Position numbers and translations under genes: made by a program
Part shown: piece after piece, positions 1-64,000 of the stretch
Layout: each line of letters opens with the position of its first letter
How positions within the stretch are numbered: position 1 is the first letter of the stretch
DNA from: Candidatus Binatia bacterium
GTDB lineage: Bacteria; Desulfobacterota; Binatia; HRBIN30
DNA: 64,000 bases
Assembly: GCA_038245295.1 (NCBI GenBank)
Contig: JBBRSP010000029.1
Location: 14,972 to 78,971, forward strand
Direction of reading: 5' to 3'
The notes under the pieces: generated by a model
The model's input: the letters and a program-made list of their open reading frames with translations, nothing else
Told to the model about the DNA's origin: nothing
Database searches by the model: none

Positions 1-208
1 CCCTTCTCGGCTTCTTCGATGATCGAATCAATCGTTGCATGACAGCGAGGAAGCTCGCCAGCGTAAGCAGCAACATGAGCCATGGGGTGGTGCCTAGATA
101 TCGATCCGCGTAGTAGCCCACTTCGAGGGCGGCCACGATGCTACCGGCAAGCCCGAATCCAAGTGTGATGTAGCGGGCGCCGGCAATGACAGAGTCCTTT
201 CTCAGCAC
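1..208 (-). CDS. AtpZ/AtpI-family (ATPase gene 1-like) small membrane protein, runs off the window edge
   Basis: Not in the ORF track. Manual translation from GTG at 208: MLRKDSVIAGARYITLGFGLAGSIVAALEVGYYADRYLGTTPWLMLLLTLASFLAVMQRL. Two TM helices flank the G-Y-x-x-D-R-x-L-G-T-x-P-W motif typical of AtpZ/AtpI. Confidence 0.7.
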   Translation of the reverse strand, partial: MLRKDSVIAGARYITLGFGLAGSIVAALEVGYYADRYLGTTPWLMLLLTLASFLAVMQRLIRSSKKPRR

Positions 209-229
209 AATTTCGCTCGTGCGTTCTCA

Positions 230-352
230 TCACGGCTGGTCGTGATGATCGGCCAGGGTCGCGTGCCTCGTGTGCTCCAAGATACTCTTGGCCGCTTGCA
301 CTGCTTCCGCGGTACCGTGTGCGATCACCAGGAACGTTTCTGACTTGAGGGC
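230..352 (-). pseudogene. C-terminal remnant of a general stress protein paralog
   Basis: ALKSETFLVIAHGTAEAV resembles QIKAGKFLVIAHGPTDKV at the C-terminus of 17617..18204. No homologous N-terminus upstream. Confidence 0.55.
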
Positions 353-444
353 CGGGTCGCCGGACTCAGCCGTCGGGTAAATCACGCGCGGCCGCGGGAC
401 ACATGCGATTATATGACTAGACGGCTTGCATTCGGGAACTATTC

Positions 445-1248
445 TCATGGTGCGGTTGTCTTCCAGAGTGGATGTGCGCTGGCTTGCGGTAGCGTCTGTG
501 GGTCGAACAGATCATCAGGGATCGTGACGTCGTACTGCACCGCGCTCACCCGAATCTCGGTGCTCGTCCGCTGTAGAACGTCCTCCATGCGAATTTGCAG
601 TACGGTGGGAGTCCCATCGATGACGGTGGCATCTTGGAAGACTTCCTTCTTCCATAGTTGGTTCGCGGCGTCGTAGTAGTCGCGGCTCAGCGGCAGCAGG
701 GTGTCTTTCGCCACCCAGCTGACGACCCGGGAGTAGTAGTAGTGCGGAGCCGCGAAGGTCTCTTCGATCTTGTACGCCGGCTTCCCCGCCATTGTTTCCT
801 CCCCGAGGAGGCGGACCTTCCGATCCCGCAGATTGACGAAGCCGAGGTCGGCAAGCGTAAAGTCCGAGTTAAGGAACGACTCGTAGGCAGAGGCAGGCGT
901 GATCTTGCGGGTCCGGTGTATCGCGGGCAGATACACCCATTGTTCCTCGGAAAGGTCCTTCCGTTCTCGGATCAACTGCCCCACTCCCTTCACGTCGTCG
1001 GGCGCGAGGATCACCGTAAGGATACCGTTCCCGTCGGCCAGGTGCTTACGCGCCTGGTGCACCGTCCATTCGGCAGTGAAGCCGTCTGTCGCGTGTACCG
1101 CGACGACCATCGTGCGAGTGCTTGGCCGTTCGGGCTCAAGGGCTCGCTTCATGCCTTGAACGATGTTTATGGCCGTCAGAGGGCTTGCCGTCGCGGGCCC
1201 AGCAACCAGAAGAACGGACGCGAGTGCGGTGTACAAATGGAAGCGCAT
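445..1248 (-). CDS. Outer-membrane lipoprotein-sorting (LolA-like) protein
   Basis: ATG at 1248 with GAGAGG RBS. Signal peptide MRFHLYTALASVLLVAGPATA; motifs QWVYLPAIHRTRKI, FLNSDFTLADL, YSRVVSWV, IPDDLF. Confidence 0.75.
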   Translation of the reverse strand: MRFHLYTALASVLLVAGPATASPLTAINIVQGMKRALEPERPSTRTMVVAVHATDGFTAEWTVHQARKHLADGNGILTVILAPDDVKGVGQLIRERKDLSEEQWVYLPAIHRTRKITPASAYESFLNSDFTLADLGFVNLRDRKVRLLGEETMAGKPAYKIEETFAAPHYYYSRVVSWVAKDTLLPLSRDYYDAANQLWKKEVFQDATVIDGTPTVLQIRMEDVLQRTSTEIRVSAVQYDVTIPDDLFDPQTLPQASAHPLWKTTAP

Positions 1249-1432
1249 GAAACCTCTCTTTCGGGTGATCCCAGGTTGGAACATACCGGGCCAAAGCACG
1301 CATCGAATTGTTGCGAGATCGAGTTGCCTGGCAGCGGGTGCACCCACCAGAGTAAAGGTGCTGGTTCATTGCCTTTGATGTTGTAGAGCAGGTCAGGGCG
1401 CACGGTAATCTCGCACAACTACGTGCGTAGCT

Positions 1433-2761
1433 TTACGTGGCAGTGAGAGCCTGAGAGTTGCTGGCGTCCAGCCAGCCGCCGGTAAACCCGGCACGCCGCA
1501 GTCCCGCAACCAAGTAAGGACACTGCCTGAACAGCTCCCAGACCAACCCCGAACGGTAGTTCTCAATCATGACGACGATAGGTCCCTGATTGATTCCGCA
1601 GTGCCACGGAGAGACCCAACCGTTCCGACTCCCCGGCTGGCCTGCGAACGTCGGGTTGAAGGTGGCTTTGAAGCCGTACGCCCCGGTCTCGCGCAGGCGC
1701 AGCCGGTTGAAGTGATCGATGGTTGGTAGGACGATCTCCGGCGCAAAGGGTAGCGACGCCACCACGGCCCAAGGGGCGAGCGTGCCATCGTCGGGGCCAT
1801 AGGGTACCCCGCGCCCCACGTAACCGTAGAAGCGTCGTTCGATGCCATCGATCCTGCGGGTCATCTCACCAGGGCCATCGCTGGCCGTGATTCCCCAGCA
1901 GTGCTCGCCGTAGCGCGCAAACTGTTCTGGATTGCGGATCGCGTATTGCTGTTGGATGTATGTCGCGCGACGACTGTTTTCGAAGTAGTCAATCCCTCGG
2001 TGGCGCATGAAGCCGTCCTGAATGCCGCGAAAGTCGATCCACAGGTGCGACAGTTGGTGCGTAAAGAGTGGACCGGCATAGAGAAACTCGGTGCCGTAGA
2101 TCTCCTTCCACTGATAGCTCGAAGCCCACGCGGTGTAGCTGTCAGCCGGCAGCGGGTGGCTGGGAGAACCAAGCCCGAGCAAGTATAGAATCAGCGCCTC
2201 GTCGTAGCCCTCCCACCGATAACGAAGGAATCCGCTCTCCGGCTTCCACCCGTGCGTCACCGTGCTCCCGCCGTTCTGCGCCCACTGCCAGTCGACCCGA
2301 GTATAGAGGGTCTCGGCAAGCGCGCGGATTTCGCGCTCGTCCGGGGTGTCGCGACCAAAGTACATGCCACAGGTCAACGCGCCAGCGAGCAACAGCGCCG
2401 TATCCACCGTCGAGAGCTCACATTTCCAGGCCCGTTCGCCGCTCTTCATGTCGAGAAAGTGGTAGTAAAAGCCCTTGTAGCCCGTTGCGTTGGGCTCGGG
2501 TCCCTGGGCACTTCGCGCGAAGAACCGGAGCGTCGCCAGGGTTGTTCCCACGGCGGCCGCGCGGGCTACCAGAGCGCGCTCGACGGCGATCGGGTAGGCG
2601 GCCAGTGCCAATCCGACAGCGGCGATGCTTGCGGGCCAGTCTGGGCACGTCTTGTCGACCACCAACCCGTTGATGGGGTTGGTCTCATGGAGAAAGTAAG
2701 CGAACGTGTCGCGTTGAAGCGCTTCCAGCATTTGGACGTTACGCCCGGTAGACGATCTCAT
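1433..2761 (-). CDS. Glucoamylase-family / GH144-like (endo-beta-1,2-glucanase-like) protein, copy 1, no signal peptide
   Basis: Motifs SIAAVG, GFYYHFLD, ELSTVDT, WEGYDEAL, GPLFTHQLSH, WGITASDGP, DDGT, GINQG, IENYRSG. Start overlaps the upstream stop (TGATG). Confidence 0.85.
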   Translation of the reverse strand: MRSSTGRNVQMLEALQRDTFAYFLHETNPINGLVVDKTCPDWPASIAAVGLALAAYPIAVERALVARAAAVGTTLATLRFFARSAQGPEPNATGYKGFYYHFLDMKSGERAWKCELSTVDTALLLAGALTCGMYFGRDTPDEREIRALAETLYTRVDWQWAQNGGSTVTHGWKPESGFLRYRWEGYDEALILYLLGLGSPSHPLPADSYTAWASSYQWKEIYGTEFLYAGPLFTHQLSHLWIDFRGIQDGFMRHRGIDYFENSRRATYIQQQYAIRNPEQFARYGEHCWGITASDGPGEMTRRIDGIERRFYGYVGRGVPYGPDDGTLAPWAVVASLPFAPEIVLPTIDHFNRLRLRETGAYGFKATFNPTFAGQPGSRNGWVSPWHCGINQGPIVVMIENYRSGLVWELFRQCPYLVAGLRRAGFTGGWLDASNSQALTAT

Positions 2762-4365
2762 CAGGCTTTGCCGGTGCTCTCCGGGGAGCCGCGCTCCGCG
2801 GGAGTCTTCTCCTCCCCGCCCGATTCGAGCCGCAACAGGCGGGCGTCAATGTCGGCGAGCAACTTTTCGTGGACCTCCTGGCTGAGAACACCCTGGCGGA
2901 AGGAATCGCCGACGTGGTTCTTCTCCGTCAGCAGCAGATGGCGGCGTGCCCACTGTGACTCCTGGGCTGCAATCGCCGCGCGGTCGAGCTCCAACGCGCC
3001 GATCCGGCTTTGCTCCGCCTCAATCCGCGTGTTGTATTCCGTCTCGAGCTGCGCGCGCACGTCGCCATGGGAGAACTGCACGTGCGACATGCGCTGCAAT
3101 TCTTCGAGCGCCGCGCTGGCGGCTTGTACTTTGCCGCGGGCGAATTCGTACGCGTCCCGGTTTTCGCGCCCTTTGACGATGCCCAGCCAGCGCAGCAAGG
3201 GCGGGATGGTCATGCCGTGCACCAGGATCGAGATCATCACGACGCCGAAGGTCATCGTTACCAACAACTCGCGATGCGGAACGTCCTTCGCCAGACTGAG
3301 CACCAGCACCATCGGCAAGCCGCCGCGCAGTCCGCCCCAGGTCAGCACGACGGCCCACGGCCACGGAATCCTCTCGCGGGTCAGGCGCAGCACTCCGGAG
3401 ACCGTGAAGATCACCAGCCCTCGGCTCGCCGTCACGATCAGGTAGGCGACCAGAATCGCCTTCCACGACGCGAACATGGCACCGAGATGGACCTCGAGGC
3501 CGATCAGCAGGAAGACAATCGAGTTCAAGGCGAAGGCCACGTATTCCCAAAAAGTTTCTACGGCGACCCGCGTCGACGGCGTCATGCCGGTGCGGGCGCC
3601 GTAATTGCCGCAGACCACGCCGGCCACGACGACCGCAATCACCCCAGAAGCGCCAACGTCCTCCGCCGTCACAAAGGAACCGTACGCCGCGAGCGTCGTC
3701 AGCGTGATCTCGATCATCGCATCATCAATCTGTTTGATGACCTGCGACGCCCCCATCCCGACCGCGGCGCCGATCAGCCCGCCGATGCCGACGATGCGGA
3801 GGAAGTCCGTGGCCAGTTGTCTCGTCGTGACGCCGCCGCCGGTCATGAGCGACAGACTCAGCGTGAAGAATACAATCGCCGTGCCGTCGTTGAGCAGGCT
3901 CTCGCCGTCCAACAAGACCGACAACCGCCGCGGCGCACCGAGACTGCGAAACACCGCCACCACGGCGATCGGATCGGTCGCCGCGATCAACGCCCCGAAC
4001 ACCAACGCATACGGCCAAGTGAAATCCTGCTCCAGTTGCAGCGTATTCACGACGGGTGTCAGGATGACGGTCGTCAACGCCACCGCCGCCGCCACGCCCG
4101 GCACGGCGAGCGCCGCGATGGCCAGGCGGTTGCGCCAGAATTCGTGGAACTCAATGTGAAACGCGGCCTCAAACAACAAGCCCGGCAGGAAAACTGAAAA
4201 GAGCAATTCCTTGGTCAGATGGGGTGGCGTGAACAGGTTCAGGATACCGAGCGCCAACCCGGTGAGCACCAGCGCCACCGTGTACGGCACATGCAATTGC
4301 CGCACGGCAATCGCCACCGCCACGGCGACCGACAACAACAAAATCAATATCGTCTCAGGCTGCAC
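2761..4365 (-). CDS. CPA1-family Na+/H+ antiporter
   Basis: Many TM helices; FLPGLLFEAA, ATDPIAV, GESLLNDG, WGGLRG. Confidence 0.92.
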   Translation of the reverse strand: MQPETILILLLSVAVAVAIAVRQLHVPYTVALVLTGLALGILNLFTPPHLTKELLFSVFLPGLLFEAAFHIEFHEFWRNRLAIAALAVPGVAAAVALTTVILTPVVNTLQLEQDFTWPYALVFGALIAATDPIAVVAVFRSLGAPRRLSVLLDGESLLNDGTAIVFFTLSLSLMTGGGVTTRQLATDFLRIVGIGGLIGAAVGMGASQVIKQIDDAMIEITLTTLAAYGSFVTAEDVGASGVIAVVVAGVVCGNYGARTGMTPSTRVAVETFWEYVAFALNSIVFLLIGLEVHLGAMFASWKAILVAYLIVTASRGLVIFTVSGVLRLTRERIPWPWAVVLTWGGLRGGLPMVLVLSLAKDVPHRELLVTMTFGVVMISILVHGMTIPPLLRWLGIVKGRENRDAYEFARGKVQAASAALEELQRMSHVQFSHGDVRAQLETEYNTRIEAEQSRIGALELDRAAIAAQESQWARRHLLLTEKNHVGDSFRQGVLSQEVHEKLLADIDARLLRLESGGEEKTPAERGSPESTGKA

Positions 4366-4418
4366 AATCTGTCACCGCGGCAACCCCGCCTCCCAAGGGA
4401 ACGCATGTGACCATCGAT

Positions 4419-5423
4419 TCACCCCTTGCGCCACAGCACGATCATACCGACCAATGTCGCCAATAGGGCCGCCCACAGCACGATGGCGATACGCGTGGCT
4501 TTCACGGCCCGATCTTTCTCCCACCAGACCGCCGGGCGAATGCCCTGCACCAGAAACGTCACCACGCCGGCTAGGTTGATGCAGATCAGGTTCATCAGAA
4601 ACAGCGACAACGAACCCACGGCTAACGTGGGATGCCCACCGCCCAACAGCAGGCCCGACGCTACCAGCGGCGGCAACAGCGCCACGGCCACCATCACACC
4701 GATCAATGTCGTCGACACGCCCGTGGTGAACGCCAGCGCGCCCGCGCAACCGGACGCCAATGCCACGGCGATGTCGCCTAGCCCCACCGCGTTGCGCGAC
4801 GCCATTTCGGGTGACGTAGGGTTCACCTGCACCAGCATCCCAATGATGACCGACAACACCATCGTCGTCGCAATTCCCGCCAGTGCCGTCAGAAACGCGC
4901 GACGCAGCAGCGACAAGTCACCCAAGGTGGTGGCGAGCGACAGCGCCACGTTCGGGCCGAGCAACGGCGCAATCACCATCGCCCCGATGATAATCGCCAC
5001 GCTGTTGTAATACAGACCGACAGCCGCCACGATGGTCGACAACAGCACCATCGCCAGATAGACCCGTGAGCACCGCGCGGCATCTTTGATGTCCTCGTAC
5101 AACTCCTCTCGGCCGATCCGCTCCGGCGTTTTTTCCTGCGGCGTCGGTTGTCCGGGCTCGGCGGCCGGCTCCGGCGCGGCGCGCGGCAACGTCGCTTCGA
5201 CAGGCAAAATCACTACACGGTTGCCCTCCACGGCGGTGAACCGCGGCTTCAACAAATCCAGTACCCCCTCGCTCTGTTCCGCATCCAACAAGATCCGCAC
5301 CAGCACTTCCGCGTCCGGTAATCGGACCTGCCGGTGTTCGAGCACCTTGTGCTCCTTGAGAAGCTCACGGACTTCCGTGCCGTCCTTCTCCGGCAGCACC
5401 ATCTCAATTAAGCGCAGAGCCAT
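4419..5423 (-). CDS. DUF389 / TIGR00341-family membrane protein
   Basis: AIIIGAMVIAPLLGP, IGVMVAVALLPP, NLICINLA; soluble N-terminal domain. Confidence 0.88.
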   Translation of the reverse strand: MALRLIEMVLPEKDGTEVRELLKEHKVLEHRQVRLPDAEVLVRILLDAEQSEGVLDLLKPRFTAVEGNRVVILPVEATLPRAAPEPAAEPGQPTPQEKTPERIGREELYEDIKDAARCSRVYLAMVLLSTIVAAVGLYYNSVAIIIGAMVIAPLLGPNVALSLATTLGDLSLLRRAFLTALAGIATTMVLSVIIGMLVQVNPTSPEMASRNAVGLGDIAVALASGCAGALAFTTGVSTTLIGVMVAVALLPPLVASGLLLGGGHPTLAVGSLSLFLMNLICINLAGVVTFLVQGIRPAVWWEKDRAVKATRIAIVLWAALLATLVGMIVLWRKG

Positions 5424-5430
5424 CGTGGCG

Positions 5431-7812
5431 TCATACTTTCCATTTCCAGTTGCGGATTTCCGGCAAGTCCTGGCCTTGTTTAGCGATGTAGTACTTGTGC
5501 TCGATCAGCTTGTCCTTGAGTTGTTGCTTCAGGTACCTCCCCTTGTCGCCGGTCTGCGGCAAGCGGTCGATGGTGTCCATCACCAGATGGAAGCGGTCGA
5601 GATCGTTCAGCACCGTCATGTCGAAGGGCGTGGTGATGGTGCCCTCTTCCTTATAACCGCGGACGTGGATGTTGTCGTGGTTGGTGCGGCGGTAGGTCAA
5701 CCGGTGGATCAACCACGGGTAGCCGTGGAAGGCGAAGATGACCGGCTTGTCCTTGGTGAAGAGCTCGTCGAAATCCACATCGCTCAACCCATGCGGGTGC
5801 TCGGTGTGCGGCTGAAGCTTCATGAGGTCGACGACATTGACAACCCGGATTTTCAAATCCGGAAGATGCTCGCGCAAAATGGAGACGGCCGCCAGCGTCT
5901 CCAGCGTCGGCACGTCGCCACAACATGCCATCACCACGTCGGGCGCAACGGCCTGGTCGTTGCTGGCCCACTGCCAGATGCCGACGCCCTCGGTGCAGTG
6001 CTTGACGGCCGCATCCATCGTCAGCCACTGCGGCGCCGGGTGTTTGCCCGCGATCACAACGTTGACGTAGTGACGACTGCGCAGACAGTGGTCGATCACC
6101 GACAGTAGACAGTTGGCATCCGGCGGCAGGTACACCCGCACGACCGAGGCCTTCTTCTTCACGACGTGGTCAATGAAGCCGGGGTCCTGGTGGGTAAACC
6201 CGTTGTGATCCTGGCGCCAGACATGCGAGGCCAGGAGATAGTTCAGCGACGCGATCTTGCGCCGCCACGGCAGGTGCGAGGTGACCTTCAGCCACTTGGC
6301 GTGCTGGTTGAACATCGAGTCGATGATGTGAATGAATGCCTCGTAGCAGTTGAAGAGTCCGTGACGACCGGTGAGGAGATACCCTTCCAGCCAGCCCTCG
6401 CACTGATGCTCACTGAGCATTTCTATCACCCGCCCGGCTGGGGCGAGGAATTCATCGTTCGGCACGGTCGCCGCGTCCCATTGGCGTTGGGTCACTTCAA
6501 AGAGGGCCTCCAGACCGTTGGAAAGTGTCTCGTCGGGGCCAAAGACCCGGAAATTCCGTTGCTCACTGTTCAGCTTCGCTACGTCGCGCAGGAAGGGTCC
6601 GAGCACGTGTGTATCGCCGATGCCGCGCGTCCCCGGTGCGGGCACGTCGGCGGCGTAGTCGCGGAAGTCCGGCATCCGCAGGTCGCGGAGGAGCATGCCG
6701 CCGTTGGCGTGGGGGTTCGCGCCCATGCGTCGTTCACCCGTGGGCGCCAGGGCGGCGAGCTCCGGTTGCAGGCGCCCCTGGTCATCGAAGAGCTCATCGG
6801 GCCGGTAGCTCCGCAGCCAGTCCTCCAGCAGCCCGAGGTGTTCGGGATGGGTGTTCGGGTGGAGCGGCACCTGGTGCGCGCGGAAGGTGCCTTCGATCTG
6901 CAGGCCATCGACTACCTTGGGCCCCGTCCAGCCTTTGGGCGACTTGAGGACGATCATGGGCCAGCGCGGTCGCGTGGTATCGCGGTTGGTGCGCGCATTG
7001 TCCTGGATGCGCCGGATCTCCTCGATGGTCCTGTCCAAGGTAGCAGCCATGAGCTGGTGCATCTCCATCGGATTGTCGCCCTCGACGAAATACGGTGTCC
7101 ATCCGCAGCCGCGCAGAAATTGCTCCAGTTCCTCCGGCTCGATGCGCGCGAGGACAGTCGGATTGCTGATCTTGTAGCCGTTGAGGTGCAGGATCGGCAG
7201 CACCGCGCCGTCGGTTGCGGGATCGAGGAACTTGTTCGAATGCCACGCGGTGGCCAGTGGGCCCGTCTCCGCTTCGCCGTCGCCGACGACGCAGGCGACG
7301 ACGAGATTCGGATTGTCGAACACCGCCCCGAACGAATGGCTGAGCGAATAGCCCAGCTCACCGCCCTCATGGATCGAGCCGGGTGTCTCCGGCGAGGCGT
7401 GGCTGGGAATTCCGCCGGGAAACGAAAACTGAAGAAAGAGCTTCTGCAGCCCGGCCTCATCCTGGCTGATGTCGGGATAGACCTCGCTGTACGTGCCCTC
7501 GAGGTACGTGTTGCCGACGACCGCCGGGCCGCCGTGCCCGGGGCCGGAGATGTAAATCATGTCGAGGTCGTATTTCTTGATGACCCGGTTCAAGTGCACG
7601 TAAATGAAGTTCTGCCCGGGGGTCGTACCCCAGTGTCCCAGCAGCATGTGCTTCACATCCGTGAGCGCCAGCGGCCGCTTCAGGAGCGGATTGTCGTAGA
7701 GATAGATCTGGCCGACCGATAGATAATTGGCGGCGCGCCAATAGGCATCCATCTTGTGGAGCAGCTCCGGGGCAAGACTCTGTGGTGTTGTTTCTATGGC
7801 TGTTGAATTCAT
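5431..7812 (-). CDS. xfp: Phosphoketolase (XFP family)
   Basis: [56 protein letters not shown]; 793 aa. Confidence 0.96.
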
Positions 7813-7874
7813 TCATAGCCTCTTCATGTTAGCTTCAGTGTTCGCTCCTAAGGGCATTGCACTGACGTTGCGAT

Positions 7875-10800
7875 TCACGTCTCCGACGCCGGCAGATGCC
7901 AGCCGCGCCAGATGAAGTAGATAGCTGGATACACCAGCAGCTCCATGAGAAACGACGTGAGCACACCGCCGACCATCGGCACGGCAATACGCTTCATCAC
8001 GTCGGCACCCGTGCCGTGGCTCCACATGATCGGCAGCAAGCCGGCGAGAATCACTGACACAGTCATTGCCTTCGGCCGTACGCGCTGCACGGCGCCGTGG
8101 TAGATGGCCTCGCGCAGATCGCCGAGCGTGCGCATGGCGCCTTTGCGCTGCCACTCCTCATACGCGACATTGAGATACAAGAGCATGACGACCCCGGTTT
8201 CGGCGTCGAGACCGGCCAGGGCGATGATTCCCACCCACACCGCGATGCTCATGTTGTAGTCGAGGAACCAGATCAGCCAGATCGCCCCGACCAGACTGAA
8301 CGGCACAGCGAGCATGACGATGAACGTCTCGAGCAGGCTGCGCGTGTTGATGTAGATAATGAGGATGATGATCAGGATGGTGATCGGCACCACCACCAGC
8401 ATACGCTGCTGGGCCCGCAGCATATACTCGTACTGGCCGGACCAGACGAGGTTGTAGCCGGTCGGCACGGCGATCTCGCCCTTGGTGATGGCCTCCGCCA
8501 CCGCGTGCTGCGCGCGCTCGACATACGTGCCGACATCGATGTTGCGAATGTCGACATAAACCCAGGTGTTCGGCCGGCTGTTTTCGGTCTTGATGCTCGG
8601 CGGTCCCTTGGCGATCTCCAGAGTCGCGAGTTGGGCAAGCGGAATGTGCTGGCCCATCGGCGTGGGCACCACAATCGCCCGGAGCTCGTCGAGGTTGTCG
8701 CGCAGTTCGCGCGGGTAGCGCAGGTTGATTGGGTAACGTTCGAGGCCCTCGACGGTAGTCGACACGTTCATCCCGCCGATGGCGCTGCTGATGACGTCCT
8801 GCACGTCGCCGACGGTCAGGCCGTAGCGGGCAATCTCGTCGCGGTCGATGGTGAAGTTGACGTAGTTGCCGCCGACGACACGCTCGGCGTACACGCTGAG
8901 CGTGTCGGGTACGCGCCGTACCACTGCCTCGACCTGCTCGCCGATGCGCTGCAAGGTCGGCAGGTCGGGTCCGGAGATCTTGATGCCGACGGGCGTTTTG
9001 ATGCCGGTGGACAGCATGTCGATGCGTGTCTTGATCGGCATCGTCCACGCGTTGGTCACGCCGGGGAACGGGATGGCGGCGTTCATGACGTCGACCAGCT
9101 CGTCGGGGGTACGCCGACGGTGCGCCAGTACCGTGCCGTTCATGTCGGTGATGTCAACCACCGGCCACTCCTCCTCCGGTTTCAGCATCACCGTGGTCTC
9201 CACCATGCTCAGCGGCGCCGGGTCCGTCGCCGTTTCGGCACGGCCGATCTTGCCGAAGACGTGATGCACCTCGGGGAAGCGCTTGATGATGCGATCGGTC
9301 TGCTGCAGCAACTCGCGCGCCTTGGTAATCGAGATACCCGGCAAGGTCGTCGGCATGTAGAGCAGGTCGCCTTCGTACAGCGGCGGCATGAACTCCGAGC
9401 CGAGGCGACTGTACGGCCACCAGGTGACGACCACCGCGAACACCGCGCCGGCGATGATGACCCAGCATCGCGTCTTGTGACGCAAGATGAACTCGACCAC
9501 CGGATGGTAAACCGCGATGAGGAAGCGGTTCAGCGGATTGCGCTCTTCGGGTAGGATCCGGCCGCGAATGAGGTAGCCCATCAGCACCGGCGCCAGCGTG
9601 ATCGAGAGGAACGCCGCCGCCGCCATGGAATACGTCTTCGTGAATGCCAGCGGCTTGAACAGTCGTCCTTCCTGCGCCTCGAGGGTGAACACGGGGATGA
9701 AGCTCACAGTGATGACGAGCAGCGAGTAGAAGAGCGTCGGACCGACCTCGATCGACGCTTCGCGAATGATCTGCCAGTGCGGCTTGCTGTCCTTGTCGCG
9801 CTCGATGTGCTTGTGCACATTCTCGATCATGATGATGACCGCATCGACCATGGCGCCGACGGCGATGGCGATGCCGCCCAGGCTCATGATGTTGGCGCCG
9901 ATGCCCTGCAGATACATCACGCTAAATGCCAGCAGCACCGCCATCGGTAAGGTCAGGATCGCCACCAGCGCGCTGCGGAAGTGGAAAAGGAAGGCGACAC
10001 AGACGATCGCCACCGCGAGCGACTCCTCTAGGAGCTTGCCGCGCAGCGTAGAGATGGACCGCTCGATCAGCGTCGAGCGATCATAGGCGACGCGGATCTC
10101 GACGCCCTCCGGCAGTCCGCGCTTCAGCTCGGCGAGCTTGGCCTTGACCCGGTTGATCACGTCGAGCGCGTTGGCGCCCGAGCGCACGACGACGATCCCG
10201 GCGACGATTTCGCCCTCGCCGTTCCAGTCGGCCAGGCCGCGGCGCATATCAGGTCCGATGATAACCGTACCGAGATCGGAGATCAGGATAGGCGTGCCGT
10301 CGGGTCGCGCGCCGACCGCCGCCTTCGCCAGCTCACTCGGGTCCGTGACATACCCCTTGGCGCGCAGGATGTACTCGGTCTCCGACATTTCCATCACGCG
10401 GCCGCCGACCTCGTTGTTGGAGCGCTGGATCACTTGCCGAACCTTGCTGAGTGGGATGTCGTAGGCGCGCAGCTTCTCGGGATCGACGGTCACCTGGTAC
10501 TGCTTGACGTACCCGCCGATGCTGGCCACCTCGGAGACGCCGTTGATGCCGGTCAGCTCGTACTTGAGATACCAATCCTGAATGCTGCGCAGCTGCTGCA
10601 GGTCGTGGGTCTTGCTGGTGAGCGCATAGATGAACGCCCAGCCGACGCCGGTGGCATCGGGTCCGAGCGACGGGGTCACGGCGCGTGGGAGTTGGCCTTG
10701 CAGCTGGCTCAGGTACTCGAGCACGCGGCTGCGCGCCCAGTAGAGATCGGTGCCATCTTCGAAGATCACATAGACGAAGGAGAAGTTGAAGAAGCTGTAG

Positions 10801-11051
10801 CCACGCACCACCTTGGCGAACGGCACCGAGAGCATCTTGGTGGTGATCGGATACGTGACCTGGTCCTCGACGATGCGCGGTGCCTGCCCGGGGTACTCGG
10901 TGAAGATGATCACCTGCACGTCAGAGAGATCGGGAATGGCGTCGAGCGGCGTGTGCGTAACCGCGTAGTAGCCGCCGAGAGCAATGCCCAAGGCCATGAG
11001 CAGCGCGAAGAACTTATTGTCGAGCGAGAATTCGATGACGCGCTGGATCAT
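7875..11051 (-). CDS. cusA: CusA/SilA heavy-metal RND efflux pump
   Basis: LDAIPDLSDVQVI, GPDATGVGW, GAMVDA; Met-triad contexts LYMPTT, PLSMVET, WTMPIK. Confidence 0.95.
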   Translation of the reverse strand: MIQRVIEFSLDNKFFALLMALGIALGGYYAVTHTPLDAIPDLSDVQVIIFTEYPGQAPRIVEDQVTYPITTKMLSVPFAKVVRGYSFFNFSFVYVIFEDGTDLYWARSRVLEYLSQLQGQLPRAVTPSLGPDATGVGWAFIYALTSKTHDLQQLRSIQDWYLKYELTGINGVSEVASIGGYVKQYQVTVDPEKLRAYDIPLSKVRQVIQRSNNEVGGRVMEMSETEYILRAKGYVTDPSELAKAAVGARPDGTPILISDLGTVIIGPDMRRGLADWNGEGEIVAGIVVVRSGANALDVINRVKAKLAELKRGLPEGVEIRVAYDRSTLIERSISTLRGKLLEESLAVAIVCVAFLFHFRSALVAILTLPMAVLLAFSVMYLQGIGANIMSLGGIAIAVGAMVDAVIIMIENVHKHIERDKDSKPHWQIIREASIEVGPTLFYSLLVITVSFIPVFTLEAQEGRLFKPLAFTKTYSMAAAAFLSITLAPVLMGYLIRGRILPEERNPLNRFLIAVYHPVVEFILRHKTRCWVIIAGAVFAVVVTWWPYSRLGSEFMPPLYEGDLLYMPTTLPGISITKARELLQQTDRIIKRFPEVHHVFGKIGRAETATDPAPLSMVETTVMLKPEEEWPVVDITDMNGTVLAHRRRTPDELVDVMNAAIPFPGVTNAWTMPIKTRIDMLSTGIKTPVGIKISGPDLPTLQRIGEQVEAVVRRVPDTLSVYAERVVGGNYVNFTIDRDEIARYGLTVGDVQDVISSAIGGMNVSTTVEGLERYPINLRYPRELRDNLDELRAIVVPTPMGQHIPLAQLATLEIAKGPPSIKTENSRPNTWVYVDIRNIDVGTYVERAQHAVAEAITKGEIAVPTGYNLVWSGQYEYMLRAQQRMLVVVPITILIIILIIYINTRSLLETFIVMLAVPFSLVGAIWLIWFLDYNMSIAVWVGIIALAGLDAETGVVMLLYLNVAYEEWQRKGAMRTLGDLREAIYHGAVQRVRPKAMTVSVILAGLLPIMWSHGTGADVMKRIAVPMVGGVLTSFLMELLVYPAIYFIWRGWHLPASET

Positions 11052-11058
11052 GGCAGGC

Positions 11059-12723
11059 TCACTTCGTGGCCGTGGCCGGCGTTTGCGCCGGCGCCTCGTT
11101 CTGCGGCGGTGTCTCCGGCACCGGGATCAGCGACATCCCGCAGACGGGACACTTGCCGGGCCCCGGCTTGTGGACCGACGCGTGCTCGGGCATCGCACAT
11201 GTCCAGTAGGCGATGTGCGGGCTCTCGACGTGTCCGGCGTGGCGCCGCACCGGCACCAAGGTCATGCCGCAGATGGGACACTTGCCGGGCGTGTCGTACA
11301 GAATGTCACCGTGCCCTGGCATCGGGCAGACGTAGTACAGGCGGTCTTCGGGTGAGGTAGGCTCGGCATCCTTGGGGTGGGCGGCAGTTTCGGCTTCCTC
11401 GGTGGCCGACTTGATCGGCGTCGCGCCGCTCACCTTCCCGGGTTCCGTGAACTTCAAGGCGGCCTCGCGCAGCCGGCTCTCCGAGTCGAGCAAGAACTGC
11501 CCGGAGACCACGACCGTCTCGCCTGGTTCGAGGCCGGACAGCACCTCGAGATAATTGTTCTGGGCACGGCGCCCGATGCGCACCTCGCGCGCCTCGAAGC
11601 GGCCGGGCTTGGGCATGATGAAGACCACGGAGCGCGTGCCGGTGTCGATCACCGCGACATCGGGCACCAGTGTCGCCTCCACGGCGATTTGCCCGATGAG
11701 GTTGACGGTGGCGTACATGCCGGGCTTTAGTTCGTAGCCCGGGTTGTGGAACTCCATGCGCACAGACACCTCACGCGACTTGGCGTCGAGGTAGGGATAC
11801 ACATAGGTGACGCGCCCCCGAAATGTGCGCCCGGGCAGGTAGTCGAGGGTCATGAACGCTTCCTGGCCGAGGCGCACGTAGGGCAGATCGTACTCGTAGA
11901 CTTTGGCGATGACCCATACGGTCGACAGGTCGGCCAGGCGGAAGACTTCCATTCCGGTCATGATGCGCTGCCCTTGGACGACGTTCTTGTGCGTGGCGAT
12001 ACCGGTGAACGGCGCACGCATGGTCAGTGTCTTGGTGACCTTGCCGGTGCGTTCCAGCTCGGCGATCTGTCCGGGAGAGATGTCGAAGTACTCGAGGCGT
12101 GTGCGCGCGTCACGCACCAGCGCCTCTGAGTCGCCGCGCGACCGCGGGATGAGCGGTACGTCCTTCTTCTGGAGATTGCGCAGGGCGCCGAGGTACTCCT
12201 CCTGCGCGGAGAACAATGCCGGCGAGTACAACTCGAACAATGGCTCACTTTCGTGCACCTGCGCGCCGGTCTGGTTGACGTACAGCTTCTCGACCCAACC
12301 GTCGACCTTGGTGGTGACCACGGCCAGGGTGGTCTCGTCGTAGTCGACGAAGCCCACGCTCCGCACGGTCTTGGCGAGCGGCCCACGCTTCACCTTGTCG
12401 ACACGGACACCCATGTCCTGCTCGACCACCGGGTCGATCCGAATGGTTCCCGCAGCGCCTTCGCCTTCGTAGACCGGGATCAGGTCCATGCCCATCGAGT
12501 CCTTCCCCGGTTGGTCGTGGATCTCGCCGGGGCTCATCGACGACTTCCAGTAGAGGACCTTGTGCTCCTTCGACGTCGCGCCTGCCGGCGCCGATGCTGG
12601 CTCGCTCGTTGTGGCCTGCGCTTCGTGGTGAGAGGTGTGGCGCAGCCACAGCCCGGTCACTCCGATACCCGCCGGAACGGCAACTGCAAGAGCGATTGCC
12701 ACCACTGTCGATCGTCGCGTCAT
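11059..12723 (-). CDS. cusB: CusB-type periplasmic adaptor with extra heavy-metal-binding domains
   Basis: YWKSSMSP..PGKDSMGMDL, LYSPAL, LKPGMYA, SGQFLLDSES; two C-terminal CxM...PGKCPxCGMxL repeats. Confidence 0.92.
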   Translation of the reverse strand: MTRRSTVVAIALAVAVPAGIGVTGLWLRHTSHHEAQATTSEPASAPAGATSKEHKVLYWKSSMSPGEIHDQPGKDSMGMDLIPVYEGEGAAGTIRIDPVVEQDMGVRVDKVKRGPLAKTVRSVGFVDYDETTLAVVTTKVDGWVEKLYVNQTGAQVHESEPLFELYSPALFSAQEEYLGALRNLQKKDVPLIPRSRGDSEALVRDARTRLEYFDISPGQIAELERTGKVTKTLTMRAPFTGIATHKNVVQGQRIMTGMEVFRLADLSTVWVIAKVYEYDLPYVRLGQEAFMTLDYLPGRTFRGRVTYVYPYLDAKSREVSVRMEFHNPGYELKPGMYATVNLIGQIAVEATLVPDVAVIDTGTRSVVFIMPKPGRFEAREVRIGRRAQNNYLEVLSGLEPGETVVVSGQFLLDSESRLREAALKFTEPGKVSGATPIKSATEEAETAAHPKDAEPTSPEDRLYYVCPMPGHGDILYDTPGKCPICGMTLVPVRRHAGHVESPHIAYWTCAMPEHASVHKPGPGKCPVCGMSLIPVPETPPQNEAPAQTPATATK

Positions 12724-14228
12724 GGCTGGACGCTCCCTTCGGTTGGAACCCCTTCGGTCAGGCCAGCTTCATGGCCGTCGGATACGCGTGGCAAGCGCAC
12801 GCCGACGAGCTGTTGCAGATCGGCGAAGCGCTGCTCAAGCTCGGCGAGGGCGCGGTGATAGCCGAGCGAGAAGTCGAGCCACTTGCGCCAGTTGTCGATC
12901 AGCGCGGTGAACTCCAGCGAGCCGGCTTGATAAGTCGAGGTCGACACTTCGACGGTTTGCCAGGCGCGCGGTACGATCAGATCGCGGAAGAGCAGTGCCT
13001 GCCGATACTGCGTATCGATCTTGACGAGTGTGTCCTGCAACTGGAACAAGAGCTGGTTGCGCAGATCCGTGTACTCTTCGACCGAAGCGAGCGTCTGCGC
13101 GTTACCTTCGAGCACGCGGGCGCGCAGGCGCTGCCACCAGATCGGCAGGTTGAGACCGAACGCCAGGTTCCAGGCGTCGTCGCCGGTCCGCACTGGGCTG
13201 ATGCCGGAGCTGGAAATGAAGGTGTAGGTGTAGCCGACGGTGAGGTCAGGGAAGTAGTTCAGGCGTGCCAGCTTGACGGTCTCGACGTCGCGCTTGATCT
13301 GCTCTTGCAAGCGCGACAGGCGCGGGTTCGACGCGACCGCGCGTTGCATCACCTGCGGTAACCTCCATTGCACCTGCGTCAGTTCGAATTCACGCGGCGG
13401 CGGCAACAGAGCATCGACCGCCCGGTTCATCAGCGCGTTGAGTTGAGCGCGCGCCGTGGCGCGCTGCTGTTCAAGCGTGATCAGTTCGTTCTGCAGGCCA
13501 TAGAGCTCGACCTCGGCACGCAAGACGTCTTGCTGCGTCGCCGCGCCTGCCTTGTAGTGCGCCGCCGCGACGTCGTGGACCTGGCTGAGCAGCTGCTCGC
13601 TCTGGCGGGTGATCTGGATCGAGACGTCGGCGAGGTAGTAGCTGTAGTACGCCTTCTGCACCTGAGCCACGACGGAGATGCGCACGTCGGCAAGGCTGTC
13701 TAGCGCCATGCGCACGGTGGCCTCGGCGATGCGCCCGCGGGCGCTGAGCTTGCCGGGAAAGGGAATCTTCTGGGTCACGCTGACAGCGCCTTGCATCATC
13801 CCCGCCGCCGTCTGCGTCATGTCGCCCGTCGGTGGAATCAGGTTGATCATCGGATCGTCGAGCGAGGTGACCTGAGGTACCTGGTAGCCGAGCACCTGCA
13901 GCTGGCGGACGGCGCGCCCGATGGCCGGGTTGTCGCGCAGCGTGAGACGAATGTAGTCGTCGAGGCCGGCATCGTCCGGCAGCGGCGCGTCGTTGGGCAG
14001 CGCCCCGCCGTTGTCGACCGTTTGCTTGGCGACATGCAGGACGGCCGCATCGTCGTCCACGGCCGGGCTCAAATCACGCGCCTCGCGGGCGACCTGCTGC
14101 TGGAGCGCGCCGTTGACGCTGCCGCACCCGGCGATCGTGGCCACGAAGATCAACAGCCAGGGGGCCCACGGACAGCGATGTCCGGGGTGGCCGGCGCGCA
14201 CGACGTTGGGGACGGTGTTACGATTCAT
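12720..14228 (-). CDS. TolC/CusC-family outer-membrane efflux lipoprotein
   Basis: Start trimmed to ATG 14228 (MNRNTV...). Lipobox IAGC; QKIPFPGKL, ATQQDVLRAEVE, NLPIW. Stop overlaps the cusB start (ATGA). Confidence 0.88.
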   Translation of the reverse strand: MNRNTVPNVVRAGHPGHRCPWAPWLLIFVATIAGCGSVNGALQQQVAREARDLSPAVDDDAAVLHVAKQTVDNGGALPNDAPLPDDAGLDDYIRLTLRDNPAIGRAVRQLQVLGYQVPQVTSLDDPMINLIPPTGDMTQTAAGMMQGAVSVTQKIPFPGKLSARGRIAEATVRMALDSLADVRISVVAQVQKAYYSYYLADVSIQITRQSEQLLSQVHDVAAAHYKAGAATQQDVLRAEVELYGLQNELITLEQQRATARAQLNALMNRAVDALLPPPREFELTQVQWRLPQVMQRAVASNPRLSRLQEQIKRDVETVKLARLNYFPDLTVGYTYTFISSSGISPVRTGDDAWNLAFGLNLPIWWQRLRARVLEGNAQTLASVEEYTDLRNQLLFQLQDTLVKIDTQYRQALLFRDLIVPRAWQTVEVSTSTYQAGSLEFTALIDNWRKWLDFSLGYHRALAELEQRFADLQQLVGVRLPRVSDGHEAGLTEGVPTEGSVQP

Positions 14229-14344
14229 ATCCGGGCGGATACGAGTGCTGATGAACGTCATGACATCCTGCAGCAGGGTGGGGCCGATGCGCTTACGCAC
14301 GTCTTCGACCATCAGCAACCGACCGCTTGCCCGCCCGCGGTGAT

Positions 14345-14506
14345 CTAATCGAGCCCCCAGTTGTAAAACGCCGCGACCAGCGCCTCGGCGATCCAGCCTA
14401 GGAGGAAGGTGCTGATCAAACCGATCACAACTTCGTAGGCCGGCACCCGCATCTGCAGAATCGGCCCGACGTCGATGCCGTGAAGCAGGCTGTTGAAGAA
14501 CACCAT
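14345..14506 (-). pseudogene. DUF5676-like membrane protein fragment
   Basis: Alternative frame reads MVFFNSLLHGIDVGPILQMRVPAYEVVIGLISTFLLGWIAEALVAAFYNWGLD*. The FFNSLLHGxD motif is recognisable; the N-terminal helix is absent. Confidence 0.55.
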
Positions 14507-14578
14507 CGTCTTCTCCCGTGGCCACCTCGTCCTGGGTCGGCTTTGTTGCCGGTTCGTCTGTGGCCGGGTCGCCGTCCT

Positions 14579-15892
14579 TCATAACCAACCGTTGGCGAAA
14601 CCTGCCCGCCGCAGCCCCGTGACGATGTAGGAGCAACTCCGCATCAATCGCCAGAGCAAGTCTGAGCGGTAGTTCTCGCAGGCCAACACGACCGGCCCCA
14701 AATTGATTCCGTAGTGGTACGCCGAGGTCCAGCCGGGCTTGCCCTCCGACTCCGGCGGAAAGGTCAGATTGAAGCTGCACTTCAAGCAATACTTGCCAGT
14801 GATCTGAGGGTAGACCTCCTTGAAATGCCGAATCGTCGGCAGCACGATCTCCGGAGCAAAGGGCAGCGAGGCGAGCACTGCCCACGGAGCGACGGTCCCG
14901 TCGTCCGGGCCGTACGGCACACCCCGTGCCACATACTCGAAGAAGCGGCGCTCGACGCCATCAACCTGCCGCGTTGTCCAGCCGGGTCCGTCGCTCGCGG
15001 TCAGTCCCCAGAAGTATTTGCCGTAGCCGGCGAATGCGAGAGGGTTCTGAATCGCATACTGCTGCTGGACGTGGGTCGCCCGGCGGCTGTTCTCGAAGTA
15101 GTCGATGCCCTTGCCGCGCATGAAGACATCCTGGATCCCACGGAAGTCGAGCCACAGGTGCGAGTATTGATGGATGAAGAGCGCGCCGCCATACAGGAGC
15201 TCGTGGCCATAGATCTCCTTCCACTCGTAGGTAGAGGTCCACGCCGCATAGCTTTCCTGCGGCAGTGGATACGTCGGCGAACCCAGGCCCAGCGCGTACA
15301 GGAGCAGGGCCTCGTCGTAGCCTTCCCAGCGGTACTTCAAGAAGCCGCTCTCTGGCTTCCACCCGTGGGTGACCGTCGCCCCGCCGTTCTGCGCCCACCG
15401 CCAATCGGCACGGCGGTAGAGCGCATCTGCCAACGTGCGGATCTCCCGCTCCGCCTCACAATCCTGATCAAAATAGGCGGCGGCGGCGAGCATTCCAGCG
15501 AGCAGGAACGTCGTGTCGGCGGTGGACAGCTCGCACTTCCCGGAACGCCGTCCGGCCTGCATGTCGAGAAAATGGTAGTAGAACCCTTTGTAGCCCGTCG
15601 CGTCCGCTGCCGTACCCTGTGGGCTGGTCCAGAAGAACCGTAACACCGTCAGCGTTCGCTCTACCGCTTCGGCGCGCGTCATCCAGGAGCGCTCGACGCC
15701 GACCGGATAGGCTGCCAGCGCAAACCCGACGGCGGCGATACTCGCGGGGGCGTCCGGCTGCGTTTTGTCCAACACCAGGCCGTTTGCAGGGTTGGTCTCG
15801 TGCAAGAAATACGCGAAGGCGTCGCGCTCGAGTGCGTCCAGCATCTCTTCGCTGCTGGCTGGTGGATTCGGGCCTGCCAGGTGGCTCGTCAT
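14579..15892 (-). CDS. Glucoamylase-family / GH144-like protein, copy 2, no signal peptide
   Basis: Same motif set as 1433..2761 (ATGYKGFYYHFLDM, WAQNGG, THGWKPESGFL, RWEGYDEAL, DYFENSRRAT, PYGPDDGT). Confidence 0.85.
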   Translation of the reverse strand: MTSHLAGPNPPASSEEMLDALERDAFAYFLHETNPANGLVLDKTQPDAPASIAAVGFALAAYPVGVERSWMTRAEAVERTLTVLRFFWTSPQGTAADATGYKGFYYHFLDMQAGRRSGKCELSTADTTFLLAGMLAAAAYFDQDCEAEREIRTLADALYRRADWRWAQNGGATVTHGWKPESGFLKYRWEGYDEALLLYALGLGSPTYPLPQESYAAWTSTYEWKEIYGHELLYGGALFIHQYSHLWLDFRGIQDVFMRGKGIDYFENSRRATHVQQQYAIQNPLAFAGYGKYFWGLTASDGPGWTTRQVDGVERRFFEYVARGVPYGPDDGTVAPWAVLASLPFAPEIVLPTIRHFKEVYPQITGKYCLKCSFNLTFPPESEGKPGWTSAYHYGINLGPVVLACENYRSDLLWRLMRSCSYIVTGLRRAGFANGWL

Positions 15893-15950
15893 GCCCGTCT
15901 TCCATGCGTGTAGGCGTGCAAGCCGCCCGACTGTCCGCCCGTTTGGTTCA

Positions 15951-16676
15951 TCACAAGAGGCCGTTGGTTGCGCTGCGGCCAGCCCACAACGGGGGGAAGG
16001 CCGTGCTCGGCGGTGTCCGTAGCCAGGCGAAGGGTCGCGGCGCTATCCTGAAGTAATCATGCCGATGCGTTGTCGAAGCGTGGAGAGCCCTCTCGTAGGG
16101 GACCCGCTTCACACCCTCAAGGCTAGCTTCGAAGAACTCATTTGCTTTTGCTTCGATCCAGCCGGTGATCTCGGCCGCGGCCGGTCCCCCGGTCGGCGGG
16201 TTGTACTTGAAGCCGCCATCGTCGGGCGGATTGTGCGAGGGCGTGATGACGATACCATCGGCGAGGCCTGCGTTGCGCCCGCGGTTGTAGGTCAGAATGG
16301 CGTGGGAGATGGCGGGCGTTGGGGTGTATTCGTCGCCTACCGCGAGCGTCACTTCCACTGCGTTCGCGGCCAGTACCTCCAGCGCGCTAGCCAGCGCGGG
16401 CACGGAGCGCGCGTGCGTGTCCATGCGCAAAAAGAGTGGGCCATCGATCTGTTGCCGCCTGCGGTAGACGCAAATGGCCTGGCTGATGGCAAGGATATGC
16501 TGTTCGTTGAAGGCGGTCTCTAGCGAGGAACCACGGTGGCCCGACGTGCCGAAGGCCACGCGCTGCGCCGCAACGGCGGGGGCAGGCTTTTCGACATAGT
16601 ACGCCCTGATGAGATTGGGCACGTTGACCGGCGCGGACGGGTCCACCGGTTTTCCCGCAAGCGGGCTGGCGTTCAT
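15951..16676 (-). pseudogene. pgm: Phosphoglucomutase, C-terminally truncated
   Basis: AFGTSGHRGSS, TPTPAISHAIL, ITPSHNPP, GFKYNPP. Similarity ends at HRHDY (~16055); full-length enzymes of this family are about 545 aa. Confidence 0.85.
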
Positions 16677-17521
16677 TTGCTCGCCTTTTTCCGCCTTTGA
16701 ACCGCTGCGTGATATTTCCTGCGGATGTCAGCGATGTTCACGGTCGGTTCCGGAACCTCGATGCCAAGGTTGTCCATCGTCTCGACGATGATTTCCGAAA
16801 TGGCAAGGTTGCGAAACCATTTGTGATCGGAGGGAATGACGAACCATGGCGCATCATGGGTGCTGCAGTTGCTGAGTGCGTCCTCGTAGGCCGCCTGGTA
16901 GCCATCCCAGTAGGCTCGTTCCGAATAGTCCGCCTCGCTGATTTTCCAGTGTCGTGCGGGATCGTCGAGCCGCTGTTTGAAGCGCTCCAGTTGCTCCTCC
17001 TTGCTGATGTGCAGGAAGAATTTCAAAATGTGGGTGCCGTTCGCGACGAGGCGGCGCTCGAAGTCGTTTATCTGCTCGTAGCGCGTCGACCAGACTGTTT
17101 TCGGAACCAGATCGTGAACGCGCACGACGAGCACATCCTCGTAGTGTGAGCGATTGAAAATCACCACCTCGCCGCGCTTGGGAGTAGGGTGTTCGATGCG
17201 CCACAAGAAATCGTGCGCGCCTTCCTCTGCCGACGGTTGCTTGAAACCGACGACGCGGCAGCCTTGCGGGTTCATCGAGCCGATGACATGCCGGACGACA
17301 CCGTCCTTGCCCCCCGCGTCGAGGGCTTGCAGACAAATCAGCAGCGAGCGTTTCTGTTCGGCGTAGAGCTGGAACTGCAACGCGTCCATCCGCTGTTGGA
17401 GCTTCTTGATCTTCTGAAGTGCTGAGTGCTTGTTCTCGTTCTTTCCCGAGAATGCCGGATCGAAGTCCGCAAGCCGGACGCGACTACTCTGGGCGACGCG
17501 GAATTCCTTCCGATAGTTCAT
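16673..17521 (-). CDS. ppk2: Polyphosphate kinase 2 family (PPK2) phosphotransferase
   Basis: QALDAGGKDG Walker A, MNPQG, HDFLWR, FNRSHYEDVLVVRV, LHISKEEQ, APWFVIPSDHKWFRN. Start set at ATG 17521. Confidence 0.93.
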   Translation of the reverse strand: MNYRKEFRVAQSSRVRLADFDPAFSGKNENKHSALQKIKKLQQRMDALQFQLYAEQKRSLLICLQALDAGGKDGVVRHVIGSMNPQGCRVVGFKQPSAEEGAHDFLWRIEHPTPKRGEVVIFNRSHYEDVLVVRVHDLVPKTVWSTRYEQINDFERRLVANGTHILKFFLHISKEEQLERFKQRLDDPARHWKISEADYSERAYWDGYQAAYEDALSNCSTHDAPWFVIPSDHKWFRNLAISEIIVETMDNLGIEVPEPTVNIADIRRKYHAAVQRRKKASK

Positions 17522-17616
17522 GGTTCTCTTCCCTACGTTGATGGCCCTGGTTCCTTTCGTCACGCCGTGCGCCATCGACGCATCGGACGCACCGCCGCAG
17601 CCGTGAACGTCTGCCG

Positions 17617-18204
17617 CTAGGCGCAAGCGGCGTGGGTGTTCACGCCCTGGTGATTGCTAGCTGCGAACGTGTCATGGGCCTTGTTCACTTTGTCGGTCGG
17701 GCCGTGCGCGATGACGAGGAACTTGCCGGCTTTGATCTGCGTTTCGTAGGCGATGATGCTGTCCTTGGGGATCCCGACGCTGAGCAAGCCGGCGCCGAGC
17801 GCGCTTACACCTCCGACAAGGGCCGCGCTTTCCAGCGCTCCGACGATCCAGGCCACCACGGGCCCCGCCGCGAGCAACGGCCCAATGCCCGGGATGATGA
17901 AGAACGCCGATCCGAACAGCAGGGCCCACAGGCCGCCCCAAAAGGCTCCGGCCGTACCCCAGGCTTTCATTCGGTCACCGGTTGTGTAGTAGCCGGTCGC
18001 CGTTTCTTCGGTGTGGTAATCCTTCCCAACAATAGACAGTTGCTTGAGGTCGAACCCGGACTGCTGGAGTGCACGGACGGCATCCTCTGCCTCGACATGC
18101 GTGTCGTAGACGGCGACGATGGCGCTCGTTTCCGGTGCCGCGACATTCATCGCCTTGCCTGCTGTCCCTGAGTTCGCCGTCACCGGCTCTGCTTGTTCTG
18201 ACAT
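17617..18204 (-). CDS. General stress protein (YflT/DUF1269-like)
   Basis: AVYDTH..AEDAV, LSIVGKDYHTEE, GAFWGGLW, IPGIGPLLAAGP, GIPKDSIIAYE; GGAGG RBS. Confidence 0.85.
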   Translation of the reverse strand: MSEQAEPVTANSGTAGKAMNVAAPETSAIVAVYDTHVEAEDAVRALQQSGFDLKQLSIVGKDYHTEETATGYYTTGDRMKAWGTAGAFWGGLWALLFGSAFFIIPGIGPLLAAGPVVAWIVGALESAALVGGVSALGAGLLSVGIPKDSIIAYETQIKAGKFLVIAHGPTDKVNKAHDTFAASNHQGVNTHAACA

Positions 18205-18379
18205 GATCGTTCCTCCGCCATTTCTATATACGTGGTGTGCGAACGAGAGCGTCTCGAAACATTACGAATGTTAAAAGACCTTCGGCAGCGCAGTAAGCTC
18301 GGACTACTACGCGCGTGGTTTCACGCGGGAAGAGTTGCGTCCGCGTTTGACGAACCCGCGGCCGGTTAGAGTCGGCGTG

Positions 18380-18395
18380 TGTGACCCTCTTCACC
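18380..18395. promoter_or_regulatory. Crp/Fnr-like binding site
   Basis: TGTGA-CCCTCT-TCACC, 9/10 match to TGTGA-N6-TCACA, in a divergent intergenic region. Confidence 0.4.
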
Positions 18396-18483
18396 GCGAG
18401 CGGCGCCGGTTGCTGGCGCAAACATTCTGGATAGCGGCATGGCAGCGATCGCGATAAGGGAGCCGGCGCAAACGAGGAGATCT

Positions 18484-18723
18484 ATGTCTGAAGATGCACC
18501 GTTCTCCCGAGACGGGGAACAGGCGGCCCGGGCCCGCAACGACTTCGCCGCGCGCCTGCGCGCCATGGCCGACTGGATCGAAGGCCTACCGGTCGACGAG
18601 CACCTCCGGGGCTTGCTGCCATGGATCGCTCGCGACACCGAAGCGGTGGAACGTATCAAGCTGTTGCGTCACATGCCGCGCACGCCGCGTGAACCGGGGC
18701 CTTTCGCTCGACGGCGGCGCTGA
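18484..18723 (+). CDS. Hypothetical protein (79 aa)
   Basis: Strong GAGGAG RBS before ATG 18484; fills the gap between convergent and divergent neighbours. Confidence 0.55.
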   Translation: MSEDAPFSRDGEQAARARNDFAARLRAMADWIEGLPVDEHLRGLLPWIARDTEAVERIKLLRHMPRTPREPGPFARRRR

Positions 18724-18741
18724 CGCCGAGCGTTCTGCTAC

Positions 18742-19401
18742 TCAGCCCCGACGTGATCGTGTCGGATGAGTCGTCGTCTGGTGGTCCATTGCCGTGGCGA
18801 GGATGGCTTTCGCCCAGCCGTGCTCGGCCGCGAGCGGTTTCTCGATGTAGACAATCCTGCCGTCTTTGACGTGCAGCAGGCGCATCGGCGCGGCAGTTAC
18901 CCCGATGACGGGATCGGCCTCCAGGCTATTGTCGAACACGACCAGCTCGCGCAATACCGGGAGGAGTCGAACCAGATTGAGCATGCTGGAGCGTGTGCGG
19001 CGCTGGATCAGAGCGGCGGCAATGGCGTGGCCGCCACGCGCAACCCGCGCCGCGACGCGGGCGATGTGTTGTTCGGCCGACTTCAAACCCACGTAAACGA
19101 TTCGCAAATCATGACCCGCCGCCGCGGCGTCCTTCAACAGTGCTGGAATCGTCTGGCCACCCAAGGTGGTTTCGAAAACGTAATCGGTGCCGTCGACGAT
19201 CGCTGCCTCGATGAGTAGGCGGCCGTCGCGCCAGGCGCGACTGTTGGCCTCGTCCTCGGCCAGGTCGGGATCGTGGCGGCGATACTCCGCAGCGATCTCG
19301 TCGGGGTTAAAATAGACGCCGCCTTGCGACCGCAAGAAGGCGCCGGCAACGCTGCTTTTACCGGCGCCGTTGACGCCGGCCAGGACGGTGATTGTCGCCA
19401 C
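18742..19401 (-). CDS. Zeta-toxin-like P-loop kinase/ATPase
   Basis: LAGVNGAGKSS Walker A, FNPDEIA, FETTLGG, RVARGGH, VFDNS. Confidence 0.82.
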   Translation of the reverse strand: MATITVLAGVNGAGKSSVAGAFLRSQGGVYFNPDEIAAEYRRHDPDLAEDEANSRAWRDGRLLIEAAIVDGTDYVFETTLGGQTIPALLKDAAAAGHDLRIVYVGLKSAEQHIARVAARVARGGHAIAAALIQRRTRSSMLNLVRLLPVLRELVVFDNSLEADPVIGVTAAPMRLLHVKDGRIVYIEKPLAAEHGWAKAILATAMDHQTTTHPTRSRRG

Positions 19402-19409
19402 GCCCTAGA

Positions 19410-19781
19410 CTAACCGCGGCGTTTGGCGGCGCGCCGGGCTGCTCTTCCGAGCTCTTTGGTTCCGGCGTTGAACAACGCGTCGACCGCCAGCTTTGCCTTC
19501 GGCTTCTGCATCTGCGCCGTCAGCTCGTCGTAACGCCGACTCAGAACCTCCAACGCATGGTCCCGAGCCATGGCTACCAAAGATTCAACCGTCTCGAGCC
19601 GTAACAGCGCATACCTCTGGCGGCCGCGCCGCGTGATCGTGGCGATGCCGCCGGCCGCGACGATATCGATCACTTCGCCCAACCTGGCCTTGGCGTCGCT
19701 GGCCGAGAAGTCTCGCGCCCGCCCAAGGTCGGGCAAGGGCTCGACCGCCCGCGTCTTGAGGGCAACACCACGTGAGTTCAT
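19410..19781 (-). CDS. Phd/YefM-family antitoxin
   Basis: FSASDAKARLGEVID...ITRRGR; lies 8 bp upstream of the zeta-like gene. Confidence 0.82.
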   Translation of the reverse strand: MNSRGVALKTRAVEPLPDLGRARDFSASDAKARLGEVIDIVAAGGIATITRRGRQRYALLRLETVESLVAMARDHALEVLSRRYDELTAQMQKPKAKLAVDALFNAGTKELGRAARRAAKRRG

Positions 19782-19816
19782 TTGACCAATATGGGCAAAT
19801 GGCCTGTTTAGGTCAA
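19782..19816 (-). promoter_or_regulatory. sigma70-like promoter and overlapping operator of the TA pair
   Basis: Minus strand reads TTGACC-17 bp-CATATT-GGTCAA-ATG. Tandem imperfect palindromes TTGACC-N5-GGGCAA and TGGCC-N6-GGTCA. Confidence 0.6.
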
Positions 19817-19854
19817 TACGTTCGGCGGCTCAAACCCTTGGTCGCGACGCGGGC

Positions 19855-20508
19855 TCAGCGATGATTGGCGAACTCGGCAGCGTCATGAGTCGCCTCGAGC
19901 TCGGCAAGCGCCGAGCCCAGCTGCGCCTGGAGCGCCTCGGTATTGTCCGTCGGCACAATCGGTGCGCCGAAGATCAGTCGCACTGCGGCGAACGGCAGTG
20001 GGATCTGAAACCGGTCCCAGGAGCGGTGGAGGATGATGCGGCGACTCGGGATGACGGCTGTCGGCAAGATCGTTGCGCCGGTTCGCTGCGCCAAGGTGAT
20101 CACGCCGCGGTAGACGTGACCGCGCGGCCCACGCGGTCCGTCGACGGCGAGCAAAGCGGGAATCCGTTGCTGTACCAGGACTCCGAGAAGGTCGAGGGCT
20201 TCCTGGCCACCTTTATCGACGCCAGCTTTGCGCGACGAGCCGCGCACGGCGCGGACACGACGCAGGTGTAGACTCGGCGCCAGCAGATCGCCATCGGCCG
20301 AGCGCGATACCATGGCGGCCATGTCCGGCTCGTCGTTGACGAACACCGCGGCAAGCTGGTGCGCGTGTAGGAGTGCGTAGATATAGGGTGTGTTGCCGGC
20401 GCGTAGGGCAGGGCGCGGATCGTTCTCAATGCGATAGCGGCAGGTGATTCGCCAGCACACCAATACCAGGCCCAGGAGCCAGCCGAGCAATAGGTTGAGG
20501 CGCTTCAT
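19855..20508 (-). CDS. DUF374 / lysophospholipid acyltransferase family protein
   Basis: MVSRSADGD, VRGSS, AVDGPRGP, SWDRFQIPLPF. Confidence 0.85.
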   Translation of the reverse strand: MKRLNLLLGWLLGLVLVCWRITCRYRIENDPRPALRAGNTPYIYALLHAHQLAAVFVNDEPDMAAMVSRSADGDLLAPSLHLRRVRAVRGSSRKAGVDKGGQEALDLLGVLVQQRIPALLAVDGPRGPRGHVYRGVITLAQRTGATILPTAVIPSRRIILHRSWDRFQIPLPFAAVRLIFGAPIVPTDNTEALQAQLGSALAELEATHDAAEFANHR

Positions 20509-20592
20509 CGGTCGGTTCCCCTGCTGCGGCTAACCAAGCGTCCGCAGGGAGTAAAGGGTGCGCGCCCCGGTCGGACGGTGTGACGGCCTCGC

Positions 20593-22107
20593 CTAGAAGC
20601 CGAAGTGGATCAGGTCATCAATGTGCTGGCGCGCGTGGTTGGTTCCGAAGTTGGCTTGGTCACGACTCTGCGCATGGATCTCCAGCAATGGTTCGCCCTT
20701 GTGGACAACGTCACCAACCTGTTTGAGCAAGCGAACGCCGGCGGCGACGTTGGCCGGAGCGCCGGCAAGCTTGGCGATGCGCGCGATGGTCCAGCAGTCG
20801 ATCTCGCGGATGCGGCCTTCGTTACCGGCTTCGATCACTTCGCGGAAACGTGCCGGCGCCGGCAGGTCGCGGGCTCCTTGAGCCACCACGATGCGGTTGA
20901 ACGCCTTCTCGGCGGCCCCGGAGTCCAACGCCTCGCGGGCTTGATGGTAACCCTCGCCCTCTTTGGCGCGGCCGACCAGTTCGAGGATGCGAGCGGCGAG
21001 GAAGAGGGACTTCTCTCGGAGGTCGACCGGCGCGGCTGGCAAACGCGCCAACACGGCCAGCACGTCGAGCGCCTCCAGGCGCGGCCCAATCCCAAAGCCG
21101 ATCGGTCCCTTGGCCTCGGTGATAACGATATCGAGCTGCAAGCCGATGTGTTTGGCCACGACCTCGAATAGGCCGCTCAGCCGCTCCGCGTCGGCCAGGC
21201 TGCGCACCTTGGCGCTGTTGCCGACAGGAATGTCGAGAAGCACGTGTGTGGCGCCGGCCGTCTTCTTCTTCGACAGAATCGAGGCGACCATCTGCGCCTC
21301 GGTGTCGATCTCCATCGGACGCTCCACCGTAATCAGGATATCGTCCGCCGGTGCCAAGCCAAGCGCGCCGCCCCAGGCGATACAGGCCCCCGCCTGCTCG
21401 ATGACCTCGTAGAGTCGTTGCGGCGAAAGAGCGACCTCGGCGAGCACACCCATGGTGTCGGCGGTGCCGGCCGGGCTGGTGATGGCGCGCGAGGATGTTT
21501 TCGGCACCGTCAGTCCGAGAGTCGCCAGGATGGGTACAACGATCATCGTGGTGCGATTGCCCGGCACACCGCCGATACAGTGCTTGTCGGGGATCGGAGC
21601 GTGATCGAACGTCAGGCTCGTTCCGGCGGCGATCATCGCCTGGGTGAGCGCCACCAATTCGGTGGCGTCGAGCGTTTGCAGGGCGCACGCCAGGACAAAC
21701 ATGGACAGCTCGACCTTCGAGTAACGGTGCTGCACGACGTCGGCGAAGATTGCGTTGAACGCACCCTCGTCGAGTCGTTGGCCGCGTAGCTTGTTGCGCA
21801 CCAGATCGAGGCTGCTGGGGGCAGGAGCCAGTGTCGCATTGACGCGTGCGCCAATCGCCAGCCCGAGGTCGTGGAAGGCAACTTCGGAGAGGCCGATTTC
21901 ATCCGGCTGGATCAAGTCGTCGCGACAGAAGTTGAGGATGCCGGTAATCTCGCGCGCTTCGCCGTGGCTGCCTTGCCCGTCGACCTGGGCGACGCGGACG
22001 CGATCGAGAGGTCGAAAGCCGAGGTCGCCGGAAGCAACGGCATCCTCATGAATGAAAATGACGTGCTCGCTCAACGTATCGATGCACAGGTGTTTGAGGC
22101 GAAACAT
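20593..22107 (-). CDS. AMP phosphorylase-like / putative thymidine phosphorylase
   Basis: DKHCIGGVPGNRTT, PKTSSRAITSPAGTADT, QMVASILSKK, GIGPRLEA, IAKLAGAP; carries the N-terminal extension of the AMPpase-type subfamily. Confidence 0.9.
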   Translation of the reverse strand: MFRLKHLCIDTLSEHVIFIHEDAVASGDLGFRPLDRVRVAQVDGQGSHGEAREITGILNFCRDDLIQPDEIGLSEVAFHDLGLAIGARVNATLAPAPSSLDLVRNKLRGQRLDEGAFNAIFADVVQHRYSKVELSMFVLACALQTLDATELVALTQAMIAAGTSLTFDHAPIPDKHCIGGVPGNRTTMIVVPILATLGLTVPKTSSRAITSPAGTADTMGVLAEVALSPQRLYEVIEQAGACIAWGGALGLAPADDILITVERPMEIDTEAQMVASILSKKKTAGATHVLLDIPVGNSAKVRSLADAERLSGLFEVVAKHIGLQLDIVITEAKGPIGFGIGPRLEALDVLAVLARLPAAPVDLREKSLFLAARILELVGRAKEGEGYHQAREALDSGAAEKAFNRIVVAQGARDLPAPARFREVIEAGNEGRIREIDCWTIARIAKLAGAPANVAAGVRLLKQVGDVVHKGEPLLEIHAQSRDQANFGTNHARQHIDDLIHFGF

Positions 22108-22119
22108 CGGCGCTGCCTA

Positions 22120-23535
22120 TCAATCCAGACGTACCGTTTCGAGATAACGCGGCACGACAGCTGTCCACTTGAGCTCGCTTTCGATGCCGCGTCGCAACGA
22201 CTCGGCCGGTGCCTCCTCTCCGTGAACGACAAAGGTTGTTTGCGGCGGCTGCGGCGCCGTCCGCAGCCACGCGAGTATCTCGGAGCGATCGGCATGCACC
22301 GAGAAGGCCGGCACGTCGACGATCTCGGCGCGCACGCCGACATAGTGTCCGAGCATCTTGATGGACGCGGCGCCGCTCAGCAGCTGTCGGCCGCGTGTGC
22401 CGTCGGCCTGGTAGCCGACGAGGATCACGGTGTTGCGTTCGTCGGAAAGGCGATTCAATAGGTGGTGCAGTACGCGCCCGCCAGTGGCCATGCCCGACGC
22501 CGATACGATGATCATCGGCCCTTGGCGCCTGTTGATGGCCATCGAATCCTCGACACGTCGAGCCTCGACCAGCGAACCTGGGTCGAAGGGATCGCCATCG
22601 GCGAGCAGCCCAGGTTTGACCTCGGGGCTGCCCGAAGCCAGGGCCTGTCGATATAAGCCGAGGGTCGACAACGCCATTGGGCTATCGACGTAGACGGGAA
22701 TCTGCGGCAAGCGGCCGGCGCGTATCAGGCGGCGCAGATGGTAGAGGACGATCTCCGTCCGATCGACGGCGAACGACGGGATGACGATGACACCACCGCG
22801 TTGGGCGGTGCGGGCGATGGCGCTTTCGAAGTGTTGCAGCGACAGCTCGTCCTCGTGTTCGCGATCGCCATAGGTGGATTCCGTGATGATGATATCGGCG
22901 GCCGGTGGCGGGCTGGGAGGCATAAGGATCGGATGGTTTGGGCGACCGAGGTCGCCACTGAACAGGAGTGAGCGCGATTTACCGTCCGCGAGGCGCACGT
23001 GTGCCATCGCCGAGCCAAGGATATGCCCGGCCGGGTGGAAGACGACACTGACACCGTCGGCGACGATCTGCTCGGCACCAAACGCAACCGGCTTGAAATG
23101 CATCAGCGCGTGCTGGGCGTCCTTCTCCGTATAGAGAGGCAAGGCGGGTGAGTGCTTCGAATAGCCGCGGCGATTGGCGTAGGCGGCTTCTTCTTCCAGC
23201 AGGTAGCCGCTGTCGGGCAACAACACGGCGCACAGGTCGCGCGTCGACGGCGTGCAGTAGACCGGTCCATTGAAGCCGTTGCGAATCAGCGCCGGCACGT
23301 AGCCGGAATGGTCCAGGTGGGCGTGCGTCAGCACCACCGCGTTGATCGTAGCCGGGTCGACGGGGAACGGATCCCAGTTGCGTAAGCGCAGCGCTTTGAG
23401 CCCCTGGAACATGCCGCAGTCGATCAGGACGCGCGCCTTGTCGGTTTCGATCAGGAAGCGGCTGCCGGTGACGGTTCCGGTGGCGCCAAGAAAGCGAAGA
23501 AGTGGAACGCTGGGGCGAGTAAAGGTACTTGTCAT
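22120..23535 (-). CDS. MBL-fold beta-CASP hydrolase (RNA-processing type)
   Basis: FLGATGTVTGS, THAHLDHSG, AGHILGS, SGDLG, ESTYGDR, SASGMATGGR, FSVHAD, VHGE. Confidence 0.92.
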   Translation of the reverse strand: MTSTFTRPSVPLLRFLGATGTVTGSRFLIETDKARVLIDCGMFQGLKALRLRNWDPFPVDPATINAVVLTHAHLDHSGYVPALIRNGFNGPVYCTPSTRDLCAVLLPDSGYLLEEEAAYANRRGYSKHSPALPLYTEKDAQHALMHFKPVAFGAEQIVADGVSVVFHPAGHILGSAMAHVRLADGKSRSLLFSGDLGRPNHPILMPPSPPPAADIIITESTYGDREHEDELSLQHFESAIARTAQRGGVIVIPSFAVDRTEIVLYHLRRLIRAGRLPQIPVYVDSPMALSTLGLYRQALASGSPEVKPGLLADGDPFDPGSLVEARRVEDSMAINRRQGPMIIVSASGMATGGRVLHHLLNRLSDERNTVILVGYQADGTRGRQLLSGAASIKMLGHYVGVRAEIVDVPAFSVHADRSEILAWLRTAPQPPQTTFVVHGEEAPAESLRRGIESELKWTAVVPRYLETVRLD

Positions 23536-24419
23536 TTGAACCCTCGTGAAAGTGGTGCACTGAAGAGCGCGCTACAGTCAATGCGGTTGGTGCGATGCGC
23601 CACGCTATTGCAGGAAACGACGCGACGGATGCCGGCGGCGCGAATGCGTCGAAGGGCATCGGCGGCGAAGATGGCATGTACGACGGCGGCGTCGATTTGC
23701 TCGATGCCGCGCCGTCGCAGTGCACGCGCCGCGACCGCCAGGGTGACCCCACTACTGGCGATGTCGTCGACGAGCACGGCGTGCTTCACCGTTTCACACG
23801 CGGCAAAGTCGATCTCCACACGACGATCGCCAAGGCGGCGTTTGTTGCCAACCAACCACGGCTGCCCGGCGCGTCGGGCAATGGCTCGGACCCACGGCGC
23901 TGATTCGCTGTCCGGACCAACGATGAGAGCACCGGGAGCGGTGTGTTGGATCCATTCGGCGATCGCCGGGGCGGCGGAGATGGAACGGCCGGGGATGACG
24001 GCGCTCAGCGCCGCGATACGATGCAGATGAGCTTCCAAGGTGAGCACGCGGTCGAACCCCTGTCGCAGCAACCCCGCGAACACCTGCTGGGTCAAAGGCT
24101 CGCCAGGATGGAAGACAGCGTCCTGACGCATGTATGGCAGATACGGCGCCACGAGTGTCACCCGTCGCACGCCGCTGCGGCGTAGTGCGTCGGCGGCCTG
24201 TAAAACCTCGATCAGCTTGGCGTTCGGAGCATCGAGGGCACAGACGACGATGGCATGACGTGCCACCGTGGGGTGCACACGTACCAAGGATTCGCCATCC
24301 GGGAAGCGGTGGATGGCAATTGGCTTGGGAGTCGTGCGGAGGCGCCGCGCCAGCTGCGCGCTGAAAGAGCTCTTGTCGGGGAAGACGTGCAACATGAGCG
24401 GCCTCTGCGCGCCAATCAC
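23532..24419 (-). CDS. prs: Ribose-phosphate diphosphokinase-like protein
   Basis: RFPDGES, PYLPYMRQD, VDDIASSGVTL, VVHAIF. Start GTG 24419 (GTGA overlap with esterase stop) or ATG 24395. Confidence 0.88.
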   Translation of the reverse strand: MIGAQRPLMLHVFPDKSSFSAQLARRLRTTPKPIAIHRFPDGESLVRVHPTVARHAIVVCALDAPNAKLIEVLQAADALRRSGVRRVTLVAPYLPYMRQDAVFHPGEPLTQQVFAGLLRQGFDRVLTLEAHLHRIAALSAVIPGRSISAAPAIAEWIQHTAPGALIVGPDSESAPWVRAIARRAGQPWLVGNKRRLGDRRVEIDFAACETVKHAVLVDDIASSGVTLAVAARALRRRGIEQIDAAVVHAIFAADALRRIRAAGIRRVVSCNSVAHRTNRIDCSALFSAPLSRGFK

Positions 24420-25393
24420 GAGGAGAGCGCGCGTACCAGGAGTGGCAGCGAGCGATCGAAACGGTACGAGACGCCGGAGTGGTTGTCGTCGAACTCTTCG
24501 TGGCGGACCTTGATTCCGAGCGCCTTGGCGTGGGCCGCGAAGATACGCGCGCCGTGATGCAAGGCAAACTGATCGCGGTTGCCGCAGTCGAGATAGACCA
24601 GGCGCATGCCGCGTAGCGCCTTGCGATGCGGTTGCAGCATGTCGATCGGATCGAACGTCTTCCAGCGTTGCCAGACGTCGTCGCGCAACTCGCCGGTGTT
24701 CAGGTCGAACGGCACGTCGAAGCCGACCTTGGCGCGGCGATTGGGCGAGTAACACGAGGCCATCGCCAACGTGTTGACGACGGCGTGGAGTCCGCCGGCA
24801 AGGCGCTTTGGCATCTGCTCCCAGGCGCGCAGGAAACGCTCGATGCCGCCGTACGGTTGCAGTCCGTCGAGAGCCTTCGGGAAGTCCGGCAGGTAACAGT
24901 ACTCGAAGTACATGTCGCCCGAGTGCGAAGCGACGGCGTGAAAGACGTCGGGGTACTTCATGCCGAGATAGAGGGCGCCAAAACCGCCGCTGGATTTGCC
25001 AATGACGCCGCGCCGACCGGTGGTGGCGAAGTGTTTATCGACCCAGGGAGCCAGCTCCTTGGCGATGTGGTCGGCATAAGGGCCGGTGGCGGTCGAGTTG
25101 AGGTATTGCGAGCCGCCGTAACGCGTCAGGCAATCCGGCATCACGATGATCGCTTCGCGCATGCGGCGCTCGCCGATCAAGCGGTCGACTCGCTCAACGA
25201 TGTTCTCCGACCACAAGCTGCGCTGCACGTATTGCTCTCCGAAGCCGGTGAAGCCGGCCAGCAGATACAACACCGGGTAGCGGCGTCGCGGGTAGCTCGG
25301 CGGCAGGTAGACGGGAATACGCCGCTGCGTTGGGTCGCCGAGGGGGTTGTGACGCAGAAGCCGGCTGTCGAACTCGAGAATGGTGACTGGCAT
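24416..25393 (-). CDS. Alpha/beta-hydrolase esterase (Fes/FrmB-like)
   Basis: VYLPPSY, YPVLYLL, GGSQYLNS, nucleophile elbow GKSSGG, C-terminal His (DDNH). Confidence 0.85.
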   Translation of the reverse strand: MPVTILEFDSRLLRHNPLGDPTQRRIPVYLPPSYPRRRYPVLYLLAGFTGFGEQYVQRSLWSENIVERVDRLIGERRMREAIIVMPDCLTRYGGSQYLNSTATGPYADHIAKELAPWVDKHFATTGRRGVIGKSSGGFGALYLGMKYPDVFHAVASHSGDMYFEYCYLPDFPKALDGLQPYGGIERFLRAWEQMPKRLAGGLHAVVNTLAMASCYSPNRRAKVGFDVPFDLNTGELRDDVWQRWKTFDPIDMLQPHRKALRGMRLVYLDCGNRDQFALHHGARIFAAHAKALGIKVRHEEFDDNHSGVSYRFDRSLPLLVRALSS

Positions 25394-25459
25394 GATCTTT
25401 CGTTGATTCCTCAGGTGTGTGCGGGGCTCGACGCTGGCCGTGGCGGCGCTGGTTCCGAA

Positions 25460-26173
25460 TTAGATCGACGGCGTGGCAGCATTCCGCAGTCCTTTCAAAT
25501 CGATCAATACGATGGATCCGCGGCCGTATTCCAGCAGCCCTTCACGCATCAATGTTGCCATGGCTTTGCTGACTCGTTCACGCGAGGCGCCGACCATCTC
25601 AGCCAGGTTCTCGTGGGTCAGCGGCAGTTCGATCAGCAAGCCTGTCGCGTTGCGCACGCCGAAGGTGTCGCCGAGGTCGATGAGTGTCATGGCCAGACGG
25701 CCGCGCAGATCAAGGGCGACGCAATGGAGCAACCGCATGCCGAACTTTGCCTGGCGTTCGACGACGCGGTTGAAGAAGCGAATCAAGGTCGTCGAGGAGA
25801 TCTCGCTGGCGATGCGCTCGAAATCGCGGCGGCCGACCTGCGCGACAATCGCATCGGTGAAGGCCTCGGCGGCGCTCCAGCGCGGCCGTTCCGTCTCGAC
25901 AATGGGGAAACCGAAGATGGCGCCCGGATGATGCAGCGCACATAGGATGCGTTGGCCGTTCGGTAGGATAACCGACAGACTGACCTCGCCGGCCAGGACG
26001 ATGAACAACGTACTACGGCTGGTTCCCTGCGGCACGATGGCACCGCCGCGGGCGAAGCTGCGGATGTTGGCGGCGCGCAGCAACGCGTCGATCGTCTCCG
26101 GTGCCAAGCCCCACTCGGTACTCAGACGCTGACGAATCTTGGGGTTAGGAATGAGTTCCTGCTTGTGTGACAT
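25460..26173 (-). CDS. Crp/Fnr-family transcriptional regulator
   Basis: cNMP-binding-like N-domain; HTH LTHENLAEMVGASRERVSK. Confidence 0.92.
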   Translation of the reverse strand: MSHKQELIPNPKIRQRLSTEWGLAPETIDALLRAANIRSFARGGAIVPQGTSRSTLFIVLAGEVSLSVILPNGQRILCALHHPGAIFGFPIVETERPRWSAAEAFTDAIVAQVGRRDFERIASEISSTTLIRFFNRVVERQAKFGMRLLHCVALDLRGRLAMTLIDLGDTFGVRNATGLLIELPLTHENLAEMVGASRERVSKAMATLMREGLLEYGRGSIVLIDLKGLRNAATPSI

Positions 26174-26275
26174 AGGTCACGGACGCCTCCGTCCGCTCTG
26201 CTACTTCACCGGACAAATCGAAGCAACAGCCGGGCGGGACGACCGACAACGGTGCCGCGCCCAAGGAGGAAGAAG

Positions 26276-27430
26276 ATGAGTTCTGCGTTTCCTTTGATCT
26301 CGGCCGACTCCCACATCGTCGAGGCTCCTGACCTATGGACGAAGTGGCTCCCCAAGGAGTTCCTCAAGAAGGCGCCCAAGTTGGTGAAGGACGCCGAGGG
26401 TGGTGACGCCTGGCAGTACCGTCCGGGCACGCCGCCGGTGCCGCTCGGTTTGGTGACGACCTACCCGGGACGCACGTACGAGCAGTTCAAATGGACCGGG
26501 GCGAAGTATGACCAGGTGAACAAGGGCGCCTACATCGGCAGCGAGCGCTTGAAGGAGCAGGACATCGACGGCGTCGACGCCGAGGTGCTCTATCCGTCGC
26601 AACGTACGATGCGTCACTTCATGCTCGATGACGAGCCGGATTTTCACAAAGCCGGCATCCAGGCCTACAACAACTGGATGGCCAAGGAGTACATGGCCGT
26701 CAATCCCAAGCGCCTGATTGGCCTGGCGCAGATGCCGAACCTGGGCGTCGACGAGATGGTCAAGGAAATGCGCCGCGTCAAGAAGATGGGCATGCGCGGC
26801 GTGATCATGTCGAGCTGGCCGAACGGCGGCACCGACATGATGGTCGAAGACTACAAGTTTTTCGGCGAGGCCGAGAAGCTCGGCATGCCGGTGAGCATTC
26901 ACCTCGGCGTGGCTTCGCGAGTCTCCGGCAAGCCGCAAACCAGCACCGGTACGATGGCGGCCGCCGGCGCTCTGAGCTCGGGCGCCAAGACCCTCGTCGG
27001 TTACTCCTGTGCCGGCCTCGACAATATGCCGATCATCATTTCCGAGACGATCTTCTCGGGCCTGTTCGACAAGTTCCCCAAGCTGCAGCTGATCTCCGTC
27101 GAAGCCGGGGCAGGGTGGGTGCCGTACTTCCTGGAGCAGCAGGATGATCGCTACTATCGCAATCGCCACTGGGCGAAGGTGGACCTGAAGCTCATCCCGA
27201 GCGACTACTTCCACCGCAACTGGTCGCTGACGTTCGTGCGTGACGCGTATGGCGTGCGCAACCGTCACGCGGTCGGCCTCAATTCGATGATGTGGTCGAC
27301 CGACTACCCGCACCATATCTGCGATTGGCCGTACTCGCGCCGCGTCGCGCAGGAAATGTTTGCCGGCGTGCCGGACGACGAACGGATCGCCATCTGTTCG
27401 GGTAACGCCAAGGCTCTTTACAAGCTGTAA
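26276..27430 (+). CDS. Amidohydrolase_2 family protein
   Basis: ISADSHIVE, DGVDAEVLYP, SIHLG, EAGAGW, WSTDYPH; AGGAGG RBS. Confidence 0.9.
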   Translation: MSSAFPLISADSHIVEAPDLWTKWLPKEFLKKAPKLVKDAEGGDAWQYRPGTPPVPLGLVTTYPGRTYEQFKWTGAKYDQVNKGAYIGSERLKEQDIDGVDAEVLYPSQRTMRHFMLDDEPDFHKAGIQAYNNWMAKEYMAVNPKRLIGLAQMPNLGVDEMVKEMRRVKKMGMRGVIMSSWPNGGTDMMVEDYKFFGEAEKLGMPVSIHLGVASRVSGKPQTSTGTMAAAGALSSGAKTLVGYSCAGLDNMPIIISETIFSGLFDKFPKLQLISVEAGAGWVPYFLEQQDDRYYRNRHWAKVDLKLIPSDYFHRNWSLTFVRDAYGVRNRHAVGLNSMMWSTDYPHHICDWPYSRRVAQEMFAGVPDDERIAICSGNAKALYKL

Positions 27431-27436
27431 AATTGA

Positions 27437-27470
27437 CGATGGGGGGCGTCGCACGCGACGCCCCCCATCG
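27437..27470 (+). terminator. GC-rich hairpin after amidohydrolase
   Basis: CGATGGGGGGCGTCG-cacg-CGACGCCCCCCATCG, a perfect 15-bp stem just after the stop; no U-tract. Confidence 0.65.
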
Positions 27471-27646
27471 AATCACGCGGCGTCCGCCAGAGATGCCCGG
27501 TTTTACATTTTCCATCATTCCCGTGTATCGCTCTGCCATGACTACCGGGCAGGCACCGACCACGCCTTGGAACTGCCCAGCCCGCAACAAGCTAGAGACA
27601 GCGGGCCTGCAAATCAGTGTCGCTGCCGGAGGATAGGGAGGTTCGT

Positions 27647-28465
27647 GTGCCGGATTTCAAGACGTTGCTCTACGAGGAAAAGAACGGTGTGGCGTGGGTC
27701 ACGCTCAATCGCCCCGACGTTTACAACGCCTTCAATGCGCAGATGCAGCACGAACTACACGACCTCTGGCGCGGCCTGCGGCGCAACGATGATGTGCGCT
27801 GCGTCGTTCTGACCGGGGCCGGTGATAAGGCCTTTTGCACCGGCATCGATCGCGCCGAGACGTTGGGTGAGGGTTCGGACAAACGCGAGAAGACGGTCGG
27901 TGCCGCCTCGACACCATTCATGTTCGATGATCCGGCGGCCAACATCGGGCCGAAGACCTGCGATCTGTGGAAACCGGTCATTGCGGCTGTCAACGGAATG
28001 GCGTGCGGCGGTGCGTTTTACATGTTGGGCGAAGTCGAGTTCATCATCGCCGCTGAGCACGCGACGTTCTTCGATCCGCACGTGACCTACGGCATGACGG
28101 CGGCCTTCGAGCCGATGCACATGCTGCAAAAGATGCCGTTCGGCGAGATCATGAGGCTGGCGCTTCTCGGCAATCACGAGCGCTTGTCGGCCAAACGGGC
28201 CCACGAGGTTGGACTCGTCTCTGAAGTCGTTGCCGCCGACAAGCTACGTGAGGCGACGACCTGGACCGCCGAAGCAATCGCCTCCGCGCCGCCGCTGGCA
28301 ATTCAGGGAACGCTGCGTTCCATCTGGGCGGCACGCGAACTCACCCGCACGCAGGCTCTGGGTATGGGTTACGCATTCATCGGACTCGGCACGAATCGCG
28401 AGTCGATCGCCGAGGGGCAAAAGGCATTCTCGTCAGGCAAGCGCATTCAGTGGAAGTTGCGCTAG
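27647..28465 (+). CDS. Enoyl-CoA hydratase/isomerase family protein
   Basis: TLNRPDVYNA, AFCTGID, KPVIAAVNGMACGGA; GTG start after GGGAGG. Confidence 0.9.
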   Translation: MPDFKTLLYEEKNGVAWVTLNRPDVYNAFNAQMQHELHDLWRGLRRNDDVRCVVLTGAGDKAFCTGIDRAETLGEGSDKREKTVGAASTPFMFDDPAANIGPKTCDLWKPVIAAVNGMACGGAFYMLGEVEFIIAAEHATFFDPHVTYGMTAAFEPMHMLQKMPFGEIMRLALLGNHERLSAKRAHEVGLVSEVVAADKLREATTWTAEAIASAPPLAIQGTLRSIWAARELTRTQALGMGYAFIGLGTNRESIAEGQKAFSSGKRIQWKLR

Positions 28466-28596
28466 GGCGGGCTCCGGTTGGACCGGGCCAAGACCTTCCG
28501 AATCTCCTCGTGAGCGGGGTTTGCCTAAGGGCGCGTCAGAATTCGCGGGAATTTAGTGGTTGAGCGGGCGCGTTGCGGTTGTTAGCTTGCACTCCA

Positions 28597-29346
28597 ATGC
28601 TGCGCGTCGATTTTCACCACCATATCGATACTGACCCGGTCGACGGCCATTTTGTTGCTCATACGGGCGCCGCGCTGATTGATCAGGCCGCCGCCGCCGG
28701 GCTGAATGCGCTGGCGATCACCTGTCACGAATCGATTCCCTACGACGGCGAACTCACACGCTACGCCGCCGAGAAGGGGATCGTCTTGATCAAAGGGATG
28801 GAGGCCAGCGTCAACGGCACCCATGTCCTGCTGATCAACTTCCAAGAGTTCCCCGCGGGCCAATGCACGATGGCAGATATTGCGGCGGCCAAGTCAGCCG
28901 ACTCGTTGGTCATCGCCCCTCATCCGTTCTACCCATCGAAAGTGGCGGGGAGGATCATCCTCGAGGAGCACACCCCGGTGTTCGACGCCGTGGAGTTCTC
29001 CGGGCTCTACACGCCCCTGACCAAGATCTTCAATCGCCGCGCGGTGAACCATGCGCGGCGCTCGTCGTTGCCGGTCGTCGGTAACACTGACACGCACTTC
29101 TTGTGGCAGTTGGGCCGCACCTATACGGAAGTCGACGCCGAACCCAACGCCGCTGCGATTGTCGAGGCTGTCCGCGCCGGTCGAACCCGCCTGGTGACGA
29201 AGCCGCTCAAGTGGACTGACATTTTGCGCTTCGCCGTCGATTCGAAGTCCACCGTGCTGCTGGCGCGCGATGCGCTGATGAATCTTGGTAAAGTCGTGCG
29301 GCGAACCCGCCGCGCCGCCGCCACCACCGCGCCGTCGATCTCGTAG
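28597..29346 (+). CDS. PHP-domain phosphoesterase-like protein
   Basis: VDFHHH, AITCH, GME, APHP, DAVE, GNTDTH. Confidence 0.82.
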   Translation: MLRVDFHHHIDTDPVDGHFVAHTGAALIDQAAAAGLNALAITCHESIPYDGELTRYAAEKGIVLIKGMEASVNGTHVLLINFQEFPAGQCTMADIAAAKSADSLVIAPHPFYPSKVAGRIILEEHTPVFDAVEFSGLYTPLTKIFNRRAVNHARRSSLPVVGNTDTHFLWQLGRTYTEVDAEPNAAAIVEAVRAGRTRLVTKPLKWTDILRFAVDSKSTVLLARDALMNLGKVVRRTRRAAATTAPSIS

Positions 29347-29365
29347 GGCGGTTCGCGAACGGCCC
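29343..29365 (+). repeat. GTAG-family REP-like palindrome
   Basis: GTAG followed by GGGCGGTTCG/CGAACGGCCC, overlapping the TAG stop of the PHP gene. Confidence 0.5.
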
Positions 29366-29650
29366 GGCAATCCGACGATTCGCATTTCCTGAGAACGGAT
29401 GTCGCCGAGCCCACGCCATTGTTCCTGGTTATCAGAATTCGGTGATTGATCCCCCGGCGATCACGGCCGCGACGTCAGTTCACCGACGTGAAACCCCTTA
29501 TTTTTCAAGCACCAGATCGGCAAATCGCCAGAAAACGTTGAGTTTGCGTGGCTAGGTAGGCCTCACCCGGACGCCGAGAGCCCGTCCTGGGGCTTCCTAG
29601 CGCGTTTGCTGGTGCCGCATTTGCTTTGCGTTCCGTCGTTGACTGCCCAG

Positions 29651-31159
29651 TCACCCGGGTTGCCTGCGGCGGCCAAGATTGGCGCAGCCAACCAGAGCGC
29701 TCACGGCAAGGCATGTCCAGGCGAAGGTGTCACCGATGGCATCGTAGATCGTACGCTGCGCCAGTGGCTCGATCCTGGCGTTCAGGGTGGCAGGTTTCCC
29801 CGAGGCGGCCTCGGCCACGATCGTGCCGTAGGGATCGATAATCGCCGAGACGCCAGTGGTTGTCGCGCGAACCACCCACGTGTGGTTCTCCACGGCCCGT
29901 AGGATCGCGTGAGTCAGGTGCTGCTGTGGTCCCGCACCGTCGCCGAGCCACGCGTCGTTCGAGAGAATCACGAGCGCCTTTGCGTCGTGATTCATCCGTC
30001 GGCGTACGAGGTCAGGAAAGATTCCCTCAAAGCAGATGGCCACGGCGGTACGTCCAAGTTGTGTCTCCAGCCAGCGCGGCTCTTCCGCGGCAGAAAACGT
30101 CCGCACACGCTCGAAGCGGCGACGGACGAAGTCGATGTTGAGGGGGAAATACTCGACGAAAGGTAACAGGTGCTGTTTGTCGTACCTGCCGGTGAGCTGC
30201 CCGTCGCGCGTGAGGTAAAAGGCCGAGTTGAGATACTCGGGTTTGGCGGCATCGAGGTCCTCATAATGCGGTGCACCGACTATTAGATCGGCGCCGAAAC
30301 TGCGCAGCACTGCGGCGATGCGGGCCTGGAAGCGCGGCTCGCGCCCGAGGAACATAGTTACCGCTGCCTCAGGCCAGACCACCAGCGTCGGGTGTGTGTC
30401 GGCGGCGGCTGTGGCCGTCAGCGCCAGGTAGTTTTCCAGACCTTCACCGTATTGCCCCGGCTGCCACAGGGCGCTGTCATGATTGTTCCCCTGAACAACC
30501 AACGTCGACACACCCGGACCCGGCGAAGGTGCGGTGCCGACACGCCAGGCGCCGTAGGCGACGACGATGGAGACAGCCACGGCGGCCACGCCGACATGGA
30601 CGGCTGGGCGTTGCCGCGAGCCGGGATGCAAAGCTGCCGCAAGTGCCGCGTTTACGAAGGCGAAGAGAAAGGACAGCAGGTAGACCCCACCAAGATCGGC
30701 CGCTTGACGTAGCCAGAGGAAGGGGGCCGTCGCATAGCCGAGTAGGAGCCAGGGCACTCCGGTCAATAGATGGGCACGCCCGAACTCAACGGTCACCCAG
30801 AGCGCCGCGGTCAAGGCCGGTCCGAGCAGGACGCCGCGACGATAGGTTGCCGCGCCGATGGCGAACACGGCGTAGTACGGTGCCCAGAAGACCAGTGATC
30901 CGGCAGCGCAAAACAGAATCGCAAACCACAGTGGCTGCTCGTAGTAGAAGGCGATCGCCGCAGGCACCCAGTAACCGAGGCTGAAGTTCGTGATGACTCC
31001 CCACGCCAAGCCGGCAAGGGCGCGCCGGCGCCAGGGCAGGCCATCCAAGGCGCGCAGCAAGGGAATCAACGCCACCCAGGCAGTCCACGGCGTTGGCCAC
31101 GGTGGAAAGGAAGCGACGTAGAGTGCGGCGGACAACAGCAACAAGAACAGCCGCGTCAC
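29651..31159 (-). CDS. lnt: Apolipoprotein N-acyltransferase (Lnt-like)
   Basis: Multi-TM N-terminus, GVPWLLLGY, VQGN, triad contexts WPEAA / YDKQHLLPFVEY / ICFEG, SNDAW, RAVEN, TGVSAIIDPYG. GTG 31159 overlaps the kinase stop (GTGA). Confidence 0.9.
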   Translation of the reverse strand: MTRLFLLLLSAALYVASFPPWPTPWTAWVALIPLLRALDGLPWRRRALAGLAWGVITNFSLGYWVPAAIAFYYEQPLWFAILFCAAGSLVFWAPYYAVFAIGAATYRRGVLLGPALTAALWVTVEFGRAHLLTGVPWLLLGYATAPFLWLRQAADLGGVYLLSFLFAFVNAALAAALHPGSRQRPAVHVGVAAVAVSIVVAYGAWRVGTAPSPGPGVSTLVVQGNNHDSALWQPGQYGEGLENYLALTATAAADTHPTLVVWPEAAVTMFLGREPRFQARIAAVLRSFGADLIVGAPHYEDLDAAKPEYLNSAFYLTRDGQLTGRYDKQHLLPFVEYFPLNIDFVRRRFERVRTFSAAEEPRWLETQLGRTAVAICFEGIFPDLVRRRMNHDAKALVILSNDAWLGDGAGPQQHLTHAILRAVENHTWVVRATTTGVSAIIDPYGTIVAEAASGKPATLNARIEPLAQRTIYDAIGDTFAWTCLAVSALVGCANLGRRRQPG

Positions 31160-33753
31160 GAGGGCAGGGCACTTTCCGCGGTGGGCAGATAGACGAGCAC
31201 GGTTGTGCCGCTGCCGACGGTGCTCTCGATATCGATCCAACCGCCGTGGTTCTTCACGGCGCCGTAGGCGATGCTCAGGCCGAGACCGGTGCCGGCGCCG
31301 ATCGGCTTCGTCGTGAAAAATGGCTCGAACACTTTTTCCCGAAACTCCGGGGCAATGCCACAGCCGTTGTCCTGGATCGAAACAACAACGCAGTGCGAGG
31401 CCGGGGCGTCATCCTTCCAGAACGTTCGAATGAGGAGTCGCGGTGCGGCAACACCGGCTATGGCATCCAACGCATTCGTCACGAGGTTGGTCCAGACATG
31501 CGCCAACTGGGCCCCGTCGAGCGAGAGTGATTCCGCCACCCCGTAATCGCGTTCGACCACCGGCCCAAGACTGCTGAGCCGATTGCCGAGCAGTCGCAGG
31601 CTCGCGTCAATCGAGTCGCCGAGAACAGTCGGCGCGCGCTGGCCGCGCTCGGCGCGCGCGAACAGACGCAAGTCATCGACGATCTTGCGAATACGTTCGG
31701 AGCCCTCGGTGCAGATCTCGACGAGAAGCGGCAACTCACGCCGCACGTAGGGCAGGCGTGTCCGCGTTCGCACGGACTCGAGCACGCCCACGCCGTCGGG
31801 TGCGCCGGCGACGATGTCCTCGTACGCGGTCAGCGCCGCCTCGATACGCGTGAGATAGTCGGTCAGGTTCGCCAGGCCACCGTGGATGAAACTCGCCGGA
31901 TTGTTGAGCTCGTGTGCGACGCCGGCCACCAATTGGCCGATCGACGCCATCTTCTCCGCCTGTACAAGTTGCGCCTGGGCGCTTTTCAATTCGTCATAGG
32001 CACGGCTCAAGTCGCGATTCGATGTGCGCAGGGCTGCGGTTTGCTCACGCACCTTGGCGTCGAGTGTCTGCGCCAACTCGTCGAGCGCCTCATAGGAACG
32101 AGCATTCTGCAAAGCGATCGCGGTCTGGTCGGCCAGGGTGCGCAGCAAGGCAAGGTCGTCGCTGTCGAAGGGTTGCCCCGACCGTTTGGCACCGAGCCCG
32201 AGAGCGCCGATCGACGTCCCGCGGAAGCGCAACGGCAGCAGCAAGGGGAATATTCCGCGTTCGATCGGTGTATCGGAGATCGGAGTGGCCGCCAGACACT
32301 GCCGGATGAATTCCGGGGCTTCGCCTTCCACCAAACTACCATCGGCCTGTCGCGACCATTGCGTGTAGTGGTCGTTGTCGATCAGGTACACATGTGTCGA
32401 GTCGAGGTGCATGGCATCACTCAGGACACGCGTCACCTGCGCGATGATCTCATGACGATCGAGCAGCGTCACCATCAACGCACTCACCTCGCTGACGGTG
32501 GCACGATAATCGAGCCGCGTGCGATAGAAGGCTCGGTCGATCGCTTCCTGCACGATCGCGCGCAGGGGATTGAGTCCGACAGCCAGGGCGAAGACGAACA
32601 GGAGGCTGACCGCCTCCCGATGTTGGTCGGCAAAGCCCGGCATCAACCGTGCCGCGACCTCCAAGGCAAAGGAATAAACGCCGACGACGACGAGGCTCAG
32701 AAGGGCATACTCGAAGCTCCAGCGTACGACACGATCAATATCAAAGAGGTCGTGGATCGAAATCGCGTAGGCAACGCTGCCTTGCAGCAGCGGTATCAAC
32801 AAGAGCGAAAACTGCACCGGAAAGCTGCCACCGGAGATGGCGTTGTTGACGAAGGCGAAGAATGGCAGGACGCTGGCGGCAATGAGCCCGGGCAAGACTG
32901 CCTTGATGCGGAGACGTGTCAGAGACTCACGATTCTCACGATACCGGTAGGCTAGCGCCGCCAGAAAGAATGCGATGCTACTGGCGTGGTAGAGATAGGT
33001 GATGTGCAGCGGCCACAGTCGGGGCGGATGGTCGAAGACATTCGACAGCACGAGAACCGCCAGAGCGAGGCCCAGCCCGTATGGCAGGACATGCAGCAAT
33101 CGGGCGCGTTGGCTGGGGCGACGCTCGATGGGGAATACGAGTGCCAGATGAATCCATGTCGCTGCAAAAAAGCACTCGAGCACCAGGTTGACGCGACTCA
33201 GCCACGGGAAGTTTGGCAGGTGCAAAAAAACGGCGGTGATCGGATACAGCCCGGCAACCAGGGCCTGGAGCAAGAAAACCCTCGCCTGGTAGCCGCCTGG
33301 CTGCAGAAACGCGACGATCAATCCCAAGACGAGGTATGAGCCGCCAACAAATAGAATCAGGCCGTAGATTTGCAGGTAGTCGCGACGGTTGAACTGGCGC
33401 GACGCGATGGTTCGTTCGAAGAACGCTCCGTCCTTCGAGAAGGTGTAACGAAACGACGTTCCGACTGGTTGGGCCGCCACCCTGGTGTAGACAGCGGCAC
33501 TATCGCTCACCGGCATTCCATCGACGGCAACCACGACGCTGTGAAACAGCGCGCTGCGGTCCTGCGGCCAGTCGAACGTGCTCACCGTCGGAATGGCAGC
33601 GTTCGGCATCAGCAAAAAGCCGGGGAAGGTGGCGCCGAGCCATCGCAGGCTGCAGCTCCCGGCATAGGCCGCCATCGCGGCGGCGATCAACAGAGCGAGT
33701 ATGGGGACGACATAGGCGCGCCAGGTGGCCCGTCGGCTTGTTTCAGTCGTCAT
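31156..33753 (-). CDS. Membrane sensor histidine kinase (extracellular PDZ-like segment, multi-TM, GAF, HisKA, HATPase)
   Basis: VAVDGMPV (PDZ-like), several TM helices, GAF-type [66 protein letters not shown]. Confidence 0.92.
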
Positions 33754-33855
33754 AGAGAACCGATCGCCCCACGCGGATGGTTACCACGCGGCACGCCACA
33801 CCAACAACTGCCTTGGTAGAAGTTGGTCCACTTGAAAACCGAGGCGGCGAGGATT

Positions 33856-34100
33856 CGTCATTCCGGCGAACGCCGGAATCTCCCCGGCATTTCTGCGATT
33901 CCGGCCCAGGAGATCCCGGCTTTCGAGTGTGTCGATTTACTCGGAAACCAAATGTGAAACCGAGCAGACCTTTCCGTCATACCGGCGAAAGCCGGTATCT
34001 CGCCAGCTTCCGAGGCTTCCAGCAGGGGGAGATCCCGGTTTTCACCGGGATGACGTTGCTCCACTTTGGTTTTACGACAGTCTCTTTCGCCGGGATGACG
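33856..34100. repeat. Cluster of GTCAT(T/A)CCGGCGAA-type REP-like palindromes
   Basis: CGTCATTCCGGCGAACGCCGGAATCT (33856), CGTCATACCGGCGAAAGCCGGTATCT (33975), GAGATCCCGGTTTTCACCGGGATGACG (34029), and a split copy at 33910-33924 / 34085-34100. Confidence 0.75.
33925..34084. mobile_element. 160-bp MITE carrying a REP pair, inserted into another REP
   Basis: TIRs GAGTGTGTCG / GAGACTGTCG (8/10) and TTTC duplication at 33921-33924 and 34085-34088. Removing the element restores GAGATCCCGGCTTTCGCCGGGATGACG. Confidence 0.7.
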
Positions 34101-34147
34101 TTGCCTACCCTTGGGAATCAGACGGACCCGCTACCACTCAGAAGGGC

Positions 34148-34254
34148 GGGCAGTTTACTTCCCACTGCAGAGGGATCGTGGGCAGAATCCTTCCCACTCC
34201 GATTGGTCAAAGTCCACGTATACGAGAGCGAGGCTCCGCGGCATCATTCGTGCG
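34148..34254 (+). promoter_or_regulatory. sigma54 promoter with paired enhancer boxes for the kinase/response regulator operon
   Basis: GGGCA-N6-TTCCC at 34148 and 34180; CGGCATCATTCGTGC (GG 34240-41, GC 34252-53). Confidence 0.7.
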
Positions 34255-34277
34255 TGTTCATTCCCATCGAGATCGCC

Positions 34278-35054
34278 ATGAACTCAGAGACCTTCAGTGA
34301 CAATGCGCAGACGCGCAAACTGTACGACCTCGGATCACGACTCACGCGCGTCGCCCACGAGATCAACGTCCCGCTGAGTTTGATCGTCGGTAGTCTCGAC
34401 GCCCTGGCGCAGTATACGGACACGCTGGCCGACTATGTTCTGACGGAGAAGGAGCAAAGCTCTACGGAGCCTCTGGCGCGGCGCGCCGTGGACATCGATT
34501 ACGTCGCGGCCCACACGCCAAAGTTGATTGCCATCTGTCGCGAGGGCACACAACGATTGCAGCACATCGTTGGTCAGCTGCGCAGCTACTCGCATCGCAA
34601 GGATGCGGCCGTGCAGGGCATCGAGTTGACAGACGTCATCGCGGCGGCATCACGGCTCGCGTCCCAGGGCGCGACCCACACGCCCGAGCTTCACCTGCCG
34701 GCTTTGCCGGCGGTGCGCGGCGACGCCAACTCCCTGGAGCAAGTCTTCGTCAATTTGATTTGCAACGCCATGGACGCGGTGGCCGACTGCCCCGATCCTC
34801 GGGTTTCGGTCATCGCTTGCGTCGAGGCCGACATCATCACGGTCATGGTTCGCGACAATGGTCCCGGCGTTGCACCGGAGATCGCCTCGCGCATCTTCGA
34901 GCCGTTCTTTACGACCAAGCCGCGACGGGTTGGCCTTGGTCTCGGTCTGGCGATTGTCCACGAGATCATCGCCGACCATGGCGGCACGATCTGTCTCGGC
35001 AAACCAGAACGTGGCGCCGAATTCATTGTGCGTCTGCCAGCGGAATCGCTTTGA
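34278..35054 (+). CDS. Sensorless cytoplasmic histidine kinase (HisKA + HATPase)
   Basis: ATG 34278; VAHEINVPL, EQVFVNLICNAMDA, DNGPGV, FFTTK, GLGLGL. The upstream in-frame extension is REP/enhancer DNA. Confidence 0.85.
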   Translation: MNSETFSDNAQTRKLYDLGSRLTRVAHEINVPLSLIVGSLDALAQYTDTLADYVLTEKEQSSTEPLARRAVDIDYVAAHTPKLIAICREGTQRLQHIVGQLRSYSHRKDAAVQGIELTDVIAAASRLASQGATHTPELHLPALPAVRGDANSLEQVFVNLICNAMDAVADCPDPRVSVIACVEADIITVMVRDNGPGVAPEIASRIFEPFFTTKPRRVGLGLGLAIVHEIIADHGGTICLGKPERGAEFIVRLPAESL

Positions 35055-35087
35055 CGCTGTAGCCTCAGTCGGCTACGCGAGGGGGCA

Positions 35088-36518
35088 ATGGCATCAGGCG
35101 TGTCAAAGCAAGCGATTCTGGTGGTGGATGACGAGCCCGCGAGCGTCCAGCTGCTGCGCATCACGTTGGGTATGGACTACGAGGTGCACACCGCGACCGA
35201 CGGCGCCGCGGGCCTCGTCCTCCTGGAGCAGCATCCGGAGATTGCCCTGGCCATCGTTGACCAACGAATGCCGGGCATGAGCGGTACGGAATTCATCCAA
35301 CGAACCATCGAGCCCTATCCGCAACTCATTCGCATCATCCTCACCGGCTACACGGATATCGAATCGCTGATTGACGCGATCAACGCAGGGCGTGTCTACC
35401 GCTATCTGACAAAACCGTGGGACAAAGAGGAGCTGATGCTCACGGTGCGACGCGGTCTCGAGGTGCATCGACTGGAGAGCGAAAACGCCCGGCTCCACGA
35501 GGAGCTGCGGCTGGCCAACAACCGCTTGCGCGTCGAGAATACGCTACTGCAACGCGAGGCCCGCGGACGCCATCGCTTCGAGGAAATCATTGGCTCCAGC
35601 CCGGCCTTGCGAGGCACACTCGACATGGTCGAGCGCGTCCTGCCGTCTGACACCACCGTGTTGGTCCTCGGCGAAACCGGTACCGGCAAGGAACTGATCG
35701 CGCGCGCCATCCACTACAACGGGCCGCGCGCCGACAAACCGTTCGTCAGCGAGAACTGTGGTGCCATTGCGCCGGACCTCCTGAGCAGCGAACTGTTTGG
35801 TTACTCCAAAGGAGCCTTCACTGGGGCCGTCACCGACCGACAAGGATTGTTCGAGTTCGCCAACGGTGGGACTCTGTTTCTCGATGAAATCGGCGATTGT
35901 CCCGCCGATCTACAGGTCCGACTGTTGCGCGTTCTCGATCAGGGCGAAATCCGTCGTGTCGGCGACAATCAAAGGGTCAAAGTCGATGTCCGGATCATCG
36001 CGGCAACCCATCACGACCTCGAGAAAGACGTCGCCGAAGGCCGCTTTCGCAAAGATCTCTTCTATCGCCTCAGTGTGTTCACCGTCAGCCCGCCGCCCTT
36101 GCGGCAACGCCCGGAGGACATTCCTGTCCTGGCACAGCATTTCGTCGAGAAATTTGCGCGGCGCCATTCCAAAGCTGTGCTGGGGCTGACTCCGGATGCC
36201 ATCGGCATGCTGCTCGCCTATCCCTTTCCAGGCAACATCCGCGAGCTGGAAAATGAAATCGAGCGTGCCTTTACCCTGGCCGACAACGAGATGCCGATCA
36301 CCCCGGACCTCCTTTCGGCACGTTTCAACCAACCAACCGCCGAACCACCCGCCCCGGCGACCTCGCTGCGAGGTGCTGTCGAGTCTTTCGAGGCTGACTA
36401 CATACGCGAGGCGCTAGCCCGCCATGCCGGTGTGCAAACCCGCGCCGCCAGCGAGCTCGGACTGTCGCGCCGCGGCCTCTTCGACAAGTTGCAGAAGTAC
36501 GGCTTGGCCAAAGCCTGA
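35088..36518 (+). CDS. NtrC-family sigma54-dependent response regulator (REC-AAA+-Fis HTH)
   Basis: [42 protein letters not shown]-terminal HTH. Confidence 0.95.
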
Positions 36519-36531
36519 GCTCGGCCGGTTC

Positions 36532-36637
36532 GGGCAATCTTGTTCCCACGCGGCCACGCCACTGGGAAGTAAACTGCCCACCGGCGCCGGCTGCGGGCGC
36601 ACATGTCGTCCACGATGCTGGCGGCACGGCCCTTGCG
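36532..36637 (+). promoter_or_regulatory. sigma54 promoter with paired enhancer boxes for the LuxR-type gene
   Basis: GGGCA-N6-TTCCC at 36532 and inverted GGGAA-N6-TGCCC at 36564; CGGCACGGCCCTTGC (GG 36623-24, GC 36635-36). Confidence 0.75.
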
Positions 36638-36649
36638 TAGTTCGTGTGT

Positions 36650-37843
36650 ATGGATTCGACTCAGCTGCTGCGGATCTCGCCCCGACCTTTACCCACCAAA
36701 TCATCGCGCACACCACCGGAGCTGACAGAGCTCGTGGAGCGTCTCTACGATGCCGCCGTCGCTCCCGGGTTGTGGTCGGATGCAATCACTCATCTCGCTG
36801 CGGCACTGCGCGGCGCGGCGGTGCTGCTGCACTTGCGCTTCCCACACGCCGACGATCCGGGCTGTGCCGTCGCCTGCGGCATCGGCCCCACCTATGTGGC
36901 TCGTTACTCCGCCGAGTTCGCCGCGAACGATCCGTTTCTCGAGCCCGCCTGTGACATTGCGACAGGCGCCGTTGTGGCCATGGGCGACGTGCTCGGCGCC
37001 AAAGATCTGAGCACGAATCCCTTCTATGAGCATTGGATGCAGCCGCAAAGACTACTGCCAACCGGTGGATTCGTCAGCGTCATCACCCGGCATCGCGAGC
37101 AGCCGCACACGACCCTGCACGTCTTCGAGAAGTGGGGCGGATCACGCCTCGATAAACGCGCCGTCGACCTGCTGCGCGCCTTGTTGCCTCACCTCCGGCG
37201 CGCCGCCGTCATCAGCGATGCCTTGCAACAGGAGTCGGCGCGGCGGCAAGCCTTGGAGCACCTGCTCAACCGCGGCCCCCTGGCGGTGTTTCTCGTCGAT
37301 CCACGTCGACAGGTGTTGTCGGCCAACGAGCAAGCCAAGTACCTCCTGTCGCTCGGCGATGGCATCGAGGTTGGCAACGACGGATTGCAGGGCGTGGGAC
37401 CCGATGGTGCCGCTGCTCTAGCAGCGGCGATCGAAGCTGTCCGGCGTGGTTCCGGTGATCAGGTTCTGAGACTGTCGCGCCAGGGCGAACGCCGCGCGCT
37501 GATGGTGGTGGTCACACAGCCACCTGGCATTGCGGCCGACGCTGAAGTCCCGGCGACACCTGTCGCATTGATCGTTGCCGATCCGGAGCAGCGCGGCGCT
37601 GTGCCGATAGCACACCTGCAATCCCTCTTCGGGTTTACGCCGGCGGAAGCGCGGGCTGCTTGGCTCATTGGCCACGGGCTCCGTATAGACGAAGTCGCCG
37701 GGCGCCTCGGGGTTCGAATCGAAACGGTCCGGGCCCACCTGAAGCAGATCTTCGACAAAGCCGGTGTTTCGCGACAAGCAGAGCTGGTGCGCCTCCTGCT
37801 GAGCAGCCCGATTGTCCTGGCGCAGCCGTGGGCTCGCGGTTAG
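36650..37843 (+). CDS. LuxR-type HTH regulator with GAF-like/PAS-like input
   Basis: LYDAAV..W, LLPHLRRA, PAS-like segment, FGFTPAEAR...ETVRAHLKQIFDKAGVSRQAELV. Confidence 0.88.
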   Translation: MDSTQLLRISPRPLPTKSSRTPPELTELVERLYDAAVAPGLWSDAITHLAAALRGAAVLLHLRFPHADDPGCAVACGIGPTYVARYSAEFAANDPFLEPACDIATGAVVAMGDVLGAKDLSTNPFYEHWMQPQRLLPTGGFVSVITRHREQPHTTLHVFEKWGGSRLDKRAVDLLRALLPHLRRAAVISDALQQESARRQALEHLLNRGPLAVFLVDPRRQVLSANEQAKYLLSLGDGIEVGNDGLQGVGPDGAAALAAAIEAVRRGSGDQVLRLSRQGERRALMVVVTQPPGIAADAEVPATPVALIVADPEQRGAVPIAHLQSLFGFTPAEARAAWLIGHGLRIDEVAGRLGVRIETVRAHLKQIFDKAGVSRQAELVRLLLSSPIVLAQPWARG

Positions 37844-37917
37844 CCGTCGGCGTGACTTGGGCCAGAGTAGTGTTTCCGGAGCCCTCGAAGATGAGCCGCT
37901 GCGGGGATCGAACTATT

Positions 37918-40900
37918 TCAACGGACAGCCAAGCAACTAGCGTAGACCGTCGGTGGATGATCCAACCCATCGTCGAGCGTTAGACTTCCGGAGGCGCCGT
38001 AGCTGACGGAGACCGTGGTCGCGGCCGTGGCAATGCCCAGGGTACCGGCTTCAAAACATGGCTTGTCGACGGCAAAGACGAGGGACGAAGAAGATTCGAT
38101 ACGTGCTTCGCCACCGAGCGATTCACTGACCGCCGTCCCGTCGAGCTGGATCGTCTTTGCCAGGCGATCCCATACGACGGTGAGATTGCGCAGCTCTGCC
38201 TGGACCTCCACTGCCGGGCTCGTAAACTCATCCCTTACTCGCACACGGCCGTTAAGGGTCACGCTCAGCGTCCCCGGATCGCAGGTTGGCATAAGCTGGA
38301 ATGCGGAAAGACTGACGTCGGATTGCAGCGAATCCGTCGTCACCTCGAGGCGGCCGCCGTCCGGCAGCACTATGCTGAAGGGCCCGTTCAGGATTGCGCT
38401 GACGCTGCGCAATCGGCACGGGCTTGGCCCGAAGCCGAACCGCGTAACGGTCAGATTTTGGCCGAGCAGCATCGTGAACGCGGGGCTCCCATCGCTGAAC
38501 TGAACGTCGGCGTTCATCGCCAAATTGAAGAGCACGTTCGACGGTAAGATCACGCTAGGACACAGCCCAACGGCGGTCAGGGTGGCCTTCCCTTGGAGTA
38601 AGGCCGTGCCCTCGGTGGCTGCTACCGTACAGGCGGCCATTTCGATCGGGATGCGGATGGCATCGGAGCTCGACTCGACACACTCGCTGGAGAAGTTGCC
38701 ACTGAGATCGCAGCGGTCCGACGAACCGGCGAAGGAGAAGACCGCGGCCACGATGGGCTCGAGGCCCGGCAGCGTCGCGATGGCTCGCACCAGGGTCTGC
38801 GCCGCGCCGGCAATACCCAGAGGACTCGGCGGACAGCCGAACGCGGCAACCTCGACCGCGACGACAATCTCATCGATTGTAATGCGTTGGTCGCCGTTCC
38901 GATCACCCGCCGTGCAGGCGGGAGCCGTGTCGGTGATCGCTGCGTTGACCAGGCCGACGAGCTCATCAATAGTGACGGTACCCGACATATCGCAGTCGCC
39001 AGGGCAGAGCGCCGCACTTGCGCGAGCCGACCCCAGTGACAGCAATGCAAGTCCAAGCAACCCCAGCCGGGCAGGAAGGCGTCGCGTCGCGACTCGCCGT
39101 GCCACCTTCACGCGGCCGGTCACGCGACGCCGATACAGTCGGCTCAAGAGAAGCAGGGTGAGCCCGAAGCTTAGGAATGGCGGCGCGGTATCGTCGACGT
39201 CGCCGATCGCGCACCCGGAAGTCGAGCCCGCCGCCACGGTGCGTGTCGAAGTCGATTCGCGACCTAGTGTTGGCGTTGGTGTCGGTGTTGGTGTCGCCGA
39301 AACCGCGATGGCTCCCTGGCAAGCATCACCCACGCCGTCTTGGTTGCTGTCGCGCTGGTCGATGTTGGCGACACTCGGGCAATTGTCGAAGGGATCGGTG
39401 ATCTCGTCGCCATCAAGGTCGGCCGCCGTAGCGACACTGATTACGCCATCGGCGGTTACGTTGGCGAAGACGGTATCGGCGGCAGCGAGAGGGCTGACCA
39501 GTCGTTGGATGGCGCGCGACTCATCGTTGCACGTCGCCGGAGCCTGACAGTCCGAATCGCTCCGGCAGACACCCTGGCGCTCAACGCACAAGCCACGTCC
39601 GGGAATATGCGTCGGCACACAGAAGGTGTTCGGACCGCACGGTTGATCAGCGAACTCCGGGTCGCAGCTGACCGTGGTGGGACGCAGACAGTAGCCGGGT
39701 GGGACGAAACATGTGGCGTCGAGGCGACCACAGTCAGCCGGGGACGAGCAGGCGCGGCCGTTGTCGCTACACACGCCGGCACTGACCGAGCCGATCGAGG
39801 TGACGGTTCCGTGGTCACCCGGCATTTGCGGGTGGAAGCGACTCGTCGTCATGGCTGCGCCGCGGCGTTGGTCGCGCGCGTTGTAGGTTTGTAAGACGAG
39901 ATCCTGACGATCGCCGTCGTCATTCAAGTCGGCATTTTGATCCGACTCGAGGGTCAGAAAGGTGACCGTGTTGTCGGTGACGCGGTATGGTTGGCGTGGA
40001 TCGCAAGCCTCGAGGCGGCAGGGAATCGCCGCCTGACCGGTGTTGGTGAGATGCTGTGACTCCAGATCATACACTTCCATCACCGCATCATTCGTGTCGC
40101 CGTCGCCGTTCAGGTCGGCCTTACCGTCCCCCGCTTCGATCGTCCGGAACGCAAGCAGCTTCGACGAGAGAACGAAGTCGTCGGTGGTCGCGTCAATGGC
40201 GATGAGGCGGGAGGCTTCCGCGTCGTAAAGTTCGATGAAGTGCGCGACGTGCAAGTCGTGGAGGTCGGCACCCTCGGTGTGGCGGAATGCGTTGCGCAGA
40301 AAGGCAATCCAACGCCCGTTGGCGGCGAGTTGGCTCGCGGAGCGCTGGAGGTTGGTCCAGTGCGTGGGCTGGCTCAGCGGTGCGACATGGACGACAAGGT
40401 CGTCCGTGTTGCCGTTCTCGTCGAGATCCTGCTTTCCCTGTGCGGCCTCGGAGACCAAGGCGGCGATCCACCCATCCGTTAGTACGACGCTGGTGGCAGC
40501 CATGCCGAGATTGACGGGCGGCGCCGAGCTGGCGAGGTCGACCAAATGCACGACCTGATCCAGGCTGTCGCCATCGCCGTTCAGGTCGATTCCGTCTTCG
40601 GGGACCAGCAGGGCGGCGATCGTTCCGTGGATCGCTACGATGGTCGCCGAGCCAAATCCGCGCGGCGGTGTCTGGGGATTATGAGTGTCGAAGACGCGGA
40701 GCACGGTGTCGTTCAGATCGCCATCGCCGTTGAGATCGCCTTGGAGGGCAAGCGGATCGGGTTCTGAGACGAATACCTGGGAGCAGGGAACCCCACTCGT
40801 CCCGTCGCAGCCCGATGCCAGATTGGTCAGGTTCGTGGCGTCGCTCTCAAACGCAACGGTCTGGCCATTGCCGCTGATCGACGCATGACGCGAGGCGCCG

Positions 40901-43788
40901 TTCGGGTCACTCTCGTTCGGCGCCAGGCTGACACGCCGCGTGTACCCAGTAACTCGATCGTGCACGAACACGTCGGGGCAGTTTTCCGCCGCCACACCAT
41001 CGAGATCGTTGTCACACAGATTGTTCGAATCGCCGGGCACCAGATTGGAAGCGCGGCTGGTGAACGCCACAAAGCGTCCGTCGTCGGATATTGACATGAA
41101 CTGGTCGGTGGAAGCGCCATCGGCCTGGGCACCTTCCGAACTCACGCTGACCCGGCTGGTCGTACCGGCCGTGCGATCGCGTAAGAAAACGTCGAGTACG
41201 CCGTTGGTATCCCCGGGTACGAGATTGGTTGCGGCACTGACGAAGGCGAGGTAACGGCCATCGGCTGACAGCGCCGGACTGAACGAGTGGTTGTTCCCCT
41301 GCTCCATGGTGGAGCTGACGCTGGCCAGTTCGAGGATGTCGTGGTCGCGGACGGTGACGTCGGCGCAACTTGTCGACGTCGTGCCGAGGTTGAGGCAGAA
41401 ACTATTGTTGTCATGCGACGCGAAATTCTTATCGAGGGTGCTGATGGCGAAGACGCGTGAGGTCGCGTCCATGGCCGGAGGCTGGGCTATTGCCGGTGCC
41501 TCGATCGGCCCGTCGCCGACGTTCTTGGTCAAGAGGGTGATCCGCGGGCGGATGTCGAGGCCGTCGCCGAACGGGTCCCTCAGCGTCAGCCAGCCCCGCA
41601 GTTCCGTGCCGATGAGCAGATTGAGATCCACGAGGTCATTTGATCGCGACAGATAGGCGACGGCCGAGCCATCGGCGGACATGCTGGGAAAGGAAGAGTT
41701 CGCGCCGCCCAGGTGGCCCGCATGCTCGAGGAACATAGAGCGGCTCATAGCGGCGGAGCGCACGGTCCCGGGCTCGTCGAAAATCCCGTTGCCGTCGCTG
41801 TCGCGGTCGATGGCGAAAACCTGGGTGACCCCAGCGATGTCGGTGACCGTCACGGCGACGTGCCGGCCGGTGGTCGAGAGCGATGGCTGAGACGACAAGG
41901 TTCCGGAGGGGACATCCGCGTCACTGACGGTCAAAGCCACGGTGCGGCCATCCGCCAGGGCACGCACGAAGGAGCGCGCACCCGTCTCGCTGGTCTGGGT
42001 CGGTACAAGGTTGTTGGCGCGGCTTTCGAAAGCAACCTGGCGGCCGTCCTTGGACAGCCAGGGTCGCTGCGATGCGCCATCGGCAGGCGTCCCATCGGAC
42101 GCCATGCTTGCCTGACGCACGACATGGCGGACATCGGCTCCCTCGGCGGTGCGAAAGTAGAGGAGACCATGCTGCAGCACGAGGCTGCGTCCGTTCAGCA
42201 CCGGCGCCGCGTCGACGCCGAGGGCCTGTCCGGCGGTCAGCTCGACGGCTGCTGTGTCCGTGAGCTGAAAGACGCGCAAGATCGTGTCGAAGGAATCACC
42301 GTCGTGGTTGGCGTCTTCGTGTCCCTGATGCGGCTCGGCTTCGAGAAAGGCGACGATGTCGTTCTCGGCGACCACGGCTGGGAAACTGAAGGGCTCTTCG
42401 TGAATGCGCGCCGCGGCGCGTCCGGGCGCCGCGGTTCCCAACGGCTGCTGCACACCGGTGTGACGGTTAGCGAGCAGAACCACGTCGTCGAGGGAATCGC
42501 CGTCGCCGTTGAGGTCCTTGCCTTCGATGGATTCGGGCACCACCGTGATGAAAAGATCACGCGCCTCGATGAGCGCATCGAGAGGCACCGGATCACCGGC
42601 CTCCAGGCGATAACCAACACAACGCGAGGCGGGACAGCCGGCGTCCGTGTCGCAGCGGCTGCCGTTGTTCTGGCAGGCGCCGGCGCCGAAGCGCGGGATG
42701 AGGACCGGCCCGACGTTGTTGTGAAAGCGTGAGGTGAAATCAAAAATGGGATCGCCGCAACTACCTTCGGCGCATGGCTGGCGCCGCGCGATGCGCAGTA
42801 CCGTCTCTTCGGCGTCTGCCGAACCGAAGAGGCTCAGTTCGTTCGGTGCGTCCGGGTTGGCGCGCGGCTCGAAGATCGGCGGGAGACTTCCGCCTTCGGG
42901 GGCATACGAATGCAGGAAGCTCAGGTCGGGAATACGGATAGGCTCGGCGCTGTTCGGGAATGCCGGAAAGGCGCTGCTACCGCGCAGCAGGCGCGCGATC
43001 GGGATGCGGTCGCCCAGCAGGATGCCACGCCAGTCCATCGGCAGCAGAAGGTTGCCGTCGCGGTCCGTCGTGAAGCGAATCTCCGTCGCCCGTCCGGTGC
43101 AAGGCGGATTCGGTATGGCGCAAAGGTCCTGATAGCTGTTGGGAGGTGGCAGGGCCGTGAAAGAGGTAAACTGGGGGTGCGGAGTGTCTCCGCAGGTACC
43201 GTCGATGGCGTAAAGTTCATCGACGCACGCGGCGACCGTGGTCATCCCACGGCAACTCGTTGTGGCCAGAGAACAGGGCAGCGGCTCGCCTTGAGCGGTG
43301 ACGGCAATCGCCGCGGGGCCGGCGAGGGTACGATCGTCATCGGTCGCGTCCAACAATCTGTCGGTATCGGGGAAGGGGAACCGCAGTCGCCCGGCCTCGA
43401 GAGTCGCCACCGGCGCGCTGACACAGGTGGGATGGATCCCAGCAGTTGTCTCGCAGGCGTTCAGCTCAGCAGTGATGGCGCCGCAGTCTGGCGTCAGGAC
43501 GACGAGGTTTGGCGGCCCCGCGGGTGGCTTGAAGGCGACGGTGACGACGGCCGCCGCCGGAAAGGCGCGTCCGACGTCACAGGTTGGGCTGAGCCGCATG
43601 TCGATCGGTTCGCCGGGGCTCGCGAAGGGACGGTTGATGATGCCGCGCGCCGCACGGAACGAGTTGGTAACGCCGGGAATCTGATTGCAACTGGCGGCCG
43701 CCACGTGGGCCAGAACCAGGCCCAGCGCCACCGCTGTCGCGATCCGGATTGTTCGACTCAAAACTTCTAACTGCAAAACCCGCTTCAC
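37918..43788 (-). CDS. Giant secreted protein: Ca-binding propeller repeats, TolB/PD40-like propeller, TSP3-like repeat, internal sorting signal, dockerin-like module (possible two-gene fusion)
   Basis: Signal peptide; seven D-x-N-x-D-G-D-type repeats; SADGRYLAFVSAATNLVPGDTN; DNCPSVANIDQRDSNQDGVGDAC; TPTPTPT linker; GC-TM-RRR; second signal-like segment; CPGDCD...VTIDELV. Confidence 0.8.
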   Translation of the reverse strand: MKRVLQLEVLSRTIRIATAVALGLVLAHVAAASCNQIPGVTNSFRAARGIINRPFASPGEPIDMRLSPTCDVGRAFPAAAVVTVAFKPPAGPPNLVVLTPDCGAITAELNACETTAGIHPTCVSAPVATLEAGRLRFPFPDTDRLLDATDDDRTLAGPAAIAVTAQGEPLPCSLATTSCRGMTTVAACVDELYAIDGTCGDTPHPQFTSFTALPPPNSYQDLCAIPNPPCTGRATEIRFTTDRDGNLLLPMDWRGILLGDRIPIARLLRGSSAFPAFPNSAEPIRIPDLSFLHSYAPEGGSLPPIFEPRANPDAPNELSLFGSADAEETVLRIARRQPCAEGSCGDPIFDFTSRFHNNVGPVLIPRFGAGACQNNGSRCDTDAGCPASRCVGYRLEAGDPVPLDALIEARDLFITVVPESIEGKDLNGDGDSLDDVVLLANRHTGVQQPLGTAAPGRAAARIHEEPFSFPAVVAENDIVAFLEAEPHQGHEDANHDGDSFDTILRVFQLTDTAAVELTAGQALGVDAAPVLNGRSLVLQHGLLYFRTAEGADVRHVVRQASMASDGTPADGASQRPWLSKDGRQVAFESRANNLVPTQTSETGARSFVRALADGRTVALTVSDADVPSGTLSSQPSLSTTGRHVAVTVTDIAGVTQVFAIDRDSDGNGIFDEPGTVRSAAMSRSMFLEHAGHLGGANSSFPSMSADGSAVAYLSRSNDLVDLNLLIGTELRGWLTLRDPFGDGLDIRPRITLLTKNVGDGPIEAPAIAQPPAMDATSRVFAISTLDKNFASHDNNSFCLNLGTTSTSCADVTVRDHDILELASVSSTMEQGNNHSFSPALSADGRYLAFVSAATNLVPGDTNGVLDVFLRDRTAGTTSRVSVSSEGAQADGASTDQFMSISDDGRFVAFTSRASNLVPGDSNNLCDNDLDGVAAENCPDVFVHDRVTGYTRRVSLAPNESDPNGASRHASISGNGQTVAFESDATNLTNLASGCDGTSGVPCSQVFVSEPDPLALQGDLNGDGDLNDTVLRVFDTHNPQTPPRGFGSATIVAIHGTIAALLVPEDGIDLNGDGDSLDQVVHLVDLASSAPPVNLGMAATSVVLTDGWIAALVSEAAQGKQDLDENGNTDDLVVHVAPLSQPTHWTNLQRSASQLAANGRWIAFLRNAFRHTEGADLHDLHVAHFIELYDAEASRLIAIDATTDDFVLSSKLLAFRTIEAGDGKADLNGDGDTNDAVMEVYDLESQHLTNTGQAAIPCRLEACDPRQPYRVTDNTVTFLTLESDQNADLNDDGDRQDLVLQTYNARDQRRGAAMTTSRFHPQMPGDHGTVTSIGSVSAGVCSDNGRACSSPADCGRLDATCFVPPGYCLRPTTVSCDPEFADQPCGPNTFCVPTHIPGRGLCVERQGVCRSDSDCQAPATCNDESRAIQRLVSPLAAADTVFANVTADGVISVATAADLDGDEITDPFDNCPSVANIDQRDSNQDGVGDACQGAIAVSATPTPTPTPTLGRESTSTRTVAAGSTSGCAIGDVDDTAPPFLSFGLTLLLLSRLYRRRVTGRVKVARRVATRRLPARLGLLGLALLSLGSARASAALCPGDCDMSGTVTIDELVGLVNAAITDTAPACTAGDRNGDQRITIDEIVVAVEVAAFGCPPSPLGIAGAAQTLVRAIATLPGLEPIVAAVFSFAGSSDRCDLSGNFSSECVESSSDAIRIPIEMAACTVAATEGTALLQGKATLTAVGLCPSVILPSNVLFNLAMNADVQFSDGSPAFTMLLGQNLTVTRFGFGPSPCRLRSVSAILNGPFSIVLPDGGRLEVTTDSLQSDVSLSAFQLMPTCDPGTLSVTLNGRVRVRDEFTSPAVEVQAELRNLTVVWDRLAKTIQLDGTAVSESLGGEARIESSSSLVFAVDKPCFEAGTLGIATAATTVSVSYGASGSLTLDDGLDHPPTVYASCLAVR

Positions 43789-43912
43789 CCCACTGTTGCC
43801 GGTGTCTCATCTCATACAATTGGGCCGACCGCTATACCGCAGACGGGTTAGGCGGCGGTTGGCCTCGCGGGGCTTTGCACATCAACTCGCGTCGGAGCAT
43901 GCCGCAGGCTGA

Positions 43913-44083
43913 GGGGGTGTCTCACAACTTAGGCTCACCCTTCGTCTTTCGACAAGCTCAGGATGAGCGGAGATCAGGGCGAGCGGAAAAATGTCTTTGC
44001 AAATCAACCAAGCACGCGCTCATGGTGAGCTCGTCGAACCATGAGCCTGTCGAAGCCGGCTCAGCAGGTCTTGAGGCGCCCTC
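43913..44083. mobile_element. 171-bp MITE carrying a TTCGAC(A/G)AGCTCA-type REP pair
   Basis: TIRs GGGGGTGTCTCA / GAGGGCGCCTCA (9/12) flanked by TGA direct repeats (43910-12, 44084-86). Internal inverted REPs at 43948-43969 and 44017-44038. Confidence 0.6.
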
Positions 44084-44126
44084 TGAAAGCGCGCCGTCTG
44101 CCGGGCATCCCGTGCGGGCCGGTGGA

Positions 44127-44163
44127 ACCGATCGGCTGGCGCCGTTGCGGTCAGCCGATCGGT
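44127..44163 (-). terminator. Hairpin spanning the amidase stop
   Basis: Perfect 12-bp inverted repeat ACCGATCGGCTG / CAGCCGATCGGT. Confidence 0.45.
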
Positions 44164-45548
44164 GGCCGCCGCTTATGCCACGGCGTCGCCACCTCATACG
44201 CACTGCCAATTTGGCAAAGCATCGCCTCGCCGAACTGCGGCCCAACCAGCTGCAGGCCGTGCGGCACACCTGTGGGTGTGAAGCCGGACGGCACCGACAG
44301 CGTCGGGTTGCCGCTCAGGTTGAACGGCGCGGTGAAGCGGCCAAAGGTGTTGAAGTCGGGATCATAGTCCCCGTAGATGTCGACAACCTCGGCCGGCGGC
44401 GCAGTCAGGAAGGCGCCGACACACAACAACGCGTCGGCCTGCTCGAACACGGATTGGAACGACTCGCGAAAATTGAGCCGCGCTAGATGGGCCTTGGCGT
44501 AGTCCTTGGCGCTAAGTTGCGCGGCGTATTTGAGAAAGCTTGCGAAGGTCGGCCCGTAGTCGGCGGCGCGTGATGGATAGGTTGCCTCATGCGCCGCCAG
44601 GGCTTCGGCGGCGCACAACACCGCCCATGCCGGCAGGACGTCATCGATGGGCGGCAGGGTTACGGCGACGATCTGTGCGCCCTGGGCCTTGAAGACCTCG
44701 ATCGCGGCGTAGATCGCCGCCGTGACGTCGGCGAGGGCACCGCCGCCAACGTATTGCTCGTCGAAGCCGATGCGCACACCCTTCAGGGAGCGCCCAATCG
44801 CTGCGGAACATTCCGGCGAACCGGCTCGCACCGTCGTGGGATCGGCCGGATCATGTCCGGCGAGTACGTCGAGCATGGCTGCGGCATCAGCGACGCTGCG
44901 AGTCATCGGGCCGATGTGATCGAGCGACATTCCGAGCGGAAACACGCCGTAACGGCTGACGCGCCCATACGTTGGCTTCAAGCCAACGACGCCACACCAA
45001 CTCGACGGAAACCGGATCGATCCGCCCGTGTCGGTGCCCAGCGAACCGAAGCACAGGCCCGCCGCGGTAGCGACGCCCGAGCCGCTCGACGACAAGCCCG
45101 GATGGAGTGCCGGATTCCACGGATTCCGCGGCACCGGCCATCCCGGACTGTAGCCGCTCAGCGCGAACTCGGTCATGTTGAGCTTGCCCAACGTCACGGC
45201 GCCTGCCGCGTGTAAACGCGTCACGACGGTGGCATCGATGTCGGGCCGCCAGCCCGCCAGTATCTTTGACGAACACGTTGTCGGGATGCCCTTGGTAAAG
45301 CACAGATCCTTGATACCGATCGGTACGCCTTGCAGCGGTCCACGATCGATGCCGCGAGCCAACTCCGCGTCCGCGGTGGCGGCCTGCGCCAGCGCCTGCT
45401 CCGGAAGGACGGTCAGGTAGCTGTTCAACTGCGGATCGAGGCGCTTGATCCGGTCTAGCATCGTGTGTGTGAGCTCGACCGACGAGATCTCGCGGCGGCG
45501 CAGCGACGCCGCCACGTCGGTTATTGTTGCGAACCAGATGTTATCCAA
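44151..45548 (-). CDS. Amidase-signature family protein
   Basis: GPLQGVPIGIKD, GKLNMTEFA, PGLSSSGSG, GTDTGGSIRFP, GLKPTYGRVS; TTG start after GGAGG. Confidence 0.93.
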   Translation of the reverse strand: MDNIWFATITDVAASLRRREISSVELTHTMLDRIKRLDPQLNSYLTVLPEQALAQAATADAELARGIDRGPLQGVPIGIKDLCFTKGIPTTCSSKILAGWRPDIDATVVTRLHAAGAVTLGKLNMTEFALSGYSPGWPVPRNPWNPALHPGLSSSGSGVATAAGLCFGSLGTDTGGSIRFPSSWCGVVGLKPTYGRVSRYGVFPLGMSLDHIGPMTRSVADAAAMLDVLAGHDPADPTTVRAGSPECSAAIGRSLKGVRIGFDEQYVGGGALADVTAAIYAAIEVFKAQGAQIVAVTLPPIDDVLPAWAVLCAAEALAAHEATYPSRAADYGPTFASFLKYAAQLSAKDYAKAHLARLNFRESFQSVFEQADALLCVGAFLTAPPAEVVDIYGDYDPDFNTFGRFTAPFNLSGNPTLSVPSGFTPTGVPHGLQLVGPQFGEAMLCQIGSAYEVATPWHKRRPPIG

Positions 45549-45607
45549 AGAAGACCTCCGATGGGGCCGATGCGACGCACGCGGCCGACCAGGCAATCGC
45601 CAACCGC

Positions 45608-46846
45608 CTAGGCCACCCTGACAGGCAACTTGCCAAGCACCCTGAACAACGATGCTCCCCACTCGATGTCTGTCGTCGTTCGTTCAATCTTCTTGAAACG
45701 CTGCACCAGGCTACCGATCGCTACCTGGGTTTCCATTCGTGCCAGGTGGGCGCCGAGGCAGAAGTGCACGCCGCCGCCGAAGGCCATGTGGTCGCTGTCG
45801 TGGCGCGCGATGTCGAAACGCTCAGGGTTGGGAAAGTGAGCGGGATCGTGATTGGCGGCGGCGAGCAGACACATCACCGGCGTGTTTGCTGGAATGGTTT
45901 TGTCGCCGAAGCGTGTCGCTTCGCGGGTGATCCGCACCGTCAGGACGATGGGACCGTCGTAGCGCAGGCATTCCTCTACGGCGCTGTCGATCAGCTGCGG
46001 CTGGGCCCTCAGCTTGGTCAGTTGTTCGGGGTGTTTCATCAACGCCAGTACCCCGTTGCCGATCAAGCCGATCGTCGTTTCGAAGCCGGCGATAAGCAGG
46101 CCGACGGATTGCCCAATGAGCTCCACCTCGCTCAGGCGATCGCCGGCTTCTTCGGCGCGGATGAGGTCGCTGAGAATGTCGTCGCCCAGGTTCTTGCGGC
46201 GCTCGGCGATGAGGTCGGTGAAGTAGTTGGCCAAACTCATGGCACCGACCACCGCGCGTTCAAGCACTTCGGGTGGTTGAAACATGGCGGCAAGCGCGTG
46301 GGTGGCGGCAGCCGTCCATCCTGTGAAACTCGCGCGATCCGCGAGTGGTACACCCATCATCTCGCAGATCACCGTCGAGGGAACCGGCAGTGCCAGATCG
46401 GCAATGATGTCCATCTCGCCACGCTCGGCGGCGCCGTCGAGCAGCTCGTCGACGAGCCCCTGGACGCGCTGCCGCAGCTGCTCGATCGCTCTCGGGCGGA
46501 AGGCCTGGCTCATCAGTTTGCGCAGGCGCGTGTGGTCGGGAGGATCGACGCGCAGGATGAATTGACCAGGCCCGACACCGGCCCCGATGCCGACGCTGCC
46601 GAACGCGGTACCATCTTCAAAGCGCACGCCGGAGGGCACTTCCTTGAGCATGCGGAGCACGTCGTCGTAGCGCGTCAGACGCCACACCCCGAGCGGCGTC
46701 TGGTTGACCGGATCGAACTCGCGTAGGCGCTTCAAGACAGAATACGGATCGCGGCGGAATTCCGGGCTCAGCGGATTGGCGCCAAGCCAGGGATCACTCT
46801 TCCAATAATCCGGCGTCGTCGCCACGTCGCTACCTTGCGTGTCCAT
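45608..46846 (-). CDS. Cytochrome P450
   Basis: DPPDHTRLR, AGFETT, EECLR, FGGGVHFCLG. Confidence 0.95.
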   Translation of the reverse strand: MDTQGSDVATTPDYWKSDPWLGANPLSPEFRRDPYSVLKRLREFDPVNQTPLGVWRLTRYDDVLRMLKEVPSGVRFEDGTAFGSVGIGAGVGPGQFILRVDPPDHTRLRKLMSQAFRPRAIEQLRQRVQGLVDELLDGAAERGEMDIIADLALPVPSTVICEMMGVPLADRASFTGWTAAATHALAAMFQPPEVLERAVVGAMSLANYFTDLIAERRKNLGDDILSDLIRAEEAGDRLSEVELIGQSVGLLIAGFETTIGLIGNGVLALMKHPEQLTKLRAQPQLIDSAVEECLRYDGPIVLTVRITREATRFGDKTIPANTPVMCLLAAANHDPAHFPNPERFDIARHDSDHMAFGGGVHFCLGAHLARMETQVAIGSLVQRFKKIERTTTDIEWGASLFRVLGKLPVRVA

Positions 46847-46935
46847 TCAGACCTCCCGTGTCGATGCGTCTACCACAAGCGCTTCGTGGCGCGAGCGGAG
46901 TAACCAGTTCTCCACAACACGCACGCCTGCGATGC

Positions 46936-48159
46936 TCAACGACTTCGGACCTCGCCGGCGGTGACCCGCCAGGCAACAAAGAATGACGTTGCCAGCAGAG
47001 CCGCGGCGACAAAAAACGGCGAGCCGGGAAGTTGGATGGCACTTGCCGGATCGATGAAGTGGGCAAATGTCAGGGTGAACAGCCCAGGGCCGATCATGCC
47101 GGCAACGCCGCGCAAGCTGCTAAGGGCGCCTTGGAGTCGACCATGTTCACTGGCGCCGACACGGCGGGTCATCAGCCCCTGTGCGGCTGGCCCGGCCATA
47201 CTCCACAAGCCGACCATCGGAATGCCGAGGAACACCATCCAGCCGACATAAGCGAACGCGTAGGTAGCAAAGCCGGCGGCGCCGAAGAGCAGCGCGGTTA
47301 GAAGAGCGACACGTTCGCCGACACGCCCGACGATGGGCCGGATCAGCCCGCCGGACACGATCATGCTCGACGTGCCTACGGCTGCCATCATCAGGCCGAC
47401 CATGCGGGTGTCCCAGCCATAGCGGTACGACGCATAGAGCACGAACATGCTCGGCAGAGATTCGTGCGCGATGTATCCGAAGAACAACACGAACGCCAAG
47501 CCGAGCACCTGGCGGTTGGAGCGCAGGAGTGTCAGTGAGCCGAACGCGTTGGCGCGGCGCCACTGAAAGGGCGCGCGGTTCTCAGGCTTCAGCGATTCTG
47601 GCAGTACGAACGTGCCATACATGGCATTGGCGAGACTCAGCCCGCCGGCTACCCAGAACGGCACACGCGGTCCCCAGGCTCCGAGGATGCCACCGACGGC
47701 GGGCCCGAGAATGAATCCGATGCCGAAGGCGGCACCGAGCATGCCGAACCTGGCGGCGCGATCTTGGGGCGGGGTGACGTCGGCAATATACGCGCCGGCC
47801 GTCGCGAACGTTGCTGCGGTGATTCCGGAAACGACTCGACCGACAAACAGCCACGCCAGCGTCGGCGCGTTGGCCATCAAGAGATAATCGAGACCGAGGC
47901 CGAAGTTCGACAACAACACGACCGGTCGTCTTCCAAAACGATCCGAAAGGGACCCGAGGACCGGCGAGAAGATGAACTGCATCAGCGCCCAGGCTGTGCC
48001 GAAGACGCCCAACGTCTCGGCGGCGCGCGCCGTGTTGCCGTCGACAAACGTCTCGACGAGCTTTGGCAACACCGGGACGATCATCCCAAGCGCCAACATG
48101 TCGAGTACGACCGTGATGAAGATGAAGATGAAGGCGGCGCGTCGTGGGGATTCTGCCAT
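46936..48159 (-). CDS. TCR/Tet-family MFS efflux transporter
   Basis: [33 protein letters not shown]; start ATG 48159 or 48177. Confidence 0.9.
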
Positions 48160-48271
48160 GGTGCGATGCGCGGTCATACGTCAGCCGCGCCCGTGGCTCA
48201 AGGCACCGTATGAGAGCGCGCACCTTGGCGTTGTCGCGGCAGCGAGTTATCGCCCCGCCATCGGAGGATCG

Positions 48272-49360
48272 ATGATGAGCTTCTACCGCGTGCACGGAAT
48301 GATGCAGTCCTACTTCACCCGCAAGATGACGGGCTACCTCGACTACAAACAGATCCCGTGGCGTTTCTGTCGCTTCTTCGGCATCAGTCCCGAGGCCAAT
48401 GCCGCCGGCTGGCCGGGCGGCGTACCGCCGATGCAGACCCCGGACGGGACCTGGATGTGGGACACCACGGCGATGATCCTGCACCTCGAAACGCGCCACC
48501 CGGATCCGTCGGTGATACCGTCGGATCCCGTCGCGGCGTTCCTCTCGTACCTCGTCGAAGACTATTCGGACGAGTGGCTATATCGCCCTGCCGTCGGGTC
48601 GCGTTGGCACTTCAGCGAGAACTCAAGCGTCGGCGGCTTCGAGCTGGCGCGCGATATGTCGATGACCGCACCGCTGGCCGCCGATCAGCTGTTCGCCATG
48701 GTGGGTGCCCACGTCAGCGCCAGTTGCCCACCGATCGGTGTTACGGCCGAGACGATTCAGTCGTGGATCGACGAAGTTCTACGCCCATGGATGCGCTGTG
48801 CCGGTGCTTTGTTCCAGGTTCGCCCGTATCTGCTCGGCGCACGGCCCTGTCTTGCCGACTTCGCCATCTTCGGTGGCGCCGCAGCGCACTTCATCAACGA
48901 TCCGTTATGCCGGCGCTGGGCCGACGCGGATGGCCCCGGGTTGGTGCAACACACACATCGCCTTTTCGAGCCCTTCCAGCAGGTCTTTGGTGATTGGGCC
49001 GATGCCGACGATGTTCCTGCGGACCTGATCACTGTGCTCGCCGACATGGGGCGCCTCTATCTGCCGTGGGTCAGCCGCGCCGTGGTCGACGGGCAAGCGA
49101 CGCTGCAGTTTGCCAGTGGGGCGACGGTTGACGTGGCTGCGCCGGCGTTTCTGCGCAACTCGCGGGCGACCCTGCTGGCACGTTATGCGGCGGTACGGTG
49201 CGACGCGCTCGACGCCATCCTCGAGCGCGCCGCCATCCTTCCTTACTTCGCCGACTTCGTCGCCGACGCCGGGACGGTGCCGAGCTACGAGACGCCACCG
49301 CAACCGCGGCTCAATCGACCATTCGCGCCGCCGAACGAGGCAGAGTCGGCGGAGGCCTAG
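48272..49360 (+). CDS. Glutathione S-transferase-like protein
   Basis: SYFTRKM..YLDYK, DTTAMI, EDYSDEWL, YLLGARPCLADFA; GGAGG RBS. Confidence 0.75.
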   Translation: MMSFYRVHGMMQSYFTRKMTGYLDYKQIPWRFCRFFGISPEANAAGWPGGVPPMQTPDGTWMWDTTAMILHLETRHPDPSVIPSDPVAAFLSYLVEDYSDEWLYRPAVGSRWHFSENSSVGGFELARDMSMTAPLAADQLFAMVGAHVSASCPPIGVTAETIQSWIDEVLRPWMRCAGALFQVRPYLLGARPCLADFAIFGGAAAHFINDPLCRRWADADGPGLVQHTHRLFEPFQQVFGDWADADDVPADLITVLADMGRLYLPWVSRAVVDGQATLQFASGATVDVAAPAFLRNSRATLLARYAAVRCDALDAILERAAILPYFADFVADAGTVPSYETPPQPRLNRPFAPPNEAESAEA

Positions 49361-49395
49361 TGCTTTTCCGCACAACTATGCCGACGTACTTGCCC

Positions 49396-49423
49396 CGCTC
49401 GCCCTGAGCCTGTCGGGGGGGGG
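49396..49423. repeat. Degenerate solitary REP of the 43948-44054 family
   Basis: CGCTCGCCCTGAGCCTGTCG running into a G9 tract. Confidence 0.45.
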
Positions 49424-49562
49424 AGCGCTCATGCGGCTGACGCGGCGCCAGCGCAACGATCGTTGCGGCGCCGCAACGGCGGCCGACGTCTGAGCCAACG
49501 CGCGCGGCCTTGCGCTAGCTGGCGCGAAAGGTGGATCATGCATCGGTCGGGAGGATCTGCGG

Positions 49563-51743
49563 ATGGCGACGACGGTTCTGCGTGCGTGTAATCTCTGCGA
49601 GGCCGGCTGTGGTCTGAAGTTCACGGTCGAGGCGAATCGCATCACAAAAGTCGAACCGGACGACAACGATCCGATCTCGCGCGGCTACGTATGCCCCAAA
49701 GGAATGGCAATTGCCGCCATCCACGACGATCCTGATCGCTTGCGTAGGCCGATGCGGCGCAACGCCGATGGGAGTTTTCGCGAGATGCCATGGGACGAGG
49801 CCTTCGCGCTGGTCGGCAGCCGGCTGCGGGCGATTCGCGCTGAGCATGGTGCCGACGCGATTGGCGTCTATTTCGGCAATCCCCTCGTGCATAACTACAG
49901 CGCCATCATGATGGTCGGCGCCATGATCAACTCGATCGGCACGCGCAACCGCACCAGCGCGGCCTCGCAGGACACGGCACCACGGTTCGCCGCCTCCTAC
50001 TATCTCTATGGCAATACCGCGGTCACACCGGTGCCGGATGTCGATCGCACCGACTACTTCCTGTGTATTGGTGGCAACCCCGCCGTGTCGCAGAGTAGTG
50101 CGATGGTGTTGCCAAACATCAAAGGACGTCTGCGGGCGCTTCGAGAACGCGGCGGCACGCTGGTCACGGTCGATCCGCGTTTCACCGAGACATCCAAGCT
50201 TGCCGACGAGCATGTGTTCATCCGGCCCGGGGCCGACGCGGCCTTCCTCCTGTCGCTCGTCGCGGTCCTGGCGCAAACAGGCGCCATCCGCCGCGATGTC
50301 GTCGCAAGGGATTCCATTGGCTGGGCCGCGGTGGAACCGCATCTGGGAAACTTCGCGCCGGAACAAACCGCGCCCTACACGGGTGTTGATGCCGCCACAG
50401 TAAACCGCATCGCGACGCAACTGGCGGCGGCGAAACGGCCGGTGGTCTACACGCGCCTCGGGATCTGCAACAACCGCTACGCCACACTCGCCTCATGGGC
50501 CAACGACGTGGCAAATCTAGTACTCGGTCAACTCGGCGCCGAAGGCGGTGCGATGTTTGCCGAGCCGGCACTCGATGCGGCGCAATTCGTCAAGCTCGGC
50601 GGCATGAACGGTCACGACCGCTGGCGCAGCCGCGTACGTGGCCTACCGGAGACCGGTTGTGATCTGCCGGCGTCGATCCTCGCCGAGGAGATCGAAACGC
50701 CGGGTAAGGGGCAGATTCGCGCCATGGTGACGGTGGCGGGCAATCCTGTTCTGTCGACGCCGAACACGCGGCGTATCGATAAAGCGTTCGAGAAACTGGA
50801 GTTCATGGTTTCGGTCGACCTCTACATCAACGAAACGACGCGCCATGCCGACATCATCCTGCCGCCGAGTTGGGCTCTGGCGGAGGATCACTCGGAACCG
50901 CTGACGCCGGGGTTCTCGCTCTTCGGCAATGTACGCTGGGGTACGCCGGTTGTGCAGGCGTCATCCGACGAACGTACCGACTGGGCGATCCTGCTGCGCC
51001 TGGCGGAGGAGATGGGCGGCGGACCGATGGGGATGAAGTGGCCAGATCGCGCCTGGCGTGTCCTGTCGCGGCTCGGCTTGCGCTACGATCCGCAGCGCAC
51101 GCTGGATATGTTGTTCCGCATCGGCCCACACGGCGATCGGTATGTGCCGGGAGCCAAGGGGTTGAACCTGAAGAAGGTTAAGGGCTCGCCGTACGGTGTG
51201 ACGCTTGGCCGCCCGCGGACTGGCCTGGGGCACCGGGTGCATCACAAAGACGGCAAGGTTCACCTTGTGGCGGCGCCGCTGATGCGGGCTCTCGAGCAGC
51301 TCGAAGCGGAGCTGAAGCGACCGCGGGATACCGGTGAGCTGCTGCTCATCGGCCGGCGCGATCTACGCAGCAACAACTCGTGGATGCATAACGTGCCCGC
51401 CTTGGTTTCAGGGCGTGAACGCTGCGTGCTCTACGTTCACCCGGACGATGCACAGCGTGCCGGGTTGCGCGACAGCGAGCCGGCGATGGTTGAAAGCCGC
51501 GTCCATCGCGGCGACGTGCCGGTGCGCGTAACCGACGAAGTGATGCCTGGTGTCGTCAGCTTGCCTCATGGCTGGGGCCACGCCGCCAGCGCCGGCTGGC
51601 AATCGGTGGCAGGCCAGCATGCGGGAGTGTCGGCCAATGATTTTACCGACGATCAGGACGTCGAGTCCGTGGTGGGTCAGTCGATCCTCAACGGCGTGCC
51701 GGTGCGGCTGTCGCGCGTCAAGCGTGCGGCCAACGCCGCCTAG
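49563..51743 (+). CDS. Molybdopterin-dependent oxidoreductase (DMSO reductase superfamily), no Tat signal
   Basis: CNLCEAGC...CPKG (4Fe-4S), VDPRFTET, AGNPVLS, DLYINET, SNNSWMHN, LPHGWG. Confidence 0.92.
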   Translation: MATTVLRACNLCEAGCGLKFTVEANRITKVEPDDNDPISRGYVCPKGMAIAAIHDDPDRLRRPMRRNADGSFREMPWDEAFALVGSRLRAIRAEHGADAIGVYFGNPLVHNYSAIMMVGAMINSIGTRNRTSAASQDTAPRFAASYYLYGNTAVTPVPDVDRTDYFLCIGGNPAVSQSSAMVLPNIKGRLRALRERGGTLVTVDPRFTETSKLADEHVFIRPGADAAFLLSLVAVLAQTGAIRRDVVARDSIGWAAVEPHLGNFAPEQTAPYTGVDAATVNRIATQLAAAKRPVVYTRLGICNNRYATLASWANDVANLVLGQLGAEGGAMFAEPALDAAQFVKLGGMNGHDRWRSRVRGLPETGCDLPASILAEEIETPGKGQIRAMVTVAGNPVLSTPNTRRIDKAFEKLEFMVSVDLYINETTRHADIILPPSWALAEDHSEPLTPGFSLFGNVRWGTPVVQASSDERTDWAILLRLAEEMGGGPMGMKWPDRAWRVLSRLGLRYDPQRTLDMLFRIGPHGDRYVPGAKGLNLKKVKGSPYGVTLGRPRTGLGHRVHHKDGKVHLVAAPLMRALEQLEAELKRPRDTGELLLIGRRDLRSNNSWMHNVPALVSGRERCVLYVHPDDAQRAGLRDSEPAMVESRVHRGDVPVRVTDEVMPGVVSLPHGWGHAASAGWQSVAGQHAGVSANDFTDDQDVESVVGQSILNGVPVRLSRVKRAANAA

Positions 51744-51752
51744 GCAACGACG

Positions 51753-52904
51753 CTATTCGAGTCGTCGCATCGCGATCAGGGTCGCACCCGTCGCCATGAT
51801 CAGGGCCACGCCGTTGTACATCACCGCATAACCGAGCCATTCGGCGCTGGCGCCGAGCGCCGGGTTGCCGAGCATGTTGCCGAGGTCGAACATCGCCGTA
51901 AACCAACCGAGCGTGCGCCCGCGCTCGAGCGGCCCGACGCGATTGACGACAAGAGCGGTAAGAATCGGATACGCGTAGCCGTGCGCCGCGCCGGCAAGGA
52001 TGCCGGTGGCCAGCCAGGCTATATCGCTGCTGACGTGCGGAATGATTCCAACCGCCAGCGCGAACGCGAGATACGCGCCCAGAAGAACCCTGCCTCGACC
52101 GATCCGCTCGACCCAATGGATCGTCAGCACGCGCACACTCACGGCCGACAACGCATATCCCAGGAAGACACGTCCCACGGCACTATGGCCGCTCACCTGG
52201 GCGAACGGCGCCAGAAAGGTAAAGACGCTGCAGATGGCGATGCCGAAGAGGAACGCCATGGCCAGCAAGAATCGGATCTCGCCCGGCTTGGCGACGATCT
52301 GTGCCGGCGGGGCGGCTCGCTCATGTCGATCCGCCGTCGCATGCAGCTCTGGCAATAGTTGCACCAGAACAAGCGCCGCCGTCGAGAATAGTGCCGCCGT
52401 CAGCAGGAACATCGGGAAGCCGCCGTAGGCAATGATGCGCTCGCCGATCCACGGGCTGAGACCGTTCGGCAACATGCCGCCCGCACTGAACAGGGCGAAT
52501 CCTTGAGCTCGACGCGATATCGGAATGACGTCGCTGGCGTAGGTCGTGTACGACGCAAACAGGGCGCCGGCGGAGGCACCGTTGAGGGCGACGACGGCGA
52601 AGAGCTTCCAATCCAGACTTGTCAGCGGGATGAACAAGGCGAACGACAAGGCCTGCAGAAGCGCTGCCACGGTGAGGACACGTTTGCGGCCAATGGAGTC
52701 GAGCAGCCGTCCAACCGGGATGCGCGACAAGACCGCCGCCGCGCCCCCGATACTGGCGCAGGTGCCGATGGTGATCTCAGTTCCACCTAGCTGCTTGACC
52801 AGCAGCGGGAAGAGGATGAACGAAGCTGCGCCCAGCCCGCCGACGAATTGCGCCAACCAGACTAGGAGAAAGTTGCGCGTGAGGAGCGCCGGGGGATGCG
52901 ACAT
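51753..52904 (-). CDS. MFS transporter
   Basis: GRLLDSIGRKR motif A; 12-TM pattern. Confidence 0.88.
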   Translation of the reverse strand: MSHPPALLTRNFLLVWLAQFVGGLGAASFILFPLLVKQLGGTEITIGTCASIGGAAAVLSRIPVGRLLDSIGRKRVLTVAALLQALSFALFIPLTSLDWKLFAVVALNGASAGALFASYTTYASDVIPISRRAQGFALFSAGGMLPNGLSPWIGERIIAYGGFPMFLLTAALFSTAALVLVQLLPELHATADRHERAAPPAQIVAKPGEIRFLLAMAFLFGIAICSVFTFLAPFAQVSGHSAVGRVFLGYALSAVSVRVLTIHWVERIGRGRVLLGAYLAFALAVGIIPHVSSDIAWLATGILAGAAHGYAYPILTALVVNRVGPLERGRTLGWFTAMFDLGNMLGNPALGASAEWLGYAVMYNGVALIMATGATLIAMRRLE

Positions 52905-52933
52905 GATGGGCTACTCGCAGCGGAGCGCCGCAG

Positions 52934-53770
52934 TCACGCCGCCGCCGGAGCCAGGAGCTCCAAGGCTTGCGCGTGCAGCCGCCGATCACCAGCCACCAGG
53001 ATCTGGCCACCGTTGCCGGCATCACCGCCGCTCCACGTGGTAACCACACCTCCCGCGGCTTCTATGATGGGGATCAGAGCCTGGATATCGTAGGGCTGCA
53101 GGCCCGATTCGATAACCAGGTCGATTTGCCCGAGGGCAAGCAGCGCATAGGCGTAACAGTCGCCTCCGTAGCGGCGCAGCTGCACGCGGTCGGCGATCGA
53201 AAAGAAGGCATCGCGCTCAGCGCCTTTGAAGAGGTCAGGCGTCGTACACTGTAAGCGCGCCTGGCCGAGCTCGGCGCAAGGACGCACGCGCAGCGCACCA
53301 CTGCCGGTAGGGGCGCGTAGCTCGGCGCCGCGGCTAGAGCCGCTGAAGCGCTCACGCGTGAACGGCTGATCCATGATGCCGAGAATCGGCTTCTGCCCGT
53401 CGTGCAGGGCAATTAGGGTACCCCACAAAGGACTACCCGTGATGAAGGCACGTGTGCCATCGATCGGATCGATCACCCACGTGAGGCCCGACGTCCCGAC
53501 CTCGTATCCGTGCTCTTCGCCATAGATCCCGTGCTCCGGATAACGGGCGTTGATCAGCGCGCGGATCGCTTCCTCGGCACCCTGGTCGGCGATGGTTACC
53601 GGGTCGTAGGCGTGCAGCCCGGCCTTGTTGTCGACGGCGAGCACAGAGCGGAAATGCGGCATGGTGACCTTGGCTGCTGCGTCGGCCAGCTCATCGACGA
53701 AGCGCAGCAGATCGCTGAGCTCGTTTGGCGATACTTCAACAGGCGGGTGCGATGGCATCGGGGCGGGCAT
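52934..53770 (-). CDS. hisN: Histidinol-phosphatase, inositol monophosphatase family
   Basis: DPVTIAD, GEE, WVIDPIDGTRAFITG, YGGDCYAY, LQPYDIQAL. Confidence 0.88.
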   Translation of the reverse strand: MPAPMPSHPPVEVSPNELSDLLRFVDELADAAAKVTMPHFRSVLAVDNKAGLHAYDPVTIADQGAEEAIRALINARYPEHGIYGEEHGYEVGTSGLTWVIDPIDGTRAFITGSPLWGTLIALHDGQKPILGIMDQPFTRERFSGSSRGAELRAPTGSGALRVRPCAELGQARLQCTTPDLFKGAERDAFFSIADRVQLRRYGGDCYAYALLALGQIDLVIESGLQPYDIQALIPIIEAAGGVVTTWSGGDAGNGGQILVAGDRRLHAQALELLAPAAA

Positions 53771-53813
53771 GGGAAGCTCCTTGGCCTAAAGGTTCACGGG
53801 GAGACGAGCGTAG

Positions 53814-55394
53814 TCACGGATGCGCATTCAAGCGCGTGAACATCTTGCGGTTGCGTTTGTAGAGCTGAACGAACTCGCCGAACAACTCATCATAGATCGC
53901 GCGGTTGGCGGCGTTCGGCGTGAAAATGGCGTCGACCTCTACCTTCGCCGGAATCTCGTCGATGCGCAGCCGGCCGAGCGCTGCCAGAGCGAGGAACGCC
54001 GCGCCACGCGCATTGGCGAAGCGTGGTTGCCGCAATTGGCGGATCGGCCGGTCGAGGACGTCGGCCATGATCTGACACCACAGAGCTGATGTCGCGCCGC
54101 CGCCGATGAAGTTGATCGCTTCGAAGCGCCGACCCGCGAAACGCTCGACGGCACGATGCATCCAGCGGGTGTTGAGGGCGACTCCTTCGAGAACGGCGCG
54201 GACCATCTGGGCGCGCGTCGTTGCCATCGAAATGTTGACGAAGCCGCCACGCAGGTGATGATCTTCGACCGGCGTGCGCTCACCGTTCAGCCACGGCAGG
54301 AACATCAGCTTGCCGCTACCCGGCGGGACAGTGGCGGCGGCCGTGTTGAGTCGCTCGAAGAAATCGTCGGGAGCCGGCCCGGTCGACAGCGCGTCAGCGG
54401 CGAATAACCAGTTGTCACGCAGAAAGGTTAGACAGCCGCCCGCCAACTCCTGCTCGCAAGCGATGATGTATTTCCCCGGAATGCCCGACGGCAACGTCGT
54501 CATGTTGTTGAGGATGTCGGTTTTCTTGAACGGTAGATGGCACGTCACCCATGAGGAGGTGCCGACGTACATATGAGCTTCGAAATCCCGCACGGCGCCG
54601 GAGCCGACCGCCGCCGACTCGTTGTCGGGTGTCCCGGTGACGACTTGCACATCGTCGCGCAAGCCGAACTCGCGTGCCACCTCGGGACGAATGGTGCCGA
54701 CAATCGAACCCGTGGGCAGCAGGTCGGGCAATTTGTCGCGCGTGATTCCGGCCAGCGCAATCAATTCGTCGGAGTAACGAACGTTCAGGAGGTCGCGCGT
54801 GTCGGTGAGCCAGTGACCGGTGATGGTGTCGAACGACGCGTGGCAGCGCCCGGTCAGGCGGAAATTCAGGTAGTCCATCGGCTCGACGAATTTGTACGCC
54901 GCTTGATACACGTCCGGCCGTTCGTTTTTCAAAAAAAGAATGTGGCCGAGTGAATCCTTGCCTGTGTGGGAGGGAATGCCACCCGTCAGACGGAGCCACT
55001 TACGCAGTTTGTTGACGCCATACCCGGCGATGCGGATCGGTCCATGGGTAACCCGAGCCGAGTGGCGGCCGCCGCGCGTGTCGAGCCAGATGACCGCGTT
55101 GCTGATGTGCCGCCCGTCGGCACCGACGGGTACGGTGCCCATCCATTGTGTCGTGCAGCTAACGGCGATGACATGATCGCGCGCCTGCGGATATTTGCCC
55201 AGCAAACGCAATGCGGCGGTTCGAATCGCGGTCCACCATGTTTCGGGGTCTTGTTCGACGCCGCCACCCGGGCACAAGATGATGTCGTTGCGCTCCACTT
55301 CGCAGCCGACCACCGTGCCGGCGGTGTTGACGAGAGCGACCTTGGGGCCGCCAGTACCCAGATCGATGGCAAGGATGTACTCAGTCGAAGTCAT
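53814..55394 (-). CDS. FGGY-family carbohydrate kinase (xylulokinase-like)
   Basis: AIDLGTG, EQDP, WLDTR, GTSSW, LNGERTP, LEGVA, GGGA. Confidence 0.9.
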   Translation of the reverse strand: MTSTEYILAIDLGTGGPKVALVNTAGTVVGCEVERNDIILCPGGGVEQDPETWWTAIRTAALRLLGKYPQARDHVIAVSCTTQWMGTVPVGADGRHISNAVIWLDTRGGRHSARVTHGPIRIAGYGVNKLRKWLRLTGGIPSHTGKDSLGHILFLKNERPDVYQAAYKFVEPMDYLNFRLTGRCHASFDTITGHWLTDTRDLLNVRYSDELIALAGITRDKLPDLLPTGSIVGTIRPEVAREFGLRDDVQVVTGTPDNESAAVGSGAVRDFEAHMYVGTSSWVTCHLPFKKTDILNNMTTLPSGIPGKYIIACEQELAGGCLTFLRDNWLFAADALSTGPAPDDFFERLNTAAATVPPGSGKLMFLPWLNGERTPVEDHHLRGGFVNISMATTRAQMVRAVLEGVALNTRWMHRAVERFAGRRFEAINFIGGGATSALWCQIMADVLDRPIRQLRQPRFANARGAAFLALAALGRLRIDEIPAKVEVDAIFTPNAANRAIYDELFGEFVQLYKRNRKMFTRLNAHP

Positions 55395-55411
55395 AACGCG
55401 CAGGCAATTAG

Positions 55412-56656
55412 CTATTCCGCGTCCGGATGTCCCAGGGCCAGTTTGGCCAAGCGTTTAACCTTGGGATCGCCGTGCGAGGCGGCCACGAGCCGCAATACCG
55501 CGGCACCGGCCTGGCCTAGCTGGTTCAGAGCCAGCACCGTGGCTGCCGCTTCGTCTCCAGACGCCAACACGATACGTTTCTGCAAAGGTTCGACGGCGGG
55601 CTGCCCCTGGCGTGCGAGAGCCATGGCCGCACTTCGTCGCACGTCGGCGTTGCTGTCGTGCAGGAGCGGCATAAGGTCGCCGATGGCGTGGTCTTCCTGC
55701 AGACTCAGCGGCTTGATCGCGGCGTTTCGTACGGTTGCATCCGGGTCGCTGATCGCCAACTCGCGGCAGCGGTCCAGGGTCGCCGCCGAACCCACCATCC
55801 CCAGCGCCGCCGCGCGCACCGTGGCCAGCGGGCTGTGCAGCAAAGTCAGCAGTCGCTCGTCGGTCATCTTGTAGTCGAGGCGCGCCAACGTCCCCAAGGC
55901 GTCGGCCTGCAACGCGGGAACGGTCGTCAATGCTTCCACAACATCCGAGAATTGGATCAGGCGCTGCCGAGCGATCAGATTGAGTAGTCCGCGGCGCAGA
56001 TCGAGGGGGCGCTGCGTGTCGCTCAGTAGCGCCGACAACGCTGCTGCTGCCTCGCGGCTCAGAGCAAAGGTCGGCGTATCGGTCATCATAGCGATTGCGG
56101 CGTTGGCGTAGACCGGCGGCGCATCGCGCACGAGCTCGATCAGCACCTCGGTTCCACGCGCCCCGTCGCACTCGGGCGGCTGCAGAGCCGCGTACGGGGT
56201 GAGGGAGCGCAACGCGTGCTCGTCCGGCGCGTAGATGTAGGCGTCGCCCTTGCCGGCGATCACCCAGGGTGCCGGCTGTTGGTTGGCGAAGCGGGTTTGC
56301 CACAGCGAGCCCGAAGGCAGCGGTTCGAGAGCAACGACAATCTGCTCGGCCTCGCGAAAGCGTGGTGGCCGGTCCGGCGACAGCTCCTCCCAGGCGATGG
56401 CAACCCGTTTGCCCGTGGCCGCATTGCCGCGCAGCACCCGATCAACCAGAAGCTGGCCTGTGCGGCCGTGCTGATCGAGCGCGGTGGGCGCTTGGATGCG
56501 ACCGAACACGATGAGGGAGCTGCTCGGTACGGCGCGTAGGAAGGTGGCCACATTGAAGGGTGGAGTGGTCGGCGGCACAAGCCGCGATTCGCAAGCAAAC
56601 CCCACCACAGCGAGCGAGAGCAGCAGGAAACGACGCGGCGAGCCGTTACGGCACAT
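55412..56656 (-). CDS. HEAT-repeat putative lipoprotein
   Basis: Lipobox-like GFAC; C-terminal DPDATVRNAAI / DSNADVRRSAA / DPKVKRLA repeats. Confidence 0.75.
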   Translation of the reverse strand: MCRNGSPRRFLLLSLAVVGFACESRLVPPTTPPFNVATFLRAVPSSSLIVFGRIQAPTALDQHGRTGQLLVDRVLRGNAATGKRVAIAWEELSPDRPPRFREAEQIVVALEPLPSGSLWQTRFANQQPAPWVIAGKGDAYIYAPDEHALRSLTPYAALQPPECDGARGTEVLIELVRDAPPVYANAAIAMMTDTPTFALSREAAAALSALLSDTQRPLDLRRGLLNLIARQRLIQFSDVVEALTTVPALQADALGTLARLDYKMTDERLLTLLHSPLATVRAAALGMVGSAATLDRCRELAISDPDATVRNAAIKPLSLQEDHAIGDLMPLLHDSNADVRRSAAMALARQGQPAVEPLQKRIVLASGDEAAATVLALNQLGQAGAAVLRLVAASHGDPKVKRLAKLALGHPDAE

Positions 56657-59600
56657 GACTGTTCACTGCTTGAAAGCCGGGCTCACCGTCGACATCCGCA
56701 AACAGGGCGTTGGTGACGGCGAGACTGTTCACGGCGTTCTCGTCGAGGTTGCCGTCCAGCAGGTCCTCGAGGGTCTTGTTCAAATCGCGGTTGAGATCCG
56801 ATGGTACGATGGGCCACATCGAGTGCGACGCCGGTTGCAGACCGCGTGTGAGGACGACAAACCAGGTGTCCTTTGTCAGGTCGGTGAAGTGCACGACGGT
56901 ATGTGCCTCGAGACGTTGCGCACCGGGAACACTGGGGTCGACGTTGACGGTGTCGACGGTGAAATCCGCATCGCGGCGCAGCACGCGCGTCGGGAAGGCG
57001 GCAAAGAGAACGGGAACCGTGTCGGTGGTCTTCGTCTGCACGGTGGCCGCGTTGGCATAGATCTCGATCTGATCGAACTCACCCCACAGTGGCGCCTGCA
57101 CACGAATGTCGACGTCAACGCTGCCGTTGGTGGTGCGCATGAGTGTCGCACCCTGGCGGCTGAAGTCGGCTGTGGAGGCCTGCCCATCGCCCGAAACCAG
57201 GCGAGCCTGGATGTAGGCACCTTGGCCAAACACGGCCTTCCCGGCGCCGATGGCCTGGGCCACTTCGGCCGAATCGATCTGGGCCGGATCGTCGGTCGAC
57301 GCCGCCGTCCACGTCCGCACGCCGGCCGCATCGAGGGCACGGAACATGTGCGAGTCGGTGCCGGCGACGGCGGTGGAAAACAATCCCTGGTTCAGCAGAT
57401 TGATCCAAATGCCGAAGCGCGAGAAGAGAAAGTTGGCCTGGGCGCCACGCGTCGCGCCGTTCCACAACTCCATGGCGGCAAACGCGTGAAACAGCTCGCC
57501 GCCGGCGGGGTCGAGCCGATACGCCTGGCGCCGCTCCAGAGAGAGATGCGACTGTGGTGGAACTTGCGCGCTGTTGATCAGCAGCGGCGCAAAGTAGGTG
57601 TCGATGTGGTTCACCTGAACAACCGGCGGGACGTCGCTACCGCTATCGGCTTGCTGCGCCGCCGCGGCGATCTGGGTCGGATCAAGACAGTAGGCGCCCT
57701 CACTAGCGAAGTCGTCCCCCGGCGGTGCGGCGCCCGCCCAGTCGATCGAACCACCCGATGGGCGCGTCGAATCAACCACCACCGGGTAGACGCTGAAGTG
57801 GCCGTAGTCCCACGTCGTGATCTCTTCGCCAATCGTGGCGTGGAGATACGGCGACAATCCAAGAGCGGCGATGTGCGGACTCAGATCGGCGCGGGAGTTG
57901 TGATCGGTCAGAACGATGTTGTCGACGCCTTCTCCGGCAAACTGTAGGGCACGGTCGTCATCGTTGACCCGCGAGTCGACACTGCGGATGCCATGGACAT
58001 GGAGGTCGGAAGAAACAAACCCGGTGGTGTCGAGGACCCGGACGATGGTGGCGTTGACCTGCGCTGTGGCATCGGGGTCGACAGTAAGCGGCGCGTCATA
58101 CGCCGAGTATTCGGGGCCGCGCGAAACGTAGACATGGTAGGTGCCGGGTTCGAGGGGGAACTCTACCTCGCCGTCGACGCCGGTGTAGTCGACCCAGGTA
58201 ACACCGAACGGCAGCGGGTCGGCGGTAACGTCACTGAAGATGCCGGTGAAGTCGTCGTTCAAAAGAACGGTTGTCTTGACGAGCGGTTCAACGCTGGGGT
58301 CGAAGCCAATGACGGTGACCCGCGCCGGCACCGTATGGTCACCACCGTCGCGTCGCTCTTTTGTCTGCACGTGTACGCGGCCGGTAGGCGGGAATACGAT
58401 GTCCTGCCGTGTCGTCTCTCCGGCGGTGATGGTGAAGTCGTGTGTTTGCGGGAGAACGCCCGAACCCTCGAACAGCGAACCACGCACGCCGGCGGCGACG
58501 CGATACGCCCCTTCACGCAGCGAGCCGCTGAAGCATCCGCTTTGGTCGACCGAATAGTTGGCGACCAGGCCGCGTTGAAAGACGCTGACGCGAGTGCCGA
58601 GTGCCGGTCGACCCGATTGAGTGACGCATCCTTGCAGGGTGCCGGTGGTGTAGCCGCGAACTTCGTTCTCAATGGCGACGGCATTGCCGCCGTTGCCATC
58701 ACCGACGCCGAAGTAACGTGTGAACGAATTCTGCCCGCTGGCGGGAACGACGAACACGGGGGCACCGCCGAGGATGGCTTGCTGAATGGATTGGGCGAAT
58801 AGGAGGTAGGTCACGCCGAGAGTGGTGAGATATCCTGAACGCAGCGTAGGGGCTTCCGGGTTTGGAACAGGAACGAGCGAGTAGTCGACACCACTTGCTT
58901 CGCCGACGCCGATATAACTCAGGGTATCCACCGTCCCAGCGAGCGCCTCTCCAATGCCGGCCGTCGACTTGGCCCACGTATCAATCTCGCCGGAAGCGTT
59001 GATGTAGTCGCCGACGAACAGGGGCAGGTCGGCTGTTTGGTGGTTGTAGACCGTGGTTTCCATCTTCAGAAACGACTTGAGTGGCGGCAGCGTGTATCGT
59101 GTGCACCCGTCGATGTCGTAGTTCTTGTCGTTGGCGTTTGCGGGGAAACCGATTCCCTCGCGTTCGATTGTCGTCGACGGGTTGATGAAATCCAAAACGT
59201 CATCCGGGCCGCAGGTCCGAATCACCGCCGCGAGGCCGTCTTGGCCGTCGTTGACGATCTCGACCGTCTGGGCGTTGATGACCGTCTCGATGTTCAAGGC
59301 CGGCTGGATCTCGAGAAAGTTGTCGAGCCCTGGATGCCCGACCAACTCGGCATCGATGATGTTGCCGCCGTAGGTGCCGACGCTGTAGAGGTCGCGCTTC
59401 CCCACATCCTGGATGACAAAACGAGCCGTCCCATTGGCGAGCAGGTAGTCGCCGATGCGGCTGTGCGCCAACGGCCCGTGAATCAGATCCGCGTCCTCGT
59501 TGATGCGTCGTGCCAGGGCCTTCGGGGGTCCGTAGGTAAACTCCTTTTGCGCCGACACGGCTCGGCCGCCGAAACTTGCGTGCACGATCAGTGTGTTGGT

Positions 59601-60092
59601 GTCTCGCAGCGGTGGTCCCGGATTGATCAACGCCGAGAATAGCAACGGGCCGCCGGTGAGTGCGATCAGCTGACCGTTGATCTGTGCCGTTAGGGAACCG
59701 CTGTCGGGTGCCTCGTTCTCTGCGGTTATGCTCACAGCAAAGTTGAACGAGTCGACCACGGAGGCGGGCGGGGCCGTGATCCGGAGTACCCCGCCGGGCG
59801 TGGGTGAGGTCGTGGACGATGCTGTCGCCGACGCGGACGGGGATTGCGTCGCCGTTGGTATTGCTGTGGCGGTGAAAGAGCGGGTGGCGCTTGCTGCGGC
59901 CGACGCGGTTGCGGTCGGCTGACTCGCGGCGGTCGATGTCGGCGTCGGGGTGGCGGGCAGCGCCGTCCGTGTCAGCGACGGGGACGGCGACGGGGCAGGT
60001 GGAATGCCACCCGCCCCGTCATTCGATTCGCCGCAACCCACCGCGACAAGAGTAAGCCAGCACGCGGCCAGCGCGGCGAAGCGATTTGTCAT
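56646..60092 (-). CDS. PHP-domain (CehA/McbA-like) metallohydrolase lipoprotein, copy 2
   Basis: Lipobox AVGC, long Pro/Thr/Ser/Ala linker, GDYLLAN, SDLHVH, TDHN, GEE, GHF, NH, GTDSH. Confidence 0.82.
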   Translation of the reverse strand: MTNRFAALAACWLTLVAVGCGESNDGAGGIPPAPSPSPSLTRTALPATPTPTSTAASQPTATASAAASATRSFTATAIPTATQSPSASATASSTTSPTPGGVLRITAPPASVVDSFNFAVSITAENEAPDSGSLTAQINGQLIALTGGPLLFSALINPGPPLRDTNTLIVHASFGGRAVSAQKEFTYGPPKALARRINEDADLIHGPLAHSRIGDYLLANGTARFVIQDVGKRDLYSVGTYGGNIIDAELVGHPGLDNFLEIQPALNIETVINAQTVEIVNDGQDGLAAVIRTCGPDDVLDFINPSTTIEREGIGFPANANDKNYDIDGCTRYTLPPLKSFLKMETTVYNHQTADLPLFVGDYINASGEIDTWAKSTAGIGEALAGTVDTLSYIGVGEASGVDYSLVPVPNPEAPTLRSGYLTTLGVTYLLFAQSIQQAILGGAPVFVVPASGQNSFTRYFGVGDGNGGNAVAIENEVRGYTTGTLQGCVTQSGRPALGTRVSVFQRGLVANYSVDQSGCFSGSLREGAYRVAAGVRGSLFEGSGVLPQTHDFTITAGETTRQDIVFPPTGRVHVQTKERRDGGDHTVPARVTVIGFDPSVEPLVKTTVLLNDDFTGIFSDVTADPLPFGVTWVDYTGVDGEVEFPLEPGTYHVYVSRGPEYSAYDAPLTVDPDATAQVNATIVRVLDTTGFVSSDLHVHGIRSVDSRVNDDDRALQFAGEGVDNIVLTDHNSRADLSPHIAALGLSPYLHATIGEEITTWDYGHFSVYPVVVDSTRPSGGSIDWAGAAPPGDDFASEGAYCLDPTQIAAAAQQADSGSDVPPVVQVNHIDTYFAPLLINSAQVPPQSHLSLERRQAYRLDPAGGELFHAFAAMELWNGATRGAQANFLFSRFGIWINLLNQGLFSTAVAGTDSHMFRALDAAGVRTWTAASTDDPAQIDSAEVAQAIGAGKAVFGQGAYIQARLVSGDGQASTADFSRQGATLMRTTNGSVDVDIRVQAPLWGEFDQIEIYANAATVQTKTTDTVPVLFAAFPTRVLRRDADFTVDTVNVDPSVPGAQRLEAHTVVHFTDLTKDTWFVVLTRGLQPASHSMWPIVPSDLNRDLNKTLEDLLDGNLDENAVNSLAVTNALFADVDGEPGFQAVNSHVP

Positions 60093-60095
60093 CCC

Positions 60096-63000
60096 TTAGT
60101 CTTGCGCGAGCGGCGCTTGGAAGCCAGCCACCCCGTCGACATCGGCGTAAAGGGCATTCGTGGCACCGAGGGCCATGGTGCCGTGCTCGCCGAGATTGCC
60201 GTCGAGCAGATTGGCAAGGGTCATGTTGGTCGCCGGATCGAGGTCGTGCGCCATGATCGGGTACATGGGGTGCGACACGCCGTCGGTGCCGCGCACGACG
60301 ACGATGAAGTACGTGTCTTGCGATAGTCCGGTGAACGACGCCGTCACGTGTGCCTCGCGACGCTTGGCCTTCGGATTGGATGGCGCGACGTCGACCTCGT
60401 CGACGGTGAAATCGATTCCCTTCTTGAGGACACGCGTCGGTGTTGCGGTAAACAAGACGGGTGTTCCGGCGATCGTCAGGGTCGGAACAGTCGCAGCATT
60501 GGCGTAGATTTCGATCTGATCAAATTCAGCCCACAACGGCGCCTGGGCGTAGATCTGCAGGTCGACGTCGCCGTTGGTGGATTTGACCGTTGGCGCTCCA
60601 TTCAAGGTGAGATCGGCGACGGCAGCCGAGCCATCCTTGGCGACGAGTTTCGGCTGCACGTAGATGCCCTGGCCGCCGACAGCTTTGCCGGCGTTGACCG
60701 AGCGTGCCACCTGCGCCGGGTCGACCAGGCGTGGTTCGTCCGTCGCGGCGGCCGTCCACGTGCGGGCCCCGGCTGTATTGAGATTGCGGAACTCGTGGGT
60801 GTCGGTGTCGGCGATGAACGTGGTGATCAGCCCCTGGTTGAGCAGGTTGATCCAGATGCCGAGGCGATGGTTGAGGAACTCCTCTTGTGCGCCGCGGCCG
60901 GCGCCGTTCCATAGTTCGAGTGCCTTGAAGGGTTGGAATAATTCGCCGCCGTTCGGATCGAGACGGAAGGCCAGGCGCTCGGCGGGGGTGATCCGCGCTG
61001 TTGGCGGAACTGCCAGAGTGTCGACGACGAGGGGCGCGAAGAAGCTGTCGATGTGGTTGATCTGAATCGTCGTGTCGGGTGTGCTCGTGGCACCGTGTGT
61101 CGCCAACTCCTGCAGTTCCTTCGGCGTCAAGCTGAAGGCTCCGTAGGCCGGGAAGTCACGTCCCGGTGGCGCGGCGCGACCCCAGTCGGTCGAGCCCCCC
61201 GACGGACGTGTTGAATCGATCGTCAGCGGGTACGCGTTGTAGTGGCCGTAATCCCAGGTCGTGACCTCTTCGCCGATCGTTGCGTGAAGGAAGTCGCTGA
61301 GGCCGAGACTCGCGATGCGCGGGTTGAGGTCGGTATGCGAATGGTGATCGGTCATGATGACGTTGTCGATGCCTTCTCCGGAGAATTGCAGGGCGCGGTT
61401 GCGATCGCTGACGCGTGAGTCGGCGCTGCGGATGCCGTGCACGTGGAAGTCCGAAGAGATGAACCCGGTAGTATCGAGGACGCGAGCCAGCGTCGCGTTG
61501 ACGTTGGTGATGCTGCCGGCGGTGATGGTCACCGGTTCGTCGTATTCGGAGTACTCGACGCCGCGACTGGCGAAGATCTGATAGCTTCCGGGCTCGAGGT
61601 CGAAGGTCAGCTCGCCATCGGCGCCCGCATAGTCCATCCAGGTGAAGCCAAAGGGAACCGGATCGAAGATGGCGTCCGTGTAGAGGCCGGTGGTCGTAGT
61701 TCCTTGCACGCCGGTAGTCGTAAGCAACGGCTCCGGGCTCGGATCAAAACCGACGACGCTGATGCGTGCGGGCATCGGCTTGGTGGCACCGGCAATTTGC
61801 TCGACCACTTTGACGTGTAGCTTGCCGGTGTTGGGCAGTGCGATGTCCTGCACGGTGATCATGCCCTCTTCGATGGTGATGTCATGCAGCTCCGGTGTGG
61901 TGCCGGCGCCTTCGTGCGGCGAACCGCGCCGTAGGGCACCAACCTGATAGGTGTTGGGCGGCAGCGAGCCCTCGTAACAGCCGGTAGCGTCGGTCACGTA
62001 GGGTGCGACGACGCCGCGTTTGAAGACGCTGACACGCGCCCCGGGGGCCGGGCGTCCGCCTTCGGTGACACAGCCGCGCAACGTACCTGTGGCGAGGCCC
62101 TTCACTTCGTTCTCCAGTGCGACAGCGTTGCCACCGTTGCCGTCGCCGATCCCGAAGTAGCGGGTGAACGAGTTCTGCCCATTGCCCGGGACCACAAACG
62201 TGGGGGCGCCGCCGAGGATCACCTGGATGACGGAGTTGCTGTGTAGAACATACGAAACGCCGGCTGCCGTGAAGAAGCTGGAACGCAGATTGGGGGAAGC
62301 GGTTGGCGGCACCGGAACGAGCGAGTAGTCGACGCCGAGGGCTTCGCCGTAGCCGATGTAGCTGAGGACGTTCATCGAGTTGGTGAGTTGTTCACCGAGG
62401 CCGGCGCCGGAGCTGGTCCACTGTTCGACCTCACCGCTGGCGTTGACGAAGTCGCCGACGAGGAGGCCGACGGGTGTCGGGTCGTCGTTCATGATCGTCG
62501 TCACCATCTTGATGTTGGTCTTGTTCGGGCTGAGCTCGTAGTTGGTGCAACCTTGGATGTTGTAGTCCTTGTCGTCGGCGGCATCGGGAAACGGCAGGCC
62601 GGTGGCGCGGATGATGGTCGACGGATTGACGAAGTCGAGCAGATCGTCGGGACCGCAGGTGCGGATGATCGCCGGCAGTCCATCCTGGCCGTCATTGACG
62701 ATCTCCAGCGTCTGGGCGTTGATCACCGATTCGAGGTTTACCGCCGGTTGGATCTCGAGAAAATTGTCTGTTCCCGGGCGGCTGGTCAGCTCGGCATCGA
62801 TGATGTTGCCGCCGAAGGCGCCGACGCTGTAAAGATCGCGCTTGGCGATATCCTGGATAATGAAGCGCGCCTCGCTGTTGGCCAGCAGGTAATCGCCGAT
62901 GCGGCCGTGTGAGAGCGGGCCGTGGATGTATTCGGTCTCCGAGGTAATTCGTCGGGCGACGGCTTTCGGAGGCAGGTATTGAAATGTCTTGCTGATCGTC

Positions 63001-63356
63001 GAGGGGCGACCGCTGAAGGTGGCGCTGACGTCGAGGATGTTGTCATCTCGCAGTGGTGCGCCGGGGTGGATGGTCGCGACGAACCGAGTCGGGCCACCGC
63101 TGAGCGCGATGGTCTGACCGTTCACCTTGGCCTCGACCGACCCGGGGTCGGGAACACCGCCGCTCGCCTGAACTTCAATCGGAAAGGAGAAGGTTGTGAC
63201 CATGGCGGTCGCTGGTTGCACCACCACCAGGGCGGCCGCCGGCGTCGGCGTGGCGCTTGGGCCGGTCGCGGCGGGATCATCGTCACCGCATCCGGCCAAC
63301 AACGCACAACAAAGGAAAGCAAAACCAAGGCAGGCCAGGCGCTGCGTCATATCCAC
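60096..63356 (-). CDS. PHP-domain (CehA/McbA-like) metallohydrolase lipoprotein, copy 1
   Basis: Lipobox LAGC, SDFHVH, TDHH, GEE, GHY, NH, DTDTH; GAGGAG RBS (start GTG 63356 or ATG 63350). Confidence 0.82.
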   Translation of the reverse strand: MDMTQRLACLGFAFLCCALLAGCGDDDPAATGPSATPTPAAALVVVQPATAMVTTFSFPIEVQASGGVPDPGSVEAKVNGQTIALSGGPTRFVATIHPGAPLRDDNILDVSATFSGRPSTISKTFQYLPPKAVARRITSETEYIHGPLSHGRIGDYLLANSEARFIIQDIAKRDLYSVGAFGGNIIDAELTSRPGTDNFLEIQPAVNLESVINAQTLEIVNDGQDGLPAIIRTCGPDDLLDFVNPSTIIRATGLPFPDAADDKDYNIQGCTNYELSPNKTNIKMVTTIMNDDPTPVGLLVGDFVNASGEVEQWTSSGAGLGEQLTNSMNVLSYIGYGEALGVDYSLVPVPPTASPNLRSSFFTAAGVSYVLHSNSVIQVILGGAPTFVVPGNGQNSFTRYFGIGDGNGGNAVALENEVKGLATGTLRGCVTEGGRPAPGARVSVFKRGVVAPYVTDATGCYEGSLPPNTYQVGALRRGSPHEGAGTTPELHDITIEEGMITVQDIALPNTGKLHVKVVEQIAGATKPMPARISVVGFDPSPEPLLTTTGVQGTTTTGLYTDAIFDPVPFGFTWMDYAGADGELTFDLEPGSYQIFASRGVEYSEYDEPVTITAGSITNVNATLARVLDTTGFISSDFHVHGIRSADSRVSDRNRALQFSGEGIDNVIMTDHHSHTDLNPRIASLGLSDFLHATIGEEVTTWDYGHYNAYPLTIDSTRPSGGSTDWGRAAPPGRDFPAYGAFSLTPKELQELATHGATSTPDTTIQINHIDSFFAPLVVDTLAVPPTARITPAERLAFRLDPNGGELFQPFKALELWNGAGRGAQEEFLNHRLGIWINLLNQGLITTFIADTDTHEFRNLNTAGARTWTAAATDEPRLVDPAQVARSVNAGKAVGGQGIYVQPKLVAKDGSAAVADLTLNGAPTVKSTNGDVDLQIYAQAPLWAEFDQIEIYANAATVPTLTIAGTPVLFTATPTRVLKKGIDFTVDEVDVAPSNPKAKRREAHVTASFTGLSQDTYFIVVVRGTDGVSHPMYPIMAHDLDPATNMTLANLLDGNLGEHGTMALGATNALYADVDGVAGFQAPLAQD

Positions 63357-63502
63357 TCCTCATGACTCGGATGACAATTTGATGAACCCATCATTACATA
63401 AGGCGATCGTCTCCACCCGGCAACCGAAAAGGCACGGGGCCTGCGCGTACGGCTCGCTTTGCGTCGCAAAGAGCCCCAATCAAGTCTGTCGGAGACGGCC
63501 CC

Positions 63503-63588
63503 AAAGGGGACAGGACCCTTTTTACTGAGTTGAAGCCTCGAGGCAGCAACAGCCTTGTACCTACCGAAAAAAGGGACAGGACCTATTT
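63503..63588. repeat. Two REP-like GGGACAGGACC repeats next to RAYT
   Basis: AAAGGGGACAGGACCCTTTTT (63503-63523) and AAAAAAGGGACAGGACCTATTT (63567-63588). Confidence 0.6.
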
Positions 63589-63702
63589 GTGGTGGCATCC
63601 TTCATTGACTGCTCTGCCGTCATTCGAGGTGATCACGGCGGCGGAATCGCCCTGGAAACATGGAATGGTTCCCCTTCGAGGAGTTGGATGGCGATTCGCA
63701 TG

Positions 63703-63718
63703 TGGCACGAGCATTGCG
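63703..63718 (+). promoter_or_regulatory. sigma54 -24/-12 promoter upstream of RAYT
   Basis: TGGCACG-AGCA-TTGC, full consensus match; GGGAGG RBS and ATG 63743 follow. Confidence 0.6.
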
Positions 63719-63742
63719 TTTAGCCTCCGCCCGGGAGGGAGC

Positions 63743-63863
63743 ATGCCACGATCACCGCGGATTGCCCCTGGCGGGCTGGTGTACCATGTGATGAATCGTC
63801 GCGTCGGCCGGCTGACACTGTTCGAGGACGCCGGTGACTACGCGGCCTGGGAACAGGTGCTAA
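63743..63863 (+). pseudogene. REP-associated tyrosine transposase (RAYT / Y1-type), N-terminal fragment
   Basis: MPRSPRIAPGGLVYHVMNRRVGRLTLFEDAGDYAAWEQVL; similarity stops before the HUH motif. Confidence 0.7.
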
Positions 63864-64000
63864 CCCGGACTATTCATGAGGGCCTCGGCGCTCGTCGAGT
63901 GAAGGGGTGGCGATCGTGTAAATGCCAGCGCCGGGCGATTGATCGTCACGAGGGGTCAAATCGACGGTGATCAGCTGTCGGATACGGCTCGGTAATCGCC

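Follow-up and report, generated by a model that had tools for sequence, protein, structure and literature searches.

Several bacterial signaling systems, among them RpfF/RpfC, CqsA/CqsS and LuxM/LuxN, place an acyl-handling enzyme next to a multi-transmembrane (TM) histidine kinase, as does the locus described here. The synthases RpfF, CqsA and LuxM are cytoplasmic and draw on acyl-ACP or acyl-CoA, whereas Lnt works at the periplasmic face with a phospholipid donor. A literature search, with subscription papers mostly beyond its reach, found no system that combines Lnt with a sensor kinase. In a second precedent, the accessible part of the report describes AatD as an Lnt homolog that acylates CexE once SPase I has cleaved it (10.1101/2020.09.23.310854). 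The PrsK/PrsR-exosortase/PEP-CTERM system offers a third likeness: according to the available portions of its descriptions (PMC1569441, PMC9850573), it couples a kinase in the membrane and a REC-sigma54 activator to a dedicated membrane processing enzyme, with enhancer and -24/-12 sites in front of exported-protein genes that are dispersed, a placement that has a counterpart here before some exported-protein genes and not before others. The stimulus of PrsK is there termed obscure (PMC1569441). The PrsK/PrsR enzyme is a C-terminal transpeptidase, while the present one is an N-terminal acyltransferase and a PDZ domain has been added.

The window, a stretch of 64,000 nucleotides from a Candidatus Binatia bacterium, holds a module whose parts all come from known families, and the layout claimed in the earlier note was reproduced gene by gene. 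On the reverse strand, an accessory lnt paralog (29651..31159; 502 aa) follows a sensor kinase with GAF, HisKA and HATPase domains (31156..33753; 865 aa). The GTG start of lnt shares GTGA with the TGA stop of the kinase, an overlap seen in the window sequence that agrees with the translational coupling proposed for the pair. Divergently, on the forward strand, lie a sensorless histidine kinase (34278..35054; 258 aa, no TM), a REC-AAA+(sigma54)-Fis activator recognized by domain matches and containing GAFTGA (35088..36518), and a LuxR-type regulator (36650..37843), probably controlled locally by the activator; all three had been described and all three are present. A REP-like interspersed repeat, assigned to no strand (33855..34105), was rejected as a regulatory part, since positions ~33855-34105 return up to 216 blast matches each in the genome and one of its 24-mers has 88 exact copies; it is a passenger outside the system. 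Past the region that the earlier note covered, a reverse-strand gene for a large exported Cys-rich protein of the c6 family (37918..43788; 1956 aa), a candidate Lnt substrate, belongs to the module. This protein had been overlooked, and it is a tighter partner of Lnt than the sensor is.

In a profile search, the window Lnt scores 286 bits against TIGR00546 (cut-off 132.9), and its LNT_N and CN-hydrolase domains place it in the Lnt fold family. The E-K-C triad, previously read as intact, was located at E264, K328 and C376, and the residues that correspond to W237, E343, P346 and W415 in E. coli are kept. Seven lnt-like matches occur in the genome. The possibility that the window copy is the sole housekeeping lnt fails, as that role belongs to a separate copy elsewhere (C2:138006), and the tree puts the window copy in an accessory clade rather than the one-per-genome clade. 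The accessory clade (support 0.99) takes in 59 of 97 Lnts, including every sensor-linked copy; 58 of the 59 have an intact triad, and the other is a frameshifted gene. Accessory and housekeeping Lnts have in common the fold, the triad and the equivalents of E343, P346 and W415; they differ in clade, in neighbors and in the F82-G-G region, which reads Y-Y/W-E/Q in the accessory proteins. A phylum-wide search of 301 genomes returned matches at E<=1e-85 in two, both within the class.

The sensor is arranged as a TM segment, a periplasmic PDZ (~residues 37-120), a GPCR-like 7TM block (123-336), two further TM segments, GAF, coiled coil, HisKA and HATPase. A Pfam search of the window kinase did not call the PDZ, and weak Pfam PDZ matches were found in 7 of 56 family members. 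In a profile search, the segment matches the PDZ domains of YlbL, HhoA and DegP (E 1.5e-4 to 5e-3), and Atlas neighbors also support the assignment; for the PDZ-like segment suggested earlier, profile and fold matches are weak but concordant. The large TM block noted with it corresponds to a GPCR-like 7TM fold match. PF16927 (HisKA_7TM) is present in distant homologs and has no direct match among the 56 close members. Against the PrsK model TIGR02916 the window kinase scores 105 bits, below the cut-off of 300. A PDZ-less 7TM relative in the same genome aligns with that model end to end, also below the cut-off, which no match in this genome reaches. When the full kinase was used as a query against genome contigs, mostly generic kinases were returned.

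Across genomes, lnt lies within 2 kb of the sensor in 31 of 66 sensor matches (61 genomes), which argues against the non-conserved adjacency that the earlier note had named as one of its refutations. Co-occurrence with PDZ-TM-GAF sensors, which the note had put forward as a check, was recovered as a conserved adjacency in which paired sensor and Lnt co-diversify (r=0.84, 38 pairs), independent of species distance. The link is retained at one locus (L259) where the sensor output is instead an adenylate cyclase (prob 98.8%). A dedicated Lnt paralog linked to the sensor is well supported, because the window copy is neither the sole nor the housekeeping lnt and because the adjacency is conserved and co-diversifying. 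That part of the earlier interpretation stands, and the paralog may make a signal or act as a co-sensor. No support was found for a role in watching over the maturation of canonical lipoproteins: none of 40 lnt loci scoring as housekeeping-type holds a sensor.

The sensorless kinase is 32% identical to the kinase core of the sensor, and its homologs hold the equivalent position at four other loci. Orthologs of the activator, 58-68% identical, adjoin nine other type I sensors; against the PrsR model TIGR02915 the activator scores 374.6 bits, below the cut-off of 502.6. The LuxR-type gene, used as a query, gave no match at other loci. A promoter architecture shared by the sensorless kinase and LuxR genes had been proposed, and matching pairs of dyads, GGG[AC]A-N6-T[TG]CCC, were indeed found before both, at 34148/34180 and at 36532/36564, the two members of each pair being offset by 32 bp. 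The former pair of enhancer-like sites (34147..34196, forward strand) is followed by a weak -24/-12 box (34238-34254; 6.1 bits). The latter forms, with a sigma54 -24/-12 promoter (36621-36637), a unit at 36531..36637 on the forward strand, and the box scores 12.3 bits, a level (>=12) reached by 102 of 5469 genes. A genome-wide regulon of the dyad motif was rejected, its 32 strict matches not rising above other spacer lengths (14-33); the scan listed one tandem pair, that of LuxR, the sensorless-kinase pair being masked by an over-long gene call. In a relative (G034), the dyad pair and sigma54 box lie upstream of c6 and of c33, and a sigma54 box precedes c12 at four of five loci. Upstream of the window c6 the sigma54 score is at most 4.5 bits, and seven c6 copies found by motif in the same genome gave no match to a sigma54 box upstream.

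Turning to the exported proteins, one family accompanies each Lnt subtype: c6 here, and c11, c12 or c2/c3 elsewhere. The window c6 protein has an SPase I-type site, A-x-A, followed by S-C-N-Q-I-P-G. It carries PD40 and TSP3 repeats, and its CTERM-like tail is internal, the reading frame continuing into a second signal-bearing domain. Because the protein has an anchor-like C-terminal tail, an N-terminal anchor could be redundant. Its fold search gave weak Ig-like matches only (TM ~0.2), and residues 1-4 of c6 are modeled as disordered (pLDDT<50). The number of Cys in c6 residues 3-213 is even in 38 of 39 proteins, so that the Cys at +2 is the odd one, apparently unpaired. In c11, 10 of 10 pattern matches start A|GCxC, and c12 starts |WC; both have Cys at +2, and a Gly start characterizes only c11. 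The invariance of the Cys in c6 and c11 is by construction, because the search patterns demanded it, and the type II partners c2/c3 are without it. In this genome, 28 of 876 proteins predicted to be exported have Cys at +2, many of these being xCxGDC domains; near accessory lnts the count is 16 of 135, an enrichment that comes from ~4 families. Homology among the N-domains of c6, c11 and c12 was rejected (hhalign probability <=4.5%).

Among 251 genomes searched, a close Lnt is present in 47 of the 51 with the c6 family, often without a sensor, and 181 have neither c6 nor a close Lnt; by comparison, a close sensor is absent from 43 of 66 genomes having a close Lnt. These gene distributions tie Lnt more closely to c6 than to the sensor and point to protein lipidation as its probable primary job. 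Lnt is mostly held in 1-3 copies, as against up to 10 matches for the multi-copy c6, and the copy numbers and co-occurrence together form a sortase-like profile. Fifteen of 75 new lnt matches have c6 and no close sensor within 25 kb, and sensor-less lnt with c6 is found in three genomes titled Myxococcota or Spirochaetales. Lnt and c11 occur together at a sensor-less locus (L235), and the eight of 61 genomes with c11 are the same eight that have type III Lnt.

The reading that we tentatively favor, and to which we give nearly an even chance, is that a dedicated AatD-like acyltransferase lipidates exported proteins under the control of the sensor/sigma54 cascade, which probably reads the product. 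Cleavage by SPase I would leave X-Cys at the N-terminus of the client, and the spare Lnt would likely acylate such lipobox-less proteins at that end with a fatty acid. The acylated end, or an acyl-peptide that is shed, may then lodge in the PDZ and 7TM pocket, and phosphate would pass to the activator from the sensor, possibly helped by the sensorless kinase. Activator and sensor would likely switch the client genes on, giving positive feedback. Support comes from the accessory clade with its intact triads and full set of sensor-linked copies, from the sortase-like profile, from the odd Cys at +2 behind an SPase I-type site in c6 and its counterparts in c11 and c12, from the small CxxxC/U membrane protein described below, from the persistence of the Lnt-client link without the sensor, from the dyad and sigma54 sites before c6, c33 and c12, from the sensor staying with Lnt despite a cyclase output, and from the precedent of AatD in the accessible text of its report (10.1101/2020.09.23.310854). 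As far as the available parts of those sources go, the likeness is that of a second, catalytically intact Lnt homolog with proposed N-terminal acylation of lipobox-less, SPase I-cleaved proteins; the differences are that AatD is ~10% identical to Lnt, whereas the window clade passes the Lnt model, and that AatD needs an N-terminal Gly, whereas the candidate clients here start X-Cys (10.1101/2020.09.23.310854, PMC8689077). The residue at +1 of 35 c6 proteins is S in 15, A in 9, G in 4 and another in 7, so an invariant Gly after the SPase I site is not seen. No aatPABC secretion genes were among the recurring neighbor clusters of 69 regions, and the present module, unlike Aat/CexE, is linked to a sensor kinase in the membrane. 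Against this favored reading stand the +2 Cys of other exported proteins and its absence from c2/c3, the missing sigma54 boxes before c6 in this genome and the C-terminal tail of the window c6. The odd c6 Cys could also have its partner far off in the chain or in another molecule, inheritance as a cassette is enough to account for the mirrored trees of Lnt and sensor, and the tailoring genes at cyclase loci, described below, fit a signal better than an anchor. Doubtful, in our estimate, is a full lipopeptide hormone circuit, in which the Lnt paralog would acylate X-Cys with a tailored fatty acid and without Lgt/LspA, a new membrane selenoprotein would keep the thiol reactive, a PDZ-capped histidine kinase of GPCR fold would be the reader of the acyl-peptide, and one genome would run several orthogonal enzyme-client-receptor sets.

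At loci without the sensor, its place is taken by a regulator of adenylate cyclase-AAA type, together with enzymes that tailor acyl chains and a small membrane protein with CxxxC/U, which points to thiol chemistry. The regulator and the tailoring enzymes bear on the main rival explanation, in which Lnt joins a tailored phospholipid acyl chain (desaturated, cyclopropanated or methylated) through an amide bond to a small amine or short peptide and so makes a diffusible lipid signal. The reader would be either the 7TM kinase or a cytoplasmic protein of adenylate cyclase-AAA-TPR type, and the exported proteins would be regulon only. We judge it unlikely, though it accounts for several observations. 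Within 6 kb of 84 accessory-scoring lnt loci, a selected set, the 7TM sensor occurs at 40 and the cyclase at 16, never together; Lnt is flanked by genes for CFA synthases, desaturases, PlsC, FabF, ACP and B12-radical SAM proteins, with such tailoring genes at 12 of 16 cyclase-type loci; the gene directly abutting the sensor is usually lnt, in many cases through a 4-bp overlap; the trees are mirrored; and the 7TM fold resembles GPCRs that include lipid- and peptide-binding ones (GPR6: Z 14.5, rmsd 3.8, 210 residues, where helical bundles reach ~13 by chance). However, the tailoring genes adjoin only 3 of 40 sensor loci, a survey of 1351 small ORFs from 72 loci brought up no conserved short peptide precursor, and the fixed unpaired Cys is left unexplained. 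W237 also speaks against this reading: according to the accessible text of its report, this residue of E. coli Lnt is required for transfer to the protein N-terminus (PMC6971011), and its equivalent is kept in 21 of 21 type I proteins, although Binatia-type housekeeping copies are without it.

Ordinary chemistry, by which the X-Cys clients are relaxed-lipobox lipoproteins made through Lgt/LspA and finished by a co-regulated extra Lnt while the sensor follows an unrelated cue, is improbable. It draws on the window Lnt exceeding the equivalog cut-off and on two lipobox positions in c6, with S, A or G before the Cys in 28 of 35 and Ala before that (33 of 35). Yet L, V or I stands at -3 in just 3 of 35, so that the canonical [LVI][ASTVI][GAS]C directly after the h-region is missing from c6; charged or polar residues are frequent at -3, the Cys follows a polar c-region, and -1 is V, M, T or Y in 7 of 35 c6 proteins and W in c12. 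At least two lgt copies are present in most relatives, a point in its favor, but lgt copy number does not track the paralog, for which reason a parallel Lgt was rejected, and lspA is single in the four of five genomes where it was found. Less probable still is a co-sensor, with Lnt bound to the kinase within the membrane so that the catalytic state (flux) of the enzyme governs how active the kinase is, as in transporter-kinase pairs. Translational coupling in both gene orders, the mirror trees and survival of the link through a change of output domain would suit it; many pairs, however, are divergent or lie 4-20 kb apart with exported-protein genes between, the 43 genomes above have a close Lnt without a close sensor, and sensors of a basal subfamily lack a neighboring lnt. 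The sole apparent sensor-Lnt fusion (P0009, 1425 aa) was rejected as probably a frameshift read-through of a tandem sensor/lnt pair, because its kinase match ends at 689 and an Arg-rich out-of-frame stretch (59 Arg in 195) follows; long open frames over three other lnt matches are overlaps.

If the favored reading, lipidation of exported clients by a dedicated Lnt paralog, is true, it would add a further bacterial protein lipidation route beside Lgt-LspA-Lnt and AatD, and one invisible to current lipoprotein predictors. It would also suggest a possible ligand for PDZ-7TM sensors, a widespread group of orphans related to PrsK. Since enzyme, client and receptor come in co-diversified sets, their specificity would be directly testable by swaps.

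The lnt gene (31159..29651, minus strand) encodes 502 amino acids, and its start sits within a GTGA shared with the stop of the sensor kinase gene (31156..33753, minus strand); inspection of the window bore out the gene layout described in the earlier note. LNT_N and CN-hydrolase domains are present, the TIGR00546 cut-off is passed, and alignment to the solved E. coli Lnt places the catalytic triad at E264/K328/C376. The earlier note had allowed that this might be the sole housekeeping lnt. It is not: the source genome holds seven lnt-like matches, and the window Lnt falls outside the one-per-genome clade of the Lnt at C2:138006. In a midpoint-rooted FastTree phylogeny of 97 Lnts, built like the larger tree without an outgroup and without AatD, a group of 38 that includes this clade separates from a group of 59 that contains every sensor-linked copy (support 0.997/0.99), and a 124-sequence tree splits 41/83 (0.993/0.964). 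The triad is kept in 58 of the 59. The window Lnt is an accessory paralogue. The same genome has three sensor matches, and a second lnt-sensor pair is arranged divergently on C2. One of its accessory lnts, next to a radical SAM gene (C3:375986-377197), is frameshifted, and a fragment of an lnt adjoins remnants of RHS-like type (C2:367500-368153); RHS-like genes adjoin accessory or odd lnts at three further loci (L160, L229, L258).

Linkage was counted for 66 of 121 sensor matches, those of 103 bits or more after removal of a split duplicate, against 149 of the 150 lnt matches listed, 72 further matches lying beyond these. Among the listed matches, an lnt lies less than 2 kb from at least 31 of the 66 sensors, less than 10 kb from at least 38 and less than 25 kb from at least 40, an undercount because loci L189 and L190 hold lnt neighbours beyond those listed. 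Pairs under 2 kb, on the same matches, occur in at least 25 genomes, and lnt-sensor pairs take four orientations; only one of 71 low-scoring lnts listed is near a sensor. In additional genomes of the class, at least 9 of 17 sensors have one of the listed lnts no more than 6 kb away; a close lnt is present in 23 of the 24 genomes that carry a close sensor. The adjacency, which the earlier note had left to be checked, is thus conserved. Activator orthologues (REC-sigma54; 35088-36518, plus strand), 58-68% identical, occur at nine loci, and in a Myxococcota genome an lnt is directly upstream of a homologous PDZ-7TM-GAF protein with a terminal adenylate cyclase. The link is not universal, since a basal sensor subfamily (including L002-L008) has no lnt within the fetched flanks. 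Tree distances of 38 Lnt-sensor pairs correlate at r=0.84 (0 of 5000 permutations as high), a value inflated by kinship and cassette inheritance; where a housekeeping marker was available (17 pairs), r is 0.85 between Lnt and sensor versus about 0 with species distance. The correlation shows co-inheritance of Lnt and sensor, not binding.

The N-terminal 560 residues of the kinase, modelled from 56 homologues (pLDDT 89.5), comprise one transmembrane helix, a beta-rich periplasmic domain, seven helices, two further helices and a GAF domain. The beta-rich domain corresponds to the PDZ-like extracellular segment proposed earlier, and its PDZ identity is backed by a profile match, weak Pfam PDZ matches in 7 of 56 family members and concordant Atlas neighbours. 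The seven-helix block matches GPCR folds, best GPR6 (Z 14.5, rmsd 3.8 Å, 210 residues), where unrelated helical bundles can score about 13. Two PDZ-less 7TM-GAF kinases of the source genome lie at C16:13003-17632, one spanning the PrsK model end to end with a score below the cut-off; they adjoin ACP-like, acyl-CoA dehydrogenase-like, FabF-like and desaturase-like genes, and a comparable set occurs at L186.

Upstream of the sensorless kinase (34278..35054, plus strand) and of the LuxR-type gene (36650..37843, plus strand) alike lie two dyads spaced by 32 bp, confirming the shared promoter architecture. With weights based on the consensus, the sigma54 box scores well ahead of LuxR and weakly ahead of the sensorless kinase. 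In G034, a relative from another family, the sensor/activator and one gene each of c6 and c33 are preceded by the same dyad pair and a sigma54 box; in the source genome the strict dyad motif defines no large regulon. A REP-like repeat that recurs across the genome occupies about 33855-34105; one 24-mer of it has 88 exact genomic copies. A similar REP-like repeat lies just upstream of an N-terminally truncated sensor paralogue (C3:332574).

Each Lnt/sensor subtype is accompanied by its own exported family: c6 with c33 for type I, c2/c3 for type II, c11 for type III and c12 for type IV. The window's c6 gene (37918-43788) had been overlooked. Among 61 relatives, c6 is present in 20, with up to 10 matches per genome, and c11 in 8, the same genomes that have type III Lnt; c3 is uninformative because it is mostly single-copy inside its own cassette. 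Among 251 genomes, close Lnt (E<=1e-72, which lets in some other accessory types) occurs in 66 and c6 in 51, with 47 having both, 4 c6 alone, 19 Lnt alone and 181 neither; a close sensor is absent from 43 of the 66.

The signal peptides of c6 end in A-x-A followed by X-Cys, the Cys being itself part of the search pattern; Ala stands two residues before it in 33 of 35, and L/V/I occupies the lipobox -3 position in 3 of 35. The Cys count over residues 3-213 is even in 38 of 39, and the first four residues are disordered in the model. These features are as expected of a putative modification site, a distant disulfide being an alternative. A home-made signal-peptide heuristic picks out a +2 Cys in 16 of the 135 exported proteins encoded close to accessory lnts or sensors (these 16 deriving from about four families), compared with 1 of 68 for control regions and 28 of 876 across the genome; c2/c3 have none. 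Many exported proteins on many contigs of the source genome start A|x-C-x-G-D-C.

At residues ~1520-1600 the window's c6 protein has a CTERM-like tail made up of GC, a TM helix and an Arg run, with no stop, continuing into a second signal-peptide-like segment and an xCxGDC domain, and other copies terminate in PEP-CTERM-like or GC-type tails; MYXO-CTERM and PEP-CTERM are the labels of such tails. The small exported c2 proteins of type II loci (e.g. L162:4438-4899) have Thr at +3 and mostly hydrophobic-X-hydrophobic C-termini, the shape of PDZ ligands. G034 (L299-L306) has 12 lgt matches, several divergent copies adjoining large exported-protein genes, and several other genomes of family f4 have 6-10.

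Within 6 kb, 84 accessory-scoring loci, a selected set with many fetched for a nearby sensor or c6 and one (L257) housekeeping by tree, include 40 with a sensor, 16 with an adenylate cyclase and none with both. An exported family is found at 48 and an acyl-tailoring seed match at 26, some possibly generic methyltransferases; 40 housekeeping-scoring loci with shorter flanks (about 4 kb) have 0 sensors, 1 cyclase, 0 tailoring genes and 0 exported families. Tailoring genes encode CFA synthases, desaturases, PlsC-type acyltransferases, FabF, ACP and B12-radical SAM proteins. Recurring at sensor-less loci is c17, a membrane protein of about 120 amino acids with a CxxxC motif, seen at L197, L310, L329, L331 and others. 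In 4 of 13 copies, the second Cys position is occupied by an in-frame TGA with a hairpin downstream, and all four genomes have selA; selA was not found in the source genome, whose copy (near C7:35400) has Cys. c17 is likely a new selenoprotein family.

Sequence analysis establishes the accessory status and intact catalysis motifs of the Lnt, its co-inheritance with the sensor, activator and exported families, and the conservation of the predicted enhancer/sigma54 sites. The leading model, to which we give slightly less than an even chance, is that the Lnt would move an acyl group from phospholipid via Cys376 onto clients cut by SPase I, at their X-Cys N-terminus, much as AatD is proposed to acylate such proteins lacking a lipobox (10.1101/2020.09.23.310854, PMC8689077), while the cascade would control transcription of the client genes and the PDZ-7TM module would sense the acylated product. 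The X-Cys clients could instead be relaxed-lipobox lipoproteins, which seems improbable, and a Lnt acting as a physical co-sensor of the kinase is quite improbable. Lipid signals paired with kinases are known, and it is possible, if doubtful, that the Lnt makes a small acyl-amide signal read by alternative receptors; this reading and the client-acylation model are compatible with each other.

Among the papers listed in literature searches, none was on a Lnt-sensor kinase module. The module is real and conserved, extends beyond the version in the earlier note, and is apparently undescribed.
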